DNA of 64,000 bases from a phage, in the sequence record PQ327946.1. One strand, 5' to 3'. The notes under the pieces are model-generated. The model did no database searches and was not told the origin of the DNA. It worked only from the letters and a program-made list of their open reading frames with translations. Positions 1 through 64,000 of this stretch are shown here, in pieces. Both the position numbers and the translations under genes were made by a program. How positions within the stretch are numbered: position 1 is the stretch's first letter; each line of letters begins with the position of its first letter.

Positions 1-411
1 ACAGTGAGTGGTAATACTAGTTCCGCTGGTGCGCACCAACACGCGCGTTCAGGCCCTCAGATGCAAGGCGGCGTACCCACTAGCATATTCCGTGATGGAT
101 ACAATAGTGCGGGTCCAAACGGCAACGCTAAAATCACTGGAACCGTGAGCGGTGCTACTGCATCGTCGAATATGGCCAAAACTTCTTCAGATGGTGCCCA
201 CACCCATAGTTGGTCTGGTACTACTAGCGCCACAGGTAACCATTCGCATACGGTAGGTATTGGCGCTCATACTCACACTGTAGGTATAGGTGCTCATACC
301 CACACGGTAGCTATTGGTTCGCACGGTCATACTATCACTGTAAATAGTACAGGTAATACAGAAAACACAGTTAAAAACGTTGCTTTTAACTATATCGTTC
401 GTTTAGCATAA
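1..411 (+). CDS. 37: Long tail fibre distal subunit gp37, C-terminal fragment (5' end outside window)
   Basis: ORF running off the window start; repeated His-x-His motifs (GAHTHTV, GSHGHTI) typical of the T4 gp37 needle/tip; followed immediately by gp38. Confidence 0.8.
   Translation, partial: TVSGNTSSAGAHQHARSGPQMQGGVPTSIFRDGYNSAGPNGNAKITGTVSGATASSNMAKTSSDGAHTHSWSGTTSATGNHSHTVGIGAHTHTVGIGAHTHTVAIGSHGHTITVNSTGNTENTVKNVAFNYIVRLA
211..330 (+). repeat. In-frame tandem coding repeat for HxH motif (IGAHTHTVG x2, then IGSHGHTI)
   Basis: Near-identical nucleotide units ggtattggcgctcatactcacactgta / ggtataggtgctcatacccacacggta read directly. Confidence 0.7.
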
Positions 412-440
412 GGAGAAGGGACTTCTGTCCCTTTTATAAT

Positions 441-992
441 ATGAAACTCTATCACTATTATTTTGACACTAAAGAATTTTACAAAGAAGAAAATTATAAA
501 CCATTAAAAGGCGTAGGATTTCCGGCTCATTCGACACCAAAAAAACCTTTAGACCCTAAAGAAGGCTATGCTATTGTATTTGATGAACGCGAACAAGAAT
601 GGGTATATGTTGAAGACCATCGTGGAAAAACAGTATGGACTTATGATAAGCAAAAAATTGTTATTGACACTCCAGGTGCTCTTCAAAATGTTACTACAGA
701 AGAACCTGGTGAATTTGACATTTGGACCGGTGACGGGTGGAAGGAAGATGAAGCATATAAACGCGTAGTTCAACGTGATAAGAAAATTCATGAACTCTAT
801 AAATTATTCAGTGTTTTAAGTTCTCTTATTGACGCAGAGGTTGCTAATAGAGAAGAAAAACGAAAATTTAAAGAGCTCAAAAAATTCTTTGCCCTTTTAG
901 AAAAACACGAACATCTTGGCGGTGAATTCCCTAAATTCCCTGACCTTGAAAACAAATCTATTGTCAAAGCGATTATAAATATCTTTAAGTAA
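441..992 (+). CDS. 38: Tail fibre assembly chaperone gp38 (T4 type)
   Basis: 183 aa; N-terminus MKLYHYYFDTKEFYKEENYKP and C-terminal FFALLEKHEHLGGEFP closely match remembered T4 gp38; same length. Confidence 0.85.
   Translation: MKLYHYYFDTKEFYKEENYKPLKGVGFPAHSTPKKPLDPKEGYAIVFDEREQEWVYVEDHRGKTVWTYDKQKIVIDTPGALQNVTTEEPGEFDIWTGDGWKEDEAYKRVVQRDKKIHELYKLFSVLSSLIDAEVANREEKRKFKELKKFFALLEKHEHLGGEFPKFPDLENKSIVKAIINIFK
974..981 (+). promoter_or_regulatory. Late promoter -10 element TATAAATA upstream of t
   Basis: Exact TATAAATA about 20 nt upstream of the AAGGAGG RBS and ATG of holin t. Confidence 0.55.
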
Positions 993-1001
993 GGAGGTAT
1001 T

Positions 1002-1661
1002 ATGGCAACACCAAAAGTATCATTTTCACTTAGTGATATTCTATTTGGGTTGCTAGATCGTATTTTCAAAGATAACGCTACTGGAAAGGTTTTAATGTCC
1101 CGAGTAGCGGTAATTATTCTTTTGTTCCTAATGGCACTAATATGGTACAAAGGAAGTATTTTGCTGGATTATTATGTAAGAGCTAAGTATGATACTTATA
1201 CTGAAATAATCCAAAAAGAACGAGCTTTACGTTTTGAATCTGCGGCTCTAGAACAACTGCAAATAGTTCATATCTCATCTGGTGCAGATTTTAGTGCTGT
1301 GTATTCTTTCAGACCTAAAAACTTAAATTATTTCGTCGACCTTATAGCTTATGAAGGCAAACTACCTAGCACAATTTCTGAAAAGTCCCTTGGCGGATTC
1401 CCTGTGGATAAAACGGCCAATGAATATATAATTCATTTAAGTGGCCGTCATTTCTCATCTAAATCAGAATTTGCATTTTTGCCTACAAAATCTAAGACTG
1501 CCGAACTTTCTTATATGTATAGTTGCCCATACTTTAATTTGGATAACATCTATGCTGGAACTGTGACGATGTATTGGTATAAGGGGAGTAATATACTTGA
1601 GGAAGACCGCTTAGCGGCTATATGCAACCAAGCGGTCCGAATACTAGGAAGGGCTAAATAA
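1002..1661 (+). CDS. t: Holin t
   Basis: 219 aa; strong match to T4 holin T (SDILFG..DRIFKDNATGKVL..; C-terminal ICNQAVRILGRAK); RBS AAGGAGG. Confidence 0.9.
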   Translation: MATPKVSFSLSDILFGLLDRIFKDNATGKVLMSRVAVIILLFLMALIWYKGSILLDYYVRAKYDTYTEIIQKERALRFESAALEQLQIVHISSGADFSAVYSFRPKNLNYFVDLIAYEGKLPSTISEKSLGGFPVDKTANEYIIHLSGRHFSSKSEFAFLPTKSKTAELSYMYSCPYFNLDNIYAGTVTMYWYKGSNILEEDRLAAICNQAVRILGRAK

Positions 1662-1934
1662 TTAGTTGTTAGAATACATCGCTAAATGACGATAAATATT
1701 TTCAAAACCTTCATTGAATTCACTAATCAGTGTTTTCTTTTCTTCGGCAGTTAAATTTGTAATTAGTTTTCTGAACGAATTCTGATTTAGCTGCCGACCA
1801 TCTTTTTTAATTCCAATCTCATTCAAGAATCCGATGAAACTTGCTCGGTCTTCAACAATATCTTCCCTAGAGAATTTAATCAAAATAGAAGCAATAGTAA
1901 TAATTTCACGTACGATTTCAATATCTTTATTCAT
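1662..1934 (-). CDS. asiA: Anti-sigma70 factor AsiA
   Basis: 90 aa; MNKDIEIVREIITIASILIKFSREDIVEDRA matches T4 AsiA in sequence and length; abuts the t stop codon tail-to-tail. Confidence 0.85.
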   Translation of the reverse strand: MNKDIEIVREIITIASILIKFSREDIVEDRASFIGFLNEIGIKKDGRQLNQNSFRKLITNLTAEEKKTLISEFNEGFENIYRHLAMYSNN

Positions 1935-2131
1935 AACGTTTTATTCATTCCACTTAGTTGGTATGGATATAGTACCATTATCAGTGTTGATTGTAAATGG
2001 CTTTTTCTACGCTTTTAACGTAATTGGTATAGTCTTCCTGTTCATACGAGTGTAAGGCCAAGAACTGAACTAATAGTTCATTATAGACTAAAGCCTCACG
2101 CTCACGTTCGGCCTCTACTACGTTCTGAAGA

Positions 2132-2431
2132 TTATGACTCATATCGTTCCTTATAACTATCAATATAGTCCTGTATGTCGAAGAATGATATTTCATATTC
2201 TAGGGCATTAAGAGCCCGTTCTTCAGTATAGTCAGAACCAAAGACGATAGTGATTTCGCCAGGCTTCATGTGATTGAAATCAACACTAAAAGGAATACGA
2301 GAACATACTTCGTCTGCCATATCTGCAACAACACTACGATATACTTCTCGGTTAACCTGATAAAGCTCTGCAAGTTCTTCACAACGAATAACAAGTTCAG
2401 TGGCAGGATTTTCTTTGATTTTAGTAAACAT
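2132..2431 (-). CDS. Small highly acidic protein, possible Arn-like DNA mimic
   Basis: 99 aa, strongly acidic; lies in the asiA-motA interval where T4 carries arn; assignment is positional only. Confidence 0.3.
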   Translation of the reverse strand: MFTKIKENPATELVIRCEELAELYQVNREVYRSVVADMADEVCSRIPFSVDFNHMKPGEITIVFGSDYTEERALNALEYEISFFDIQDYIDSYKERYES

Positions 2432-2505
2432 AGTCTTTACCCTTATGTTTTTGTTTGCGTTTAGATTGAAGTTCTGATTTCTTCTTGTCCTTATGAACAG
2501 AAGCC

Positions 2506-2733
2506 TTATTGAAATCGTGTTTTGCTACAAGATTGTTCATAATGATTTATAACCTCATTTAAACATTTATCGGTAAAAGAAAACTTTTTAGCCACAGAAC
2601 ATTCGATAATGTGCTCTTTCAAATCTTTAGAGTCGGTATATCCCATCTCAGTAATAAAGTGGCGAATTAAAGCTTTATTCTTATCATTAACAGAATTAAA
2701 ATAATCTGCTTTAGAATCAATTATTCTCATCAT
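2506..2733 (-). CDS. Hypothetical protein (75 aa)
   Basis: ORF in the compact same-strand early gene array. Confidence 0.4.
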   Translation of the reverse strand: MMRIIDSKADYFNSVNDKNKALIRHFITEMGYTDSKDLKEHIIECSVAKKFSFTDKCLNEVINHYEQSCSKTRFQ

Positions 2734-2998
2734 CTAATTTCCTTAATTGATATTGCAACGAGCTAATAATTTCTTCGTTCATTTTAATATACATGTCACG
2801 CAAGAAAGGTTTTAACCCATCACGAATAATTGCTAATGTATCACCTTTACATAAATTAACCAAATAAGGATGGTCTAAAGCGTCCCAACCAGGCTGATTA
2901 GCATACATACCATAGTTTTCTTCCATCATATGATTAAGACGTTTGATATCTTGGATACGTGATTCAATAGCATCTTTCTGGAGTTGTTTAATATTCAT
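2717..2998 (-). CDS. Hypothetical protein (93 aa)
   Basis: ORF packed between neighbours with short overlaps. Confidence 0.45.
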   Translation of the reverse strand: MNIKQLQKDAIESRIQDIKRLNHMMEENYGMYANQPGWDALDHPYLVNLCKGDTLAIIRDGLKPFLRDMYIKMNEEIISSLQYQLRKLDDENN

Positions 2999-3459
2999 TA
3001 ATAAAGGTCCTCTGAATAAAGTTCTTTCTCACTTCCGCCACGTTCAATACGTACCTGTCCAGCATACGTTGCAATAATCATTGCTTCTTCACGAGTCCAG
3101 TAATTAGAGTATTGGTCGATAAAGCCTTGGTCGTCACCACAAACTTGTTGCGAGACTAATTGAGGGCCAACTATATCAAGTACTTCAGCCATATCTTTAG
3201 AGTAATGACGAACTCCAGGAATAACCAGAGTTCCACCACTCTTCAATTTAAACCTATTAGCTGCACATACTATAACACGTTGAACTTTTTGGTCATTATT
3301 CCAATAGCACGTTTGCCAACAGATTTCAGGAACTTCATTCATTATATCATCAGCAGAATAATTATAACCGTAGGACTGGAATTTTTCTGCTAGACTTTCA
3401 GGGGTCTCACGAGACAAGGCCAAATCTAATAGCTCTAAACGTTCTTTAAATGATTTCAT
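2998..3459 (-). CDS. Hypothetical protein (153 aa)
   Basis: ORF with stop/start overlap to neighbours; motA.1-like position. Confidence 0.5.
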
Positions 3460-3800
3460 TTAAACCATTCCTTAATACGTTGCCAAATAGATTTTTGTGC
3501 TTGTTTATTTACACCAATCGAACGAATAACCGGTTGTGACTGCTGATATTCTTTATAATCTTCTTTATAGATTTCGTAAGCTGCATCAACAAATGAACTG
3601 ATCGCTGCCATAAAGTTTTTACGTATACCGCCAGGAGCTACTCCATTAGGGAATTCAGAATTTTCGCGAATAATTAAATATAACCCAGCTTTAACTTTAA
3701 CTATAGTTCCAAGATAAGCCCCGTGGTACCAAATATCCCATCCTTCCTGAGTAGGTTCTGCACATTTACGAAGTTCGTTAATAATATTCAGCTTATTCAT
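3456..3800 (-). CDS. Hypothetical protein (114 aa)
   Basis: ORF immediately downstream of motA on the same strand. Confidence 0.5.
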
Positions 3801-3810
3801 TATGTATTCC

Positions 3811-4443
3811 TCACAGTACGTTAGTTACAAGGGTAATGATTTCTTTGGACACATTAGGGAAGTCAATGTAAGTATATTTACCACCGATCTTAATCTTAAC
3901 ATCATTTTCAAGAGAAGTAAACAGCTTTGATTCAGTTTCTGACATGTTGTATGCAAATATTCTAAGACAACCATCTCGACGAATTTCGATCTGACGAATA
4001 CCTAGAACTCGTTTTGCAAATCGAACTTCCAAGTTACTACGGTTTTCACCAATTTCTTTAACTTCAACTTTATCTTTAATATTTTCAAAAACAAAGTTTG
4101 CTAATTCATGCATTTCGGGAGTAACTCCACGTGCTTTTCTAGTGTTACGTTTCTGAAGAAGTTCTGGAGCATTTTCTTGGGCAAAGAGGTCTGCAGCTTT
4201 TTGGATAATATCCATTGCTTCGCCTGTTGCTATAAGTCCATCACCAGATTTTTCGACTAAACCTTTCTTAATCAATACACCAATGTTAGAGTTGACAACC
4301 GATGCATTGTATTCCGCTTCCAGAGCTTCACGGACATTGGCAGCAGTGGTGAAGTTGTTCTTAATGATATAAACCATTATTGCAGCAGTTTTTTCATTCA
4401 GAGCGTTTTCAGAAGCTTTGATGATGTAAGCAACTTTAGACAT
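3811..4443 (-). CDS. motA: Middle-transcription activator MotA
   Basis: 210 aa; MSKVAYIIKAS..NSNIGVLIKKGLVEKSGDGLI..QENAPELL matches T4 MotA. Confidence 0.85.
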   Translation of the reverse strand: MSKVAYIIKASENALNEKTAAIMVYIIKNNFTTAANVREALEAEYNASVVNSNIGVLIKKGLVEKSGDGLIATGEAMDIIQKAADLFAQENAPELLQKRNTRKARGVTPEMHELANFVFENIKDKVEVKEIGENRSNLEVRFAKRVLGIRQIEIRRDGCLRIFAYNMSETESKLFTSLENDVKIKIGGKYTYIDFPNVSKEIITLVTNVL

Positions 4444-4472
4444 TTTATTTCTCCAATTTGGTTGTTTTGTTT

Positions 4473-4511
4473 TGATAGGTCTATAATATCATGTTTGAAG
4501 CACATGTAAAC
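4473..4511 (-). promoter_or_regulatory. Early sigma70-type promoter (-35 GTTTAC, -10 TATTAT) upstream of motA
   Basis: Minus strand reads GTTTAC-N17-TATTAT-AGACCTATC; member of the repeated gataggtctataata cassette. Confidence 0.45.
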
Positions 4512-4531
4512 TGTTTTGTGAGAAAAAATGC

Positions 4532-4552
4532 ACAAAAAGGAGCCGAAGCTCC
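4532..4552 (-). terminator. Intrinsic terminator hairpin (GGAGC-UUCG-GCUCC + U tract) after gene 52
   Basis: + strand aaaaaggagccgaagctcc; on the minus transcript a GC stem with UUCG loop followed by UUUUU. Confidence 0.55.
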
Positions 4553-4629
4553 CTAATCATGTTTGTCCAACCAGTACAGCCAAATCACTAGTGCAGCTAT
4601 TGCACCGAGAAATCCTAAGGCTAGGGCAC

Positions 4630-5955
4630 TCAAAGTGCCTCCAAGTCTTTAGTGTACTCTGTCACAACATCAGTAGACTTCCAATACTCATTTTCTTCTT
4701 TCTTAGCTTTAGCTTCTTCTGCCAGTTTACGTGCTTCGTCGGAAGTGATATGGAAGATGTTAAGACCTACCAGTTTATCGACATACTCTTTATACATTTC
4801 GATTTGTGCTAGCTCTTCAGTCAAAGCTTTACGAGTCTTGCCCTGAATCACAATTTCGCCACTGATAACTTTTTTGATGAAGTGTGCCTTAGCAAAAGCA
4901 AGTTTAAATGCTTTTTCAGATTCAAGGATTTTGTTGTCAATACGTTTCTGAACGTAAGTCTTACGGACTTCAACAAAATCTTTGATTAAGTCCACTACAT
5001 TATCATAGACTGCTAATTTACCCTTTTCATTAATCACTGTGATGTTTTGTGAACGACGTTCGATGAGACTAAAATCTTTCATGATTTTTTCATGACGTAG
5101 CTCTTCATCATCAGGAAGCGAGTACTCTTTACGGAACTTCACCTTAAACCCAAAGCCGTGTTCACCGCAATCATCTTCCCATGAGATTAGACCTTTGTCT
5201 TCCAACGGGTCAAGAACCTTACTCACATACGTTTCGCGGTCGAATTTATATGGGATTTCAGTTATCTGCATTTGAGTGCGAGATGTGAACTTATATGTTC
5301 CGTGAATCTCATAACGCCCATCAACTTCATGTACTTCACCACGGAATTCCGGGAATTCAACTTTTGGCTTAGTGACATTTTTACCTTGAAGAGCTTGTAA
5401 TACAGCCTTTTTGACTGATTTAAAACTATGAGGCAGAATATTTGTTGCGTAACCGGTTGCAATACCAGAGACACCATTCAAAAGAACTGTCGGAATAATA
5501 GGAAGATAGAATTTTGGTGGAATGTGTTCTTTATCTTCATGAGCTGGAGCATATTCAGTATCTTTATATACGTTATAGAAATTTTTACTTACACGAGCAA
5601 AAATATAACGAGATGCTGCAGCTTTTTGGACTGTTCGAGAACCAAAGTTGCCTTGGCCATCTAACAGTGGATAGTTGTTGTTCCATGTGTTAGCCATCAA
5701 TGCACCTGCATCTTGTGCAGAAGATTCACCATGGTGATAACCTAAATCTGCAACACCACCTGCAATTGACGCAAGTTTATGAAATTTTTCTTTATTGCCA
5801 CGAGCCAAATCTAACGCACGATGAACCACAAAACGTTGAACCGGCTTAAATCCATCAATCATGTTTGGGATTGCACGGTTTTCAACGGTGTACATCGCGT
5901 ATGCTAAGGCTTCGTTATCAATAATACTTTTTAGATTACGAGAATTCAATTGCAT
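4630..5955 (-). CDS. 52: DNA topoisomerase II medium subunit gp52 (GyrA-like)
   Basis: 441 aa; gyrase A-type segments (KPVQRFVVHRALDL, active-site region ..SRYIFAR..); T4 gp52 is of similar length. Confidence 0.85.
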   Translation of the reverse strand: MQLNSRNLKSIIDNEALAYAMYTVENRAIPNMIDGFKPVQRFVVHRALDLARGNKEKFHKLASIAGGVADLGYHHGESSAQDAGALMANTWNNNYPLLDGQGNFGSRTVQKAAASRYIFARVSKNFYNVYKDTEYAPAHEDKEHIPPKFYLPIIPTVLLNGVSGIATGYATNILPHSFKSVKKAVLQALQGKNVTKPKVEFPEFRGEVHEVDGRYEIHGTYKFTSRTQMQITEIPYKFDRETYVSKVLDPLEDKGLISWEDDCGEHGFGFKVKFRKEYSLPDDEELRHEKIMKDFSLIERRSQNITVINEKGKLAVYDNVVDLIKDFVEVRKTYVQKRIDNKILESEKAFKLAFAKAHFIKKVISGEIVIQGKTRKALTEELAQIEMYKEYVDKLVGLNIFHITSDEARKLAEEAKAKKEENEYWKSTDVVTEYTKDLEAL

Positions 5956-5959
5956 ATTT

Positions 5960-6100
5960 TCACCATATTAATGAACGAATAGCCATTATAACATCTGAAA
6001 TGAAAAGCACTACTTGGATTAGCCCAAACATCACACCATAGTACAGAACCGTAAGCAACAACAAGAGCCCGAAGGCTCCTGCTAAGATTTTCTTAATCAT
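5960..6100 (-). CDS. Small hydrophobic membrane protein (about 46 aa), ac/52.1 region
   Basis: Hand-translated: MIKKILAGAFGLLLLLTVLYYGVMFGLIQVVLF..; below the ORF-track size cut-off; coordinates approximate. Confidence 0.35.
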   Translation of the reverse strand: MIKKILAGAFGLLLLLTVLYYGVMFGLIQVVLFISDVIMAIRSLIW

Positions 6101-6246
6101 TACTCGCCTTTTAATACGTTAAAAAGAGCTAAGACCGCTAAGGTACCTTGTGACACCGCCTGTTGAAATACTGATGTTTCGCCTGTAACTAAAGTGTTAA
6201 TGAATAAAAACGACCAACACAACAATGCAATAATCCATGTTACCAT
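6100..6246 (-). CDS. Small hydrophobic membrane protein (about 48 aa), ac/stp region
   Basis: Hand-translated: MVTWIIALLCWSFLFINTLVTGE..; stop overlaps the next start (TAATG); coordinates approximate. Confidence 0.35.
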   Translation of the reverse strand: MVTWIIALLCWSFLFINTLVTGETSVFQQAVSQGTLAVLALFNVLKGE

Positions 6247-6298
6247 TTTAATTACCTCAAAAATAAATTAAAGGCCCAACTTAATAGGCCTGTATAAA

Positions 6299-6745
6299 TT
6301 AGTAACTCTGCAGAATGAATTTGAAATTATCAGCCAGAAGACGGTTCATTTCAGTGAGTGTTTGATATTCTGATGTATGGTTGCGAGTGAATGCCAGAGC
6401 CAATTGTCCTTTACCATAACCGGTAGTCAGGGGTTTCATGTTCTTAGCTGCAACAAAGATTACATCATATTCAATATTGTTAGTGCCCATAGTACGGGCT
6501 AGTTGCGAACGGCCTTGACGAATGTGAGAAAGAATTGCATCCAACCCTTGTTTAGAACGTTGACGTCCTACAAAGAATCGTGCTGCTACTTGACGCCAAT
6601 CAGATGAACCTTTAACAAAGAAGTAAAAACCTTCACGAGAACGAAACTCTTTAGAAACTTCAGAACCGTATTCGCCATTACGAACTACTGCAACAACTTC
6701 ACCGCCAACTGCCAGAAGGTCTTTACGAGTTAAATATTTGGACAT
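6299..6745 (-). CDS. ndd: Probable nucleoid disruption protein Ndd
   Basis: 148 aa ORF at the position and of the size expected for T4 ndd (between ac and denB); no motif check possible. Confidence 0.45.
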
Positions 6746-6788
6746 GCTAATTTCCTCAATTGATTAATGTTTTTGTAATCCATGAGAG

Positions 6789-6818
6789 CATTATACTCTG
6801 CTCTCAAGAGTTTGTACA
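6789..6818 (-). promoter_or_regulatory. Early promoter cassette (repeat family ttatactctgctctcaagagtttgta)
   Basis: Minus strand gives TTGTACAAAC..CTCTTGAGAGCAGAG-TATAAT; a second copy is at 51228-51257. Confidence 0.4.
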
Positions 6819-6821
6819 ATT

Positions 6822-7022
6822 TTATTCGGCTATATCAGAACGTTCAAAAAGCTCTTCAACAGTTAAACATTCAGTGTCATCTTCAATAAAGAATCGAGTC
6901 CAACACGTCGGGGCGATACAGTTATGGGTTTGTCCGGCGATAGAAGCTACACGAATAAGCTGCTGACCATTATTCAGAACAAATTTTTCACCAATTTCAA
7001 CATCTTTAAAAAGCTTAGCCAT
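6822..7022 (-). CDS. Hypothetical protein (66 aa)
   Basis: Small ORF in the ndd-denB interval. Confidence 0.35.
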   Translation of the reverse strand: MAKLFKDVEIGEKFVLNNGQQLIRVASIAGQTHNCIAPTCWTRFFIEDDTECLTVEELFERSDIAE

Positions 7023-7035
7023 TTTGTGTTCCTCA

Positions 7036-7075
7036 TGTTTCAGTAGGACTACTATACCATAATCCTACCTTGTTG
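7036..7075 (-). promoter_or_regulatory. Early promoter cassette with dyad (taggactactata..aatccta + gtaaac)
   Basis: Repeat family gataggactactata; -35 GTTTAC on the minus strand. Confidence 0.4.
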
Positions 7076-7272
7076 TAAACAATTAAATTACATTAAAATA
7101 TGTTAAAGCCAACCATGATCCAGTGAACGAACATGCGATGTAAAAACCCGTATCACAAATTGTTCTTAGTACAATAATAAGTGCATTTTTCATAAGTACC
7201 TCAATACAATTGAAAATACTATACAAATCATAGGGATACTAAGCAACCATATTCCGATCCACATTTTAGAGC

Positions 7273-7536
7273 TCATATCTCAACTTCCGCGAGTTCCATA
7301 TATCCTTTGTTGATAACCTCTTTAAGGTCTTTAGAAAGAATAACACTAAAATGGTCGTTCATATGTCCATTAACCAGACGAGTTATTTCGGCTTCAGATG
7401 ACATATAAGGCACGTCTGAGTCCCAATGAGATAGACCCAAATGGGTATAAATCATCCCTTCGTCATCTGCAGTGTTGTACATTGAAACAAATTCGCCTGT
7501 TACTTTATGTTTTGCGTAGAAAAATTTAAATTTCAT
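7273..7536 (-). CDS. Hypothetical protein (87 aa)
   Basis: ORF with upstream promoter cassette at 7551-7590. Confidence 0.45.
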   Translation of the reverse strand: MKFKFFYAKHKVTGEFVSMYNTADDEGMIYTHLGLSHWDSDVPYMSSEAEITRLVNGHMNDHFSVILSKDLKEVINKGYMELAEVEI

Positions 7537-7550
7537 GATGTTATCCTCTT

Positions 7551-7590
7551 TTAGATAGGACTACTATATCATAGTCCTACTTAGTTGTAA
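7551..7590 (-). promoter_or_regulatory. Early promoter: GTTTAC-N18-TATAGT with 8-bp inverted repeat TAGGACTA/TAGTCCTA flanking the -10
   Basis: Read directly on the minus strand: gtGTTTACaactaagTAGGACTAtgaTATAGTAGTCCTAtc. Confidence 0.45.
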
Positions 7591-7604
7591 ACACTTTTAT
7601 GAAA

Positions 7605-8162
7605 TTAAAGTTGAAGATACCACCCGTTGTAGTTGCTCTTGCGGACGATTTTCTTTAGGTCTTCATGGTCTCCCACGAACTTTATAGAATAAGAGAAGAC
7701 GTCAGGTGAGGTTTCTTTGACATCTAATATAATAATGCAATCTGCGACTCGATGGTTCAAGAAGGGCCCTATGTTGATTCCGTTGCCACCTGGATAATCA
7801 CCACTGTATCCTGTGGTAACAGAAATCCATTTAGAATCTATCTGGTGTGTCTTGACTTCTACACGAATTCCACAATACTTGGGGTGGGCTAACACGTCCC
7901 ATGCATACGTGTACGGGTCTTCTACGTCTTCAATACCTTTATTAACATATCCGTCTAGCCAATTTGCTACTACATACTCTGCAAAGACCGCAACCTTACA
8001 ACGTCGAACTACATCTTCTTTGTTTTGGTCAGGATTTTGGCTCAGGGAATACCGAGCAGTGTCAGCAATCTTCACCTTCATTTCACTAGTCAAAAACTCA
8101 TTCGACAGGATAAATGTCGGAAGATTCTTCAGTCTCAACAGTCCCAAGTTCGTCTTTACCAT
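7605..8162 (-). CDS. denB: Endonuclease IV DenB
   Basis: ORF adjacent to rIIB as in T4; starting at the internal ATG (MVKTNLG, good RBS) gives 185 aa, the T4 DenB length. Confidence 0.6.
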   Translation of the reverse strand: MVKTNLGLLRLKNLPTFILSNEFLTSEMKVKIADTARYSLSQNPDQNKEDVVRRCKVAVFAEYVVANWLDGYVNKGIEDVEDPYTYAWDVLAHPKYCGIRVEVKTHQIDSKWISVTTGYSGDYPGGNGINIGPFLNHRVADCIIILDVKETSPDVFSYSIKFVGDHEDLKKIVRKSNYNGWYLQL

Positions 8163-8385
8163 AGATACCTCTGATGTGTAGTTCGCCAAAATAAATGCGG
8201 TCACCTTCTTCAAGATATTCTGCATCTACCGGTGGGATTTCAATAACAACTTCGTCGCATTCTAACCAACCATAGTGTGCATCGCCAGGATGTTTTACCA
8301 ATTTAGCACAATAAACTGATTTACACTTATGATGACCACGAAGATTAGCAATTTTGGATTCTGATACGTCAAATGGATGAATCAT
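8098..8385 (-). CDS. Hypothetical protein (about 95 aa), denB.1-like position
   Basis: Track ORF starts at a TTG inside the terminator hairpin; internal ATG (MIHPFDV) with RBS is more plausible; overlaps the denB start. Confidence 0.35.
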   Translation of the reverse strand: MIHPFDVSESKIANLRGHHKCKSVYCAKLVKHPGDAHYGWLECDEVVIEIPPVDAEYLEEGDRIYFGELHIRGIYGKDELGTVETEESSDIYPVE

Positions 8386-8397
8386 AATTACCCCTAA

Positions 8398-8422
8398 AGA
8401 AAAAAAGGGGACCGAAGTCCCC
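8398..8422 (-). terminator. Intrinsic terminator (GGGGAC-UUCG-GUCCCC + U7) after rIIB
   Basis: + strand aaaaaaaggggaccgaagtcccc. Confidence 0.6.
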
Positions 8423-8427
8423 AATTA

Positions 8428-9375
8428 TTATTCTGCAAATAATTCAGTAACGTCTGAAATTACTTCATAACGACAAGTACGCATCTTAGCATCGCCATAG
8501 TCAACTGGGATGGACACAACATCACGTGGATGAACTTTAACCTTAACAACTTTATCTGAGCTAGAACCAAAGTAACGAATATACGATTTAGCGCAAACAT
8601 GTAGACCACGGGAGCAGGTTTGTGTATCATCATCGTTAACACGAGTACGAGGCATTGAAACAACTTTACCTGGTGAGTTATCAAATGTACCGCTATAGCA
8701 ATCTAAATAATCTTTACGAACTACTTTCCACGCGTAGAAATGCCCATCTTCAGTGATTTCAATATCATTTGCAACCAAGAAGTCGAATAAACGTTGTACA
8801 GCTTTTTCGCTTGGGTTTTCTAACAGGTTTTCAAGGAACGGTAGATAGAATTTAAAGTCTTCGCCTTTTTCCATAGAATCAATAATACGATTAACCAGGC
8901 CAGAACGAATCTCTATACCTTGATAAAATAAACTACCACCTTCAATAACAACATTACCGTCAACAAACTTACTAATAGCTTTCTTGATGTTAATAAGTTC
9001 GACAGCTTTACTAAGGTTTCCTGCGACCAGATTAGCTTTAATTTCTTCAAAATTTGCATGACTTGATGGAGTCGCATTGTATGCTACGCGTCCTTCAATA
9101 ATTGAAATAAATTTAGATGACGCGTTCCATACGATTTCAGGACGATGTCCGCCGATAATAGGTTCATCATTTTCTGGAACTTCTTCGATTACATAAGAGG
9201 CATCGTTTGCTTCAGGGACAACGCCTTCTGCTTTAAAATTCTTAACAATCTTACGAAGAGTATCTGTTGAAATGTCGAAGTAATCGGCAATTTCTTTACG
9301 AGTCCATTTGCCTGATTCAACCAGGCCGTAAGCTTCTAACTGTTCTTCTTGGGACAAGCATTTAATATTGTACAT
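8428..9375 (-). CDS. rIIB: rIIB membrane-associated protein
   Basis: 315 aa, immediately downstream of rIIA on the same strand; T4 rIIB is about 312 aa. Confidence 0.8.
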   Translation of the reverse strand: MYNIKCLSQEEQLEAYGLVESGKWTRKEIADYFDISTDTLRKIVKNFKAEGVVPEANDASYVIEEVPENDEPIIGGHRPEIVWNASSKFISIIEGRVAYNATPSSHANFEEIKANLVAGNLSKAVELINIKKAISKFVDGNVVIEGGSLFYQGIEIRSGLVNRIIDSMEKGEDFKFYLPFLENLLENPSEKAVQRLFDFLVANDIEITEDGHFYAWKVVRKDYLDCYSGTFDNSPGKVVSMPRTRVNDDDTQTCSRGLHVCAKSYIRYFGSSSDKVVKVKVHPRDVVSIPVDYGDAKMRTCRYEVISDVTELFAE

Positions 9376-9384
9376 AATGTTTCC

Positions 9385-11598
9385 TTATTTGGCCGCTTCC
9401 ACGGCCTTCATGAATTTAACGATTTGAGCGACCTGTTCTTTGGAAAGAGTACCACGTCGTCCCATGTATTCTGACACAATATGATAATTGGTTTCGAATT
9501 CAATAACCATTTTATCATCATTATCGTAAGCATTATCTTTAAGCTTATCGAAAATTTTAGCACACAATTCTAACTTCTTATTCAGTTCTCTGTTGGTAGC
9601 ACCTGAGAATCGATTCCATCCCCAACGATTATTTACTGTTGAAAGTTTTGCAAAATCTTTACTGATTTCTTTGTTCTTAGAGCTAAAATACTTACTAAGG
9701 AAGTTAAGCTCTTCATTACGAGTAATATGATTCAAATAAGGCTGGGCTCTACGACTTGGTGATACATACTCATCATAATCCACTTTATCAATTAGCATAA
9801 TATAGTCATTAATTGATTTTTCAAACAAACATTCTACTTCACCAAGTTTACGAACTTTCTTAGCAATCTGTGGACGGACTACAGTGAACTCTTTAATACC
9901 TGACAAATCAGCAATACGAGTCAAGAAACTAGAATCATAGTTCAACCAACCTTTATTTGCGTCAAGACATTCAGCGTTAAAACGATTACGAATTACAACA
10001 TAACCTTGGATTTCATCAGCTTTACCGGCCGGAATAAAGAGATCTTCTGATACCCAAACATCGTTTTCATTCTTAAAGAACCGATGAGCACTTGGGGATT
10101 TAGGACGAGGCCCATTAGAACGAGTCTTGACTTCAATCCATGGCTTAACGATTTGTAAAAGCTCTGAAGTCTTGTACATGTTAATGTTGTCGCCATCAAA
10201 GATAACTTTAAGACGTTCCAGAAGTTTCATTGCATCTTCGTCTGTAGGGTCAACGAATAGTACGCTTTTACCAAAACCGCGTGGAACTTTACCGTTTAAT
10301 TTAACCTCGTCTTTAGACATTTCAATTGAATTAAGAGCTCGCATTAATGGAACGCGTCCCTTAACGTCGTCAATAACAATTTCAACGTTTTTAATGTTAA
10401 TGCCAATCAGACTGTTAATTGAAATGGTTGATGATGAGCTACCACTTTCACGAATACGACGAAGACGAGGGTCTTCAATGATATCGTATACGACGCCAAG
10501 ATTACACCACTCAGGCCCCATTTTAAAACGTTTGTACAACTCGGAATAAGTTAGTTGTTCTTTAGAGTATTTCAGTGATTCAATATTAGACCCAGCCTTT
10601 TCCATGTATTTACGAGCGGTATAGCCAAGAGAATCAATTTCACGGAACACATGATGTGGGTATTTACAATCAATCCATTTCTTAGAATCTTCAGCGAACA
10701 ATTTAGCATCGATTTCTGCAACGCGTTTATGGATATTTGCTACTGTACGTTTATCAAATGACAATGCTTCACGAGACGGGGCTACATCTAGTTCACCCAT
10801 AGGGAATTTAATATAAGCTGTAGTGCATCGCGTCATCATCCATGTTTGTTCTTTAATAACACTTCCGATTGGATATACAATACCACCATAAACAGCCATG
10901 ATATTACCACGTTCACCCCATGGAGCTTCCTTGGCCAAATATACATCATCGAATTCCGGGAAGTATTTGATATCTTTAACACCACGAACTTCTGCAATAT
11001 CGCCGAGAGGACGCATAACATAAGCAATTTCGGATGCGAACTTTTCAAAATCTTCTGGGTTAACAGGCACAACTACTTCAACGCCGGTCCGGTCATCAGG
11101 ACCCATCTTATCTACGAAGGTTGGCTTAATTTGTGGGCCTGTGTCATCTTGGTAGATTACGTAACCACGAACTTCACCATTGTGATAAGACGTAAGGTTA
11201 AACGTATCAGTATATGCTAATGGAGCTTTAGAGCCGAGCCCGAATCCACCAATGAAATCGTTACTTGATGTTTTAGTTGAAGCAAAATATGAGTTATAGA
11301 TTCCTGGCTCTTCATCATTACCTCGAATGGTGAAATCACTCATACCAGGACCAAAGTCTCGAACTACAAAACGTGGGTCTAAACGACCTGGAGCCTGAAC
11401 AATAAACTTATCAGTGCAACCATTAAGAATTTGACCATCGATACAGTTTGTGATTAATTCGCGTACACAAGCCAATTCTTTGTTTGTATAAAGGTCATTA
11501 GACAAAATCTTATAAACTTTGCTATTGCCTTGAATAGTAAATGCTGTGCTCTTACCGCCTGAACCAATAATCGTTTCTTTAGCCGTTTCAATAATCAT
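9385..11598 (-). CDS. rIIA: rIIA protein (GHKL ATPase-like N-terminal domain)
   Basis: 737 aa; N-terminal ELITNCIDG and DFGPGMS motifs; size and synteny match T4 rIIA. Confidence 0.85.
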   Translation of the reverse strand: MIIETAKETIIGSGGKSTAFTIQGNSKVYKILSNDLYTNKELACVRELITNCIDGQILNGCTDKFIVQAPGRLDPRFVVRDFGPGMSDFTIRGNDEEPGIYNSYFASTKTSSNDFIGGFGLGSKAPLAYTDTFNLTSYHNGEVRGYVIYQDDTGPQIKPTFVDKMGPDDRTGVEVVVPVNPEDFEKFASEIAYVMRPLGDIAEVRGVKDIKYFPEFDDVYLAKEAPWGERGNIMAVYGGIVYPIGSVIKEQTWMMTRCTTAYIKFPMGELDVAPSREALSFDKRTVANIHKRVAEIDAKLFAEDSKKWIDCKYPHHVFREIDSLGYTARKYMEKAGSNIESLKYSKEQLTYSELYKRFKMGPEWCNLGVVYDIIEDPRLRRIRESGSSSSTISINSLIGINIKNVEIVIDDVKGRVPLMRALNSIEMSKDEVKLNGKVPRGFGKSVLFVDPTDEDAMKLLERLKVIFDGDNINMYKTSELLQIVKPWIEVKTRSNGPRPKSPSAHRFFKNENDVWVSEDLFIPAGKADEIQGYVVIRNRFNAECLDANKGWLNYDSSFLTRIADLSGIKEFTVVRPQIAKKVRKLGEVECLFEKSINDYIMLIDKVDYDEYVSPSRRAQPYLNHITRNEELNFLSKYFSSKNKEISKDFAKLSTVNNRWGWNRFSGATNRELNKKLELCAKIFDKLKDNAYDNDDKMVIEFETNYHIVSEYMGRRGTLSKEQVAQIVKFMKAVEAAK

Positions 11599-11610
11599 AT
11601 TTTTCTCTCA

Positions 11611-11811
11611 TCACAAGTTACGTTTAAAAATTTCTGCTACTTCAAGAAGTTCTTCTTTAGTAGCTGTATCGGTTTGTATTTTATATCGAATTTCCTTAAA
11701 GCGTTCTTTAAAGGCTTCAGCTGATTCGATATCAAAAAATCTTTGGATAAGCCGGAATTCCCGGAGCACAGCTTTATCAAAAAGTTCCAAGTCCACGTTA
11801 TATGTTCTCAT
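11611..11811 (-). CDS. Hypothetical protein rIIA.1-like (66 aa)
   Basis: Small ORF directly upstream of rIIA as in T4. Confidence 0.5.
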   Translation of the reverse strand: MRTYNVDLELFDKAVLREFRLIQRFFDIESAEAFKERFKEIRYKIQTDTATKEELLEVAEIFKRNL

Positions 11812-11903
11812 AATATTCTCTTCAGTAGATTCCTAGGGCACTATTACTAAAGACCATATAATCTATCATCTTATGTGTAATAGTGCCTCAGGCTATTCAG
11901 GAT

Positions 11904-13004
11904 TTATGCTGTGAAGATTTTATCCCACATCGCAACAACTGCATCTCGGTTATACTTCTTCCATACTGCTTCAGCACGTTTAACTCGAGCTTCGTATGTA
12001 TCAGTGAATTCTAATACAGCTTTTGTGTAAAGCGCAACTACTTCTTTCTTAGGAGTAGAGGAATCAATTTCTACACGCACAGTATCTGGGTCGTATTCAA
12101 ATGTCGCATGAGGATAATCCTTAAAAACTAACTGGATTACAGGGACACCTTTAGAGATGGCTTCAATAGAACTATTCTCTACTGTACCTGTGTCAGGACA
12201 AGTATTAATAAGTGCTTTAGCTGTTTTAAGACGTTCCATGATTTCACTGTGTGGAGCATCAATAATAACAGGATATTTAGCTGGTGGTGCCCATTTGCTT
12301 GGACAGTATCCTACACCATTTTCGCCTAGTGCTTTAATTGCTTCAAGAGCAACATCAGTGCGACGCATTTTAGTGTCATAACGTTGTGCACTAATAATCA
12401 GATCAGTCGCCGGAAGAACTTCAGGTTTCTCATTCAAACAAATAACCGGATAATCTTCGGCTTCAAACAACGGATTTGCTCGCCAATAATCATAATCAAT
12501 TTTGTCAGTCAGACCTGAAGTCATATAACAATATTTGCGTTCAAATTCACGGAAGGCTTTAGTAGGAGCATAACTCTTACCACCATTCTTATGAATTTGA
12601 ATAGTCTGGTCCCAAATTTGAACAATGCCACGAGATACTGGTTCAAATGGTGTTGCCATAAAATTCTTATGAACTTTAGAGAGACCTGCGTCTTTAATTG
12701 CCTGAACGGTTAGTTTAGTCGGTTCCATAGTAACAACAAAATCGTATTCATGGATGCCGGCTAGTTCAACAATCTTACGAGCCATAGTATAACTCATACC
12801 TAGACTGAATTTAGTCAGATGACCAACAGGATGGTGTGTAACTTTCCAGTCACCAAACGTGTCATTATCAAAGCCGATATAATCAATATCAGCACCGATG
12901 GACACAAGATATTTCAACACATTTAAATGTACTGCTTCAAGGCCACCTTGTACACGGTCAGGATTAAATGGGACTGCGCGAGATGGGATAAACATAACTT
13001 TCAT
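11904..13004 (-). CDS. GT-B fold glycosyltransferase, candidate DNA (5-hmC) glycosyl/arabinosyl transferase
   Basis: 366 aa; C-terminal motif VENSSIEAISKGVPVIQ resembles the GT4/GT-B donor-binding signature; sits between rIIA.1 and 39 where T4 has gene 60. Confidence 0.55.
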   Translation of the reverse strand: MKVMFIPSRAVPFNPDRVQGGLEAVHLNVLKYLVSIGADIDYIGFDNDTFGDWKVTHHPVGHLTKFSLGMSYTMARKIVELAGIHEYDFVVTMEPTKLTVQAIKDAGLSKVHKNFMATPFEPVSRGIVQIWDQTIQIHKNGGKSYAPTKAFREFERKYCYMTSGLTDKIDYDYWRANPLFEAEDYPVICLNEKPEVLPATDLIISAQRYDTKMRRTDVALEAIKALGENGVGYCPSKWAPPAKYPVIIDAPHSEIMERLKTAKALINTCPDTGTVENSSIEAISKGVPVIQLVFKDYPHATFEYDPDTVRVEIDSSTPKKEVVALYTKAVLEFTDTYEARVKRAEAVWKKYNRDAVVAMWDKIFTA

Positions 13005-13020
13005 AATTAAGCCTTATTAA

Positions 13021-13048
13021 AATTAAAATGAAGCTCCCGAAGGAGCTT
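13021..13048 (-). terminator. Terminator hairpin (AAGCUCC-UUCG-GGAGCUU) overlapping the gene 39 stop
   Basis: + strand aagctcccgaaggagctt, then a U-rich run on the minus strand. Confidence 0.5.
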
Positions 13049-14864
13049 AGGACATCCATTCTTTACGAAGTTCAGAATCATCACCCAACAACATTTCAAA
13101 GAGTTCTTTCCAATTTTCAGGAAGTTTAACTACGTCGTACACAGGGTTCTGAATCATTTCACGATATTCTGACTTTTCAAGGGAGCCCAATCCCTTGATG
13201 TATCGAATACTATGCTTAGGAAGTGTATCTTTAGCTTCTTCATACTCAGCTACAGTATAAAACCATTTTTGAGTTTTGCCAATTTGTGCAATAATTACAG
13301 GCGTTTTAACAAAGCGAATACGTCCTTGTTCAAACAATTCAGGCCAATTACTAAAGAAAGCAAGCAAAGCCGGATAAATACTTCCAAGACCGTCATGATC
13401 GGCATCGGTCATAATTGCAATATTACGATAGTTCGTATTCTCTGCCTTTTCACCAAGAATAAGACCTGTGATAGCACAGATATCGAAGAGCTCTTTGTTC
13501 TTCATCATATCAGCATATGACATACCCCAGCTATTCATCACCTTACCACGTAATGGGAATCCGCCGTGTAGTTCACGGTCACGAACATCAATGAGATAAC
13601 CAATTGCCGAATCACCTTCTGTTAAAAACAATGTCGTATCTGCATCTTTACCACATTGGTTAGCTTTAATATGCTTATGAACCTTAGCTTTAGTTGCCTT
13701 TTTAGCTGCTTTAGTTTCTGCGGCCTTTTCTGCTGCCAATTTACGAGCTAATGCTGCTTCAACAATAGGCATAATCAAGGCTTCATTTTTAAGAAGTGCC
13801 TGAGCAATTTTCTTAGCATCTAATTGGATATGATTACGAATATCACCATACGTTGACGTTAAACGTTCTTTAGTCTGAGAATCAAAACGCATGTTGCTCA
13901 TGTCTCTAATAAACATCAACAATGTGAGACATTCTTTAACACGAGCTTTAGTGACTTCAATACCCTTATATTTCTTTTTAATGCCGGGCAAAAGATGTTC
14001 GCAGATATCATCCATTACACATTCAACATGATGACCACCATTTTTAGTATGGATGTTATTCACATAAGTTAAATGACGGAAGCCGTCTGGTGATGTTGTG
14101 AATGCTATAGAGACTTTATCATTTTCTTGAATGATGTTATCTTCACCAAATTGTTTAGCAAATCGTTTAAAATTACCATCAACCTTTTTACCATTAAATG
14201 TGAACTTGATATCAGGATAAACGACTGCCAATGTTTGAAGTCGGTCTAAAGTAATATCTAAATAAATTTGAGATAAATTATGCTCTTCAAATGAAGAGAA
14301 ATCAGGAGTGAAGATTACTTTGGTGCCTTTACCTTTAGATTTCTTAGAAGACCATGATTTGTTTTCCATTCCGTTTGAACAGTTAACAGTGATTTCATTT
14401 TCGCCATCTGACGTGATGCCTGTAAACAACGTAGAGAAGATATTAGTTAAACTACTCCCGACGCCGTTCATACCACCAGTCTTGCGTTCAGAGTCATCAC
14501 CAAAGTTACCACCAGCCTTTGGAATAGTCCAGGCTGCTACAGGCCCAGGAATTTGTTCACCTGTTTGGTCGGTAACTAAACCTTGAGGAATACCACGTCC
14601 GTTATCTTCCACTGAGACTTGATTATTTTTAATTTGCACATCAATTTTATTTGCAAACTTAAATGATGTACGAATAGCTTCATCAACCGAGTTGTCAATA
14701 ATCTCATCGATTAATTTAACCAGACCAGGAACATATTCAACTTGTTGATATTTACCAAACAAAAAACGCTCGTGGGCTTCTTTGGCCGAAGAACCAATAT
14801 ACATGCCACTTCGTTTCTTAATATGTTCTACATCTGACAATACCTTAATTTCATTTTTAATCAT
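13047..14864 (-). CDS. 39: DNA topoisomerase II large subunit gp39 (GyrB-like), uninterrupted form
   Basis: 605 aa; GyrB ATPase and Toprim segments; matches the unsplit 39 of T2/T6-type phages, not the T4 39+60 split. Confidence 0.85.
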   Translation of the reverse strand: MIKNEIKVLSDVEHIKKRSGMYIGSSAKEAHERFLFGKYQQVEYVPGLVKLIDEIIDNSVDEAIRTSFKFANKIDVQIKNNQVSVEDNGRGIPQGLVTDQTGEQIPGPVAAWTIPKAGGNFGDDSERKTGGMNGVGSSLTNIFSTLFTGITSDGENEITVNCSNGMENKSWSSKKSKGKGTKVIFTPDFSSFEEHNLSQIYLDITLDRLQTLAVVYPDIKFTFNGKKVDGNFKRFAKQFGEDNIIQENDKVSIAFTTSPDGFRHLTYVNNIHTKNGGHHVECVMDDICEHLLPGIKKKYKGIEVTKARVKECLTLLMFIRDMSNMRFDSQTKERLTSTYGDIRNHIQLDAKKIAQALLKNEALIMPIVEAALARKLAAEKAAETKAAKKATKAKVHKHIKANQCGKDADTTLFLTEGDSAIGYLIDVRDRELHGGFPLRGKVMNSWGMSYADMMKNKELFDICAITGLILGEKAENTNYRNIAIMTDADHDGLGSIYPALLAFFSNWPELFEQGRIRFVKTPVIIAQIGKTQKWFYTVAEYEEAKDTLPKHSIRYIKGLGSLEKSEYREMIQNPVYDVVKLPENWKELFEMLLGDDSELRKEWMS

Positions 14865-14869
14865 GTTGT

Positions 14870-14910
14870 CTCCTCGTTATGAAGGTATTCTATCATCCGA
14901 AATCTAAAGC
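14870..14910 (-). promoter_or_regulatory. Candidate MotA-dependent middle promoter (TGCTTTA - N12 - TAGAAT) for gene 39
   Basis: Minus strand TGCTTTAgatttcggatgaTAGAATaccttcataacGAGGAGacaacATG. Confidence 0.45.
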
Positions 14911-14929
14911 AAAAAGGGCCGAAGCCCTT
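14908..14929 (-). terminator. Terminator hairpin (AGGGC-UUCG-GCCCU + U tract)
   Basis: + strand aaaaagggccgaagccctt at the 3' end of the goF-like gene. Confidence 0.5.
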
Positions 14930-15353
14930 ATTTAAATTTAATTTTCTGAAGTGCATCAATTGCAGCCAAACGCCCTTGTTCACTTTTAACTGTAATGACC
15001 ACATCACCTGATACGATCACCGAACCATCAACAAATTCTACAGAGCCTTTTTTGAAATCGACAGCTGTATCCGGTTCCGGAACTTCTTCAAAGAATTTAA
15101 ATTCTGCACCATAAAGCAGAATATCACCTTGCATACTATGAATAGTTCGACCATAATCGCCTACGGCTTCTACAGCAATCACCGAAACACCGTAACCAAT
15201 CATCTCTTCCACAATAAAATCTTTGGACAATAAAGTAGTATGCAGATTAGTATTAAGACGTTTACCAGTCGTATTAAGAAGTCTCAAGAAATTATCTTCC
15301 TGTCCTTTGATAATACGATATTTCTTACCAACTTCAAAACCTTTAAAAGCCAT
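14928..15353 (-). CDS. Hypothetical protein, goF-like position (141 aa)
   Basis: 141 aa ORF immediately upstream of gene 39, where T4 carries goF (also 141 aa); no motif support. Confidence 0.4.
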   Translation of the reverse strand: MAFKGFEVGKKYRIIKGQEDNFLRLLNTTGKRLNTNLHTTLLSKDFIVEEMIGYGVSVIAVEAVGDYGRTIHSMQGDILLYGAEFKFFEEVPEPDTAVDFKKGSVEFVDGSVIVSGDVVITVKSEQGRLAAIDALQKIKFK

Positions 15354-15355
15354 AA

Positions 15356-15535
15356 TTAACCCTTCTTAAGTAAGTCGTAAAAACCACCGTTCACATGTTT
15401 AGGAGCAGAAACCCGACGAGTAGACAGACGATGACATTCAGGGCAAACATCGTTTTCTCGTTCAGAAATTCTTTTAATTTTTTCATATTCATGACCACAA
15501 TCTTCAGATTGACATTTATAGTCGTATAATGGCAT
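15356..15535 (-). CDS. Small zinc-ribbon protein (about 59 aa)
   Basis: Hand-translated MPLYDYKCQSEDCGHEYEKIKRISERENDVCPECHRL..; CxxxxC..CxxC; below the track cut-off; coordinates approximate. Confidence 0.4.
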   Translation of the reverse strand: MPLYDYKCQSEDCGHEYEKIKRISERENDVCPECHRLSTRRVSAPKHVNGGFYDLLKKG

Positions 15536-15537
15536 TA

Positions 15538-15966
15538 TTATTCCTTAAAATGTGCTTTCAACATTTGATACAAAGACCATGCCTGGTCATTATTTTCGAT
15601 AGTAATCGTCATCACAGGAAATTCAGACAATTCACCAAGTTCACCAGAATCTTGCTCTTCAGACGCTTGATACGGATTTTCAACTTCGTCAAAGAACTCT
15701 GCTTCATTCGTGGAGAGCCAGATAAAGTTTTCATCAAGGATATCACCGCCTGTTGCGTATCCAACCGTGCCAGTAGATGTTAAAATTTTAGTAGGACGTC
15801 CGAGATGGTCAACATCTAAAATTTTAAAAGGTTCCATGCCAAGACGTCGTGCATAAATCCCATTATCAGTGTGGTCTTTAATAAACTCTTCTTGGGCACG
15901 TTTATCTATAAATTGGTACCATGAGTTAACGCGGAATTTATTAGCCATTAGTAAGTTTCCTTCCAA
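15538..15966 (-). CDS. Hypothetical protein (142 aa)
   Basis: ORF in the tight same-strand array. Confidence 0.5.
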
Positions 15967-16175
15967 TAAGTTGTACCGTTTTCAGTGATTTCACGGAAGA
16001 TGCCATAGATAGGCATTTCATCACCAAGTTTTTCGTAAACGTAAACCACTTCGGTGTAGCATAAAAATTCGGTCCAGTTTTTCTGTACAACAACTAAATC
16101 AGGATTAAACAGAACATCTTCAAACTCATCAACGTTTGAATCAGTAGTTACGTTTTTAATGATTTGACGTTTCAT
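15948..16175 (-). CDS. Hypothetical protein (about 75 aa)
   Basis: Track ORF trimmed to the internal ATG with GAGGAG RBS, because a promoter cassette occupies its 5' end. Confidence 0.4.
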
Positions 16176-16189
16176 AATATTCTCCTCTT

Positions 16190-16230
16190 GTTTTGATAGG
16201 TCTATAGTATCATAGACCATAGTTGTTGTA
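16190..16230 (-). promoter_or_regulatory. Early promoter cassette (gataggtctatagtatcatagacc + gtacaa)
   Basis: Repeat family with dyad GGTCTAT..ATAGACC around the -10. Confidence 0.4.
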
Positions 16231-16232
16231 CA

Positions 16233-16757
16233 TCATTTTAGCAAAATAAAATCAACTTGTTCTGCCAATGAACGTCTGAACATTAATTGACAACTTCCGA
16301 GGATGAAATCAGGCGCTTCATAGACCGCGATGTAGTATCCTTTAGCTTTCAAGAGTTCAACATCCACCTGGTCATCAAACCATGCATAAACCGCGTCAAC
16401 ACTTTCAAATCCAAAATAGAACCCTTGGGCCCAATCTTCACGCAATTCAAATGTGTGCTCAATTCTATAGTATCTTAAGATATTTTGTTCAAGGAGTTTA
16501 TCTTCATTTACTGTAGGACGATTAGGGACATTATAGTTGTCGCCGTGATGGTAGAAGTTACCTGAGATTATTCCATGTTTATCAAGGAACTCCCATGTTT
16601 CTTCAGAGTTGTCGGTGCCCGACCAACCGTATGGCGAACGAGGTTCTTTATTCCAAGAGGTTTCCCAAATTCTGACGGCTTTACCATCTTCGATAGCAAT
16701 TCCTGGTAATGATTCACGTTGAGTACAAAAACTACGTTCTACGCGGTAAACTAACAT
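16233..16757 (-). CDS. Hypothetical protein (174 aa)
   Basis: ORF. Confidence 0.5.
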   Translation of the reverse strand: MLVYRVERSFCTQRESLPGIAIEDGKAVRIWETSWNKEPRSPYGWSGTDNSEETWEFLDKHGIISGNFYHHGDNYNVPNRPTVNEDKLLEQNILRYYRIEHTFELREDWAQGFYFGFESVDAVYAWFDDQVDVELLKAKGYYIAVYEAPDFILGSCQLMFRRSLAEQVDFILLK

Positions 16758-16816
16758 ATTATTCTCCTCTGGTTGATATGGTTATACTATCAAAACCGGA
16801 GGAGAAGTAAACAACT

Positions 16817-17236
16817 TTATGCAAAAGATGCTGGACAATATTTTTTGATTTGGAACTCAGGAACTACCATGAACTGTCCGGCGAAAACGATGTTATAAAG
16901 CTTAACACCATCTTCTACCCAACGGTCGCTAATAAATCCGGCGATTTGCTTAGTTTTCCACGGTGTTCCATCAGTTGCCGCAGCAATAGTGAATTCATGG
17001 TCTTTTACAACTAAAACAGACCTGCACAGTTTCCATTTGAACACACGTTCTTCTGGCTCAATGAATTGGCTTTTAACATAACCAATGTTACCATCAACGT
17101 CACGAACTTTAACTTCGTTACGTCCAAAAACCGGATCACTCACAGAAAGAACTTCAACCAACTTCCCGGCAACTTTAGAGCGAGAAGCAACAGATACATA
17201 TACGTAATCACCTGTAGAGAGATTTACAATATTCAT
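16817..17236 (-). CDS. Hypothetical protein, tandem paralog A (KOW-like N-terminus)
   Basis: 139 aa; shares ..VASRSKVAGKLVEV.. and C-terminal GFISDRWVEDGVKLYNIVFAGQF with the next gene. Confidence 0.55.
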   Translation of the reverse strand: MNIVNLSTGDYVYVSVASRSKVAGKLVEVLSVSDPVFGRNEVKVRDVDGNIGYVKSQFIEPEERVFKWKLCRSVLVVKDHEFTIAAATDGTPWKTKQIAGFISDRWVEDGVKLYNIVFAGQFMVVPEFQIKKYCPASFA

Positions 17237-17245
17237 AATAATTCC

Positions 17246-17776
17246 TTAAGCTTTACGAGGAGACACATAGCGAGTGATTTCAGATTCTTTAACAACTCGG
17301 AAGTCACCTAAGAATACGATATTGTATAACTTTTCACCATCTTCAACCCATTGGTCACTAATGAAGCCACACATAGTATCAGTTTTGCTTGGATAACCGT
17401 ATTCGTCGATGTAATCAAATTCTTTATCGGTTACAAATTCAACGCCTTTACACAAGGCCCATTTGAACTGTACATTAGGCTCAGTGGATTCACATACGTA
17501 TCCATCACGTGATTCAACTTCTTCAACAGAAGAAAAGTGTGCAGGTGCAACTTCTTCGCTTGAAGCAAATTGGACTCGTATATGTTTTTCCAGGAATTTA
17601 GGACTTACGTAAGCATACTGGGCATCTTGTCCGCCAAAACTGGGCATGATTCGAACTTTAACTTCTTTAACAAGTCCCATGCCGTTAGTACGAAGCCCTG
17701 CGACTTCAACCAGACGACCTGCAGCTTTAGAACGAGAAGCAGGAGATACACGAAGGATTTCACCAATAGTAATCAT
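17246..17776 (-). CDS. Hypothetical protein, tandem paralog B
   Basis: Start moved to the ATG (MITIGEIL) with RBS; ..SPASRSKAAGRLVEV.. and GFISDQWVEDGEKLYNIVFLGDF. Confidence 0.55.
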   Translation of the reverse strand: MITIGEILRVSPASRSKAAGRLVEVAGLRTNGMGLVKEVKVRIMPSFGGQDAQYAYVSPKFLEKHIRVQFASSEEVAPAHFSSVEEVESRDGYVCESTEPNVQFKWALCKGVEFVTDKEFDYIDEYGYPSKTDTMCGFISDQWVEDGEKLYNIVFLGDFRVVKESEITRYVSPRKA

Positions 17777-17806
17777 ATTTTTTCTCTCTTTGTTTAAGTT
17801 GAATTC

Positions 17807-17836
17807 ATTATACTCCAACCATCCTTGGTTGTAAAC
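17807..17836 (-). promoter_or_regulatory. Early promoter cassette GTTTAC-AACCAAGGATGGTTGGAG-TATAAT (repeat copy 1 of 3)
   Basis: + strand attatactccaaccatccttggttgtaaac. Confidence 0.5.
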
Positions 17837-17841
17837 TGGTT

Positions 17842-18519
17842 TTATCGCTGTTTTACACTTAACGGATCAGGATTCTCAGGGACATCTTCAAGGCCAAGCG
17901 CATAACGCTGGGCATATTTTAACATCAAAATATCTTTAGCACAATCATGAATACTATCATGGGCAACGAATCCTTTTAGCGTACCCATTGGTAATGGACA
18001 CATACTTAATCCTCGTGTCAACGAGTAAGCTTCGATTGCCGTACGAATATCGCGTTGAGCCCAGAATTTAACCGGTTCTAATTTATCAGTATCAATCTCT
18101 GGTTCAGGAACACCTTCATCACGATAGAGGTCACGAATCAAATCGACCAATATCGGGAAGTCAAAGCTCATACCACGGCACCACATCTGTGATTTCCATT
18201 GGTCGACTTTATTAGCTCGGCAATAATCTAAAAAGATTTTAATGCCTTCAAGCGTAGTGACATCGTCTTCAGACGGAGCCAAGTTTTTACGCGCTTCAGC
18301 CGATTGTTCTTTCCACCATTTCATAGTGGATTTAGCGAAAACTCGCTTCCCTTTCTGAGAAGCTAAATTAAATTTAATTCGTTTACCTCGTTGAACAAGT
18401 TCTTCAAATGATTCAACAACTTCAGGGTCGGAATTATATGCAATAACCGCAAGGTCAATAACAGCTGCTTTTGATGTATTGCCGAATGTTTCAAAATCTA
18501 TAATAACATCAGTGCTCAT
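17842..18519 (-). CDS. dexA: Exonuclease A DexA (DEDD 3'-5' exonuclease)
   Basis: 225 aa; N-terminal IIDFETFG exonuclease motif; upstream of dda as in T4. Confidence 0.7.
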   Translation of the reverse strand: MSTDVIIDFETFGNTSKAAVIDLAVIAYNSDPEVVESFEELVQRGKRIKFNLASQKGKRVFAKSTMKWWKEQSAEARKNLAPSEDDVTTLEGIKIFLDYCRANKVDQWKSQMWCRGMSFDFPILVDLIRDLYRDEGVPEPEIDTDKLEPVKFWAQRDIRTAIEAYSLTRGLSMCPLPMGTLKGFVAHDSIHDCAKDILMLKYAQRYALGLEDVPENPDPLSVKQR

Positions 18520-18528
18520 AATTTTCTC

Positions 18529-19842
18529 TCAAATAAAATGGACGTCAAAACGACCACGAGTTGTGCCGACATACAATAACTGTTTAGCTAATTCTGAATC
18601 AGCGTAATGGATACACGGTGTATAAACAAAGGCCGTGTCAACAGACATACCCTGGGCCTTATGGAAGGTTGATACTGGTAGTGCCTTCACCTTAGTGAAC
18701 ATACGTTTAGCATCCCAGAATTCGCTCCATGGGGCTTTACCACCTTTATTCCAAAATTTGTATGTTTCTGCGGTCTTAGCCAAAAACAAATTGAATTTAT
18801 AAAGCTCTTCTTCAGAAGAAATAACCTTTATATCTTCGCGGATGTATTCTTCATCATCCCCATATGTTTCTACTGTAAGATTCCAGTATCGTATCATATA
18901 TTCGCCTGAAACACCACGTGCTTTAACGAATGTAGACGTTTCTACAGCATCTCGAATACGAACGAATTGACCATTATTAAAAAGCATTTCGGTAATATTT
19001 TTACCATCTAGCTTATATGTCTTAGTAAATGGCTCCTGTAGAACAATGACTTCGTCTTTAATAAATGGTTTTTCTGTTTCAAGAAGTTTTCGGCGAATAA
19101 TTGAATTTAACTTGTCCACCGACTTATTTGTGAATGCCATCATTCGATTTTCGAAAAGGTCTTCAGGAGTTTTAACAACGTTAAAATAGTTCATCATATA
19201 CGATTTAAGGTCTGTATATCCGTGAACACCGTGCCCATCAACTACTTTATCGTAGATCCATTTGCCGTTACGAATATCAGTCGCAACATCAATAATTGGT
19301 GCATTGCTACGTTTAACTTCTGTAAGGTTGCATTGCACGAAGTCTTTGTGAGTGAAGAAAGGACTTAGATACGCAGTTGATTCGCCTGGGTCTACCGGAC
19401 GAATCTGGCATCTGTCGCCGATTCCAATTACTGTACACCATTTAGGGATACTAGCTAACATTATTTTAAACAGAGAACGGTCGCACATTGACGCTTCATC
19501 AAATAGCAGTACACGGCACAAGGCTAAGTCGGGAACCTTTTTCTGTTCAAACAATACGTTTTCTTCGTATGTAGTTGGGTTGATTTTAAGAATGCTATGA
19601 ATAGTCGATGCTTCTTGACCAGCGAGTTTGCTTAGAACCTTTTTAGCAGCATGTGTAGGGGCTGCTAAAATAATACCTGATTCTCCAGAAGAAATAAGGG
19701 CTTCAACGATGAATCTAGTAAGGGTTGTTTTACCTGTACCAGCAGGCCCATTAATAGTTACGTGATGTTTCTTTTCTTTAATAGCGTTCATAACAACGTT
19801 GAAGGCGTTTTTCTGGCCTTCAGTCAAATCATCAAATGTCAT
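18529..19842 (-). CDS. dda: Dda DNA helicase (SF1)
   Basis: 437 aa; Walker A INGPAGTGKTTL, Walker B LLFDEASM; size matches T4 Dda. Confidence 0.85.
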   Translation of the reverse strand: MTFDDLTEGQKNAFNVVMNAIKEKKHHVTINGPAGTGKTTLTRFIVEALISSGESGIILAAPTHAAKKVLSKLAGQEASTIHSILKINPTTYEENVLFEQKKVPDLALCRVLLFDEASMCDRSLFKIMLASIPKWCTVIGIGDRCQIRPVDPGESTAYLSPFFTHKDFVQCNLTEVKRSNAPIIDVATDIRNGKWIYDKVVDGHGVHGYTDLKSYMMNYFNVVKTPEDLFENRMMAFTNKSVDKLNSIIRRKLLETEKPFIKDEVIVLQEPFTKTYKLDGKNITEMLFNNGQFVRIRDAVETSTFVKARGVSGEYMIRYWNLTVETYGDDEEYIREDIKVISSEEELYKFNLFLAKTAETYKFWNKGGKAPWSEFWDAKRMFTKVKALPVSTFHKAQGMSVDTAFVYTPCIHYADSELAKQLLYVGTTRGRFDVHFI

Positions 19843-20150
19843 CGTAAAGTCCCTGCAATTGGAATACTAACAATACGGCCTGTATCCAGGATTCGTTGAT
19901 ACAATTTTTGCGTCTCCGCATCTAGTTTAATGCGTTTCATTTCAAGCTTATTAAACCAGAACTTACGCGGAGTTTCGACCATTCTTAGAACTCCCATTTT
20001 TAAATCTGTTTTATACTGTGTTTTCAAAGTATCGAAAACTTTATCTGCAATATCCTTTCTAAAAAATACTGCAGGACGATGCTCATCAAGTGGAACTGGG
20101 ACAGTAAATCCTTCCATATCTCGATAAACTATTGCATATACATAAACCAT
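19839..20150 (-). CDS. Hypothetical protein dda.1-like (103 aa)
   Basis: ORF overlapping the dda start by 4 nt. Confidence 0.5.
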   Translation of the reverse strand: MVYVYAIVYRDMEGFTVPVPLDEHRPAVFFRKDIADKVFDTLKTQYKTDLKMGVLRMVETPRKFWFNKLEMKRIKLDAETQKLYQRILDTGRIVSIPIAGTLR

Positions 20151-20152
20151 AA

Positions 20153-20899
20153 TTAACCTTTAATCAGTTGGAATAATGATGCGCTAAGTGGTAAGCCACG
20201 TTTCAATTTTAATTTACCAATGAAACCAATCTTTTCAAAACGTTGCAGACCTTTGATAACTTTATCATATGTATCGAAAAGCGATTCAGCGTCAGTTAAT
20301 TTAGTTTTAGTTTTCCAGTCAGAGCCTTTAAGAAGAACGTTGAGTTTAGTAAGTTCATGGCCTTCTGCTTGATGCGAGCCATTAATGCGTGCTTTCAAAG
20401 CAACAATTTTAAGTTTAGATTCGTTAGATAAAGGTTGATTTTTCATCATGTTCGCCATATGCTTAACACGATTTTCACGTTTTGCTCGGATTTTTAAAAT
20501 AGTACCATAAACCTTTTTAATTTGGGCCCATTTCTTCTCGTCGAGATTAAGTTTCTCTACTTTACGAGCAGAAGGATTAGCGATACGTCTTGCAATGGCA
20601 TCACGTTTCTCAATAAGTTCTTCTAATGTTAAATCAGAACGAGCTGTGTTATATTTTTTCTTAACTGGGATAACATTACCTTTAATGTAGCCGATATCGT
20701 TATTAAAACGTTCTAAGGATAATTTCTCACCTTCAATAGAGTTATTGAAAGATTCACCTGAGTAAGCGCAGACCTTTTGATCAAGAATGTTTTTAAGGTA
20801 ATTAAAGTCTAAGTTAAAATCCTTAGAGCGTCTCTTCGCAGAAGCTCTGGTGTGGTCAAGACGACGATTGATTTTGTTAATTTTATTATTTGATAACAT
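20153..20899 (-). CDS. Basic protein, possibly Srd-like
   Basis: 248 aa Lys/Arg-rich ORF between dda and modA, where T4 carries srd; positional only. Confidence 0.35.
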   Translation of the reverse strand: MLSNNKINKINRRLDHTRASAKRRSKDFNLDFNYLKNILDQKVCAYSGESFNNSIEGEKLSLERFNNDIGYIKGNVIPVKKKYNTARSDLTLEELIEKRDAIARRIANPSARKVEKLNLDEKKWAQIKKVYGTILKIRAKRENRVKHMANMMKNQPLSNESKLKIVALKARINGSHQAEGHELTKLNVLLKGSDWKTKTKLTDAESLFDTYDKVIKGLQRFEKIGFIGKLKLKRGLPLSASLFQLIKG

Positions 20900-21052
20900 A
20901 ATATTTTCCTCTGTCTTACGGACGTTAGGTCATTTAGCTGATATGTCCTATAATATCATGCCCTCAGGTAGTGTACACTCTTTTTTCGTAAAATGCTTTA
21001 ATTTTTTATGTGTTATAATGGTTCTGAGTTCCATCCGGTTATTCCAATCCAG

Positions 21053-21661
21053 TCAGTAACCGACAATAGACAGATTCCAGATTGTATAACTTCCATCTTG
21101 AATAATAGAATCTACACGCAGTGTAGTCCCTATAGGGAGCATAAATTCACATTCGTCAGATATAAGTCTAGCATTAGACCGTCTTGTCGCTTCAGGGAAA
21201 GCTCCATTGAACTCACAAGATGGCGCAGCCAGAATCATGTTAAGCATATGTTCACGGAAGTTGAAAGCAAATGGTGCATCTTTGATGCAGAACATATTAA
21301 ATGTTCCGTAAAAATTATACGAAGCGAAGTTACGTGCTACACTGAACACTGGGCTGAAGCTCATTACTCTGTCAAATTTAATAATACTACCAACGCCTTT
21401 ATCATCGAGTGTGGCCATAGTTTTCTTAGAGATTCCACGATACATTGTCTCAGGAACAGAAGACGTCCAATTTCTACGAACAATTGCACTTAAATCTTGT
21501 TGGATGCTATCAGGCTTGTTTTCCATACACTGCCACAGTACACTTTGTTCAATGTCGCTGAATTGCTCATCGATTTTGTACTGAAGTTCATCCTGATAGT
21601 CTGGGCATTGAGCACGACGAACCATTTCTTCAATTTCACATTCATTATACGGCATAAACAT
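21053..21661 (-). CDS. modA: ADP-ribosyltransferase ModA/ModB-like
   Basis: 202 aa; R-S-ExE triad (YRGIS, MSFSP, ECEFMLP) typical of ART toxins and T4 ModA/ModB. Confidence 0.65.
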   Translation of the reverse strand: MFMPYNECEIEEMVRRAQCPDYQDELQYKIDEQFSDIEQSVLWQCMENKPDSIQQDLSAIVRRNWTSSVPETMYRGISKKTMATLDDKGVGSIIKFDRVMSFSPVFSVARNFASYNFYGTFNMFCIKDAPFAFNFREHMLNMILAAPSCEFNGAFPEATRRSNARLISDECEFMLPIGTTLRVDSIIQDGSYTIWNLSIVGY

Positions 21662-22189
21662 TTAGGTTTCTCCTGTGGTTGATAAAAGTATAGTATCATC
21701 GTCAGTAGAGTTTGTACACTAAAAATTCAACATTTTTAAATGAATGATTTTGTTAGGTATTCGCGTTCTTGAAGTTCAGATTGACATGTCATGATAGACC
21801 TCCATTTAAAGATAAGCCTATCATAACACGAGAGGAGGGAATGTAAACTACTTTTTAAGCTTTCCTACTAAAGGACCATCAGGGCCAGGTTGTTCTAACA
21901 TGAATAAGGATGCTTTAAAAAGCAATGTCAACCCTTTCACCATTCGATACCATGTCTCAAAGTCTTTTTCCTTGATTTCTAGTAAGAATTTCTCTTTAAA
22001 TTTCTCTTTCATTTCCAAGGACTCCATGGTGGAGGGTCGTCATAATAAGAGGCAAGGTCTTTCAGGGCTTCAACAGGTAAACTAAAGCCATGTCGTTGTA
22101 TAATACTATCTAGTTCATCAACAAGTTCACTACGATGCACTTTAGGAGCCTCAACTTCAGGCTCATCAAACATACTCATCAAGTCCATA

Positions 22190-22654
22190 TTATTCACCGA
22201 GATAAAAACTAACAGGTTCAGAGAATGTTTCTAGTGCTACACCTTTTGTCTTAAAAAATTTCCAAATAGCTCGTTGCAAATGGGTTAAATCTGCTAATGA
22301 TGTAATAAAGTATTTTTTAGCAAAATACTTATGGTCTCGCTTTTCAAACAGGTCTAAACGCTTTTCAGGATTCACATAAACTGCATTTTCCGTAGATTCA
22401 TAACCTAAGTCCTTTATGCCTTCTTCAAGACTAAACGGAGAATTTTTAGAATGAGTAATAGCTCCAACTCGCTCTACACGAATTTTGTAACCTTTAGGAA
22501 TCTGCAATTTGCAGAATTCTTCTACGATATATTGCGGATTATTTAGACTTTTGTTAATGAGAATAGCTATTTCTAGTGGAGTCTTATCTTCTACTGGTAT
22601 ATGTTTAAACGACTTGGCTTCAAGCAAATACATTTTAAATAACATAGCATCCAT
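22190..22654 (-). CDS. Hypothetical protein (154 aa)
   Basis: ORF. Confidence 0.5.
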   Translation of the reverse strand: MDAMLFKMYLLEAKSFKHIPVEDKTPLEIAILINKSLNNPQYIVEEFCKLQIPKGYKIRVERVGAITHSKNSPFSLEEGIKDLGYESTENAVYVNPEKRLDLFEKRDHKYFAKKYFITSLADLTHLQRAIWKFFKTKGVALETFSEPVSFYLGE

Positions 22655-22860
22655 TATAATTTCCTCGATGGTTCACCCATATAAAGTTTTACAATACGTT
22701 CGCCTTCATCTTCGATGAGCTTCTCTTCGTGTTTCTGGAATTCTTTAGCCATATTCTCTTCAAGAACATCCAGCCAATCTTCTGGACCGACACCATCGTC
22801 CCAGCTTTTAAACCATTTAACTATCTTGTTCATTCGCAGCTCCCTGAGCTTGAACCACAA
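22654..22860 (-). CDS. Hypothetical protein (68 aa)
   Basis: ORF. Confidence 0.4.
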   Translation of the reverse strand: MWFKLRELRMNKIVKWFKSWDDGVGPEDWLDVLEENMAKEFQKHEEKLIEDEGERIVKLYMGEPSRKL

Positions 22861-23153
22861 TCAGAATAACTTGACCCGGAATCACCAGGCCAAGACGATA
22901 CGTATGAATGATTATAATCGGAAGAGCTTGAAGCATTAACCTGTTTTGTTTTTGGACGAACAACTTCTTCCATCATTCCGTCACCGATATATTCCCAACT
23001 TTTTTCGTGTGTATCAGGAATCGGCATCATACCTTCGCCTGGTTTAACAGCAAACAACTTCTTCAGCATCGTAAGCATTAATTGTTCCTCGAACAAAACG
23101 AACACCACCGTCATCCCAACGGATTTCGGCATTAAATTTGACGTCTTCACCAT
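22830..23153 (-). CDS. Hypothetical Ser/Gly-rich protein (107 aa), doubtful
   Basis: Weak RBS; low-complexity C-terminus; overlaps 23044-23271 in another frame. Confidence 0.25.
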   Translation of the reverse strand: MVKTSNLMPKSVGMTVVFVLFEEQLMLTMLKKLFAVKPGEGMMPIPDTHEKSWEYIGDGMMEEVVRPKTKQVNASSSSDYNHSYVSSWPGDSGSSYSDCGSSSGSCE

Positions 23154-23271
23154 CCATCATGAACGAGTGTACGACTACGTCATCATAATATCCAAGGCCG
23201 TATTTCAACGAAACTTCTTGAGCAATCAAAGCACCTAATGTGTTATTAGGTTTAATCCAACGATTTAACAT
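23044..23271 (-). CDS. Hypothetical protein (about 75 aa)
   Basis: Internal ATG (MLNRW) preceded by AGAGGAG RBS; promoter-like gtaaac just upstream. Confidence 0.4.
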   Translation of the reverse strand: MLNRWIKPNNTLGALIAQEVSLKYGLGYYDDVVVHSFMMDGEDVKFNAEIRWDDGGVRFVRGTINAYDAEEVVCC

Positions 23272-23335
23272 ATTGTTCTCCTCTTGAGTAAGTAAGAATA
23301 TCTTAACACAGTTTTTAGTGGTTGTAAACTGTAGA

Positions 23336-23363
23336 AACAAAAAAGGAATCCCGAAGGATTCCT
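23336..23363 (-). terminator. Terminator hairpin (AAGGAAUCC-UUCG-GGAUUCCUU + U tract) after soc
   Basis: + strand aaaaaggaatcccgaaggattcctt. Confidence 0.6.
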
Positions 23364-23371
23364 TAAATTAT

Positions 23372-23608
23372 TTAACCGCTTACTGGTGTAGGCGTGAACA
23401 TTGCTGCGTTCTTGGTCTTCCAGTCAGCAGCATCAGTTACTACCGTTGTATAAGCAGCTTTTTCAGACGGGAAAGTCTGATAATGAGAATCTGCAATCCG
23501 ATGTTCGTTTGAATAAATCTCAAACGGTACAGAAACTTCCATACCTTTAACTTCTTTGCCTTCACCTGCAGGATGCGTAAAGGTTTTGATGTTTACATAA
23601 CCACCCAT
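23372..23608 (-). CDS. soc: Small outer capsid protein Soc
   Basis: 78 aa; GYVNIKTF..HYQTFPSEKAAYTTV matches T4 Soc. Confidence 0.85.
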   Translation of the reverse strand: MGGYVNIKTFTHPAGEGKEVKGMEVSVPFEIYSNEHRIADSHYQTFPSEKAAYTTVVTDAADWKTKNAAMFTPTPVSG

Positions 23609-23642
23609 AATTAACTCCTTTGTTGTTTAATTACAGGTGTAT

Positions 23643-23650
23643 TTATAACT
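23643..23650 (-). promoter_or_regulatory. Late promoter TATAAATA for soc
   Basis: + strand tatttata about 35 nt upstream of the soc ATG. Confidence 0.5.
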
Positions 23651-23653
23651 TAA

Positions 23654-24175
23654 TTAGTAACCATTATCCTGGCGTTCAAAGTTGTGTTGGTTTTTCAGGT
23701 AATACAGTTTGAAGATTTCTTCAGCAGAAAGTCCTAGACCTTGGAACATATTTAGAACGAAATGCAGAATATCAATCATCTCGAATTTAATTTCAAGCTG
23801 GTCTTCAGGAGACAGTTCATCGATACGACGATTTCGATATTCAGCATGCTGGGCCTTCCACGGCTTCCATACAGAGCTAGCGGCCTTTTCACCATTGCTC
23901 ATACCACCAAGTGAAGTCAGCAGTTCACGGAATTCATCATCAATATAATCTTTCTGATTACGCAGCCAATCAACAACATCACCAGCAGTAGCCAATTCAT
24001 CAGGATGTTTGTTATGTTCAGGCTTGTCATTTGCCAGACGAACCTGTAAAGATTTCTGCATATCAAGCATTACCTGCAGAGGGTCTTTATCTTCGTGAAT
24101 CAGAGCATTAAAATAAGCTTCTTCTGCTTTATCAACACCAGAAATAAGTTGTGAGCATTCGTTAAAGTGCGCCAT
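23654..24175 (-). CDS. 56: dCTP pyrophosphatase gp56 (MazG-like)
   Basis: Start set at MAHFNECSQL to match the T4 gp56 N-terminus; MazG-like core ..ELATAGDVVDW.. Confidence 0.75.
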   Translation of the reverse strand: MAHFNECSQLISGVDKAEEAYFNALIHEDKDPLQVMLDMQKSLQVRLANDKPEHNKHPDELATAGDVVDWLRNQKDYIDDEFRELLTSLGGMSNGEKAASSVWKPWKAQHAEYRNRRIDELSPEDQLEIKFEMIDILHFVLNMFQGLGLSAEEIFKLYYLKNQHNFERQDNGY

Positions 24176-24265
24176 TATTTTTCCTTTCAATTCAGTATAA
24201 GAGAAGTTAATTCTAACATTAATTTTATAAAGCGTAATAAATAATAAGGTAACTAAGGAGATATT

Positions 24266-24463
24266 ATGTTTAAACTTCCATCGTTAATCAACGCTATTAA
24301 AGGCAATAAAAAGAAAACTGCTATCGCTGCAATAGTTGTAGGTGGCATTATTTCATGGAACTTCGGTATTGCGCCATTGTTAGTTGCCCATGGTGTTATG
24401 GTTCCTTCTGTTCCATTAGATACTGTAGTTGATTTGGCCTTTGCTATTATAGGGCTTGTTTAA
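24266..24463 (+). CDS. Small membrane protein (65 aa) on the opposite strand
   Basis: RBS AAGGAGATATT then ATG; hydrophobic segments; convergent with gene 61. Confidence 0.45.
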   Translation: MFKLPSLINAIKGNKKKTAIAAIVVGGIISWNFGIAPLLVAHGVMVPSVPLDTVVDLAFAIIGLV

Positions 24464-25482
24464 ATCTTAGAATAACGAGATAATCTCATTTTAGCATGCA
24501 ACCCACTTGAAATATTCTGTTTCATATATTCTAAAATTTCTTGTGGTGTTGCATTTTCTTTCATTACCATATCATTCACATCCTTTGATCTCCATGGAGC
24601 TCGGTCCCAGAACATGACACGTTCGCCTGCATCTACTAATCGCTTCATACGAGCTATAGTATCCGGATGCCTAGGTTCATTATCCATCACCCATACCCGA
24701 CGTTCTTTAAATGGTACCACATCTAAATCTATTGAGCCGCCTGTAATAGCGATTGCATTGGGTATGAATAAACTATCAATAGGGCCTTCCATTACCCAGA
24801 CGTCTCCTTCCTTAACACGTTCAACACCATAAATTTTTGTTGCAGACTCAAACGCTTTAATAGTGATATATTTCTGAGGAGCATCTTTACGAAGTGCACG
24901 TCCTTGGAATGACTCGGCCTTCCCGTCTTTATTAAAAATAGGAATCACTAAACGTGGTTCTGGAATCTCTTTCTTATACGTACCAGGTTGAATCTTGTTG
25001 ACCAATTTGGGCCATTCTAATGTGAACCATAATCTGTTCCATGATTCTTTAGGAATGCATCGAGACTTAACATATTTCACAATAGGATGCTCTTCAGGCA
25101 GCTTGTCCAGACGAGAACAAGACGGCAAAGAATTTATAGTCTTTTTCTCCGGTTCTGGTTTATGTTCAGGAACCTTTTCAATCTTTGGTTCCATTCTAGC
25201 TTTTTCTTTACGAACTTCCATTAGATATTCGCGGTAAAGCTCTTCATCATACTCTTTTAAGTATCCGGAAATCGTATTATGATATTGACAGTTATAGCAA
25301 TGCACATTACCTGGAGTACCGCCATAATACCAACCGCGAGCTTTCATTGCATCTGTCTGGGAGTCGCCACAAACTGGACAACGAAATGTTAATTTAAATG
25401 TGCTTGAATTATTGATTTGTCTAAAACGAGGTAGGTGAGAAAACGCACGATAAGCAAATTCATTATCTATCCATTCAGCCAT
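24460..25482 (-). CDS. 61: DNA primase gp61
   Basis: 340 aa; N-terminal zinc ribbon CPVCGDS..CYNC; Toprim-like region; size matches T4 gp61. Confidence 0.85.
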   Translation of the reverse strand: MAEWIDNEFAYRAFSHLPRFRQINNSSTFKLTFRCPVCGDSQTDAMKARGWYYGGTPGNVHCYNCQYHNTISGYLKEYDEELYREYLMEVRKEKARMEPKIEKVPEHKPEPEKKTINSLPSCSRLDKLPEEHPIVKYVKSRCIPKESWNRLWFTLEWPKLVNKIQPGTYKKEIPEPRLVIPIFNKDGKAESFQGRALRKDAPQKYITIKAFESATKIYGVERVKEGDVWVMEGPIDSLFIPNAIAITGGSIDLDVVPFKERRVWVMDNEPRHPDTIARMKRLVDAGERVMFWDRAPWRSKDVNDMVMKENATPQEILEYMKQNISSGLHAKMRLSRYSKI

Positions 25483-25521
25483 AGTATTCTCCAGAGGCCT
25501 TAAATTAATAAGGCCATCATA

Positions 25522-26016
25522 TCACAACTTATTAATATTTACTTTAATTCGCTTTCTTTTCTTGGAAGGAATTTGTTCTGGACCTTTATTTACGACTGCA
25601 CCTGTAGTTGTTCCTGATGCAATAGCTTGAGGACTACCGCCTGAATCACCAGCAACCATATCCTCAAATAAAGGGAGTTCTTTAAATATTTCTTTCTGTT
25701 GTTCTTCTGTAATGTTATAGCGTGAAGCTACAGCACTCCAGGCAGACATCATTGAGGCCATTCCATTAAGACCTGGAACAGTGCTCATCATTCGCTTCAT
25801 TGAACGAACTGAAGCATGAAAAGGTGTATACGCAGCTTTCTCTTCGGGAGTAGAAGGACGTTTAAGAACACTTCCACGTTCATCGATGATTTTGGCTTCG
25901 TATGCTTTCCATTCGGTAAAAGGTTTTTGCATTAGTCGAATAAACTTATATGCATAAACAGAATCTATTGCAGTGTTAATAATACCCATAGGTACCTCCT
26001 GAGTATATTTAATCAA
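25522..26016 (-). CDS. Hypothetical protein 61.1-like (164 aa)
   Basis: ORF. Confidence 0.5.
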   Translation of the reverse strand: MIKYTQEVPMGIINTAIDSVYAYKFIRLMQKPFTEWKAYEAKIIDERGSVLKRPSTPEEKAAYTPFHASVRSMKRMMSTVPGLNGMASMMSAWSAVASRYNITEEQQKEIFKELPLFEDMVAGDSGGSPQAIASGTTTGAVVNKGPEQIPSKKRKRIKVNINKL

Positions 26017-26206
26017 TTACAAAGATTGCTTTGTCACCATTTATATCTGTGACTTCATATGTAGTGCCTTCATACTGTGGAATATTCCAAATTACACCAT
26101 CATTAGCTTTTACGCTAATATGGTATTGGTGTTTTGAAACAACTTCATAATCTTCAAAACTTGTAAAAACACTAATTTTAGAACCAGTGCAAATTGCAGT
26201 AGTCAT
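26009..26206 (-). CDS. Hypothetical protein (65 aa)
   Basis: ORF. Confidence 0.4.
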   Translation of the reverse strand: MTTAICTGSKISVFTSFEDYEVVSKHQYHISVKANDGVIWNIPQYEGTTYEVTDINGDKAIFVID

Positions 26207-26207
26207 T

Positions 26208-26867
26208 TTAACCTCGATTCATAAATGCATTAAATATTTGGTCATCAACAGAAATTTCTAATTCGACTTCAATTGTTTCAGCCTTTTCTTCAGGCGGTAA
26301 TTCGTATCCACACACTACAATTTTTTCATCGATATCAAAATATACAGAAGCAATACGATTAATGTTACTTTCAGTTAAGTCTAAATCAACATCAACATCT
26401 TTTTGACCTACACTTAAAGGATAACTAATACGGGTTATTTTATTATCTTTAACAAAGAGTCCACCAACATACTCTGTACTACGTTTGAAGTTTACACGTT
26501 TCCGAATTGAAAGATACGATACATCTTTACCGTGAGCTCGGCTCATAGGACATAATGAATAGCTAGAATAAGAGATGTCAAATCCTACACCTTCAATATG
26601 AGCCAACGCGTCGTGATTAAACCAATTATAATCATATGCCAAATCCATTATATTGTAATATGTGAAAGGCACCGGATTAACATCATACGTTGTACCTTTA
26701 AAATCTGCCCAGGCAACGATTTCGTTATCTTTAACAATTACAAAAATTACACCAATATGGTATCCGTTATTATTTTCATTCGGCGTTATATTATAACATT
26801 GTGCATTAGGAAATTTACCATATTTAAATGGCGCGTTTTTGTGCATGTAATAAATCATATTATTCAC
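26208..26867 (-). CDS. Hypothetical protein (219 aa)
   Basis: ORF. Confidence 0.5.
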   Translation of the reverse strand: MNNMIYYMHKNAPFKYGKFPNAQCYNITPNENNNGYHIGVIFVIVKDNEIVAWADFKGTTYDVNPVPFTYYNIMDLAYDYNWFNHDALAHIEGVGFDISYSSYSLCPMSRAHGKDVSYLSIRKRVNFKRSTEYVGGLFVKDNKITRISYPLSVGQKDVDVDLDLTESNINRIASVYFDIDEKIVVCGYELPPEEKAETIEVELEISVDDQIFNAFMNRG

Positions 26868-27153
26868 CTGTGATTTCGGTTACGATATCTTTGTTATCGA
26901 AATTAGGGTCACAATACAAAACATAGTTGTACTGCATGATACCGCCAGACTTAAGTTGTCCAACAACTTTATTAACCATATTAGGACGGTCTCGTTTAGT
27001 GATGTTCATGATATCAGAGAAGATTTGTTGTTCAACATCTTCTTGATTTGCAGTCATTGACCACTCACAGAGGTCTTTATCATAACCTGCTGTAACTGGA
27101 GCTGGTGCACATGATACTGCAAGTAAGATTGCTGCCAATGATAACTTTTTCAT
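26860..27153 (-). CDS. sp: Spackle-like periplasmic protein (signal peptide)
   Basis: 97 aa with N-terminal signal peptide MKKLSLAAILLAVSCAPAP; same length and genomic position as T4 Sp (61.3). Confidence 0.55.
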   Translation of the reverse strand: MKKLSLAAILLAVSCAPAPVTAGYDKDLCEWSMTANQEDVEQQIFSDIMNITKRDRPNMVNKVVGQLKSGGIMQYNYVLYCDPNFDNKDIVTEITGE

Positions 27154-27164
27154 TTTAACTCCTT

Positions 27165-27210
27165 AGTTGATTTGATAGGACTACTATACTATAGTCCATC
27201 TATAATGTAA
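27165..27210 (-). promoter_or_regulatory. Early promoter cassette (gataggactactatactatagtcc + gtaaac)
   Basis: Third copy of the TAGGACTA dyad promoter family. Confidence 0.4.
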
Positions 27211-27216
27211 ACAAGT

Positions 27217-27465
27217 TTATTCTTTTTCGCGAATAATAATTACTTGTTGAGGCTGCTGAGCAGATTTCTTTTCGGCAACGATAGACCAAATTAAAGTTCC
27301 AATCCAACCAACCATCGTCCAGTTAAAGAGTAAAGATACAAAGAAGATTGCTGTTGTGCTTTTTGTGCCACGAATAAGTGCGATTACCCAAGGCAACATG
27401 TAAATGATGATTGAACCAATACCTGCGATTAAAACTGCTACTGAACTAGCTACGAATAATTCCAT
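27217..27465 (-). CDS. Small integral membrane protein (82 aa)
   Basis: Two predicted hydrophobic helices. Confidence 0.5.
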   Translation of the reverse strand: MELFVASSVAVLIAGIGSIIIYMLPWVIALIRGTKSTTAIFFVSLLFNWTMVGWIGTLIWSIVAEKKSAQQPQQVIIIREKE

Positions 27466-27526
27466 GTTAATTTCCTCTTAATTTGTTATGTTTATAATAT
27501 CTTGTTTTAACTTTGGTGTAAACCAA

Positions 27527-27895
27527 TTAATTAAATTTGTTTAAACGTTCAATACACTGGACGTAGTTATTCGCGATTTGTTTCTGGGTAGGCTCTTTAC
27601 CAGTTGTTTCAACATAGCGAATGAATGCGATTTCAGTAGCCTGTAGACAATGTTCTTTAACGCGTTGTTCTTTTGATAATGCTACAGTATCAGAGTCACG
27701 ATAACGTTGAGCATGGGCATCAGCTTGAATCATTCGATTACCTACAGTAACCGGGTCTTCCACTTCAACTTTAGGTTGGTCATACTGTTTAACATTCGGA
27801 TTGTAAATCAGTTGGCCAACGTTATTAGGGATAAAGCCATGGGCACCACATCCGGTTAATCCAAATACCACTGCTAAAGCGATTAATTTTTTCAT
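27527..27895 (-). CDS. Putative lipoprotein (122 aa)
   Basis: Signal peptide with lipobox LTGC. Confidence 0.5.
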   Translation of the reverse strand: MKKLIALAVVFGLTGCGAHGFIPNNVGQLIYNPNVKQYDQPKVEVEDPVTVGNRMIQADAHAQRYRDSDTVALSKEQRVKEHCLQATEIAFIRYVETTGKEPTQKQIANNYVQCIERLNKFN

Positions 27896-27955
27896 TTCAA
27901 TTTCCTCTGTAGTTGATAAAAAGATAGTAACACAGTATGCGATGCTTGTAAACAG

Positions 27956-28213
27956 TTATTTTAAACTTTTGCGAAATTTGCGTTTTTCTTGACGAATCTG
28001 TCGTTTAGTCGGACGTACAGCAAATTTAACGAAGTCCACTTTGCCGTGTGGAAACTTTTCAGATGCTTCACAGTCCATCATTAGTTCCCATCCTTCCAGA
28101 ATAAGAGCTTTCCATTGTGTAGTTGATGCAAATTCGTATGTTGATGGTTTAAACACAGTTGAATACATATTATCCTCTGAAATCAGCTTCAAAAACTTTC
28201 TCGTCATTAACAA
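27956..28213 (-). CDS. Small protein with basic C-terminal tail (VRPTKRQIR motif)
   Basis: 85 aa; paralogous to 56954-57151 through the shared motif F.VRPTKRQ[IL]R. Confidence 0.5.
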   Translation of the reverse strand: MLMTRKFLKLISEDNMYSTVFKPSTYEFASTTQWKALILEGWELMMDCEASEKFPHGKVDFVKFAVRPTKRQIRQEKRKFRKSLK

Positions 28214-28382
28214 ATGCTTTAACTAATGCTTTGTTCACTTCAGCAAGTTGTACCGTAACCCACTCGATTTCTTCACGGTCACCTGATAACATGATATCTT
28301 TAGTGAACATCTCGCCGCTTTTAAACCAACCGATAAAAGTAACTTTAGTTAATTTGCTCATATTTCCTCGCAAAATGCCCAT
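28170..28382 (-). CDS. Hypothetical protein (70 aa)
   Basis: ORF. Confidence 0.4.
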   Translation of the reverse strand: MGILRGNMSKLTKVTFIGWFKSGEMFTKDIMLSGDREEIEWVTVQLAEVNKALVKAFVNDEKVFEADFRG

Positions 28383-28675
28383 TCAGCGTGATAAACTGTA
28401 GCACCTTTAGTATTATTCATTTGAACTACGTCTACCGGAGAAATTACTCGATAGAGACGTGGTTCACCTCCGTAAGAGCGTGCTGCTCGTCCTGCATAAA
28501 TCTTTGCTAAACCGATATCTTCGGTAAAGAATACACGGTCCAAGTTTTTCTTACGTCCAGTTTCAGACAGAACTCCTGTTTCCTCAGGAGGACAAAGCAT
28601 GTTTTCGATGTTAGCTGAACTACTTGAACCGTGATAAAAAATCTTAAATTCTGCTTTACAATCGATGGTTTTCAT
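28358..28675 (-). CDS. Hypothetical protein (105 aa)
   Basis: ORF. Confidence 0.45.
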   Translation of the reverse strand: MKTIDCKAEFKIFYHGSSSSANIENMLCPPEETGVLSETGRKKNLDRVFFTEDIGLAKIYAGRAARSYGGEPRLYRVISPVDVVQMNNTKGATVYHAEWAFCEEI

Positions 28676-28682
28676 TTTGTTC

Positions 28683-28715
28683 TCCAGTAGTTGATAGGTC
28701 TATAATAACACAACT
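28683..28715 (-). promoter_or_regulatory. Early promoter cassette (agttgataggtctataataacac)
   Basis: Repeat family gataggtctataata. Confidence 0.35.
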
Positions 28716-28730
28716 ACTGGAGAAGTAAAC

Positions 28731-29144
28731 TTAAAAACGTAATTTAGATACATCTGCGTTGATTTCGTTTTGGTTTGCGTCGTATGCAATTAAACGAACA
28801 GCTTTAGATGGGTCATTCAATGCATAGAAATGATGGAACATTGCTCGAACGATATCACCATTTACGAGTTCTACCTGGATAGGAGAACCTTTTTCGAGTT
28901 GGAAATGTTCATAAGCTTTGATGGTTCGCAGATAATCAAGTTTTTGATTTCCGGCTCCAACAATTTGTACGATACGTTTGCCCATGTTTTCCATACGAGA
29001 TACAATAGTTTTAGGAGCAAGAATAACGTAGGTTGCCAGCGGAGAAACTACTTCAACAGTTGTGTTTTCGGTGATTGCAGTAAAAATTGCTTGAGACATA
29101 TTCATAATGTTTTCCTCTTGGTTGGTGTAAGTACATCGTATCAT
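28731..29144 (-). CDS. Hypothetical protein (137 aa)
   Basis: ORF. Confidence 0.5.
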   Translation of the reverse strand: MIRCTYTNQEENIMNMSQAIFTAITENTTVEVVSPLATYVILAPKTIVSRMENMGKRIVQIVGAGNQKLDYLRTIKAYEHFQLEKGSPIQVELVNGDIVRAMFHHFYALNDPSKAVRLIAYDANQNEINADVSKLRF

Positions 29145-29162
29145 GCCTAGAGGAAGATGTAA

Positions 29163-29192
29163 ACCCCGAAAGGAGACCGAAGTCTCCTTTTT
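29163..29192 (-). terminator. Hairpin (GGAGAC-UUCG-GUCUCC) after gene 41
   Basis: + strand ccccgaaaggagaccgaagtctccttttt; palindromic stem with T-runs on both sides. Confidence 0.45.
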
Positions 29193-29193
29193 A

Positions 29194-30636
29194 TTAAAAT
29201 TTTAACTCATTGGCTAAGCTATCTAGGTCAGCACGGGTTGTTTTGGCTTTACCTACGCGTTCCGTACGATTCACCTCTGCCTGACGCATCTGAGCACCTG
29301 CGTTTTCATTTACTGTGTTAGGTGTGTTCATGCCTTCTTGCTCAATCTCAACCCATTTCTGGTTGCCTTTACGTACACCCATCAGGAATTTATTCCACTT
29401 ATTCTTATCACCGTATCGTGATTTGATTTGTTTGATAAGTTGTTGTTCAGCTTGTGCAAGTTCTTCGGTTTCAATTACGGCCAACATGAAATCCGCCGTT
29501 GCTGGTAAACCTGCTGATTCTGCAATATCGCTCATGTTCATATCCGAAGCATCCCATGCTGCGCGTCCTACTTGAGCGGCAGTCCATAGAACTGTTTCAG
29601 ATTCTACTGCTAATGCACGAAGTTCTTCTGCGATAGCTTTAACTAATGTGTAGCTATTTTCAGTGTAAACTCTGATACGACAAGACCCACAAATACCTAA
29701 GTAATCAACCATGATTACAGATGGCACAAAGTTCTTCTTGAGTTTCAATTCATTAAGCAATGCACGGAATGTATTAGCATTAGCTCCACCAGTAGGATAC
29801 TGTTTAACTACTAAACGTCCTAATGTGGATTTTGAACGCCATTTTTCCATCTTGGCTTTATATTCAGCATAAGATACGTTACCATCATCGATATCATCAA
29901 GTGATACGTCAAGCATGTTTGCATCTATACGCTTAGCACAAACTTCTTCAGCCATTTCCATAGAAATATAAAGAACATTATGGCCCGTTTGAAGATAATC
30001 TGCAGCAAGTGAACAAAGGCCTAAAGATTTACCAACGTTAACACCAGCCATTAAAACATTCAGTGTACCGGTTTCAGCACCACCTTTAGTGATTTTATTC
30101 AGAATGTTTAATTTGAACGGGACCTTACGTGCTTTGTTCAGATAAGAAAGCCAGCGTGCTTCATAGTCTTCCATCCAGTCATGTCCAACATAACTATCGA
30201 ACGAAATTGAAAGTGCTTGACGCATAATATCAGGAATAGCTCCTACGTCAGGCATTTTCTTGTTACGTTGTTCTGGAGGTAGTTCAGCATTAGACTGAAT
30301 CTCAATGATTTTGGACGTAGCATTATACATCGCTTTTTGCTGGACATATTTCTCAGTTTCTTTAACTAACCATTCGTGGTCTTCAGGAGTATCAGCCAAT
30401 TTTTCAATTAGGTCTGAAGTTCCTTTATATTCGGCTTCAGTTAAAGAACTGTTATCTAAAGCCACCTTTAATGCATTGATAGATGGCATTGCATTATATT
30501 CGTTAACGTGGCTCTTTATAATTTTAAAGACGTTTTTTGCCGGTCCACGCTCAAAATACTCAGAATCCATATAAGGCCAGACCTTAGAAAAATAAGCCTG
30601 GTCGTATACTAGATGAGACAAAATAATTTCTACCAC
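29194..30636 (-). CDS. 41: Replicative DNA helicase gp41 (DnaB-like)
   Basis: 480 aa; MVEIILSHLVYDQAYFSKVWPYMDSEYF.. and Walker A GVNVGKSLG match T4 gp41. Confidence 0.9.
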   Translation of the reverse strand: MVEIILSHLVYDQAYFSKVWPYMDSEYFERGPAKNVFKIIKSHVNEYNAMPSINALKVALDNSSLTEAEYKGTSDLIEKLADTPEDHEWLVKETEKYVQQKAMYNATSKIIEIQSNAELPPEQRNKKMPDVGAIPDIMRQALSISFDSYVGHDWMEDYEARWLSYLNKARKVPFKLNILNKITKGGAETGTLNVLMAGVNVGKSLGLCSLAADYLQTGHNVLYISMEMAEEVCAKRIDANMLDVSLDDIDDGNVSYAEYKAKMEKWRSKSTLGRLVVKQYPTGGANANTFRALLNELKLKKNFVPSVIMVDYLGICGSCRIRVYTENSYTLVKAIAEELRALAVESETVLWTAAQVGRAAWDASDMNMSDIAESAGLPATADFMLAVIETEELAQAEQQLIKQIKSRYGDKNKWNKFLMGVRKGNQKWVEIEQEGMNTPNTVNENAGAQMRQAEVNRTERVGKAKTTRADLDSLANELKF

Positions 30637-30645
30637 GATAACTCC

Positions 30646-31008
30646 TTAAAAGAATTTAAATTTTTTCTTGGTTCGTTCATTAAAAGCTTGTTGTACTTGC
30701 ATTGTAACACATTTTTCAACGTGTGGTGCAAGTTCTGCTTTTCTGTCCTGGTCAAGAACTGCAAAGTCCATTACGATTTTACCATCAACCCAGTCTAGTT
30801 TTGTAATATAGACTATATGATGGGAACCGTCTTCAAGTGTAATCAGAATCTCTTGAATGACATTTTCCATTGCTGAACGGATAATTTTAAGAGATTCATT
30901 AAACACTCGTTCTTTGCGAATGTCTTCCCCTTCCGAAGAAGGGGATTCATCAACGATTTCTAGATTTAAATCATCGAGATTATTCATCGAAATCTTCCAT
31001 TTCGTCAA
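30646..31008 (-). CDS. 40: gp40-like protein
   Basis: 120 aa ORF between 41 and uvsX as in T4. Confidence 0.6.
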   Translation of the reverse strand: MTKWKISMNNLDDLNLEIVDESPSSEGEDIRKERVFNESLKIIRSAMENVIQEILITLEDGSHHIVYITKLDWVDGKIVMDFAVLDQDRKAELAPHVEKCVTMQVQQAFNERTKKKFKFF

Positions 31009-32152
31009 GGTCGTTTTCTATATCTGCTGCAGACGGAGCATCAGAAGTTTTAACCGGAACTTTAGTTGTTGCTTTGCAATTAATAAGGTCATTAACAGCG
31101 TCATCAACTTCTTTAATAGAAGAGATAGCACCTAATTTATATTTAGTTTCAATTGCATCTCGGAAAGGTTTGTGTTTAAACAAAGGTCCCCAGAATTCTA
31201 CACAATCAGTAGCTTTAGCACGCCATGATTTCTCTTCACGAATCATTTCGCCTGTTTCTTCGTCAAGGAATTCACGAGCATACCACCCGGCTTTAGGCTT
31301 AACTACAAAACCGATTTCAGTTGCCATTTCTAACAAGCCACTGAATGGGTCAATACCACCATCGAAATTAACCGTGATCGGGAAAGTAGATTTTTCTTTA
31401 ACGGTGCGAGATTTTTCTGCTTTCAACGTGAAGTCATAACCGGTCAATTCTGTACCTTCTTTAACCTGACGTTTAGAGATAAAGAATACAGTGTTAGCAG
31501 AGTAAAGAATACCTGTACCACCACCCATAATCTCTTTAGGATATAGTCCGCCGATTTCCATTGCTGTATGGTTGATTGCAACACATGGAATATCTTTAAT
31601 AGTCAGATAAGGAGTCACAATGCGGAACAGAGATTTAAGTGCCTTAGCACGAGACATATCACCTACAACTTTCTCGTTCAACGCATCTTCGGTTTCTTTC
31701 TTAGATGCAGTATTACCGATTGAATCGATAAAGATAATAACTTTATCACCGCGTTCAATCGCGTCAAGCTGATTAGTCATATCAACTTTAAGTTGTTCGA
31801 CAGATTGAATCGGAGTATGAACTACACGGTCTAAATCAACACCCATTGAACGAAAATAAGATTCTGAAGCACCAAATTCTGAATCATAGAACAAACAGAT
31901 TGCATCTTTATATTTCTTCATATATGCTGCAACCATGGTCAGTCCAAACAACGTTTTAAAGTGTTTAGAAGGAGCAGCAAAAATAGTTAAGCCTGATTGC
32001 AACCCGGCATTCAGTGCACCACCTAATGCAATATTCAACATCGGAATACGAGTAGGGACTTCATCACGATTATTAAACAGCTTAGACTTAGTCAAGTCTG
32101 CAGTCATTTTAGAAGTAGAAGCTTTAATCAGACGAGATTTTAAATCAGACAT
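30980..32152 (-). CDS. uvsX: Recombinase UvsX (RecA-like)
   Basis: 390 aa; MSDLKSRLIKASTSK.. and RecA core match T4 UvsX. Confidence 0.9.
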   Translation of the reverse strand: MSDLKSRLIKASTSKMTADLTKSKLFNNRDEVPTRIPMLNIALGGALNAGLQSGLTIFAAPSKHFKTLFGLTMVAAYMKKYKDAICLFYDSEFGASESYFRSMGVDLDRVVHTPIQSVEQLKVDMTNQLDAIERGDKVIIFIDSIGNTASKKETEDALNEKVVGDMSRAKALKSLFRIVTPYLTIKDIPCVAINHTAMEIGGLYPKEIMGGGTGILYSANTVFFISKRQVKEGTELTGYDFTLKAEKSRTVKEKSTFPITVNFDGGIDPFSGLLEMATEIGFVVKPKAGWYAREFLDEETGEMIREEKSWRAKATDCVEFWGPLFKHKPFRDAIETKYKLGAISSIKEVDDAVNDLINCKATTKVPVKTSDAPSAADIENDLDEMEDFDE

Positions 32153-32252
32153 TGTATTTTTCCATAGGCATCATTATATTTTACTCATGTTTAAAAGATA
32201 AGACGATTATATACTAAGGGTTATACAGCATTTAAAAACTTTAAACAGGCTC

Positions 32253-32801
32253 TTAACGAGCCCATTTGATAATTTCTGTAATCAAATTATTACGTTCGCT
32301 TGCATTAAATCCTATAACTTTGTTAGCACCATCATGATTAAGTAATTGATACGTTTGGATTTCGTTATGAATTGCAAACTCTTCAAAATATGAAATGACT
32401 GTATTAAAACCGAATGAAGACAAAGTAATAAGGTCGTCTTCAAAACTTTCAGTCATTTCGTTACGTGTTAAAATAATTGTGAACACATCATGGTTTTGGC
32501 AAAGACGAACATAATCCTGTTCATAAACGTCAAGAACCGAGTCCGCATCTTGTCGAATACGTCCATAAACCCAGTTACTAATATATCCACGGTCTAACAG
32601 ATAAATCTTAGTAGGGTCTAAATAATTCAACATCGTTTCGAAACAGCCAACTTCATTTCGAGACTTAACATCGAAACGTCCATCAACTGTTCGTTTAAGG
32701 AAATCAATCTTTACATATCTTTCACTAATTTCCATTATGTCATTAATGAAAGTTGTTTTACCAGCATTATCCGGGCCATCTACTAAAATAATTTTAGCCA
32801 T
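32253..32801 (-). CDS. P-loop nucleoside/nucleotide kinase-like protein
   Basis: 182 aa; Walker A GPDNAGKTT and LLDRGYISNWVYG (dNK/thymidylate-kinase-like DR motif); occupies the locus where T4 has beta-gt. Confidence 0.45.
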   Translation of the reverse strand: MAKIILVDGPDNAGKTTFINDIMEISERYVKIDFLKRTVDGRFDVKSRNEVGCFETMLNYLDPTKIYLLDRGYISNWVYGRIRQDADSVLDVYEQDYVRLCQNHDVFTIILTRNEMTESFEDDLITLSSFGFNTVISYFEEFAIHNEIQTYQLLNHDGANKVIGFNASERNNLITEIIKWAR

Positions 32802-32802
32802 T

Positions 32803-33702
32803 TTATTCCTCGATTACGACATCTTCATATTTAGGTATATTATACGGTGAAGAAATTAAAGCGTTAAAGTAGATGAACTCACCAAGACCTGGATGGAATA
32901 CTTCTTCAGGATTTTCGAAATATTGAATCTTCGGACGTCCTTTAAGAATTTGATAGTACTCAGTTTTAGTTGGATTAAAAATTCGAATCAGCGCTTCTTC
33001 AGGATACTTATTTCTGTCGAAACTATTATTTGGATCAGTTATATAAAGCGGTTGACCTAATTGAATTGCGCATTCAACCACTTGTTCAAAACGATAGCAC
33101 GGGTCACTAATTCGAAATGGATGAAAAATACCATCTAGATGAATAGGAGCCAAATCACCTACAAGACGCTGCATGATGGAAGGACGTATAACTTTCTGCG
33201 TTACGATAATCTTATTACCATCCGCACCAGCGTTAACCAGCACTTCCTTTTGACGTTCATTCAACACAGTAGTTTGAAGTGAACGATTAACCGACAACAT
33301 GTCGGTTTTTAAGAATTCGTCAATATAAAAACGCGGTTTATTAGGGTCTGCGGTGATATTGAAATTGAATTCTACATCAAAAGCACCATCATATCCAGTG
33401 ATATCTGTTATTAGAAAATCACAATCATAATAAGCAATTAATGAATCAACCACAAATTCATTTTCAGACCAGAAATATTTACGAGTGTTATACGCGTTAT
33501 CTTTATACCATAATGGAACAAACTTAAATTCTGGGAAAAGACGTTCACATTCTTTAATATCAGATGCATTACGTGGATATGTAATCACATCACCTGGATT
33601 AGCACGGTGCAAATGAAGTTGGAAGTTGCCATCCTTAAGGATAGCATACTGTCCAGTTTCATAAGACCGCATACTCAAGATAGGTACGCGGAAAATAGCC
33701 AT
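32803..33702 (-). CDS. Hypothetical protein (299 aa), candidate DNA-modification enzyme
   Basis: No recognisable motif; directly coupled (ATGA overlap) to gene 42 where T4 has beta-glucosyltransferase. Confidence 0.45.
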   Translation of the reverse strand: MAIFRVPILSMRSYETGQYAILKDGNFQLHLHRANPGDVITYPRNASDIKECERLFPEFKFVPLWYKDNAYNTRKYFWSENEFVVDSLIAYYDCDFLITDITGYDGAFDVEFNFNITADPNKPRFYIDEFLKTDMLSVNRSLQTTVLNERQKEVLVNAGADGNKIIVTQKVIRPSIMQRLVGDLAPIHLDGIFHPFRISDPCYRFEQVVECAIQLGQPLYITDPNNSFDRNKYPEEALIRIFNPTKTEYYQILKGRPKIQYFENPEEVFHPGLGEFIYFNALISSPYNIPKYEDVVIEE

Positions 33703-34418
33703 TAGTCAAGGAATCCTTTAACATAATCAAAATCACGTTCAAACACATGGGCACTTACCATGGTATGAGTATAATCACCAACTTCTACACCACATTCGTT
33801 AGCGATATAATGAAGTAATTTTCCTTGGAGATAAAAATCCAACTGCATAACAACAGCACAGTTCTGAGAACGCATATGGCAGTGGGTATAAAGCTTACCA
33901 TCACGAATATAATAAGTCACCGAGTCAGTACATGGATATTCAAGCGTTTCGTCCGAATCAAGCAAAGCCTGATCAGAACTTTCTAGAATTTGGAACACAA
34001 CTCTTCGGGAGTTAGGCTTCTCTTTAAGTTCTTTTAGAAGAGCTGGTAATTGGGCCGCAATGCGAGGACCATAGAAAGTGTTGAAGTTCGCCGGCAAAAC
34101 ATCTGATTTTGGTTTAGAAATAAATTTAGCGACATTAGGATATGCCTTAAACGCTTCTTCTGCGTCAGTACCACCAGAAATCATAAACTTCCAGAAGTCT
34201 TCGGCATATTCATAAGAGATGCGGTTAATACGTGGGTCGGTCATTTTGAATGATGATGGAGTGTCAACAACTACTGTCATAGACCCAATTTCATTACAAC
34301 GTCCAATACGAGAATCAGTTACGAATTCCGGGTTTTCTAAAATTTCACGATTGACTGCTTTAAATGCGGTTTGAAAATCTGCGGCTTTGATATATTTCAT
34401 TGTGTTATGTTTTCCCAT
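33702..34418 (-). CDS. 42: dCMP hydroxymethylase gp42 / thymidylate-synthase-family enzyme
   Basis: 238 aa; TS-family catalytic EYPCTD and SAHVFERDF motifs; position between uvsX and 43 as T4 gene 42. Confidence 0.6.
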   Translation of the reverse strand: MGKHNTMKYIKAADFQTAFKAVNREILENPEFVTDSRIGRCNEIGSMTVVVDTPSSFKMTDPRINRISYEYAEDFWKFMISGGTDAEEAFKAYPNVAKFISKPKSDVLPANFNTFYGPRIAAQLPALLKELKEKPNSRRVVFQILESSDQALLDSDETLEYPCTDSVTYYIRDGKLYTHCHMRSQNCAVVMQLDFYLQGKLLHYIANECGVEVGDYTHTMVSAHVFERDFDYVKGFLD

Positions 34419-34696
34419 GTTTACCTCAATACAATTTATTATATACTCAATTCGTAAAGCTTATTTGAATTTCTTGACAATGTTGATATAACGTAAAGCT
34501 TCAGCATCGATACTTCCAAGAACACTATGAAGAAATGCATCAGCGTAGTATTCCAATTAAACAGGTTCTTTAATCACTTTAGCCGCTTTAGTTTCAAACA
34601 GGCCCATCAGGGCCTTTTTAAGAATTTGTTCGATGCTGTTAATTTTCATAGTCAAAATCTCTTCGTTAAGTTGGTGGTTAAAAGTTTTTCTAGAAA

Positions 34697-35857
34697 TCAT
34701 TCTGGGTACCTCAAAGCGTCGTCAGAGTTAGTTATATCAATAATAGATATAGAATTTTCTGATAACCCATTTTTAGATAACTGACGTTTATAATATCTTT
34801 CACAATATGTACACGTCGTCCCGCAGATTTCATTAGCACAATCGAAATCTGGATGTTTGAACCACCTTTTTTCTAAAAAGCCATCTAACAAAGAGGTTTC
34901 AATATTTACCGTATGTGAAAACTCGGTCTCATTTTCAAGAGTGAAAATGGTCTCTAAAGGCTTCCACAATTCCAACAAATTACCTTCAAATTTTTCGGAA
35001 GCATAAGCTTCAAGAACTTTCAAAATGTAGTCTGTGCTACCTGTACGTCCTGAAACTTTGAATTGAGTGATACCAATATCATTATAAAGTTTCAAATCTT
35101 GAGGACGAACAAAACGAGTTCTCAACCAGTTAAATGGGTCTGTATCACGAGCTTTAATACAGTGCTGCATTGGATACCCATTTAAGGATTTGGCATCATC
35201 TACTGTAACATCGGTGCTATGGAAAATATAGCAAGAGTCACGATAACTACAATGTGTTGTATACCCTTTACCAGCATTAGAACAGAACTCATTTACAAGA
35301 ACTTCAAATATTATATTGTTCTTATTACAAAACTCTGCTGCACGCTTCAGGAAAGAAACTGAACGGTTCTTATGAATTCCGCAGCAGACCTTTTTGATAT
35401 TATATTGGTCATGCAAGTATTTGATTTGAGTTACAGCATCGACATGTAGAATTGTTGAAACTTCAATCTCAATGTCTTTATTGACTTCACGAACAATTTC
35501 CATAACAACAGGGTTAGCGATAGTAATACGCCATACGCCTATTGACCAAAGATACTGAACATAATCCTGAATAGCTTTCTTCTTCCACTCAACTAGTTCT
35601 CTTTTTGAACCAGGATTTATCGTGTTGAGTGTATAGTTAAAGCAAATACCTAATTCGTTACAACGTTTAACGTAGTCTTCTAACATCTTTTTGTCAACGT
35701 CAGGAAGCCTAAAATCAGGTCTGGCTGCTACAAAAGCCATTTCTCTTGTAGAGCCATATACTTCGTTTATCAAGCTATTAGGATAGGTTTTATTGAGCTC
35801 TACGATTTTATCAAGAAGAGCTAAATCAAAATTCGTTCCGATTTTAAAAGTATTCAT
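34697..35857 (-). CDS. U32-peptidase-like Cys-rich protein
   Basis: 386 aa; FNYTLNT and EVLVNEFCSNAGKGYTTHCSY resemble the U32 signature; C-terminal cluster CANEICGTTCTYC; family assignment tentative. Confidence 0.35.
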   Translation of the reverse strand: MNTFKIGTNFDLALLDKIVELNKTYPNSLINEVYGSTREMAFVAARPDFRLPDVDKKMLEDYVKRCNELGICFNYTLNTINPGSKRELVEWKKKAIQDYVQYLWSIGVWRITIANPVVMEIVREVNKDIEIEVSTILHVDAVTQIKYLHDQYNIKKVCCGIHKNRSVSFLKRAAEFCNKNNIIFEVLVNEFCSNAGKGYTTHCSYRDSCYIFHSTDVTVDDAKSLNGYPMQHCIKARDTDPFNWLRTRFVRPQDLKLYNDIGITQFKVSGRTGSTDYILKVLEAYASEKFEGNLLELWKPLETIFTLENETEFSHTVNIETSLLDGFLEKRWFKHPDFDCANEICGTTCTYCERYYKRQLSKNGLSENSISIIDITNSDDALRYPE

Positions 35858-35914
35858 TTTTTTTGCATCCCACGTTAATTGATGCGATGGTTTTTGCAGG
35901 TCTTACTTAAATTA

Positions 35915-36301
35915 TTATAGATTCGGTTTATATGATTTAAATGTTTCGAATTCGCCTTTATTCATAAGAGCTTTGAATTCGTCAGGACGCATAGCTTTGT
36001 CGTCGATAATCCAATCATATACTGGTTTATGTGTTAGCAAATTATGGTACTTCAATCCAATGTTTGCCAAGTTCTGAATCAGACTTGGGAGAATGTCAAT
36101 TGCTATACGACCAGGACCGACTGACTTCATACCGCGAGCAGTGTAAAGCGTTATGGTATGCCCTGCATCATACAGGGCATTAATGGCAGATACCATTTCG
36201 ACGTCTGGTTTGAAGTTCACGTAATCACGATTGTTATTCCACTCTGTTATACAATCATCGACATCAAAACAAAGATTAAGCATGTTTTCTACACGGTGCA
36301 T
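35915..36301 (-). CDS. HAD-superfamily phosphatase (KdsC-like)
   Basis: Motif I LCFDVDDCIT near the N-terminus; start set at the ATG overlapping the upstream stop (TAATG). Confidence 0.5.
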   Translation of the reverse strand: MHRVENMLNLCFDVDDCITEWNNNRDYVNFKPDVEMVSAINALYDAGHTITLYTARGMKSVGPGRIAIDILPSLIQNLANIGLKYHNLLTHKPVYDWIIDDKAMRPDEFKALMNKGEFETFKSYKPNL

Positions 36302-37986
36302 TAGATTCGTTCCCATTGATGAGTGATATCGCCACCGATTGGACGATAAGAAACACCAGTTTCTTTATCAGTTAGTACCCATTTACCAGGATTTTTTGTA
36401 ATCAGAGTAGCCGTTACAGGTTCTGCTACATCATAACTAATAGTGCCGTCCTGAAGTACACGGCCCATGTTACGTAATTGCTTAGTCAGAAGTTCCATAC
36501 CTTTATAATATGCGGCTACCGCTTTAAGTGGATTATTCTTGAAATAACCACCTAATGCAATCCAGATAATTGCTACAGCCAAATGATGATACTCATTAAA
36601 CGAACTCATCTTTCCATATTTGTAAACTAATGGATTGATGTTAATAGTCACATTACAAGTTGTTTCATCAATAGTAAACTGACCCCAGGTCGGATTAGCG
36701 TTGAATTCATCATAACCTGAAACAGCATAAAGCACTTTAGCTTCATCATACAATTTTGGCCCATAAATCTTGGTTTCACCAAAATATCCACGAGGGTCGA
36801 TAAACTTGACTTCACCATTATCAGTAATCATAGTATTACTGAAGTTCGGGTCACCATGAATAACAGAGTACTGTCCCTGAGAACGGTTATGATAACGAAT
36901 AAGGTGTTCTAAAGCTTGTTTCAGCATTGGCTTCAGACGCCCAATCTTAGTGTAGTTCACATGTGTGATTTTACCAAATGAATCAATCAATGGTTGAATA
37001 CTTTCACAACGATCAATAACTTTCGTATAGAATTCTTTAGTGAAATCACGACGAACAGTTTCAGGACTTACAAAATAAGTGTCTGTGCTGAATTTCAGTG
37101 CGTCTAAAATTGCATCAACAATTTGTGGACGAGCAAGACTCGATTTGGATTTAATATATTCAAATGCTGGCTTACCTTTAATGCGTTCCATTTCAAAGTT
37201 ATTTTCATTAACAGAAACTAACTGAGGAACTGAATCTGATTTCACTTTAAGATACCATGAAATCTCATCTTTCTGAAGAGCTCGTCCCTGTTCGGTTAAT
37301 GCGAATTTAGTTACAGTTTCTTCACCAATTTCAACTGCATTAAAACTACGATTAAGTTCACGAACTTCATGAGCTTTTTCAAGTTTAGGCATATCACCTA
37401 AATCAATTAGATTCATAAGCTCTGATTTATTGAATGCGCTGCCGTAAAGGAATTCTACGAAATCACGTCCTTTGCAGTATTCATGAATTTCCTCATCAGT
37501 AGAACCCATATAGAATTCCCAGTCTTTGAACTGATAAATTCCTACAACATTACCACCTGTTGAACCTACGTTAGTGATATTTTCGCCGTCGAAATTATAT
37601 CGACATTCGTCACCCTTAACATAGATTGCGTTAACATTCCAAGACCATGAACCAAAATCAGGAATAATATCACACCAGTTAACAATTACATTATGACCGT
37701 CTAAATCTTTGTGTAATTTAGCAAGAGCATAAGCAGAACCGTACGCTTCATCAACTGTACGAATAGTCACATTGAACCCTTCTTGCTCACAATAAACTCG
37801 AACAGTTTCAGCAAATTTTGAATGAACTACTACAATAATTTCATCTGCGCCAAGGTCAGAATAAATTGTATACAAATTGCTCAGAATAGTGTCTTGTTTA
37901 TAGTTAACAAGCACCTTAGGAATATGATGCGTTATTGGATACAAACGAGTTGCCAGTCCAGCACCAAGAATAACAGCTTTTTTCAT
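36301..37986 (-). CDS. Bifunctional sugar-1-phosphate nucleotidyltransferase / sugar kinase
   Basis: 561 aa; N-terminal AVILGAGLATRL nucleotidyltransferase glycine loop; C-terminal VIHGDPNFSNTMI..FIDPRG of APH/choline-kinase-type kinases. Confidence 0.6.
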   Translation of the reverse strand: MKKAVILGAGLATRLYPITHHIPKVLVNYKQDTILSNLYTIYSDLGADEIIVVVHSKFAETVRVYCEQEGFNVTIRTVDEAYGSAYALAKLHKDLDGHNVIVNWCDIIPDFGSWSWNVNAIYVKGDECRYNFDGENITNVGSTGGNVVGIYQFKDWEFYMGSTDEEIHEYCKGRDFVEFLYGSAFNKSELMNLIDLGDMPKLEKAHEVRELNRSFNAVEIGEETVTKFALTEQGRALQKDEISWYLKVKSDSVPQLVSVNENNFEMERIKGKPAFEYIKSKSSLARPQIVDAILDALKFSTDTYFVSPETVRRDFTKEFYTKVIDRCESIQPLIDSFGKITHVNYTKIGRLKPMLKQALEHLIRYHNRSQGQYSVIHGDPNFSNTMITDNGEVKFIDPRGYFGETKIYGPKLYDEAKVLYAVSGYDEFNANPTWGQFTIDETTCNVTININPLVYKYGKMSSFNEYHHLAVAIIWIALGGYFKNNPLKAVAAYYKGMELLTKQLRNMGRVLQDGTISYDVAEPVTATLITKNPGKWVLTDKETGVSYRPIGGDITHQWERI

Positions 37987-38027
37987 GTTGTGGTCCTCAT
38001 TGGTAAGTAGGAGTATTGTACACTATT

Positions 38028-38171
38028 CTAGTTAAAGCATTCATACTTTGCTTGTAGTCCAATCATAATCCATCCGATTATAAGAGTCGGAATCATTACT
38101 GGAGCCGTTAAGCTCCAGTAGATAGTCATGACAAGCATCAATAGTAAAAGTCCTATTGTTATTGCTTTCAT
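38028..38171 (-). CDS. Small membrane protein (about 47 aa)
   Basis: Hand-translated MKAITIGLLLLMLVMTIYWSL..; ATGA overlap with the SIS gene stop; coordinates approximate. Confidence 0.3.
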   Translation of the reverse strand: MKAITIGLLLLMLVMTIYWSLTAPVMIPTLIIGWIMIGLQAKYECFN

Positions 38172-38803
38172 TGTTCGCCTCGTAACATGGCACCTAGTGC
38201 ACCGCCAGGGTGGAACTTAAGGAAGTCATTAGAGGTAAATCCACGTTCAGACGAAAGGTTGATAGCAAACGTATCGATAAGCGCTAACAACAATGTAGTG
38301 GACATAGTCGGAGCCAGAGAATTCTCATCAACCTCTACTGCGATGCCTGTACAGAACGTATAATCAAAAAGAGCTTCGTATTCTTGTGGAATGTCTGGGT
38401 TACAATGCAACAGAATCTGTTTGACGTTCGGACGAATCATTTTAAGATGCTTAGCCACGCCTATCATTTCTTCAGTTTTACCAGAACGACTAATATGAAT
38501 CAACACATCATTAGGCGCAATGAATCCTGCATCACCGTGAGAATAATGCCCGGTGTTCAAGTACATACTCGGGATACCGAGTGAAGCAAATGTCTCAGAA
38601 GCTTTAGTTGCGATATTAGCGTTCTTACCAACACCTGTAATAATTACACGACTTTCATAATTACTAAGTCCTGGGCGTCGAAGAGTTTCTAGAATAGCAT
38701 TATAACGAGCAGGGTTTTGACTAATTACTTTGGCCATAGCGGCCAAAGAAGAAGCTTGTTTTATGATTGCGTCAATAGCGATAGTAATAGGAGTAGTTTT
38801 CAT
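38168..38803 (-). CDS. SIS-domain sugar-phosphate isomerase (arabinose-5-phosphate isomerase KdsD/KpsF-like, no CBS domains)
   Basis: 211 aa; ITGVGKNANIATKASETFASLGIPSMYLNTGHYSHGDAG matches the KdsD/GmhA SIS core pattern. Confidence 0.6.
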   Translation of the reverse strand: MKTTPITIAIDAIIKQASSLAAMAKVISQNPARYNAILETLRRPGLSNYESRVIITGVGKNANIATKASETFASLGIPSMYLNTGHYSHGDAGFIAPNDVLIHISRSGKTEEMIGVAKHLKMIRPNVKQILLHCNPDIPQEYEALFDYTFCTGIAVEVDENSLAPTMSTTLLLALIDTFAINLSSERGFTSNDFLKFHPGGALGAMLRGEQ

Positions 38804-38843
38804 ATTTCTCTCATTTAATTAGTTTACCGTCCATGGCATTATA

Positions 38844-41555
38844 TCAAAAATCGAACATATCGAACAGAGATGCTTTCTTCTCGTAATCGAGTTTCGCTGC
38901 TGATGTGAATCCTTCAAGTGGTTTAATAAATGTCTTCTCAAGGAGAACAGTGTAGTCCATCCAATGAAGTACGTCGTCTTTAATTAAATCTGTGATTTCA
39001 GTACCAGAAGGCCATGCGATACATTTATCACCGAATGGGTTTCCTTCACGTAAAGGCAGAACATATACTTTTTCACCTTCTACAACTTGCGGTGCATCGA
39101 TATTACCTTTGATAGCACGGTTATACGTCAGAATTCCACGAATATGGAATGGGCATTTGGGACCAGGGAATCCACCTACATCATATTTAGCAATGTTATT
39201 CGCAGAAGATACCGACGCGATGCTAATATAATTCAATTGACGGAATTCTTTTTCAAACTCTTTAAAATATTCTTGTAATGATTCTTCACCTTCTTGAAGC
39301 ATACGACGAATACATTCTTTAAGAGCTTTCTGTACTGCTTTAGGAGTCGAAGATTTCTGAGTCTCTAGACCCATGATTTTGAGTTTAGGCTCAGCATAAC
39401 GAGTACCTTCCATATCCCACACGTTTAATGCATAACGTTTCTTACCAGTCCAGAATCCACCAATACCTTTAGAACCGAGTGGAGGCCCGGCGATAGCTTC
39501 TCGGTCCATGAACATTAAGTGTTGTTTATTGTTCATGTATTCACACATTTCACGGAAACCTCTATCAATAGCTGGTTCCATACGTTCACGTGCAAACTTA
39601 TCTAAGAAGTCTACCCAATGGTTGGTATCACGGAATTTAGATTCACCAACCTTATCGATAATTTTATCAGCAGATACGTAAATAGAGTCTGTATCACCAT
39701 AAAGAACGAAAGCTTCACCTTCTGTACCACAAACTTCATTCAGATATTCATTAACTTTACGTTCAATCCACTGTAAAGCCATTTGACCAAATGTTGTGAT
39801 TGCAGTAGCATTACGCAAATCGTAATAACGGAACCAAACGTTTCCAAGTGCACCATAAAGCGAGTTGATGAGCAATTTACGGTTAATCTGTGCAGTCATA
39901 CCTGCAACTTCAGTACGTTGAGCTCTAAACAACATTTCATTAAGAGATTTAGCAGACAACTTTTTAATCTTTTCTTTAATCTCATCACTGAAGTCGAAAC
40001 GATAATCAACATCTAATGGTTCGTCAACAGAAAGATTAGGATTATGCAATGCCTCTTTAATTATTTCACCATTACGTTGAGCCGCAAGCATATAACCTTT
40101 ATGTTCTTTACGTTGATTAAAGACTTTAGTGATTTCAGTTGGAACAACACCGTCACGGTCTTTATAATACATCATGCCGTTAGGAGAACAACTGTACACA
40201 TCAGAAGGACGTTCAGCAACAGCGTTAATATAATCATGCAATGGAGCTACTTTAAACGTTCCTGCTATTGTTTCCGGGCTAATATTCACTTGGCGAATAA
40301 TACTTGGATACAGAGATGTAAGGTCGAAACTCATTACATATTTGTATCGATTTGGAATAGGTTCCTTAACAAAAGCGCCGGGATAAGGTTGAACCGGGTG
40401 AGAACGACCTTGTGGAATCACCTTGTTCTGCTCTTTAAGGCTATTAAAAATAATAGCATCCCATGTTTTAATTGGGCTAAACACGGATTGAATCTGTATC
40501 TTAGCATAATAACCCATGTCCAAACTCAAGTTGATGAACTGACGCTTAGCATCAATTTGCAATACACGATACACGTCGATAATGTTATAAGAAATATATC
40601 GTTGGTGATTGCTTTCACGAAGCTTAGAAATAGGGCCGTCATATTTCAGTTTACCAACGTTCAATTCAAATTCTGAAATGTAATCCAGAGAATACGACGG
40701 TTGATTGGTAAAAGAGAATTTTTTGTAAAGGTCAATGTAATCAAGAACAGAGATACCGAATAATGTAATGATTTCACGAGAACCATACATGTTTTCGATA
40801 ACTTTAACACGAGTTTTACGATGTGGTGATAAACGTTTCGCAGTAGATTCGCCAAAAATATTCTTGATTCGGTTATACACATATGGAATATCAAATGACT
40901 CAACGTTCCATCCAGTCAAAATGACAGGAGTTTTCTGTTGCCAGAAATTGAGATATTCCATCAATAATTCTTTTTCGTTATCGAACGGCATATAAATGAT
41001 TTTATCGATAATTTCGGATGGAACTTCATCACCACCTTGTTCTTGAAGCTTAGCCGCAATTTCGATAGACCATTCTTCTACATTACCATATGGAGAATTC
41101 AATAGATCAAATACGTAGAACCTGTCGTCAATTGAGTCATAATGGGTGATAGCATCAATCGGATGTTTTGCTTGTGACGGCTCAGGGAACCCATCCGGAG
41201 ATGTTACTTCGATGTCGAAGTTAGCCACACGAATTTTTGTATGATCGTATTTGATTTCATAGTTATAAGTGTCAGACAAATACGCCAATTTGAAATCGTC
41301 CATGCCAAGTGCTTCAAGACCGATATCTTCCATGCGTTTAATCCATTGGGAGGCATCACGCATATTGGCGAACAACTTACGAGTACACGGCTTACCGTAG
41401 ATATCGAAATATTTCGTAGCCTGACTTTCCGGACAATGAGCAAACAGTGATGGTTTATATTCTACTTCACGAGTACGTTCACGGCCATTAGAATCGATGT
41501 AACGTTCAAAAATTGAATCACCAATCTGTTCAACCGTTAAGTAAAATTCTTTCAT
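38844..41555 (-). CDS. 43: DNA polymerase gp43 (family B)
   Basis: 903 aa; exonuclease FDIE motif; polymerase motifs DxxSLYPS and YGDTDS; size matches T4 gp43. Confidence 0.9.
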   Translation of the reverse strand: MKEFYLTVEQIGDSIFERYIDSNGRERTREVEYKPSLFAHCPESQATKYFDIYGKPCTRKLFANMRDASQWIKRMEDIGLEALGMDDFKLAYLSDTYNYEIKYDHTKIRVANFDIEVTSPDGFPEPSQAKHPIDAITHYDSIDDRFYVFDLLNSPYGNVEEWSIEIAAKLQEQGGDEVPSEIIDKIIYMPFDNEKELLMEYLNFWQQKTPVILTGWNVESFDIPYVYNRIKNIFGESTAKRLSPHRKTRVKVIENMYGSREIITLFGISVLDYIDLYKKFSFTNQPSYSLDYISEFELNVGKLKYDGPISKLRESNHQRYISYNIIDVYRVLQIDAKRQFINLSLDMGYYAKIQIQSVFSPIKTWDAIIFNSLKEQNKVIPQGRSHPVQPYPGAFVKEPIPNRYKYVMSFDLTSLYPSIIRQVNISPETIAGTFKVAPLHDYINAVAERPSDVYSCSPNGMMYYKDRDGVVPTEITKVFNQRKEHKGYMLAAQRNGEIIKEALHNPNLSVDEPLDVDYRFDFSDEIKEKIKKLSAKSLNEMLFRAQRTEVAGMTAQINRKLLINSLYGALGNVWFRYYDLRNATAITTFGQMALQWIERKVNEYLNEVCGTEGEAFVLYGDTDSIYVSADKIIDKVGESKFRDTNHWVDFLDKFARERMEPAIDRGFREMCEYMNNKQHLMFMDREAIAGPPLGSKGIGGFWTGKKRYALNVWDMEGTRYAEPKLKIMGLETQKSSTPKAVQKALKECIRRMLQEGEESLQEYFKEFEKEFRQLNYISIASVSSANNIAKYDVGGFPGPKCPFHIRGILTYNRAIKGNIDAPQVVEGEKVYVLPLREGNPFGDKCIAWPSGTEITDLIKDDVLHWMDYTVLLEKTFIKPLEGFTSAAKLDYEKKASLFDMFDF

Positions 41556-41616
41556 TTAATTTCCTTTAGACGAGTTATTGTCTTTTGTTTGTTGATGAAC
41601 TTATTATACTCCAAAT

Positions 41617-41636
41617 GGGACCGAAGTCCCATTGCT
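41617..41636 (-). terminator. Hairpin (AUGGGAC-UUCG-GUCCCAU) between regA and 43
   Basis: + strand atgggaccgaagtcccat; short U tract; could also be an RNA stability or operator element. Confidence 0.4.
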
Positions 41637-42014
41637 TTAATTACCAATTGTATATTTTGCTTTCAAAGTCCAGTCATCTTTCTGTTTAAAAGAGATAACA
41701 CGGAAGTTATTAGTCAGGCCAAACAGATCTTCACGAGCAGAGTCTTCAATAACAATCAATCCCCATTCTTCAAGCAACTGAGCAATCGAATCACGTCGCT
41801 GATAGTCTTCACCGTCAATATCAACCTGACGTCCGTCCATACGCAACATTTCTTTAAAGTGGACGATATAGTACTTACCTTGCTTTTGGAGGATATGACA
41901 AGACTGGTAAAGGACTTTATCTTTGTTATTAGCGATGCCCATACGAGTCAGAGTCTCTTTGACTTTCAGAAAATCTTCAGGGTTCTTCAATTTAATTTCA
42001 ATCATTTTTACCAT
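41637..42014 (-). CDS. regA: Translational repressor RegA
   Basis: 125 aa; ..[46 protein letters not shown] matches T4 RegA. Confidence 0.9.
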
Positions 42015-42571
42015 TCCAATGCTAATTTTTTAAATTGTTTTTGTTCTTTCACATTTTTTGTAACTTCTTTGAGAAACTCATCAGTGACCATGGCCTTCAG
42101 TTCTTTAAGGACTATTGGCAACTTGTTATTTTTTTCAAGGAGCCGCTTATACTCAGTAGCATCATTCATGTTGATTGTGTAATGTTTCATCAACAGTTTG
42201 ATAACTAGTAACTCTGAAGTGTCTTCGACTAGTTTAGCCCATTTAGAGAATCGACGACCACGTGGAATTGCCGCCATCATATAGTTGAAGTGCGCTTCAT
42301 CACTTAATTCAGAACCGACTAAGTTCATCATGTAAACGGCTGGCATACATTCTGGAAACTGGGATAATGAGTTCTCAACCATAAATTTTGAGTAGTCGAC
42401 CTGAGCAATTGACATAGATTTCTTTTCATTAATAGCATTAATGATTTTAAAGAATTCATTCTCAGGTTTTTCTTTAAACATATCAGCACATTTTTGAATC
42501 GCATCAGCGTCATTAGACTTCCATGCAATTTGGTGCTCGTTAAGCCGGACGTCATCATCGAATAAGTTCAT
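42008..42571 (-). CDS. 62: Clamp loader small subunit gp62
   Basis: 187 aa, same as T4 gp62; between 44 and regA. Confidence 0.8.
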
Positions 42572-42572
42572 A

Positions 42573-43535
42573 TTATTTCCAAGTCAGTTCGCAGGTCAGT
42601 TGAAGAAGCATATACATAACATGTAATTCAATATTACTTGCTAATCCATGAAACTTATTGTTTTCGCCTGCAATTTCATAAAGCGAAATAATACTTTTAC
42701 CAGGTGCAACTTGGTCATAACATTCTGAAACTAATTTATCGATGAACCATGAATAATCTGCGGCATATTTTGGAGCTAATGCACGAAGCTGTTTGATATC
42801 TTTGTTCTTCATTGCTTCGATAACATCAGAGACTGTGCCACGGTCATTAGTTACGATAGACAAAATACCCGCATCAAGAACACCTTTAGACGAGTACTGG
42901 TCTAATTGACCAATTGTGCGACGAAAGTCTGGGAAGTTCTTTTTAACCAGAGCTGCAACAACTTTCATATCAGCGATTTCGATATTTTCATTCTTACAGA
43001 TTTCAACCATACGATGAATCATTTTCTTCATCATCGAGATTTTATCTTCTTCGGTTGGACGCCCGAATTCGATAACTCGACAACGACTACGTAATGGTTC
43101 AATAATTCCATCGATGTTGTTAGCAGTAATAATAATAGAACAGTTACTAGAGAATTCTTCCATGAATGTACGAAGGTGACGTTGTGATTCGGCGAGGCCA
43201 CTACGGTCAAATTCATCGATAACAATAACTTTCGGCTTGCCTTCCATTGAGACTGAACGAGCGAATGCGGTTAACGGTCCGCGTACAAAATCAATCTTAC
43301 AATCAGAACCGTTGACGAACATCATTTCAGCGTTGATATCATTACACAATGCTTTTGCTACGGTTGTTTTACCTGTACCAGGAGAAGGAGAGTGCAAAAT
43401 AATATGAGGAAGTTTTCCTTTAGATACTAAAGACTTGAATGTTTCATGGTCATACGCTGGCAGAATACATTCGTCAATGGAAGAAGGACGATATTTCTGT
43501 TCTAGAATGTGTTCTTTGTGATTGATAGTAATCAT
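42573..43535 (-). CDS. 44: Clamp loader ATPase gp44 (AAA+)
   Basis: 320 aa; Walker [11 protein letters not shown], Walker B VIVIDEFD. Confidence 0.85.
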
Positions 43536-43610
43536 GTAATTTTCCTCATTATCATTAAACTGGAGGATTTCTCCTCCATAATAGTACTACATTAAACGTA
43601 AAGCTTTGAC

Positions 43611-44297
43611 TTAGAAGTCGTGAGTAGAATCGGCTTCCATCGCAATAACATAACTTACTTGAGGGCTTTCAAACTTGGCTGCAACTTTATCACCAGCTCC
43701 CCACAACATTACTTTATAATTACCCGGCTGAATTTTCATATTAGCCATATTGATTACGAAGTTAAAGTTGTTAGAACCATCATAATCGGTAAGAGTCAAA
43801 GAATACTTAGGACGAGTTAGTCCGGAATCTTCAACTTTATTATAGCCATTGATAACAATTTTACCATCTTTATTTGTAATAGCAATTGTATCAATCTGAA
43901 GACCACGTGAAACTCGAAGCAATTGTTGAAGGTCTTCAGCTTTAATTTCAGTAATCACAGAAGCCACTGGGAATTGAATTGGCTTATTAGGAAAAACAAT
44001 GGTGCTCTTGTCAGCGGCAGGCCAATAAACCGTGGAACGTGTATCTGCAATTTTAATATTGCCATCGGTGTGCATTGAAATTTCAGCATCATCAGACACT
44101 AGACTCAAAATGCTTAAGAAGCTATTCAAATCATAAAGTGCTACGTCAAAATCAATTTCATCAGAGATATTTGCTTCCGCATAAGTGGTGCCATTAACTG
44201 CACGAGTCATAATAAATTTACCTTGACTCAGCAGAATACCGGAGTTAATAGAGGCAAAGTTTTTCAGAATAGCGATAGTATCTTTAGACAGTTTCAT
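43611..44297 (-). CDS. 45: Sliding clamp gp45
   Basis: Start set at ATG MKLSKDTIAILKNF (228 aa, the T4 gp45 length); the track ORF begins at an upstream TTG. Confidence 0.9.
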   Translation of the reverse strand: MKLSKDTIAILKNFASINSGILLSQGKFIMTRAVNGTTYAEANISDEIDFDVALYDLNSFLSILSLVSDDAEISMHTDGNIKIADTRSTVYWPAADKSTIVFPNKPIQFPVASVITEIKAEDLQQLLRVSRGLQIDTIAITNKDGKIVINGYNKVEDSGLTRPKYSLTLTDYDGSNNFNFVINMANMKIQPGNYKVMLWGAGDKVAAKFESPQVSYVIAMEADSTHDF

Positions 44298-44337
44298 TTT
44301 ATTTCCTTTCAAGACAATTCAAAGTTTAACAAATTTA

Positions 44338-44754
44338 TTATGCAGCAACCATTTGCTTTTTAATAGCTTCAGGCAGTGATTCAATATATTCTGGAATTTT
44401 AGAAGCAACAATTTCGCCAGCTGCAATTAGTTGTTCGTCGGCATCAACACAATAGAAATCTTCCAGACGTTCAGAACCATCTTTATCAAGAACGATTTTT
44501 CCGCCGGCTTCAATAGAATCTTTATAGTGCTTACGCATCAGATGAATCCACATATCAGATACATCATTATCAATAAAACCATAAATCATAAAACGAGTTT
44601 CTTGTGGCAAAGATTGGAGTTTTTTAGCACTTGCGTCATCACAATGCAGGACCCATGCTTTACGAACACGATTATGGTTATGTGGGTTAGCGTCAGTACG
44701 GATAGAAGTAACTTTCAGATCAGCAGCAGTGAAACCTTTAGCAGTAGTAAACAT
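44338..44754 (-). CDS. rpbA: RNA polymerase binding protein RpbA
   Basis: 138 aa ORF directly upstream of gene 45 as in T4. Confidence 0.6.
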   Translation of the reverse strand: MFTTAKGFTAADLKVTSIRTDANPHNHNRVRKAWVLHCDDASAKKLQSLPQETRFMIYGFIDNDVSDMWIHLMRKHYKDSIEAGGKIVLDKDGSERLEDFYCVDADEQLIAAGEIVASKIPEYIESLPEAIKKQMVAA

Positions 44755-44766
44755 ATTATTTCTCTC

Positions 44767-44958
44767 TTATTCGTAGAAGTCGGTAACTGTCCATGCGGAA
44801 TTGCGATTAGACATTATTTTATTATACTCATCTTTAAAAGCAGATTTGAGCATTTGTTCGGTAACAATATGTTCTTCACCTGAAAACGTATTGGTCAAAA
44901 CATATTTTTTAATTTCAGGGACAACGAGAAGATGTTGCCCGGTTGAATACTCCGCCAT
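44767..44958 (-). CDS. Hypothetical protein (63 aa)
   Basis: ORF. Confidence 0.45.
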   Translation of the reverse strand: MAEYSTGQHLLVVPEIKKYVLTNTFSGEEHIVTEQMLKSAFKDEYNKIMSNRNSAWTVTDFYE

Positions 44959-44982
44959 TATAAATCTCCGTGTTTAAAGCAA

Positions 44983-44990
44983 TATAAATA
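44983..44990 (+). promoter_or_regulatory. Late-promoter-like TATAAATA upstream of the HNH endonuclease gene
   Basis: Exact TATAAATA on the + strand about 45 nt before the ATG at 45036. Confidence 0.4.
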
Positions 44991-45035
44991 GGTTTATCAA
45001 TTTATCTGTTGCTGTATCAAATAAGGATTTAGTAA

Positions 45036-45752
45036 ATGAATTATAACTCAATATACGAAAAGCTTATCGCCAATGCTAAATCAAGAAGTTTAGATGGTTA
45101 TACAGAACGTCATCACATTATACCACAATGTTTAGGTGGAAGTGATGATGCTTTAAACTTAGTAGACTTAACACCGGAAGAACATTATTTGGCACATCAA
45201 CTGTTGGTCAAAATCCATCCAGATAATGCCTCTTTAATATATGCCGCTCGTATGATGACAATATCATCTCCTAAAGCAGATAGAAGCAAAAACAAATTAT
45301 TTGGATGGCTTCGACGTAAGAATCAAGAAGTTCAAAAGAACAAAGAATTCACTGCTGAAACCCGTAAGAAAATGTCTGAAGCCGCTTTAAAGAGACCAAA
45401 GATTACCTGTCCACATTGTAATAAATCTGGATACGTTTCTAACATGCGTCGTTGGCATTTCGACAACTGTAAGCATGGACCCAACAAGTGTGTACATACT
45501 ATACCTGAATCACAAAAGCAAAAAATAAAAGACGGGTTAAAGAATGTGGTTCACACTATAGTCCAATGCCGGTATTGTAACATGGAAGGTATAAAGTGTG
45601 TTATAGCAGCACATGAAAAATTCTGTAAATCAAATCCCAATAGAAAGAAAAAAGAGGACAAGAAAATTCAGTGTCCTCATTGTGATAAAATAGGAATCCC
45701 TGCTAATATGTATCGTTGGCATTTTGATAATTGTAAACACAAGCCTCATTAA
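45036..45752 (+). CDS. HNH homing endonuclease with two C-terminal zinc-finger repeats
   Basis: 238 aa; HNH core ERHHIIPQCLGGSDDALNLVDLTPEEHYLAH; duplicated CPHCNKSGYVSNMRRWHFDNCKH / CPHCDKIGIPANMYRWHFDNCKH. Confidence 0.8.
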   Translation: MNYNSIYEKLIANAKSRSLDGYTERHHIIPQCLGGSDDALNLVDLTPEEHYLAHQLLVKIHPDNASLIYAARMMTISSPKADRSKNKLFGWLRRKNQEVQKNKEFTAETRKKMSEAALKRPKITCPHCNKSGYVSNMRRWHFDNCKHGPNKCVHTIPESQKQKIKDGLKNVVHTIVQCRYCNMEGIKCVIAAHEKFCKSNPNRKKKEDKKIQCPHCDKIGIPANMYRWHFDNCKHKPH

Positions 45753-47437
45753 GAGGCTTTCATTACAGTAAATCGTCCAACTTTGCTCATTTGAAGATGT
45801 TGTCCATAACGTTGAGGGTCATGGTCTCTATGAGAGATAATGAACACGTTAGTATTTTGTAAACTGCCAAGGATGGTATCTATAGCCTTAACAGCCTCAG
45901 AATCAACAGCTCCATCAAAAACCTCATCAAGAATCAACGTGTTGATTTTAACACCAGAAACCTTTTCGGCAATATCTCGCCATGTAAACAACAATGCGAT
46001 ATCGATACGTGCCTTTTCACCTTGACTAAATGAAGCATAACTGAACTCTTCACGACCACGTGATTTTATAGATTCATTGAATTCTTCATCAATAGAAAAC
46101 ACGTAATCAGCTTCCATGATTTTAAGATAATGGTTAATCTGCTTGTTGAACAGAGGCACATATTTTTTAATGATAGCACCTTTAATACCAGAATCTTTTA
46201 ACATATCTGTGATAATACCACGATGGTATTTTTCAAGAACGATATCTGATTTTGTTTTAATGATTTTATCAAGTTCTTTTTGAAGCAAAGCTATCTCATC
46301 GGCATGGTCGATAAATTCTGCTGAGGCTTGTTCTATTGCGGCTTTAACTTTCTTAGCTTTATCAATAGTGGCAATCATTGCTTGTTTCTTGGTACGAATA
46401 TCAGATGCAAGGTCCTGTTTAGTCTTAACATTAGCTCTATATTCGTCCACTAGGACACTCAGATTATCTCTGTGACATGTAAGTTGCTCGAATGAGTGAT
46501 TACATTCGTGAAGCTTATCGGTAATCTTAGAGACAATAGGGTCACCCTGGTGCAACTGTGACGCACAAGTAGGACATGTGCCACCGTCATGATACATCTT
46601 AATAACTTTGTTATATGAGTCGATTTTAGATTTAATCAAGAATGCTTCTTGTCCGATCTTGTTGAATGCCTCAGTAGGGTCTTCATCAAGAACGATATTA
46701 AGTAGTCGCTCATTAGCTTCTTCGATTTCTGCTTTTAATGAACGAGCTTCTTTGGCTAGGTCATCATACATATTCTGTAGACGCGCTACATTATCACCAG
46801 ATAATTTCTTTTGACGTTCGATATTCTCGTTATAAATCTTAATTTGTTGGATAACACCATCTTTCTTGGCATCGAGAACTTGTCCCTGGGAATTAAGTTC
46901 TCGAACTTGAGACTTATTGATTTTATCCATTTCAGCGAGTGTGCCGACTTCTAAAAGGTCTTCGACAAGTTTTCTACGAGCAGGGGTGCTAAGAGCCATG
47001 AAAGGGGTATACCCTGCCGTCCCAAGCACAACGATTTGTTTAAAAGACGCGTATGACATTCCGATGCTACGTTCAAATTCTTCTTGGAAGTCACGACTGC
47101 TGGCAGATTCATCGAGACGAACACCGTCAACGGAGATTTCGAAAATATTGGGCTTTTGGCCACGTTTAATGAAGTATTTTTTACCATCGAATTCCATCCA
47201 AAGCTCAACTAAGAGCTCTTTCTTGTTCGTGCTATTAATGATTTGCCCTTTCTTAACATCACGAAATGGTTTACCGAAAAGTCCGAAAGTAATGGCTTCT
47301 AACATCGTAGATTTACCACCACCATTTTTACCAGTGATTAATGTCTTTTGGACTTTATCTAATTGGATGTCAATAGGATTCCCACCTACCGACATGATGT
47401 TTTGATAACGAACACGATTTAATTTAAATGATTTCAT
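45749..47437 (-). CDS. 46: Recombination nuclease subunit gp46 (Rad50/SbcC-like ATPase)
   Basis: 562 aa; Walker A TGKNGGGKST, coiled-coil middle, zinc hook CPTC, signature/Walker B region LILDEVFDG. Confidence 0.85.
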   Translation of the reverse strand: MKSFKLNRVRYQNIMSVGGNPIDIQLDKVQKTLITGKNGGGKSTMLEAITFGLFGKPFRDVKKGQIINSTNKKELLVELWMEFDGKKYFIKRGQKPNIFEISVDGVRLDESASSRDFQEEFERSIGMSYASFKQIVVLGTAGYTPFMALSTPARRKLVEDLLEVGTLAEMDKINKSQVRELNSQGQVLDAKKDGVIQQIKIYNENIERQKKLSGDNVARLQNMYDDLAKEARSLKAEIEEANERLLNIVLDEDPTEAFNKIGQEAFLIKSKIDSYNKVIKMYHDGGTCPTCASQLHQGDPIVSKITDKLHECNHSFEQLTCHRDNLSVLVDEYRANVKTKQDLASDIRTKKQAMIATIDKAKKVKAAIEQASAEFIDHADEIALLQKELDKIIKTKSDIVLEKYHRGIITDMLKDSGIKGAIIKKYVPLFNKQINHYLKIMEADYVFSIDEEFNESIKSRGREEFSYASFSQGEKARIDIALLFTWRDIAEKVSGVKINTLILDEVFDGAVDSEAVKAIDTILGSLQNTNVFIISHRDHDPQRYGQHLQMSKVGRFTVMKAS

Positions 47438-47688
47438 ATGTATTCTCTTCGAATGAAGTCCTCTACATATTTTAACATGTCATCTCTATCAGCAAAATAT
47501 TCATCTAGTTCTGCATACATAACAACACCTGGTGCGTACTCACAGGTAACATACATTGTTCCAAAGAAACGAGGAGTTGATTCCTCGTAATTCTCAGTCC
47601 ATTCAACGATACCAATATAACCGTCACCAATACTAAATTCATGACGATGGATTTCATAATCAGTCTTCGTCATTATACGCGTCCTCAA
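47434..47688 (-). CDS. Hypothetical protein (84 aa)
   Basis: ORF between 47 and 46. Confidence 0.5.
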   Translation of the reverse strand: MRTRIMTKTDYEIHRHEFSIGDGYIGIVEWTENYEESTPRFFGTMYVTCEYAPGVVMYAELDEYFADRDDMLKYVEDFIRREYI

Positions 47689-47917
47689 TACATGCTTCAG
47701 CCATTTTAAGAATAGAACCAGGAGTATCGTTGTCCATTATATTAAAGCTAAATTCAATAGCCCAGTCGGTGCAGACATGAACTGCTTTAACTTCATTGCC
47801 TTCAACGCGTAATGGCTCAATCCAATACTTGATAGCGTTCTCAAATCCATCATCGTCTTTAACGTCCATTTCAACTTCAAGTCCAAGCCCAGCATTGTTA
47901 AATTCATCTAAAGTCAT
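47660..47917 (-). CDS. Hypothetical protein (85 aa)
   Basis: ORF. Confidence 0.45.
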   Translation of the reverse strand: MTLDEFNNAGLGLEVEMDVKDDDGFENAIKYWIEPLRVEGNEVKAVHVCTDWAIEFSFNIMDNDTPGSILKMAEACIEDAYNDED

Positions 47918-48933
47918 TGTGTTGCCTCAATATAAAGTTCGTTGGAATATTTGACCAGCGCTTCTCTGTCTTCGTCTGAGATATCTGGAATCGCGTCAAT
48001 ATATTCTTTAATGATATCTTGAAGTGATTTAATCTCGATTTCCTGGTCGTCATCAGATTCAACACTGTTATCAACTTTAGAAACCATACGAAGAGAGTGA
48101 ACTACTTTTTCAAGTTCAGATTCAAACTTAGTCAACTCTGAATCAATTTCTGATACTATAACACGTATGGCTAGATTAGTATAATCAGAATAATTGATTT
48201 TGCCTTTAAACGGATAAGTGATTCGTCGATGCCATGTTGTTTCATTAGGAATAAATTCCATACGTTCAACATCAGTGTCAAATACCCAGAATCCGCGTGG
48301 GTCGTTCTCATCACCTGCAGTAAGTGTCCACGGTGTCCCAATATATTTGACGTTAGCAGCTTCAGAGATTGTGTGGAAGTGGCCGGACCAGACTTGTTTA
48401 TAGGTCTTTAAGAAATCAGGTTCAAGCCCATGAGACTTCATTCCTTTATAGAAATAAAAGCCGTTCAGTTCCCAGTGACCAACACAATACGCCGCGGAAG
48501 AAGTCTTGATGTGCTCTAAGATTTCACCTGTATTTTCTTCACACATCCATGGAATGATATCAATCAGACATCCGTCAAAATCTACAGTAGTTGGATGTTC
48601 GTAAATAGTAAAGTTTTCAAATTGAGTTAACAATTCAGAAACAGTGTTAGGTGTTATTGTATTCTTAAACGCCATGTCATGGTTTCCTATCGTGACATGA
48701 ACGTGAATGCCTGCTTTAGAAATCATATCAACGATTTCACGATTGAATTCCATCGTACGATGTGTAATTGCTTTACGGACGTCAAACCAATCACCGTACT
48801 GAATCCAAGTTTTAATCCCGTGTTTCTTAGAGTATTCAATTGCTTGACGAATACCATCACGTTGAATATCTTGAACCCATGGGTCGTCTTGTTTGACTCC
48901 GATATGGAAGTCGCCTAAGTGCAAAATTTTCAT
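47914..48933 (-). CDS. 47: Recombination nuclease subunit gp47 (Mre11/SbcD-like phosphoesterase)
   Basis: 339 aa; MKILHLGDFHIG and GNHD calcineurin-like motifs; T4 gp47 is 339 aa. Confidence 0.9.
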   Translation of the reverse strand: MKILHLGDFHIGVKQDDPWVQDIQRDGIRQAIEYSKKHGIKTWIQYGDWFDVRKAITHRTMEFNREIVDMISKAGIHVHVTIGNHDMAFKNTITPNTVSELLTQFENFTIYEHPTTVDFDGCLIDIIPWMCEENTGEILEHIKTSSAAYCVGHWELNGFYFYKGMKSHGLEPDFLKTYKQVWSGHFHTISEAANVKYIGTPWTLTAGDENDPRGFWVFDTDVERMEFIPNETTWHRRITYPFKGKINYSDYTNLAIRVIVSEIDSELTKFESELEKVVHSLRMVSKVDNSVESDDDQEIEIKSLQDIIKEYIDAIPDISDEDREALVKYSNELYIEATQ

Positions 48934-48947
48934 ATTATTTCCTCATT

Positions 48948-48980
48948 AGTTAATTCATTCTATCATCCGTTTATAAAGCA
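48948..48980 (-). promoter_or_regulatory. Candidate MotA-dependent middle promoter (TGCTTTA - N12 - TAGAAT) for gene 47
   Basis: Minus strand TGCTTTAtaaacggatgaTAGAATgaattaac..ATG. Confidence 0.45.
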
Positions 48981-48985
48981 AAAAA

Positions 48986-49003
48986 GGAACTCCGAAGAGT
49001 TCC
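48986..49003 (-). terminator. Terminator hairpin (GGAACUC-UUCG-GAGUUCC + U6)
   Basis: + strand aaaaaaggaactccgaagagttcc, overlapping the stop of the small upstream ORF. Confidence 0.55.
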
Positions 49004-49176
49004 TATCCACATAGTACACCGTACAGAGGCTCATTTGAACTTTTAAATCGAATGGGCTTGTATGTAATAGTTCCTTCGGCTTTAGCTTTATCATAAGACT
49101 CTTTAAAACGTCTCATTCTTTCTGCTTTGCCTTTACGGATTTTATCGAAATTTTCAGAAGTCTGGGTGTTCGTCAT
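49003..49176 (-). CDS. Small hypothetical protein (about 57 aa)
   Basis: Hand-translated MTNTQTSENFDKIRKGKAERMRRFKESYDKAKAEG..; coordinates approximate. Confidence 0.3.
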   Translation of the reverse strand: MTNTQTSENFDKIRKGKAERMRRFKESYDKAKAEGTITYKPIRFKSSNEPLYGVLCG

Positions 49177-49215
49177 GCATAATCACCTCTCAGAAAATAC
49201 CTAAATCGATTTCTC

Positions 49216-49437
49216 TCATCGTTTCCACCATTTCTTAACTTGAAATGAATCAACCCACACGAGTTGTTTTGGGTCTGCCTTTACAATAGGTGGACAAATT
49301 TCTGTAATAGAACTGTCGTGATATTCCTTTTCAGAGATTTTAACACAAAGAGGACCTCCCAATTTAATGGAGAATCCTGCGTTCAGATTAAGACGTTTAA
49401 ACTTTGTTTGAACTAGCGCCATTAATGATGTCCTCAA
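49216..49437 (-). CDS. Hypothetical protein (73 aa)
   Basis: ORF. Confidence 0.4.
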   Translation of the reverse strand: MRTSLMALVQTKFKRLNLNAGFSIKLGGPLCVKISEKEYHDSSITEICPPIVKADPKQLVWVDSFQVKKWWKR

Positions 49438-49720
49438 TAGCCTGACGAGTAGTAATCCACTGGATTTTAATTAACTTGTCATTATATGGTTGTCGTAGAA
49501 TATCCCGAGATTTCTTAATAGCATATTCATAAGCTTCGAAGTTGTTTTGAATTGCTGCTTCTTGAGCATGAGCATAAAGACGGTTTAGTTCAAAACGATT
49601 CTTTTTAAGAATCTTTTCGGATTTTTTACGTGCTTCAGCTTCATTTTTCTTTTGGATTTCTTGTAGCATTTTAGCTACTGCATCTTCTGCTTCTTTATTT
49701 TCAATAATCTCGGTAGTCAT
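49397..49720 (-). CDS. Hypothetical protein (107 aa)
   Basis: ORF. Confidence 0.45.
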   Translation of the reverse strand: MTTEIIENKEAEDAVAKMLQEIQKKNEAEARKKSEKILKKNRFELNRLYAHAQEAAIQNNFEAYEYAIKKSRDILRQPYNDKLIKIQWITTRQAIEDIINGASSNKV

Positions 49721-49721
49721 A

Positions 49722-50015
49722 TTATCTCATTAAATTAAAATAAAAACGTCCATCCTCTTCAATACAGAACTCATACTCAACCGGAGTCCCATTTATCGAA
49801 AATGACACGTCATGTGGGTTCAAAGGGTCGATGTCAAAATTAATTTTAAATTCACGACCCAACAGTTTTACCAAATAAGGGATTGCTTCGTCAAAAGGTT
49901 CTTCTAAGTAGTTAGAGATGTCAATTGTCATCCTCATATAAAAAATCCAAACTAGGCGAATCGCTAACAACTTCCTTCTTTTCAGCCCCAGGAGCTTTAT
50001 AAGCGGATTCTTCAT
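49722..50015 (-). CDS. Hypothetical protein (97 aa), overlaps the 3' end of gene 55 out of frame
   Basis: ORF; the overlap of about 95 nt makes it uncertain. Confidence 0.3.
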
Positions 50016-50478
50016 AATGCGTCATTTTATCGTAGATGTCTTGAATAAACGTTTCATCTACCAACGCTACCATATCATCGTCATGACTGTCGTAGACATT
50101 ATGAACGAAGTAACTATATTTCTTTGCAACTTCCTTACGTTCTTTTTTGATACGTTGGACAAAAGCATTAAAACAAGCTCGAGTTATGTATGCATGTGGG
50201 TTATTGTACTTAGTTTCGTCGAAATTATGAAGTCCCTTAATAGAGGCTTCAATCCCATCTGCAATCATCTCCTGCTTCCAAGACTGGGTATATCCTGAAA
50301 AGTTGAAACGTTTGGACAGGCCTTCGGCGATAAGCATAATTGCTAAACCGATGGTATCATTCTGACGAATAATTTTGTTTGGGTCTTTATTATTTAAGAG
50401 CTCCTTTTTCCACTCGATTATAGCGGCGAGAAGCTCTTTATTATTCACATAGTTATTTTTAGGTTTTTGTTCAGTCAT
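49921..50478 (-). CDS. 55: Late sigma factor gp55
   Basis: Start set at [19 protein letters not shown] (185 aa); near-identical to remembered T4 gp55. Confidence 0.9.
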
Positions 50479-50494
50479 AAGTACCTCTTGGCTC

Positions 50495-50530
50495 AATTCA
50501 TAGGTCTATTATATCATAATATTTAGAGAC
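50495..50530 (-). promoter_or_regulatory. Promoter-like cassette (cataggtctattatatcataa..agacctatc)
   Basis: Member of the gataggtctataata family, upstream of gene 55. Confidence 0.3.
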
Positions 50531-50633
50531 CTATCTTAAAGCACGAGATACTATCAAAGATACGTAACTTTCATAAAGTTGTCGACTTAAAATTCACCAA
50601 ACTTTTCTTCGGTTATAGCGATTCAAGATAGTT

Positions 50634-50861
50634 TCATTCTATTTCCTTTGCTGCAAATAAGGCAGCATCCAACGAATCAAATTGGTCAACGAAATCAATA
50701 TTCAACGCATCGTCAACCGTAGCATATAACCACCATTGTTTGAATTCGTATTCAAGAATAAATCCGGGACCTTCAATCTGAGGAAGACCTAGGCTATTTG
50801 TACCAACTTCGTAACCAGCTAGACGCAGGTCATTAATCAAAGTTTCTGTTAATACGCTCAT
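50634..50861 (-). CDS. Hypothetical protein (75 aa)
   Basis: ORF. Confidence 0.45.
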   Translation of the reverse strand: MSVLTETLINDLRLAGYEVGTNSLGLPQIEGPGFILEYEFKQWWLYATVDDALNIDFVDQFDSLDAALFAAKEIE

Positions 50862-51220
50862 TTTACCGCCTTAACAATTTTCAAGTCAGCGAATTTTTTC
50901 TTACGTTGATTTTTCATACGACGGATAGTTTTTTCAGAGATTTCATGTTTCTGATAAGCTTTAGATTCAACACCAAATGCAGCAACGTCAAATTCAGAAA
51001 GAATATATTGTACTAGAATTTCGCGAATAGAATTACGTCCAATTTTCTGGTCGTGTTTTTGCATGATTTCATAAAGACGGAATTCCCACGCGTCAAGAAC
51101 TTGAGGAGTAACAATATTGCCGGATTCAAGAAGAGCAACAACTTTATCGAAAGCGAAAGAATTAACTACGTTTTTGATTTTAGTAGACATATTATTTTCC
51201 TCGGTTATTTTATTATCCAA
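50858..51220 (-). CDS. Hypothetical protein (120 aa)
   Basis: ORF with upstream promoter cassette at 51228-51257. Confidence 0.5.
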   Translation of the reverse strand: MDNKITEENNMSTKIKNVVNSFAFDKVVALLESGNIVTPQVLDAWEFRLYEIMQKHDQKIGRNSIREILVQYILSEFDVAAFGVESKAYQKHEISEKTIRRMKNQRKKKFADLKIVKAVK

Positions 51221-51227
51221 TGATAGA

Positions 51228-51257
51228 ATTATACTCTGCTCTCAAGAGTTTGTATAC
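51228..51257 (-). promoter_or_regulatory. Early promoter cassette (second copy of ttatactctgctctcaagagtttgta)
   Basis: 26/27-nt identity with 6789-6818. Confidence 0.4.
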
Positions 51258-51258
51258 T

Positions 51259-51498
51259 CTATTTTTTAAGCATGAAAAGTAAGTAATTTGTATCACGTGG
51301 AGTAATATCAACACCCATATCAAAGATGCCTTTATAGATTGGGTATTTGTTTTCGGTTGTATCGAAGCTGAAACTATTTCCATCACATCTAACAGTAATA
51401 GCATCTGTTAAAATGTCATACTCAATCCTAACAATTGAATCCCCAATTTTAACGTCGAGGTGTTTTTTGAATTTGATAAAATCTAATTCTTGTTCCAT
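51259..51498 (-). CDS. Hypothetical protein (79 aa)
   Basis: ORF. Confidence 0.4.
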   Translation of the reverse strand: MEQELDFIKFKKHLDVKIGDSIVRIEYDILTDAITVRCDGNSFSFDTTENKYPIYKGIFDMGVDITPRDTNYLLFMLKK

Positions 51499-51561
51499 GA
51501 TATTTTCCTCATTTTAAGACGATAGGAAGATAATAACATGTCTTCCTATCGTTGTACATTA

Positions 51562-51774
51562 TTAACCGAACTTTTTAGCGCCTTTCCAGCCTTCGTACAT
51601 AACTGCGCAAGTCAGTAGTACAGCGTGCTGGCATTCTTTGTATTTGTAAATCCAGAACCAACGTAAAAAGTCTTCATCATCAACACCGTTGAGTTTCATA
51701 TTGGCAAAGAATTCGGCACGTTCTTCACGAAGTTGCCATGACACAATATTTTCAGGATTCATTTTGTGTTCCAC
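51562..51774 (-). CDS. Hypothetical protein (70 aa)
   Basis: ORF. Confidence 0.4.
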   Translation of the reverse strand: MEHKMNPENIVSWQLREERAEFFANMKLNGVDDEDFLRWFWIYKYKECQHAVLLTCAVMYEGWKGAKKFG

Positions 51775-51986
51775 GCCCCATTTTCATCGATGAACTTAAT
51801 CCAGTCATTTACAGACCATTTAGTTGTATCACCCTTTGGATTAGCATTTAAAGTATATAATCCCTGCTTAAAAAGCATTCGTTTGATATTCATAATTTCC
51901 TCAACTGTAACGATAACATTCGTTAGCTTTACGTTTGGCTTCAGTATGAGAAGTATTATAATCATACTCTTCTTTACTGTAAACAT
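51759..51986 (-). CDS. Hypothetical protein (75 aa)
   Basis: ORF. Confidence 0.4.
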   Translation of the reverse strand: MFTVKKSMIIILLILKPNVKLTNVIVTVEEIMNIKRMLFKQGLYTLNANPKGDTTKWSVNDWIKFIDENGAWNTK

Positions 51987-52221
51987 CTTTTTTCAACTTA
52001 CGAACTTCTTTGCGGAGTTGTCGATTCATTTCATTCTTGACTTCAGAATCAACGCCTTTCATACGTTTCCATTTATCTGAGCGGAAGATGTTTTCAACCA
52101 TGTCTTTGTGGCTAACACCGTCAGGAGCTTTACGCTTACCAAAATAGTCGTAATCGCGAACTTTCAAATCTTTACGACGATATGTTTTACCCATAAGTAC
52201 CTCAGAGGTTGATTGATACAA
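51901..52221 (-). CDS. Hypothetical basic protein (106 aa)
   Basis: ORF; overlaps its neighbour. Confidence 0.35.
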   Translation of the reverse strand: MYQSTSEVLMGKTYRRKDLKVRDYDYFGKRKAPDGVSHKDMVENIFRSDKWKRMKGVDSEVKNEMNRQLRKEVRKLKKDVYSKEEYDYNTSHTEAKRKANECYRYS

Positions 52222-52453
52222 TGCGTTTGATAAAATTCACTTCACTTACTGAAAGGTGGTCTTTAAGACCGATTGATTCTAAACGCTGAGTAAGCGTCAA
52301 CATTGGGATATAGTCCCAATGTGTTTTAGACGTTTGATAAGTACGGACGCCATTAGCAATTTCAACGTTCAAATCGGAAATGGTAATGAATATCAGACGT
52401 TCGTTGTTTACATTAAGAGTTAGAACAACTTTCTTTGAATCTAAACCAATCAT
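52202..52453 (-). CDS. Hypothetical protein (83 aa)
   Basis: ORF. Confidence 0.4.
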   Translation of the reverse strand: MIGLDSKKVVLTLNVNNERLIFITISDLNVEIANGVRTYQTSKTHWDYIPMLTLTQRLESIGLKDHLSVSEVNFIKRIVSINL

Positions 52454-52752
52454 GGCTTAATTTCCTTCGCAATTGAACAGAAGATACCACGGTCACAAAG
52501 CATTTCACCAATTTCTGGATATTTGATCGAACGGTACCAAACATCCAGGCTTGAAACTCTGGTTATCTGTACTGCACTACCGTTGACAGAATAGTACTGG
52601 TCGACCTTAATTTCTTTATCTTCAATTGTCATTTTATTTTCCTCTATAGTAGATGGTTTAATCTTAACACATCTATTGAGGATGTAAACTGTTTTATGAA
52701 AATATTTTCGATTTGAGAGGGGCACAAGGAGATAGTGAAGTGAAGATTCCAA
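52450..52752 (-). CDS. Hypothetical protein (100 aa)
   Basis: ORF. Confidence 0.4.
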   Translation of the reverse strand: MESSLHYLLVPLSNRKYFHKTVYILNRCVKIKPSTIEENKMTIEDKEIKVDQYYSVNGSAVQITRVSSLDVWYRSIKYPEIGEMLCDRGIFCSIAKEIKP

Positions 52753-52797
52753 TGGATTATATTAGAAATGAGATAAAGAAGACCAGGCGGCACCTGG

Positions 52798-53169
52798 TCA
52801 ATCTTCTATGATATCAGAGTCATATCCTAATGAAATCAAGGACTTTTTAAACTCTGCGATATTCCTTTGTTTCTTATCATTTAAAAATATGACAGGATAA
52901 CGAATATTAAGTGAAGTGAATCCTGCACGTTTAGCAAGAGATACGATTAAAGGACGGTCATATTCAATCTTACCATTATTAGTGAGGACTTTATAAAATG
53001 TATAAGGAGCATTGAGCTCCTTTAAAAGTTTTGTAACAGTATAACATCCCGGACAACGTCCTACTTCTTCAGGGATGCCATAGATTTCAATCTTGTTCTT
53101 TAAGTTCGAGTTTTGTTCCACGAGAAATAATTCCTTGGTAAGCCCAATATGGCGGGTTAACAGAATCAT
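52798..53169 (-). CDS. nrdH: Glutaredoxin-like protein NrdH (start uncertain)
   Basis: CPGC redox motif in KIEIYGIPEEVGRCPGCY; no in-frame ATG close to the fold start, so a GTG start near 53133 is possible. Confidence 0.55.
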   Translation of the reverse strand: MILLTRHIGLTKELFLVEQNSNLKNKIEIYGIPEEVGRCPGCYTVTKLLKELNAPYTFYKVLTNNGKIEYDRPLIVSLAKRAGFTSLNIRYPVIFLNDKKQRNIAEFKKSLISLGYDSDIIED

Positions 53170-53404
53170 CACCGGAGTTTTCTTCAGGAAAATAAACCTG
53201 GATAACAAATCCGGATTCATCAAAGGTAAAATAAACCGTAGGCAGTTCACCTAACAATTCGGCACGAGCATTAATTTCTTCGAGATCTCGTTCACGTCCA
53301 GCCCAAAAACTAGGATTTAGATCACATTCGTAAAAATAATAGTCATTACCGAACATATCAAACCCCTTCCAACTCTCTACCACATACTGCTCAAAACTAA
53401 TCAT
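53087..53404 (-). CDS. Hypothetical protein (105 aa)
   Basis: ORF. Confidence 0.45.
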   Translation of the reverse strand: MISFEQYVVESWKGFDMFGNDYYFYECDLNPSFWAGRERDLEEINARAELLGELPTVYFTFDESGFVIQVYFPEENSGDDSVNPPYWAYQGIISRGTKLELKEQD

Positions 53405-53406
53405 AA

Positions 53407-53622
53407 TTAAGCCTTTTTATCAAGAACAGAATTCAGTTTATTAGTAATTTTGTCCAAACGTTCATTGAATTCGCTGGAGGATAATCCCTTTTCCGGAGAA
53501 ATTAAACTAATCAAGAAAAATACAACAGTAAAAGGAATAAGAAAAATAGCTCCAACTGCCATAAACAAAAAGAACGTTACAGTTGTAAGAAAATCAGCTA
53601 AACCTTTACGAAATTTATACAT
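53407..53622 (-). CDS. Small membrane protein (71 aa)
   Basis: Hydrophobic core FLFMAVGAIFLIPFTVVFFLISLI. Confidence 0.45.
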   Translation of the reverse strand: MYKFRKGLADFLTTVTFFLFMAVGAIFLIPFTVVFFLISLISPEKGLSSSEFNERLDKITNKLNSVLDKKA

Positions 53623-53732
53623 ATTTACCCTTAATTAACTAAGCATTGATAAACACCAAACTATACTGCGAATAAAATTCTGGACCAAAACGAAAAATCA
53701 TATCATTTATAGTATCCATAATGTAATTCAAT

Positions 53733-54203
53733 TTAATCATGTTTCCACACCCCATCGGTATTTGACCAAAGTCGCTGATTATCTGATCCTCGCCACATCT
53801 TTTTAGTCGGAAGATTTTTCTCATACTTCCCATCAATAATAACATCAACATATTTAAGCATTTCTAGTTGTTTAATATCTTCAAACTTATATCCTGTCCA
53901 CAACCAAATGCTTTTATTGGGATAAAGATTTTTTACTGTTTGAGCAATGCGATGAATAACATCTCGGTTATCAGGATAGAGAGGATCTCCTCCGGTTATA
54001 GTTAATCCTTCTATATAATCATTATTCAAACATTCAATCAATTGTTCTAGTGTTTCACCAGTGAATGGAATACCATTTCTAGCGTTCCATGTTGATTTAT
54101 TATAACACCCTTCGCATTTATGCAAACAACCTGTAACGAAAAGAACGACCCTGCAACCAGGGCCATTCACAAAATCGCAAGGATAAAATCTATCATAATT
54201 CAT
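53733..54203 (-). CDS. nrdG: Anaerobic ribonucleotide reductase activating protein NrdG (radical SAM)
   Basis: 156 aa; CxxxCxxC in CLHKCEGCYN; immediately downstream of nrdD. Confidence 0.85.
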   Translation of the reverse strand: MNYDRFYPCDFVNGPGCRVVLFVTGCLHKCEGCYNKSTWNARNGIPFTGETLEQLIECLNNDYIEGLTITGGDPLYPDNRDVIHRIAQTVKNLYPNKSIWLWTGYKFEDIKQLEMLKYVDVIIDGKYEKNLPTKKMWRGSDNQRLWSNTDGVWKHD

Positions 54204-56017
54204 TGGTGTTTAACCCTATGCATGATTTCTTTATTTTTACCGAGATTAAATCCGCGTTCGTTCGGATTTCCCAAATAACCACATGTTCTTCTTATGGTGT
54301 TCATCTTTTTAGGATCACTTTCTCCACAAACTGAACAAACAAATCCGTTTTCAGTAGGAGTCATTTCATGAGTACTTCCACATGTAAAACATTTATCTAC
54401 TGGCATATTAACACCAAAATAATCTAAATGTTGTGCAGCATAATCCCAGACAGCCTCAAGACCTTTTAAGTTATTTTTCATATCTGGAAGTTCAACATAA
54501 GAAATGTGACCGCCTGTTGCAATGAAATGATATGGGGCTTCGCGAGAAATCTTTTCAAATGGAGTAATATTTTCTTCTACTGAAACGTGGAAACTGTTAG
54601 TGTACCAGCCTTTATCGGTAACATCTTTTACACTTCCATATTTCTCAGTATCAAGTTTACAGAAGCGATAGCACAGGTTTTCAGCAGGAGTAGAATACAG
54701 GCTAAAAGCAAAACCGGTTCTTTCAGTCCACTGCTTAAGACGAGCATTCATTTTAGTTAAAATTTCCTGTCCAATATCACGTCCGACAAGAATATTCAAT
54801 TCGTGAATACCAATGTATCCTAGGGACACTGAACTTCTGCCGTTTTTAAATAACTCAATTATATCGTCATCAGGTTTAAGACGAACCCCGAATGCACCTT
54901 CTTGGTAAAGAATAGGAGCAACAGTAGCTTTAACTCCTTTTAAGGAACTAATTCTGCACATCAATGCTTCAAAACATAAATCCATTCGTTCATTGAATAA
55001 TTCAACAAATTTCTGTTCATTGAACTGTGTTCCAATATAAGAATCTAACGCAATACGAGGAAGATTCAGTGTTACAACACCAAGATTATTACGTCCATCA
55101 AGAATTTCATTACCAGTCGAATCTTTCCATACGCTCAAGAAACTACGACAGCCCATTGGAGAAACAGGAACAGATGAACCAGTGATAGCTTTATTATTCT
55201 TAACTGAAATAATATCAGGATACATTCTTTTGCTTGCACACTCTAGAGCAAGCTGCTTAATATCATAATTCGGATCGTCTTTATAAAGATTAACACCTTC
55301 TTCAACGAACATAACAAGTTTAGGGAAAATAGGAGTTATCCCATCGCGACCAAGACCTTTAATACGATTTTTCAGAATTGCTTTCTGAATCATTCGTTCA
55401 GTCCAGTCAGTTCCAGTACCAAATGTAATTGTCACAAAAGGCGTTTGTCCGTTTGAACTAAAGAGAGTATTTACTTCATATTCATAAGCTTGGAATGCAT
55501 CGTATACGTCTTTTTCTGTTTTAGATTGGGCATAATTCAGCGCATCAGCGATTTGCCATTTTTCTGCATCTTCAATATGTTTTGCGTAGGTGCGTTTAAC
55601 ATAAGGAGAAAGGACTTTATCTACATTCGCAAATGTAGTTCCACCGTATTGATGGGAAGCAACCTGCGCAGTAATTTGTGCCATAATTGCAGTAGCAACA
55701 CCAATCGATTTAGGCGTTTCAATTTGAGCATTGCCTAATTTAAATCCATTCTCAAGCATCCCCTTTAAATCGACTAAACAGCAATTAGTAAATGGAAGAG
55801 CAGGAGAATAATCAATATCATGCATGTGGATAATTCCACTTTCGTGTGCTTTCATAATAAAAGACGGGACCATATTTTTGGCAATGTGCTTAGACACAAT
55901 ACCAGCCATAAGGTCCCGTTGAGTTGGAAAAACACGAGAATCTTTATTAGCATTCTCGTTCAAAAGATCTTTATTAGTTTTATGAATTAATCCTTCAATT
56001 TCTTTTTCAATTTTCAT
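54200..56017 (-). CDS. nrdD: Anaerobic ribonucleoside-triphosphate reductase NrdD, intron-free
   Basis: 605 aa; C-terminal glycyl-radical motif RRTCGYLG and zinc-ribbon Cys; single continuous ORF. Confidence 0.9.
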   Translation of the reverse strand: MKIEKEIEGLIHKTNKDLLNENANKDSRVFPTQRDLMAGIVSKHIAKNMVPSFIMKAHESGIIHMHDIDYSPALPFTNCCLVDLKGMLENGFKLGNAQIETPKSIGVATAIMAQITAQVASHQYGGTTFANVDKVLSPYVKRTYAKHIEDAEKWQIADALNYAQSKTEKDVYDAFQAYEYEVNTLFSSNGQTPFVTITFGTGTDWTERMIQKAILKNRIKGLGRDGITPIFPKLVMFVEEGVNLYKDDPNYDIKQLALECASKRMYPDIISVKNNKAITGSSVPVSPMGCRSFLSVWKDSTGNEILDGRNNLGVVTLNLPRIALDSYIGTQFNEQKFVELFNERMDLCFEALMCRISSLKGVKATVAPILYQEGAFGVRLKPDDDIIELFKNGRSSVSLGYIGIHELNILVGRDIGQEILTKMNARLKQWTERTGFAFSLYSTPAENLCYRFCKLDTEKYGSVKDVTDKGWYTNSFHVSVEENITPFEKISREAPYHFIATGGHISYVELPDMKNNLKGLEAVWDYAAQHLDYFGVNMPVDKCFTCGSTHEMTPTENGFVCSVCGESDPKKMNTIRRTCGYLGNPNERGFNLGKNKEIMHRVKHQ

Positions 56018-56487
56018 TTTAAACTCTTTCTAAGCTGCTTTTTGAATGAAGCTATTAATTGTGTTTTGGTATCAGATTCATTATATTCAAATCCTCTTTG
56101 AAGCATCTCGGCCATCATTTCCTCTTTACCTAGTCTTGAGAACTCTTTAGTTTTGTCTGGAACAAAATTAGGATGGATATTATTATCAGAATAATCTTGT
56201 TTCAAATAAGCAAGAAGAGCTTCAAGCCATTCTAAGTAGTCAACGTTTTGTCCTTTCAAACCGGAACGGTTGAACTTATGCTTCATTTGACCTTCTGCTG
56301 CGTTGCACAGATTACAGAGTAAACCACGAACTCTACCTGCTTTTGGCCCGTTTAATTCGTGGTCGTGGTCAAGATGGTTACCTTGAACATCAGGGTCTAA
56401 TTCACGGTGGCAAATAGGACACTTACCATTCTGTGCATCATAAAATTTTTGTTTTTCTTCTTTATATTTTGCGCCTGATAATAACAT
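56014..56487 (-). CDS. 49: Endonuclease VII gp49 (Holliday junction resolvase)
   Basis: 157 aa; near-identical to remembered T4 endo VII (..GKCPICHREL..HLDHDHELNGPKAG..). Confidence 0.9.
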   Translation of the reverse strand: MLLSGAKYKEEKQKFYDAQNGKCPICHRELDPDVQGNHLDHDHELNGPKAGRVRGLLCNLCNAAEGQMKHKFNRSGLKGQNVDYLEWLEALLAYLKQDYSDNNIHPNFVPDKTKEFSRLGKEEMMAEMLQRGFEYNESDTKTQLIASFKKQLRKSLK

Positions 56488-56517
56488 AATAAACCCTTAC
56501 CTTAAATAGATAAGGGT

Positions 56518-56525
56518 ATTTATAA
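56518..56525 (-). promoter_or_regulatory. Late promoter TATAAATA for gene 49
   Basis: + strand tatttata about 30 nt upstream of the gene 49 ATG. Confidence 0.5.
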
Positions 56526-56526
56526 T

Positions 56527-56952
56527 TTAGTAAACGTTATAAAAGTCTCGATGAAAACGTCTTTCTAAATATTCAATGTATTCCGCTGCGGCTTGCATCA
56601 GATTACCTTCATAACCGTCATTATTTTCTTGGGCGGCTAATTTAGCTAGAGCATAAGAAATACGTTCACCTTCGAATTTGCCAACACAAACTACTTGGTC
56701 AATTTCTTCGAGTTCATCTATTGAATGGGATTCCCAGAAGCACCAAAGAGAAGTATCACGGTCATAGATGCAAAGTTTATCACCTGTGTTCAACATCACT
56801 TCGTTAATGCCATGGCCGCCATAACCACCTTCGGTAGTAGTACCAATTACCTTGATGAGTGTTCCTTTCTTTAATTCAGGAAACTTGACTTGTAGTTCTT
56901 CATCTTCTTTAACAATCTTGAACCATTTACCGCGAGTTTCAGAAATATTCAT
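56527..56952 (-). CDS. Hypothetical protein, pin-like position (about 141 aa)
   Basis: Start set at internal ATG MNISETRGKW; the T4 neighbour of gene 49 is pin; positional only. Confidence 0.35.
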   Translation of the reverse strand: MNISETRGKWFKIVKEDEELQVKFPELKKGTLIKVIGTTTEGGYGGHGINEVMLNTGDKLCIYDRDTSLWCFWESHSIDELEEIDQVVCVGKFEGERISYALAKLAAQENNDGYEGNLMQAAAEYIEYLERRFHRDFYNVY

Positions 56953-56953
56953 A

Positions 56954-57151
56954 TCAATATTCTCTATAAAAGTTACGATGAGAACGTTTAGCTTTGCGAA
57001 GCTGACGTTTAGTAGGACGAACTGTAAATGGTTGTCCAGAGAAAAAATTCGGATCGGTTTTAATAAGCAAATACCAATCATGCTTGCCATTTTTTAATAA
57101 ACGGTACAATAATTTAACTTGCATAATAATCTCTTCCCATTTCCATATCAA
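56954..57151 (-). CDS. Small protein with basic C-terminal tail (VRPTKRQLR motif)
   Basis: 65 aa; paralog of 27956-28213. Confidence 0.5.
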   Translation of the reverse strand: MIWKWEEIIMQVKLLYRLLKNGKHDWYLLIKTDPNFFSGQPFTVRPTKRQLRKAKRSHRNFYREY

Positions 57152-57252
57152 TTAATTCATTTATTGAAGGTTCATCATAACACGTTTCTTCGTCATTGTA
57201 AACTGTTTCGACGTCTGGCTCGACTGTCTCCCATCGAGCCGAATACCACGGT

Positions 57253-57609
57253 TTAACCCCGGAGTTTATTGAGCTCTTCATAATCAATCCAGGATTCTAG
57301 CCCTGAAGGCAGGTCACATTCAATGTTCCACAGAAGCTCTTCAATGGCTTGCAGGCGATTATATTCTTCAACGGTAATGGTAACCATTGGTGCAACCGGT
57401 TCTGCCTTTTTAACCATCATATCGTTCATCAGGACGTAAAGGTCATCACGAACGACAGTGTCGTTCCAACCCCATGATTTGGCTTCGTAAGCTAATGATG
57501 AAGGGAGCACATTTAAAACTTCAATAATAGTTGGAGCATCAGGACCAAGTTCATTGGCACAAACTTCGTATACATCTTGGAAATCTTTAAGATTTAATGA
57601 ATATGTCAT
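57253..57609 (-). CDS. Hypothetical acidic protein (118 aa)
   Basis: ORF. Confidence 0.5.
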   Translation of the reverse strand: MTYSLNLKDFQDVYEVCANELGPDAPTIIEVLNVLPSSLAYEAKSWGWNDTVVRDDLYVLMNDMMVKKAEPVAPMVTITVEEYNRLQAIEELLWNIECDLPSGLESWIDYEELNKLRG

Positions 57610-57869
57610 TTAAAATATTCTCGCAGTTGGTCAAATCCACCAATATGACTTCCGTCAGGAGCAAACACTTGAGGCATAGTCAATCCGATTTGTGATTCAC
57701 GTCCAAGCTTAACCAGAAGCTCAGCAATTTTCTCATCATCAAAAACACCTTTTTCCGGCATAACATTAATGAATTCGAATGGCTGTTTCTTAACGGTCAG
57801 CAATCGTTTCGCATTATCGCAATAAATGCATTTATGAATAGTAGAGTCATAACCATACACTTTAAACAT
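57606..57869 (-). CDS. nrdC: Thioredoxin NrdC
   Basis: Start set at ATG MFKVYGYD; CIYC active site; near-identical to remembered T4 NrdC. Confidence 0.9.
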   Translation of the reverse strand: MFKVYGYDSTIHKCIYCDNAKRLLTVKKQPFEFINVMPEKGVFDDEKIAELLVKLGRESQIGLTMPQVFAPDGSHIGGFDQLREYFK

Positions 57870-58275
57870 TATTTTTCCTTTCATCGATTAAATATGCAAT
57901 GCCAAATACAATACATGTAATAAAACCTGTGATACAGATAGAAACCAACAACACTGTACCAAAGAACCAAATCAAGTTATCTTTAGTAGTTTGTTTGATA
58001 TCCATCTCACGAATTTCTATAGCTATCGTATCACCTTTATTCAGAAGCGTATAAAACGATGGCGATACACGCCTGTCAAAAACTCGTCCTTGCTCATCTT
58101 TATAGACTGCAATAAATTCTAATTTAGAATATTTTCCTGTAGATTGGCCTGAGATTAATTCCACTACCTCCACAGGAATTACTTTAGTTTCCATGTAAGT
58201 ATTCTGGCTGTTCCAAATGAATGGAATGATGGCAAAAACTAAAGCTGCAATAAAGCAACGAAGGCTATATCTCAT
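57862..58275 (-). CDS. Membrane protein (137 aa)
   Basis: N- and C-terminal hydrophobic helices. Confidence 0.5.
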   Translation of the reverse strand: MRYSLRCFIAALVFAIIPFIWNSQNTYMETKVIPVEVVELISGQSTGKYSKLEFIAVYKDEQGRVFDRRVSPSFYTLLNKGDTIAIEIREMDIKQTTKDNLIWFFGTVLLVSICITGFITCIVFGIAYLIDERKNNV

Positions 58276-58580
58276 TATAATGTTCTCTCAAATTTGTGGA
58301 AGCATTTACGGCATTTCAATTTCAAGTTATCAGTGGTCCAGTTAACCAGTTGGACTTGGATAGTTCCACATTCCGGACATGGATGTTTTGCTGCCGATTT
58401 GGCAGCATTTTCACGTCGTTCAACCATTTTCATTATTTCGTTCCATGCCGGAGGAACGAACTCTTCTTCACCGTGGATTTTATCTCGCTGAACAAATTCA
58501 ATCTTTGAACTATCGTCAATAAACTTAACCAAGCCATGATTAGTGCTCATATCAATATCCTCTAAAAGACGTAGTTTCAT
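58275..58580 (-). CDS. Zinc-ribbon protein (101 aa)
   Basis: CPECG..CRKC motif. Confidence 0.5.
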   Translation of the reverse strand: MKLRLLEDIDMSTNHGLVKFIDDSSKIEFVQRDKIHGEEEFVPPAWNEIMKMVERRENAAKSAAKHPCPECGTIQVQLVNWTTDNLKLKCRKCFHKFERTL

Positions 58581-59524
58581 TATAACACCTCAATGGCATT
58601 TCGTAAGCCATCCGCTTTCGCATTCAGAGCTTTTAACGATTTAGTTTGTTCTGCAATCTGGGCTTCGACTTCTTTCAGACGAGATTTGAGATATTCGCGT
58701 TCTTCTCTTAAGTTATCAACTTTTTCTGCTTTAGGCTCTTTAATAGGCTTATACTCATTAGGGTTCTTCAACTTAATTTGAATGCGAGAACTGTATAACA
58801 TTGAACCGTTATCTTCGGTTTCGCTGAACATTTCAACAACATCCATAGTCTGTAATATCATACGAAGTTTATAAGACAGCGAACTAACGGTTTTGTTGCG
58901 CTTATTAATTTCTTCGGCTTTCATGGTACCGAGATTACGTGAGTAGTAATAAGGAACCTGGATATCAATTGACAATGATGCGTTACCATTACCAGTTGGT
59001 TTGAATACTGCAGTAACCCAATCTTTAACATGAACTTTATTTGTACGACCGTCGCCGCCTGTGAATAATTTACGTGAATGTTTAAAAAGCATATTCACTT
59101 GGTTATTGAATTCACAAGCAAATTTATCAGCAAATTTAGTTTCAGGAATGGTAGATAACCAATCAGCTAAATAGGTCTTTTTAACATCGTTAACAATAGT
59201 AAATTCAACCAAATCGGTTATAGATGTCGCAGTTTTAATGAATCTCGGCTTCATAAAGTTTTTAATGTTATCGCGAGCTACAGTAGAAGATAACATACGA
59301 GAACGTTTAAACCATTGAAGCAAATTGCCCAACGAATGAGAATAAGCGTTCTGTGTATCTTTACAGATATGATTTTCTTGACCTGTGTATGTACCAAAAT
59401 CGCGAAGAATACCACTTACTACAACTCGGTGTGGAACATCAAATCCTAATGAACCGGAAGCACGTTGGGCATGAACGTTAGCGATAAGACCTGCAAAATA
59501 ATCAACATAATGTGAACGTGTCAT
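58580..59524 (-). CDS. Hypothetical protein with C-terminal coiled coil (314 aa)
   Basis: Globular N-domain plus heptad-rich tail ..LREEREYLKSRLKEVEAQIAEQTKSLKALNAK.. Confidence 0.55.
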   Translation of the reverse strand: MTRSHYVDYFAGLIANVHAQRASGSLGFDVPHRVVVSGILRDFGTYTGQENHICKDTQNAYSHSLGNLLQWFKRSRMLSSTVARDNIKNFMKPRFIKTATSITDLVEFTIVNDVKKTYLADWLSTIPETKFADKFACEFNNQVNMLFKHSRKLFTGGDGRTNKVHVKDWVTAVFKPTGNGNASLSIDIQVPYYYSRNLGTMKAEEINKRNKTVSSLSYKLRMILQTMDVVEMFSETEDNGSMLYSSRIQIKLKNPNEYKPIKEPKAEKVDNLREEREYLKSRLKEVEAQIAEQTKSLKALNAKADGLRNAIEVL

Positions 59525-59552
59525 AATATTTTCCTCTCGTTAAGATAGAAAG

Positions 59553-59583
59553 ATTATACTCCAACCATCCTTGGTTGTAAACT
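59553..59583 (-). promoter_or_regulatory. Early promoter cassette GTTTAC-AACCAAGGATGGTTGGAG-TATAAT (copy 2)
   Basis: + strand attatactccaaccatccttggttgtaaac. Confidence 0.5.
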
Positions 59584-59586
59584 GAT

Positions 59587-60519
59587 TTATGATTTTAATG
59601 CATTCATTGCGTTAAAAAGTTTAGAGTACTGCAACTGGAGCTTGGTAACTACTTGTTGAGCATCACGAAGCTTAGCTTGTGCTTTGTCAAGTTCAACAGA
59701 CAGTTGGTCCACAGTGCCTTTGATTTGATTATAATAGTAATCTTCGGCAGGAAGAAGACCGTTAGAGATTTCCAGTTTAGTCGACGGTGTGCCGTTAAAC
59801 ATAACAGGTTGTGCTGAAGCTGCATTAATCTTACCGATAGTTGGGGCGACAATAATTGACGCTTCGAACGTTGCATTTTCCTTTTTAAGATTTTGATAGT
59901 ATTCAGAGTCTTTGTGCCACCATGGCGCAGGAACCTTTTTACCAATAGATACACGAGCCTGGATAGCGATATGGCCCTTATTCTTGATAGGGTTGATAAT
60001 ATTAAGCTCACGAGAATAAATTGCTTTAATCTGGTGAATATTATCACCTAGCACTTCCAACGCTTGGTGGAATACACGAGCAACGTTATCATTCTTAGGT
60101 TTATACGTAAGAGTGAACTCGTTCTCACTGATAACCATGATTTCCAACTTATCGTAAGTATATTTCAAATGTTTCATGTTAATTGCTTGAGGACGAATAC
60201 GAGAAGCAATGGCCATCAGATTGTTAAGGTTATTCCGGAACTGCTTAGCGAAATATTGTCCTTCATCGCCAATACAAAAATTACGAAGTTTCTGTTTGGC
60301 TAATAAACGGCTGAACTCACCATTTTTAATGAACTCTTTAACGGGTGTGTTAGTAACGCATTCAAATTGAGTAAACTTACGAGAAGTAATCCCATAATAT
60401 GAACAGATTTCCTCAATCTCTTCAGGAGTCTTTACAGGCATACGGATAGGATTAGGACCTGGGGTATATGCGTTCGAGGTAAATTCTTTGATAAGTTCTC
60501 TACGTGTAATAGAAGCCAT
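59587..60519 (-). CDS. Hypothetical protein with C-terminal coiled coil (310 aa)
   Basis: C-terminal ..QLSVELDKAQAKLRDAQQVVTKLQLQYSKL.. Confidence 0.55.
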   Translation of the reverse strand: MASITRRELIKEFTSNAYTPGPNPIRMPVKTPEEIEEICSYYGITSRKFTQFECVTNTPVKEFIKNGEFSRLLAKQKLRNFCIGDEGQYFAKQFRNNLNNLMAIASRIRPQAINMKHLKYTYDKLEIMVISENEFTLTYKPKNDNVARVFHQALEVLGDNIHQIKAIYSRELNIINPIKNKGHIAIQARVSIGKKVPAPWWHKDSEYYQNLKKENATFEASIIVAPTIGKINAASAQPVMFNGTPSTKLEISNGLLPAEDYYYNQIKGTVDQLSVELDKAQAKLRDAQQVVTKLQLQYSKLFNAMNALKS

Positions 60520-60544
60520 TTTATATTCCTCATGTTGAAAAATT

Positions 60545-60575
60545 TATTATACTCCAACCATCCTTGGTTGTACAT
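60545..60575 (-). promoter_or_regulatory. Early promoter cassette (copy 3, -35 variant TGTACA)
   Basis: + strand attatactccaaccatccttggttgtaca. Confidence 0.45.
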
Positions 60576-61570
60576 CATTCCTTAAGAAGTTTTACTACTT
60601 GAATAAGATTAGCTCGTTCTGTTTTATTTTTACCGTTTAAGCCTGCTAATCGTGAGATTTCATCATCAGTCTGTTGAATAGTTACATTAAGTTCGTTAAT
60701 CAAAGCTTCAAAGTATTTGATTTGCTCAGCATGTTTTGATTCAAATTTTTGAACCGGAATAACGTCTTGGTTTAGTTCATCAATAAGGTCTTTAAGAGCA
60801 TCTTCTTGGTTGATATCATATTCAACTTCTTTTATTTCTTCAACGAGCTCGTCTTTATATCTAACGTCTTTTAGTCCTGGTGCTGGTCCTGAAATCTCTT
60901 CTTTAAGAGTACAAACATATCCAATACGGTATCCAATACCGTCTCGCTTGATAACAACTTCGTCAATAAATCCACAATGTTTAAGACCGGAGCCGATTAG
61001 GTCAAAATATCCTTGACGTCGTCCTTCAAACGTTACACGAACTACTAAGACAGTTTTACCTGCAACCTTTTGAAGCTCACATTTATAAAAGTCTGTTGAA
61101 CCTGAATAACGTGGATGAGTTTTAAAGTTCATCTGACGATCTAGGCCCATTTGTAAGCGTGCTGATACGGCCATAAAACGTGTTTGGTTCTCGTTAAGAT
61201 GAGCAACAATCCATTTCAAAGGCATTTTACACTGTTCACGACCGAACAAATCAGTACGTCCTAGATTACGCAGGATGTTGTTAGAGTTAATCATCGACAG
61301 AACGTTAAGTTTATTCAGCGCGCTGAAGATTCCATCGGCCATTGATTTTCCGTAACCTTTACACGCTTTAATAAGCGCTCGCGGTAGATTAGTATAGATT
61401 TCAGACGGCATATGAAAATCAAATTTACTAGTCAGTAATTGATGAACTTGGATAGCAATTTGCTCATAATTAAGTGCTCTGCGATCATTATGGTCTTTAA
61501 ACCACACTTTAATCTGTGAAGCACATAAACCGTTAATTTCATGTTTTACCGCATCAGATGTAATGCTCAT
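60575..61570 (-). CDS. Hypothetical protein with C-terminal coiled coil (331 aa)
   Basis: C-terminal ..QKFESKHAEQIKYFEALINELNVTIQQTDDEISRL.. Confidence 0.55.
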   Translation of the reverse strand: MSITSDAVKHEINGLCASQIKVWFKDHNDRRALNYEQIAIQVHQLLTSKFDFHMPSEIYTNLPRALIKACKGYGKSMADGIFSALNKLNVLSMINSNNILRNLGRTDLFGREQCKMPLKWIVAHLNENQTRFMAVSARLQMGLDRQMNFKTHPRYSGSTDFYKCELQKVAGKTVLVVRVTFEGRRQGYFDLIGSGLKHCGFIDEVVIKRDGIGYRIGYVCTLKEEISGPAPGLKDVRYKDELVEEIKEVEYDINQEDALKDLIDELNQDVIPVQKFESKHAEQIKYFEALINELNVTIQQTDDEISRLAGLNGKNKTERANLIQVVKLLKE

Positions 61571-61632
61571 AACTATTTCCTCAGATTGAATTGGAACTCA
61601 AAACCATTATAACCCGTCCTTGGGTAAAGCGT

Positions 61633-62160
61633 TTATGCGTGAACCGTCTTTAAACGTTCTTCAAATTTCCGAAGAGTACTAATACGTTCTGCTTTCTGTT
61701 TTGTATAGTTTGCAATACGTTCTGAAGTGAGAGCGTATCGTTCGTTTACTGTTTCTTTCATGAAGTCAGGGATTTCACGAGAAGCTTTAATTTCATCAAA
61801 CTTATCGAGTACTGCCTGGTCTTCAGCGATTAAATTTTCGTACATCTCGATATCTTTCTTGATAAACTCGATATCTTCCTGGGTTACTTTGGATAAACGA
61901 GATGCTTTATCCTTTTTGTACTGCTCGTTAGTTTCACGAGACCAGAATAATGTACGTTTTTTGTTAGTGTTTTTGTAGACTTCCACAATTCCAACTGAAT
62001 CGATGATAGCAATCCAATTCCAGCGAGATTTGAAAATCTGACCTCCGTCCACGGTAATCTCGTTACCATAAGCAACGTCATTAAAGAACTTGCTTTGTGC
62101 TTCAGATTTAAATTTACCGTCGTTATAATTTACCAGGTTGAAAATATCTTTAGCGTTCAT
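61633..62160 (-). CDS. Hypothetical protein (175 aa)
   Basis: GGAGG RBS and promoter cassette upstream. Confidence 0.55.
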   Translation of the reverse strand: MNAKDIFNLVNYNDGKFKSEAQSKFFNDVAYGNEITVDGGQIFKSRWNWIAIIDSVGIVEVYKNTNKKRTLFWSRETNEQYKKDKASRLSKVTQEDIEFIKKDIEMYENLIAEDQAVLDKFDEIKASREIPDFMKETVNERYALTSERIANYTKQKAERISTLRKFEERLKTVHA

Positions 62161-62169
62161 GTTTTACCT

Positions 62170-62215
62170 CCAGTAGTTGATAGGTCTATAATAACATAAC
62201 CATAGACCTTGTAAA
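62170..62215 (-). promoter_or_regulatory. Early promoter GTTTAC-N17-TATTAT-AGACCTATC-..GGAGG
   Basis: Minus strand GTTTACaaggtctatggttatgtTATTATagacctatcaactactGGAGGtaaaacATG. Confidence 0.5.
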
Positions 62216-62218
62216 CAA

Positions 62219-62506
62219 CTAAAAGAAACTTTTTTCGGTATTTTTTCCACTGAACCAAACCGATTTCGGAATTTTCTGTAATTTTTCAGATTTAAGTTTC
62301 TCTTCCTGTTCTTTCTTATATGCATCCTTGTCGTACTGGAACAACTCTAAGGCATTCTTTTGTAGACGGTCTAAGGTAATTAAGGCTTTAGTTTTTCCTT
62401 TCAAGGAAGAGTCCTGGCGAACCTCCTCGCTATATTGCATCGTAGAACTAACCATACGATGAGCATAGAGTTCTACTGCGGCTTTAATTTTTTGCATAAA
62501 ATCCAT
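62219..62506 (-). CDS. Hypothetical protein (95 aa)
   Basis: ORF. Confidence 0.45.
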   Translation of the reverse strand: MDFMQKIKAAVELYAHRMVSSTMQYSEEVRQDSSLKGKTKALITLDRLQKNALELFQYDKDAYKKEQEEKLKSEKLQKIPKSVWFSGKNTEKSFF

Positions 62507-62644
62507 AACATATCCTCTTTGATTTGTACATCATTATTTTTAAATATTTCTATGCCCTCAGTAGGTTCCTGGTGTCCTTCTTTGAGGTAAGCCATATGAT
62601 TATTCATCTTTATGGCTTTTGTTACCTCAGAACTTCCTATAAGC

Positions 62645-63646
62645 TTATTTCAGTAAAGTTACTTCAGAGATTTCCTCCCAACCATCTTTATCAGTTGAAA
62701 TAAAATCTGCTACGTAAAGAGCCGTACGTAATGATACATTGCGAAGACGAGATACGTTAGCCTTCATCCAGGACAATGCTTTATACGTTTCTGCATCCGT
62801 CAGACCACGTTTCTGCATCATGTCAGTAGATAATATTACATCTTCAACTCGAACCATAATCTCTTCATTAGAGTGTACTCCAAGGTCGAGATACACTGAA
62901 CGAGATACTAAAGCTTGAAGGTGTGGGGCAAGTTTCGAACCGCGTTCTAACTCTTTATCGATATCAACGTTTGTAATGAAAACGATAGTACCTTCAAACT
63001 CAAATTCTTTATCAATACCCTTATCATCGAGATAAGATGACGCAGTGCTCCAACAAACTTTGCGTTTATCTCCAGTATCTAATGCTGCTTTAAGAAGGTT
63101 CAAGATGTCCATATCTGAGAATACGTCAACGTCGTCGATTAAGAGAACGCTGTCTGCATCACGGTTGAGCCAAAGTTGTTCGTAAAGGCCGATACCAGAG
63201 ATTTTACCATTAATGCTTTTGTATTTGATGAAACCATTATCATTAGCGTTATTAAGTGCTTTATCCAGAGAATACGTCTTACCAATACCAGCTGCACCTG
63301 AAATAATGAGTGAACGAATTTTACCATCGATAATGCCATTCGTCATCATGTTCATTACTTTAAAGCGTTTGTTGATACGAGTTTTCATATCTTCAGTGCT
63401 TTCAACGACTGCAACTGGTGATGTCTCAACTCCTTCCATTACGATGTCTGATTTGAAGACCCATACTCCACGTTCAGAACCGTCAATCATAACGAAGATT
63501 TTACCATCACCTAAGTGGGAACATTCAGGATTAAGCTTTGCCGGGAACCAGGTCTTTGTGGCAACATAAGAACCAGAGATTTCGTTATTACGATAGATAC
63601 CTTTTTTGATTTGAACGTTGAACATTTTATTCTCCAATTTACTCAT
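62645..63646 (-). CDS. P-loop NTPase (AAA-like)
   Basis: 333 aa; Walker A ISGAAGIGKTYS, Walker B VLLIDDVDVF. Confidence 0.6.
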   Translation of the reverse strand: MSKLENKMFNVQIKKGIYRNNEISGSYVATKTWFPAKLNPECSHLGDGKIFVMIDGSERGVWVFKSDIVMEGVETSPVAVVESTEDMKTRINKRFKVMNMMTNGIIDGKIRSLIISGAAGIGKTYSLDKALNNANDNGFIKYKSINGKISGIGLYEQLWLNRDADSVLLIDDVDVFSDMDILNLLKAALDTGDKRKVCWSTASSYLDDKGIDKEFEFEGTIVFITNVDIDKELERGSKLAPHLQALVSRSVYLDLGVHSNEEIMVRVEDVILSTDMMQKRGLTDAETYKALSWMKANVSRLRNVSLRTALYVADFISTDKDGWEEISEVTLLK

Positions 63647-63651
63647 TTCGT

Positions 63652-63690
63652 TTCGATAGGTCTATAATAACATATCCTAAAAGCATGTAC
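63652..63690 (-). promoter_or_regulatory. Early promoter cassette (ttcgataggtctataataacat..gtacac)
   Basis: gataggtctataata family. Confidence 0.35.
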
Positions 63691-63720
63691 ACCACTTTTT
63701 AAAAATATTTTATCCCCCTA

Positions 63721-63738
63721 AAGGGCCTTCAGGCCCTT
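63721..63738 (-). terminator. Hairpin AAGGGCC-(UGAA)-GGCCCUU after the last ORF
   Basis: + strand aagggccttcaggccctt. Confidence 0.4.
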
Positions 63739-63739
63739 A

Positions 63740-63985
63740 TCATTTATAGTACGAATTGTGGTTTTCTAAGTAAACTTGTTCAAGGAAGTCATCCCAGAAA
63801 CTCATATCTACTTTTTGCTGCATACCATTCTTAGCGGCTTGTTCTGACGCATGTTCTACCTGGTCAACAATATCTTCCAGGAATTCTTGTACAGTTTTAA
63901 ACGTATGTTTACCAAGCTTAACATCGAGAATAAATGGAGCATCTTGAAGCGGGTAAACCAGGTCGCCGGTTTTGTAAATTTCCAA
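63740..63985 (-). CDS. Hypothetical protein (81 aa)
   Basis: ORF. Confidence 0.45.
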   Translation of the reverse strand: MEIYKTGDLVYPLQDAPFILDVKLGKHTFKTVQEFLEDIVDQVEHASEQAAKNGMQQKVDMSFWDDFLEQVYLENHNSYYK

Positions 63986-64000
63986 TAATTGAAGTCCACC

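Follow-up and report, generated by a model that had tools for sequence, protein, structure and literature searches.

The window analysed here, a 64,000-nucleotide stretch of phage sequence record PQ327946.1, comes from a Mosigvirus, an RB69/JS09-like T-even phage, and has ~97% DNA identity to Mosigvirus genomes. As described in an earlier interpretation (hereafter the sequence-only reading), it contains three consecutive genes of ~310-330 aa, which we call A, B and C; these are minus-strand open reading frames of 314, 310 and 331 aa, each with a GAGG Shine-Dalgarno sequence in front of it (Table 1). Gene A is 55% identical to T4 NrdC.3 over its full length, matches the phrog_1435 profile along its entire length (residues 1-314; E 4.4e-101), and lies in a position syntenic with nrdC.3 in the JS09/RB69 annotation. 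Gene B, annotated as nrdC.5 in RB69/JS09 records, matches DUF7235 from residue 15 to residue 309 with 368.8 bits (E 3e-110; curated cut-off 30 bits), covering profile positions 1-307 of 307, while T4 NrdC.5 and the JS10 homologue score 420.6 bits (E 5e-126) and 418.9 bits. The overall identity of B to T4 NrdC.5 is ~24% (about 20-24% in the N-terminal head and about 37% in the C-terminal tail), and a tblastn search with B at E<=0.01 returned sequences of the Mosigvirus type only (133 records). The slot occupied by B, between nrdC.6 and nrdC.3/.4, is conserved in the window, T4, Sf23, JS10, VR20, JS09 and moha. Gene C gives a full-length profile match to phrog_2257 (E 8.5e-127), is 29-34% identical to T4/Sf23 NrdC.6 (BLASTP E 7e-33 to Sf23 NrdC.6), and is 100% identical to JS09_089, annotated nrdC.6. 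In a Pfam search of the three proteins DUF7235 was the sole match, and an NCBIfam search of the same proteins gave none. On this sequence and synteny evidence, A, B and C correspond in Mosigvirus to T4 nrdC.3, nrdC.5 and nrdC.6, and are located in the hyperplastic nrdC-to-mobD region. T4, JS10 and the window differ in the gene content of the nrdC region; nrdC.4 and nrdC.1 are missing from the window, where nrdC.7 has been relocated and adjoins nrdC.

Table 1 Features of the nrdC.3-nrdC.6 locus and related promoter cassettes in the window
Feature	Position	Strand	Length	Description and basis
Gene A	58580..59524	(-)	314 aa	T4 nrdC.3 orthologue; PHROG 1435; precomputed Pfam PF26897
Gene B	59587..60519	(-)	310 aa	NrdC.5-family protein; Pfam DUF7235 / PF23882; PHROG 2351
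Gene C	60575..61570	(-)	331 aa	T4 nrdC.6 orthologue; PHROG 2257; precomputed Pfam PF26899
Tail of A, residues 265-314	58583..58732	(-)		heptad-repeat amphipathic helix; heptad score, AF2 helix, column conservation
Tail of B, residues 261-310	59590..59739	(-)		heptad-repeat amphipathic helix; heptad score, a/d count
Tail of C, residues 277-331	60578..60742	(-)		helical, interrupted heptad pattern; conserved motif IQQxDDEIxRLxGL
Shared head motif 2 in A, residues 135-160	59045..59122	(-)		FACEFNNQVNMLFKHSRKLFTGGDGR; alignment and bridging BLASTP
Shared head motif 2 in B, residues 90-108	60196..60252	(-)		FAKQFRNNLNNLMAIASRI; collinear in alignment
Shared head motif 2 in C, residues 120-145	61136..61213	(-)		WIVAHLNENQTRFMAVSARLQMGLDR; alignment and bridging BLASTP
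PeSL-type cassette upstream of A	59553..59582	(-)		exact 30-mer; promoter match, hairpin covariation
-35 box of A cassette	59576-59581	(-)		TTTACA; 17-nt spacer
-10 box of A cassette	59553-59558	(-)		TATAAT
Hairpin of A cassette	59562-59577	(-)		CAACCA-AGGA-TGGTTG; held in spacer
PeSL-type cassette upstream of B	60546..60575	(-)		-35 TGTACA, -10 TATAAT, same hairpin 60555-60570
Variant upstream of C	61606..61631	(-)		CGCTTTA 61625-61631; hairpin ACCC-AAGGAC-GGGT 61612-61625; TATAAT 61606-61611
Third, exact cassette copy	17807..17836	(-)		upstream of MotB-like gene (17246-17776)

Each protein ends in a helical tail. As a coiled coil we looked for hydrophobic heptad periodicity over at least four heptads in a Pro-free helix, scoring the last ~50 aa of each protein against 100 shuffles. 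The tails of A (heptad score 11.0, residues 265-314) and B (11.25, residues 262-310) lie above all 100 of their shuffles (maximum 10.25 in both cases), and the tail of C is borderline, with a score of 10.0 between the 95th percentile (9.75) and the maximum (10.75) of its shuffles, its heptads being broken by a G-L-N-G-K turn. In a single register, hydrophobic residues occupy 11/15 a/d positions in A, 10/15 in B and 9/16 in C. AlphaFold2 models the tail of A as one continuous helix (residues 273-313, pLDDT 70-82) and C as broken helices across residues 256-330. The C-terminal coiled coil that the sequence-only reading assigned to all three proteins is thus borne out by heptad scoring for A and B and left borderline for C, and the helices span about 45-55 aa rather than the about 60 aa it gave. 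An L-x-x-A-h-x-x-L-K ending is common to the tails.

The N-terminal domains had been described in the same reading as unrelated. Profile comparisons, a bridging sequence and two collinear motifs instead identify the heads as remote homologues. PHROG 1435 already joins nrdC.3 and nrdC.4, JS10 NrdC.4 matches Sf23 NrdC.3 over 300 aa by BLASTP (5e-8), and hhalign links nrdC.3 to nrdC.4 (97%) and nrdC.4 to nrdC.5 (90%); with heads only, [nrdC.3+.4] matches nrdC.5 at 77% (E 2e-5). The bridge is gp94 of Yersinia phage fHe-Yen9-01, which aligns with A (E 4e-7) and with C (E 8e-5) via the same segment. A profile of [gp94+nrdC.3+.4] matches nrdC.5 (96%, E 7e-9) and nrdC.6 (92%, E 7e-7; heads only 80%, E 1.5e-5), whereas hhalign without gp94 found no similarity of nrdC.6, the family of C, to the other families, so that the inclusion of C's family rests on one bridging sequence together with the profile comparisons. 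Reversed and column-shuffled controls of these comparisons reach 12-21, where the observed scores are 43-68 (for heads only, null scores of <=20 against about 43 observed), and two collinear motif blocks are present in 15/15 aligned sequences. By these profile and motif criteria nrdC.3/.4/.5/.6 form one highly diverged tandem paralogue family, and A, B and C are diverged members of it rather than unrelated heads set on a common scaffold. A search of 1.84 billion representative sequences with a mixed A+B profile returned clusters and fragments of the A and B families only, with no relatives outside T-even phages and no further bridge. For the tails, HMMs built for each family scored the tails of other families no higher than shuffled or reversed decoys; a common origin of the tails across families is accordingly unproven.

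Structural and remote similarity searches were also used. AlphaFold2 models of A (30-sequence alignment, pLDDT 53.6) and C (5 sequences, pLDDT 49.8) have the same order of secondary structure elements, but at a pLDDT of 54 and 50 the models are too poor to provide fold evidence for the heads. Owing to this low pLDDT, Foldseek searches of BFVD with the two models returned only their own orthologues and low-TM matches, among them cross-matches (E5EYP0, Serratia phage CBH8) with TM-scores of 0.15-0.25 from low-pLDDT models. Searching the PDB by sequence and by profile, with B, the A and C families and the superfamily as a whole as queries, produced no significant match; the weak, non-significant matches of the A-family and superfamily profiles fall on the tail only, and are mostly to proteins with coiled coils or long helices (for example tetherin, geminin and the PKG zipper).

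The rate at which these genes change differs from that of their neighbours. Identity to T4 is ~83% for nrdC.8 and ~78% for nrdC.10, which flank the three genes, compared with 55%, 24% and 29% for A, B and C, and in every family the heads diverge faster than the tails. Among 30 orthologues of A, 29/45 columns are invariant in the tail versus 53/269 in the head, and between genera the C family retains 58% identity in the tail versus 22-28% in the head. The tails, including positions outside the helical core, are under strong purifying selection. Intact open reading frames of constant length and architecture are found in at least four genera (Tequatrovirus, Mosigvirus, Dhakavirus and Gaprivervirus), with look-alikes in others. 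Natural deletions occur in ACG-C40 and Pinarejo, and tail-only tblastn matches in these two phages, which gave the appearance of head swaps, proved to be deletion remnants and not new heads. The T4 reference copy of nrdC.6 has a frameshifted tail. Divergence relative to neighbours, fast-changing heads and natural deletions together suggest, at the level of sequence, the signature of an arms race.

The intergenic regions in front of the genes, adjacent to the Shine-Dalgarno sequence and ATG, carry a 30-nucleotide cassette. Relative to the T-even early promoter consensus that we used (TTTACW-N17-TAYWAT), the A cassette (TTTACA-17-TATAAT) matches at 11/12 positions, the best in the region, and the B cassette (TGTACA-17-TATAAT), which overlaps the stop codon of gene C, at 10/12. 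Of the separate cassette copies ascribed to each gene by the sequence-only reading, that of A is exact and that of B differs at two positions, both in the -35 box (TGTACA). The variant upstream of C has nothing in common with the cassette beyond the hairpin core and TATAAT; where a -35 box would be, it has a Mot-box-like CGCTTTA, 13 nt from TATAAT and mismatched at the first base of the box, whereas the definition of a middle promoter calls for a Mot box (TGCTT) some 12 nt before the -10 box. The same CGCTTTA arrangement lies upstream of T4 nrdC.7 and JS10/VR20 nrdC.6, and the C variant resembles, in its sequence, a promoter-middle stem-loop (PmSL). In total the window contains three copies of the cassette, none being expected by chance, and one variant. 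The third, exact copy precedes a MotB-like gene 41.7 kb away. This is a generic, repeated PeSL-type early promoter cassette of T4-like genomes, and the proposal that sharing it marks a functional set finds no support.

The stem-loop within the cassette spacer has a 6-bp stem and a 4-nt loop, with an invariant CAAGGAUG core and covarying outer pairs: 93.8% of cells are paired, as compared with 23-44% in slid controls, and 4/6 pairs have changed on both sides. Its stability is low (-6.9 kcal/mol, z = -0.9 to -1.6). An intrinsic terminator was rejected as the main reading of the hairpin, since it is without a U-tract, its energy is no different from that of shuffles and a terminator scan was silent; an Rfam search of the cassette region gave no match. 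From its sequence and covariation, the cassette is a near-consensus early promoter of T4 type with a covarying spacer hairpin, i.e. a PeSL element. In T4-like phages, promoter-early and promoter-middle stem-loops are called PeSL and PmSL elements (Arbiol 2010, PMC2839356; Comeau 2014, PMC4122927). PeSLs were described for RB49/phi1, T4/PST and nt-1/KVP40 but not for RB69-like phages, to which the window belongs; a terminator or attenuator role of the stem-loop and recombination of the cassettes into mini-circles are further properties ascribed to them. The described elements and this cassette have in common a sigma-70-like early promoter with a stem-loop between -35 and -10 or overlapping -10, an intergenic position followed by a Shine-Dalgarno sequence and ATG, repetition and concentration in hyperplastic regions, an association with gene gain and loss, and a variant form with a Mot box or, here, a Mot-box-like sequence; moha has an inserted open reading frame whose junction is duplicated. 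Unlike the described PeSLs, the hairpin here combines its invariant core with low stability and the absence of a U-tract. The label "early" given to these genes in the sequence-only reading agrees with this near-consensus promoter and with T4 nrdC.3,.4 and.6, which are early at both the RNA and protein level (Wolfram-Schauerte 2022 supplements). T4 nrdC.5 is early as RNA and middle as protein in the same data.

What is known of function comes from relatives. T4 NrdC.5 (UniProt P39256) restores infection on cells carrying Dsr1, a SIR2 defence protein (Srikant 2022, eLife, PMC9391042). T4 nrdC.1 is reported as a Septu inhibitor and bas37_0203, in the nrdC.8 position, as a Druantia III inhibitor. 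On a laboratory strain T4 can dispense with nrdC.3-.6, and beyond this status nrdC.3, nrdC.4 and nrdC.6 did not come up as hits in the published defence screens that were consulted. The anti-defence role proposed for all three proteins is thus published for a single family member, T4 NrdC.5, and would extend by analogy to B, a full-length DUF7235 protein of the same slot and size with a C-terminal heptad helix and an early expression context. Identity between the two is low, anti-Dsr1 activity is reported for the T4 protein only, and with a head only 20-24% identical to that of T4 NrdC.5 the specificity for Dsr1 may not transfer to B. A and C are orthologues of conserved hypothetical early proteins (NrdC.3/NrdC.4, PHROG 1435, and NrdC.6, PHROG 2257). 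The T-even anti-defence clusters, such as the dmd-tifA-adfA "anti-TA island" (Srikant 2022), are likewise composed of non-essential, early, individually promoted genes of small to medium size and lineage-specific content, and the nrdC region is similar to them in containing several neighbours with proven anti-defence roles (nrdC.1, nrdC.5 and the nrdC.8 orthologue). In contrast to that island of unrelated inhibitors, several adjacent nrdC genes are mutual paralogues. Given T4 orthologues that are expressed early and can be dispensed with, the action of NrdC.5 against Dsr1, and the reported inhibition of Septu and Druantia III by nrdC.1 and nrdC.8, anti-defence is probably the best reading of A, B and C, as a putative role drawn by analogy.

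The heads are basic (pI 9.3-9.5), which is unlike acidic DNA-mimic inhibitors and equally compatible with nucleic-acid binding. The proteins could therefore be oligomeric nucleic-acid- or enzyme-binding factors that remodel early host RNA/DNA metabolism, for example by destabilising host mRNA, a reading consistent with early expression of the T4 orthologues and with the T4 tk2 deletion (tk to nrdC.2, including nrdC.3-.6), which abolishes host-transcript destabilisation and for which the gene was unidentified as of a 2010 review. However, over 20 further genes lie in the tk2 interval; from a conserved host process one would expect neither 20-30% inter-genus identity beside neighbours at ~80% nor frequent gene loss; and T4 nrdC.5, the sole family member for which a phenotype is reported, counters a defence gene. 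We regard such a non-immune role in host takeover as unlikely, though worth keeping in mind.

The repetition of the cassettes and their ties to rearrangements between relatives, as at the moha junction, raise another alternative, in which the genes are neutral or decaying cargo that persists through cassette shuffling, with a coiled coil that has no common purpose. Natural deletions, the frameshifted tail of T4 nrdC.6 and non-essentiality fit this idea, but constant architecture in at least four genera, purifying selection on the tails and the fact that the proteins are made in T4 do not, making it improbable. Coiled-coil tails are also frequent among structural phage proteins, so the three could be structural, scaffold or injected internal proteins. 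This we consider very hard to credit: the genes have early promoters, their T4 orthologues belong to the early protein class, their place is the nrdC region, which is early and transcribed leftward, far removed from the morphogenesis modules, and they are dispensable for plaque formation. Nor did searches of Pfam, PHROG, NCBIfam and the PDB find similarity to structural virion proteins, which had been set out in advance as evidence that would count against an effector role.

Taken together, we favour, at a probability of roughly 60%, a reading in which A, B and C are diverged paralogues of T4-like phages, expressed early from PeSL-type cassettes, that act as dispensable host-range factors neutralising host immune proteins. 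The nrdC.3/.4/.5/.6 family is confined to T4-like phages, its tandem members having diverged almost past sequence recognition while keeping a predicted architecture: a basic helical region of ~150 aa with two conserved motifs, a small beta-beta(-beta)-alpha-beta-beta module followed by a variable Pro/acidic-rich linker, and a C-terminal heptad helix of 45-55 aa. Each gene would be switched on immediately upon infection by a PeSL-type cassette of its own, a putative sigma-70 early promoter (the Mot-box variant for C) with a conserved spacer hairpin; with no terminator between A, B and C, read-through is also likely. The fast-evolving head may recognise one specific defence protein, in the functional sense in which T4 NrdC.5 does so for Dsr1, a SIR2 NADase, and the strongly conserved tail may oligomerise the protein or dock on a conserved partner. 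More speculatively, and with some doubt on our part, the whole nrdC.3-.6 row might be a single fast-diversifying array of immune antagonists, each head tuned to a different defence sensor, with tails conserved at surface and core that form homo- or hetero-oligomers or dock on one conserved partner, and with the invariant A-GGA-U loop of the promoter-embedded hairpin as a RegB cleavage site uncoupling each cassette from upstream read-through transcripts.

The literature already covers the genes, the cassette type and one function (NrdC.5 against Dsr1), and the gain is modest. If the anti-defence reading is true, a tandem family of paralogous counter-defence proteins with diversifying heads and a fixed tail is present in T-even phages, and would offer a compact system for studying how a single scaffold is redirected against different bacterial immune proteins. 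Candidate inhibitors of defence systems still without a known phage antagonist would then include A, C and T4 NrdC.3/.4/.6, and in the Mosigvirus and Tequatrovirus phages used in therapy these genes are likely to act as host-range determinants.

The three open reading frames that the sequence-only reading had proposed are present as described, within a 4-kb stretch that shares 96-98% identity with many genomes of Mosigvirus (RB69/JS09-like T-even phages). Between 54 and 64 kb, every gene of the window lies on the minus strand, and the gene order is that of T4 (nrdD - 49 - pin - nrdC - nrdC.x - nrdC.10), with A, B and C being genes of the nrdC.3, nrdC.5 and nrdC.6 type, respectively; the window lacks nrdC.1 and nrdC.4. 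Tblastn matches to A and C come from about 650-740 phage records and those to the B type from just 133, every record being that of a T-even relative. The three families have 34, 19 and 4 clusters in a collection of 5.8 billion proteins, all from T-even-type phages or from assemblies in which such phages are contaminants, and when 1.84 billion representatives were searched exhaustively with a mixed A+B profile there was no match beyond the two families' own clusters. In none of the libraries searched did A, B or C resemble a structural protein. A gene for an nrdC.7-like membrane protein lies between nrdC and nrdC.2 in the window, and between nrdC.6 and nrdC.8 in T4.

Coordinates of the features discussed (window positions unless an L-number, denoting a compared phage stretch, precedes them)
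Feature	Position	Strand	Remarks
Gene A	58580-59524	minus	314 aa; orthologue of T4 nrdC.3, 55% identity; PHROG 1435
Gene B	59587-60519	minus	310 aa; NrdC.5 family, Pfam DUF7235 E 3e-110
Gene C	60575-61570	minus	331 aa; orthologue of nrdC.6, 29-34% identity; PHROG 2257
nrdC.8 orthologue	61633-62160	minus	175 aa, 83% identity to T4; directly upstream of C
nrdC.7-like gene	57862-58275	minus
Cassette, exact	59553-59582	minus	upstream of A
Cassette, two mismatches	60546-60575	minus	upstream of B
Cassette, exact	17807-17836	minus	41.7 kb away; before MotB-like gene downstream of dexA
MotB-like paralogue	16817-17236	minus	PHROG 1671
MotB-like paralogue	17246-17776	minus	PHROG 1671
CCAAGGATGG hairpin	45868-45875 and flanks	plus	adjoins GTAAAC
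Other cassette	7039-7088
Other cassette	7551-7600
Other cassette	16192-16241
Other cassette	27171-27220
Other cassette	27482-27531
Other cassette	28682-28745
Other cassette	62168-62231
Other cassette	4444-4524
Other cassette	63625-63705
Other cassette	6770-6816
Other cassette	51208-51254
ACG-C40 deletion	L010 4805-5213		left: only codons 1-71 of nrdC.5, plus the nrdC.3 tail end
Pinarejo deletion	L011 5001-5135		left: only unannotated nrdC.6 tail remnant
T4 nrdC.6 tail	L001 11997-12140		record 51996-52139
moha insertion	L006 5975-6276		66-aa predicted membrane ORF
Look-alike	L012 11154-12128		Klebsiella JD18
Look-alike	L013 11489-12547		Enterobacter EnA02
Look-alike	L014 11785-12816		Acinetobacter Konradin
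Look-alike	L015 5961-6902		Yersinia fHe-Yen9-01
Look-alike	L015 12947-13825		Yersinia fHe-Yen9-01

The N-terminal parts of the three proteins (heads) had been taken for unrelated domains. Profile comparisons, a bridging protein and two collinear motif blocks instead show them to be related. The nrdC.3 and nrdC.4 families are already joined in PHROG 1435, and NrdC.4 of JS10 matches NrdC.3 of Sf23 at 5e-8 across 300 residues. Local hhalign linked nrdC.3 with nrdC.4 at 97% and nrdC.4 with nrdC.5 at 90%, and after the last 50 residues had been cut off, a joint nrdC.3/.4 profile still matched nrdC.5 at 77% (E 2e-5, 168 columns). Direct profile comparison gave no link between nrdC.6 and the other families. 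In the equivalent genomic neighbourhood of other T4-like genera, Jiaodavirus, Karamvirus, an Acinetobacter Lazarusvirus and Tegunavirus encode proteins of 290-350 aa with C-terminal heptad helices; the architecture is thus widespread in T4-like genera even where sequence similarity has gone.

Among these look-alikes only gp94 of Yersinia phage fHe-Yen9-01 could be linked by sequence. It matches both A (E 4e-7; 138-291 vs 139-314) and C (E 8e-5; 76-158 vs 52-145), with the segment LNMESNRLIAQGARLCSGNDR common to the two matches, and when its own genus is set aside, the best tblastn match to it in the whole phage collection comes from a Mosigvirus nrdC.3. A profile of gp94 with nrdC.3 and nrdC.4 matched nrdC.6 at 92% (E 7e-7; 80% when restricted to the heads), and it matched nrdC.5 at 96% (E 7e-9). 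Observed scores were 43-68, against at most 21 for reversed and column-shuffled control targets. In a 15-sequence alignment, two collinear motif blocks are present in all families, the first reading FKRSRMLSSTVARDNIKNF in A, EFSRLLAKQKLRNF in B and LNKLNVLSMINSNNILRNL in C, and the second FACEFNNQVNMLFKHSRKLFTGGDGR, FAKQFRNNLNNLMAIASRI and WIVAHLNENQTRFMAVSARLQMGLDR, respectively. Two AlphaFold models, both poor, have the same order of elements: a helical region of ~150 aa, beta-beta(-beta)-alpha-beta-beta, then a disordered linker and finally the helix at the C terminus. We put the probability that A and B are paralogues at about 85-90%; that C belongs to the same family is likely, at a somewhat lower confidence.

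The C-terminal coiled coils that had been claimed for all three proteins are supported for A and B, whose last ~50 residues come out as an amphipathic heptad helix when a heptad score devised for this analysis is compared with shuffles; an AlphaFold2 model of A has one helix at 273-313 (pLDDT 70-82). For C the heptad score is borderline against shuffles and a Gly/Asn turn breaks the tail. Conservation over the last 45 residues exceeds that of the head in all orthologous families (for instance 58% vs 22-28% for C). In an alignment of 30 sequences of A, invariant columns number 29 of 45 in the tail and 53 of 269 in the head, and those in the tail include non-core heptad positions, a pattern that suggests a conserved, specific interface in the tail and not a generic zipper.

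Identity between window and T4 is 83% for nrdC.8 and about 78% for nrdC.10 in the flanks, and 55%, 24% and 29% for A, B and C, with B and T4 NrdC.5 (E 5e-126) nevertheless matching the same DUF7235 model. Paralogue number also differs by lineage (four in T4, three in the window, three of different types in JS10/VR20), and natural deletions in ACG-C40 and Pinarejo have left tail remnants. In the T4 reference (NC_000866), the 275-aa nrdC.6 has a frameshifted tail: the annotated frame ends in EELIFLFNNMMMKFSDYLD and a stop, while an alternative frame runs on to ISIQQYDDEIFRLSGLSSKAKSEREKLIKIVDLLKS and a stop, which is the conserved tail present in Sf23. In other strains, therefore, the 'intergenic' gap of 70 nt ahead of nrdC.5 belongs to a coding region; in the HIDEN-SEQ T4 annotation nrdC.6 has 891 nt. 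In phage moha, an ORF is inserted between nrdC.6 and nrdC.5, and the cassette behind it carries a stretch of about 20 nt that matches the nrdC.5 3' end exactly (AATGCATTAAAATCATAA). A gene-end-plus-cassette junction has thus been duplicated, as expected from recombination between cassettes.

Each gene had also been credited with its own copy of a 30-nt cassette, GTTTACAACCAAGGATGGTTGGAGTATAAT on the coding strand. An exact copy precedes A, a copy with two mismatches precedes B and a further exact copy lies 41.7 kb away; chance alone predicts no copy at all. The region upstream of C shares only the core CAAGGA(C)G...TATAAT. The cassette before A comes close to the consensus of T4-type early promoters (TTTACA-17 nt-TATAAT; 11/12, the best sigma-70 match in 56-64 kb), and that before B reads TGTACA-17-TATAAT. 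The spacer contains a hairpin, CAACCA-AGGA-TGGTTG. Upstream of homologous genes in T4, Sf23, JS10, VR20, JS09 and moha, the core CAAGGATG is constant and the flanks differ yet remain complementary (AACCA/TGGTT, ATCCA/TGGAT, CCACA/TGTGG, GCCA/TGGC, TACCA/TGGTA). Pairing was found in 93.8% of cells, with 4/6 pairs changing on both sides, and fell to 23-44% when the partner was slid, so that our analysis adds covariation support for a promoter-embedded hairpin. Since its G-U pairs lie on the coding strand, it is probably RNA or the non-template strand in which the structure is read. With -6.9 kcal/mol, indistinguishable from shuffles, the hairpin is weak; it lacks a U-tract, and an Rfam search of the cassette region gave no match.

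The cassette shows the anatomy of the PeSL elements of T4-like phages, which recur in hyperplastic regions and have been linked to the shuffling of genes (Arbiol 2010, PMC2839356). Their promoter consensus in T4/PST is TTTACW-N17-TAYWAT, and there is a Mot-box variant, PmSL (Comeau 2014, PMC4122927). The arrangement ahead of C (CGCTTTA, 13 nt, TATAAT, with hairpin ACCC-AAGGAC-GGGT) looks like a putative PmSL, and recurs upstream of T4 nrdC.7 and of JS10/VR20 nrdC.6. Given this anatomy, the exact copy before a distant MotB-like gene and several further families of repeated early-promoter cassettes in the window, the cassette is a generic regulatory module of T-even genomes and does not mark A-C as a set. 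The other repeated cassettes are intergenic, of 50-80 nt, each with an internal palindrome as well as GTTTAC...TATAxT on the minus strand; the genome abounds in such PeSL-like early-promoter modules, differing in sequence type. The distant exact copy drives the upstream member of two tandem MotB-like paralogues. Another hairpin, CCAAGGATGG, adjoins GTAAAC (GTTTAC on the minus strand) and may be a cassette with its parts in another order, in which the stem-loop lies upstream of the -35.

A side hypothesis concerns RegB, which cleaves GGAG/U in early intergenic regions and requires an unpaired GGA with a constrained fourth base (2010 review). The hairpin's tetraloop, A-GGA, is invariant and closed by U-A, matching this description, and GGAG directly precedes the -10; the loop would thus fit as a candidate RegB site.

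The suggestion that these genes encode early effectors, perhaps against host defences, agrees with what is reported for T4, in which nrdC.3,.4 and.6 are early as RNA and protein, and nrdC.5 is early as RNA and middle as protein (Wolfram-Schauerte 2022 supplements). Transposon insertions are tolerated in all four T4 genes, nrdC.3-.6, on a laboratory host. Expression of T4 nrdC.5 lets a deletion mutant plate again on cells with the SIR2 defence gene dsr1 (Srikant 2022, PMC9391042), and a 2025 preprint ascribes inhibition of Septu to nrdC.1 and of Druantia III to bas37_0203. Judging by its size and its place in the gene order, and not by sequence, we take bas37_0203 to be the nrdC.8 orthologue; that of the window has its own promoter (TTTACA-16-TATTAT). 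A rival lead would give the A-C row a part in phage-induced host mRNA destabilisation, as the T4 tk2 deletion, which spans the nrdC row, abolishes this activity, the causal gene being unassigned as of a 2010 review. The heads are basic (pI 9.3-9.5), which would also fit nucleic-acid binding. For A, B and C themselves, anti-defence would be the role with the most support, and the Dsr1 specificity of T4 NrdC.5 cannot be transferred to B at 24% identity.

In summary, the observation is real, and its features are ordinary and largely documented in T-even genomes, where conserved-hypothetical early genes behind PeSL-type cassettes are already known. Beyond the hairpin covariation, our analysis adds evidence that nrdC.3/.4/.5/.6 are diverged paralogues of a single family whose tail is conserved. 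Given the reports on nrdC.5 and Dsr1 and on the nrdC.1 and bas37_0203 inhibitors, the nrdC region therefore behaves as an emerging anti-defence island, in which A-C are now placed.
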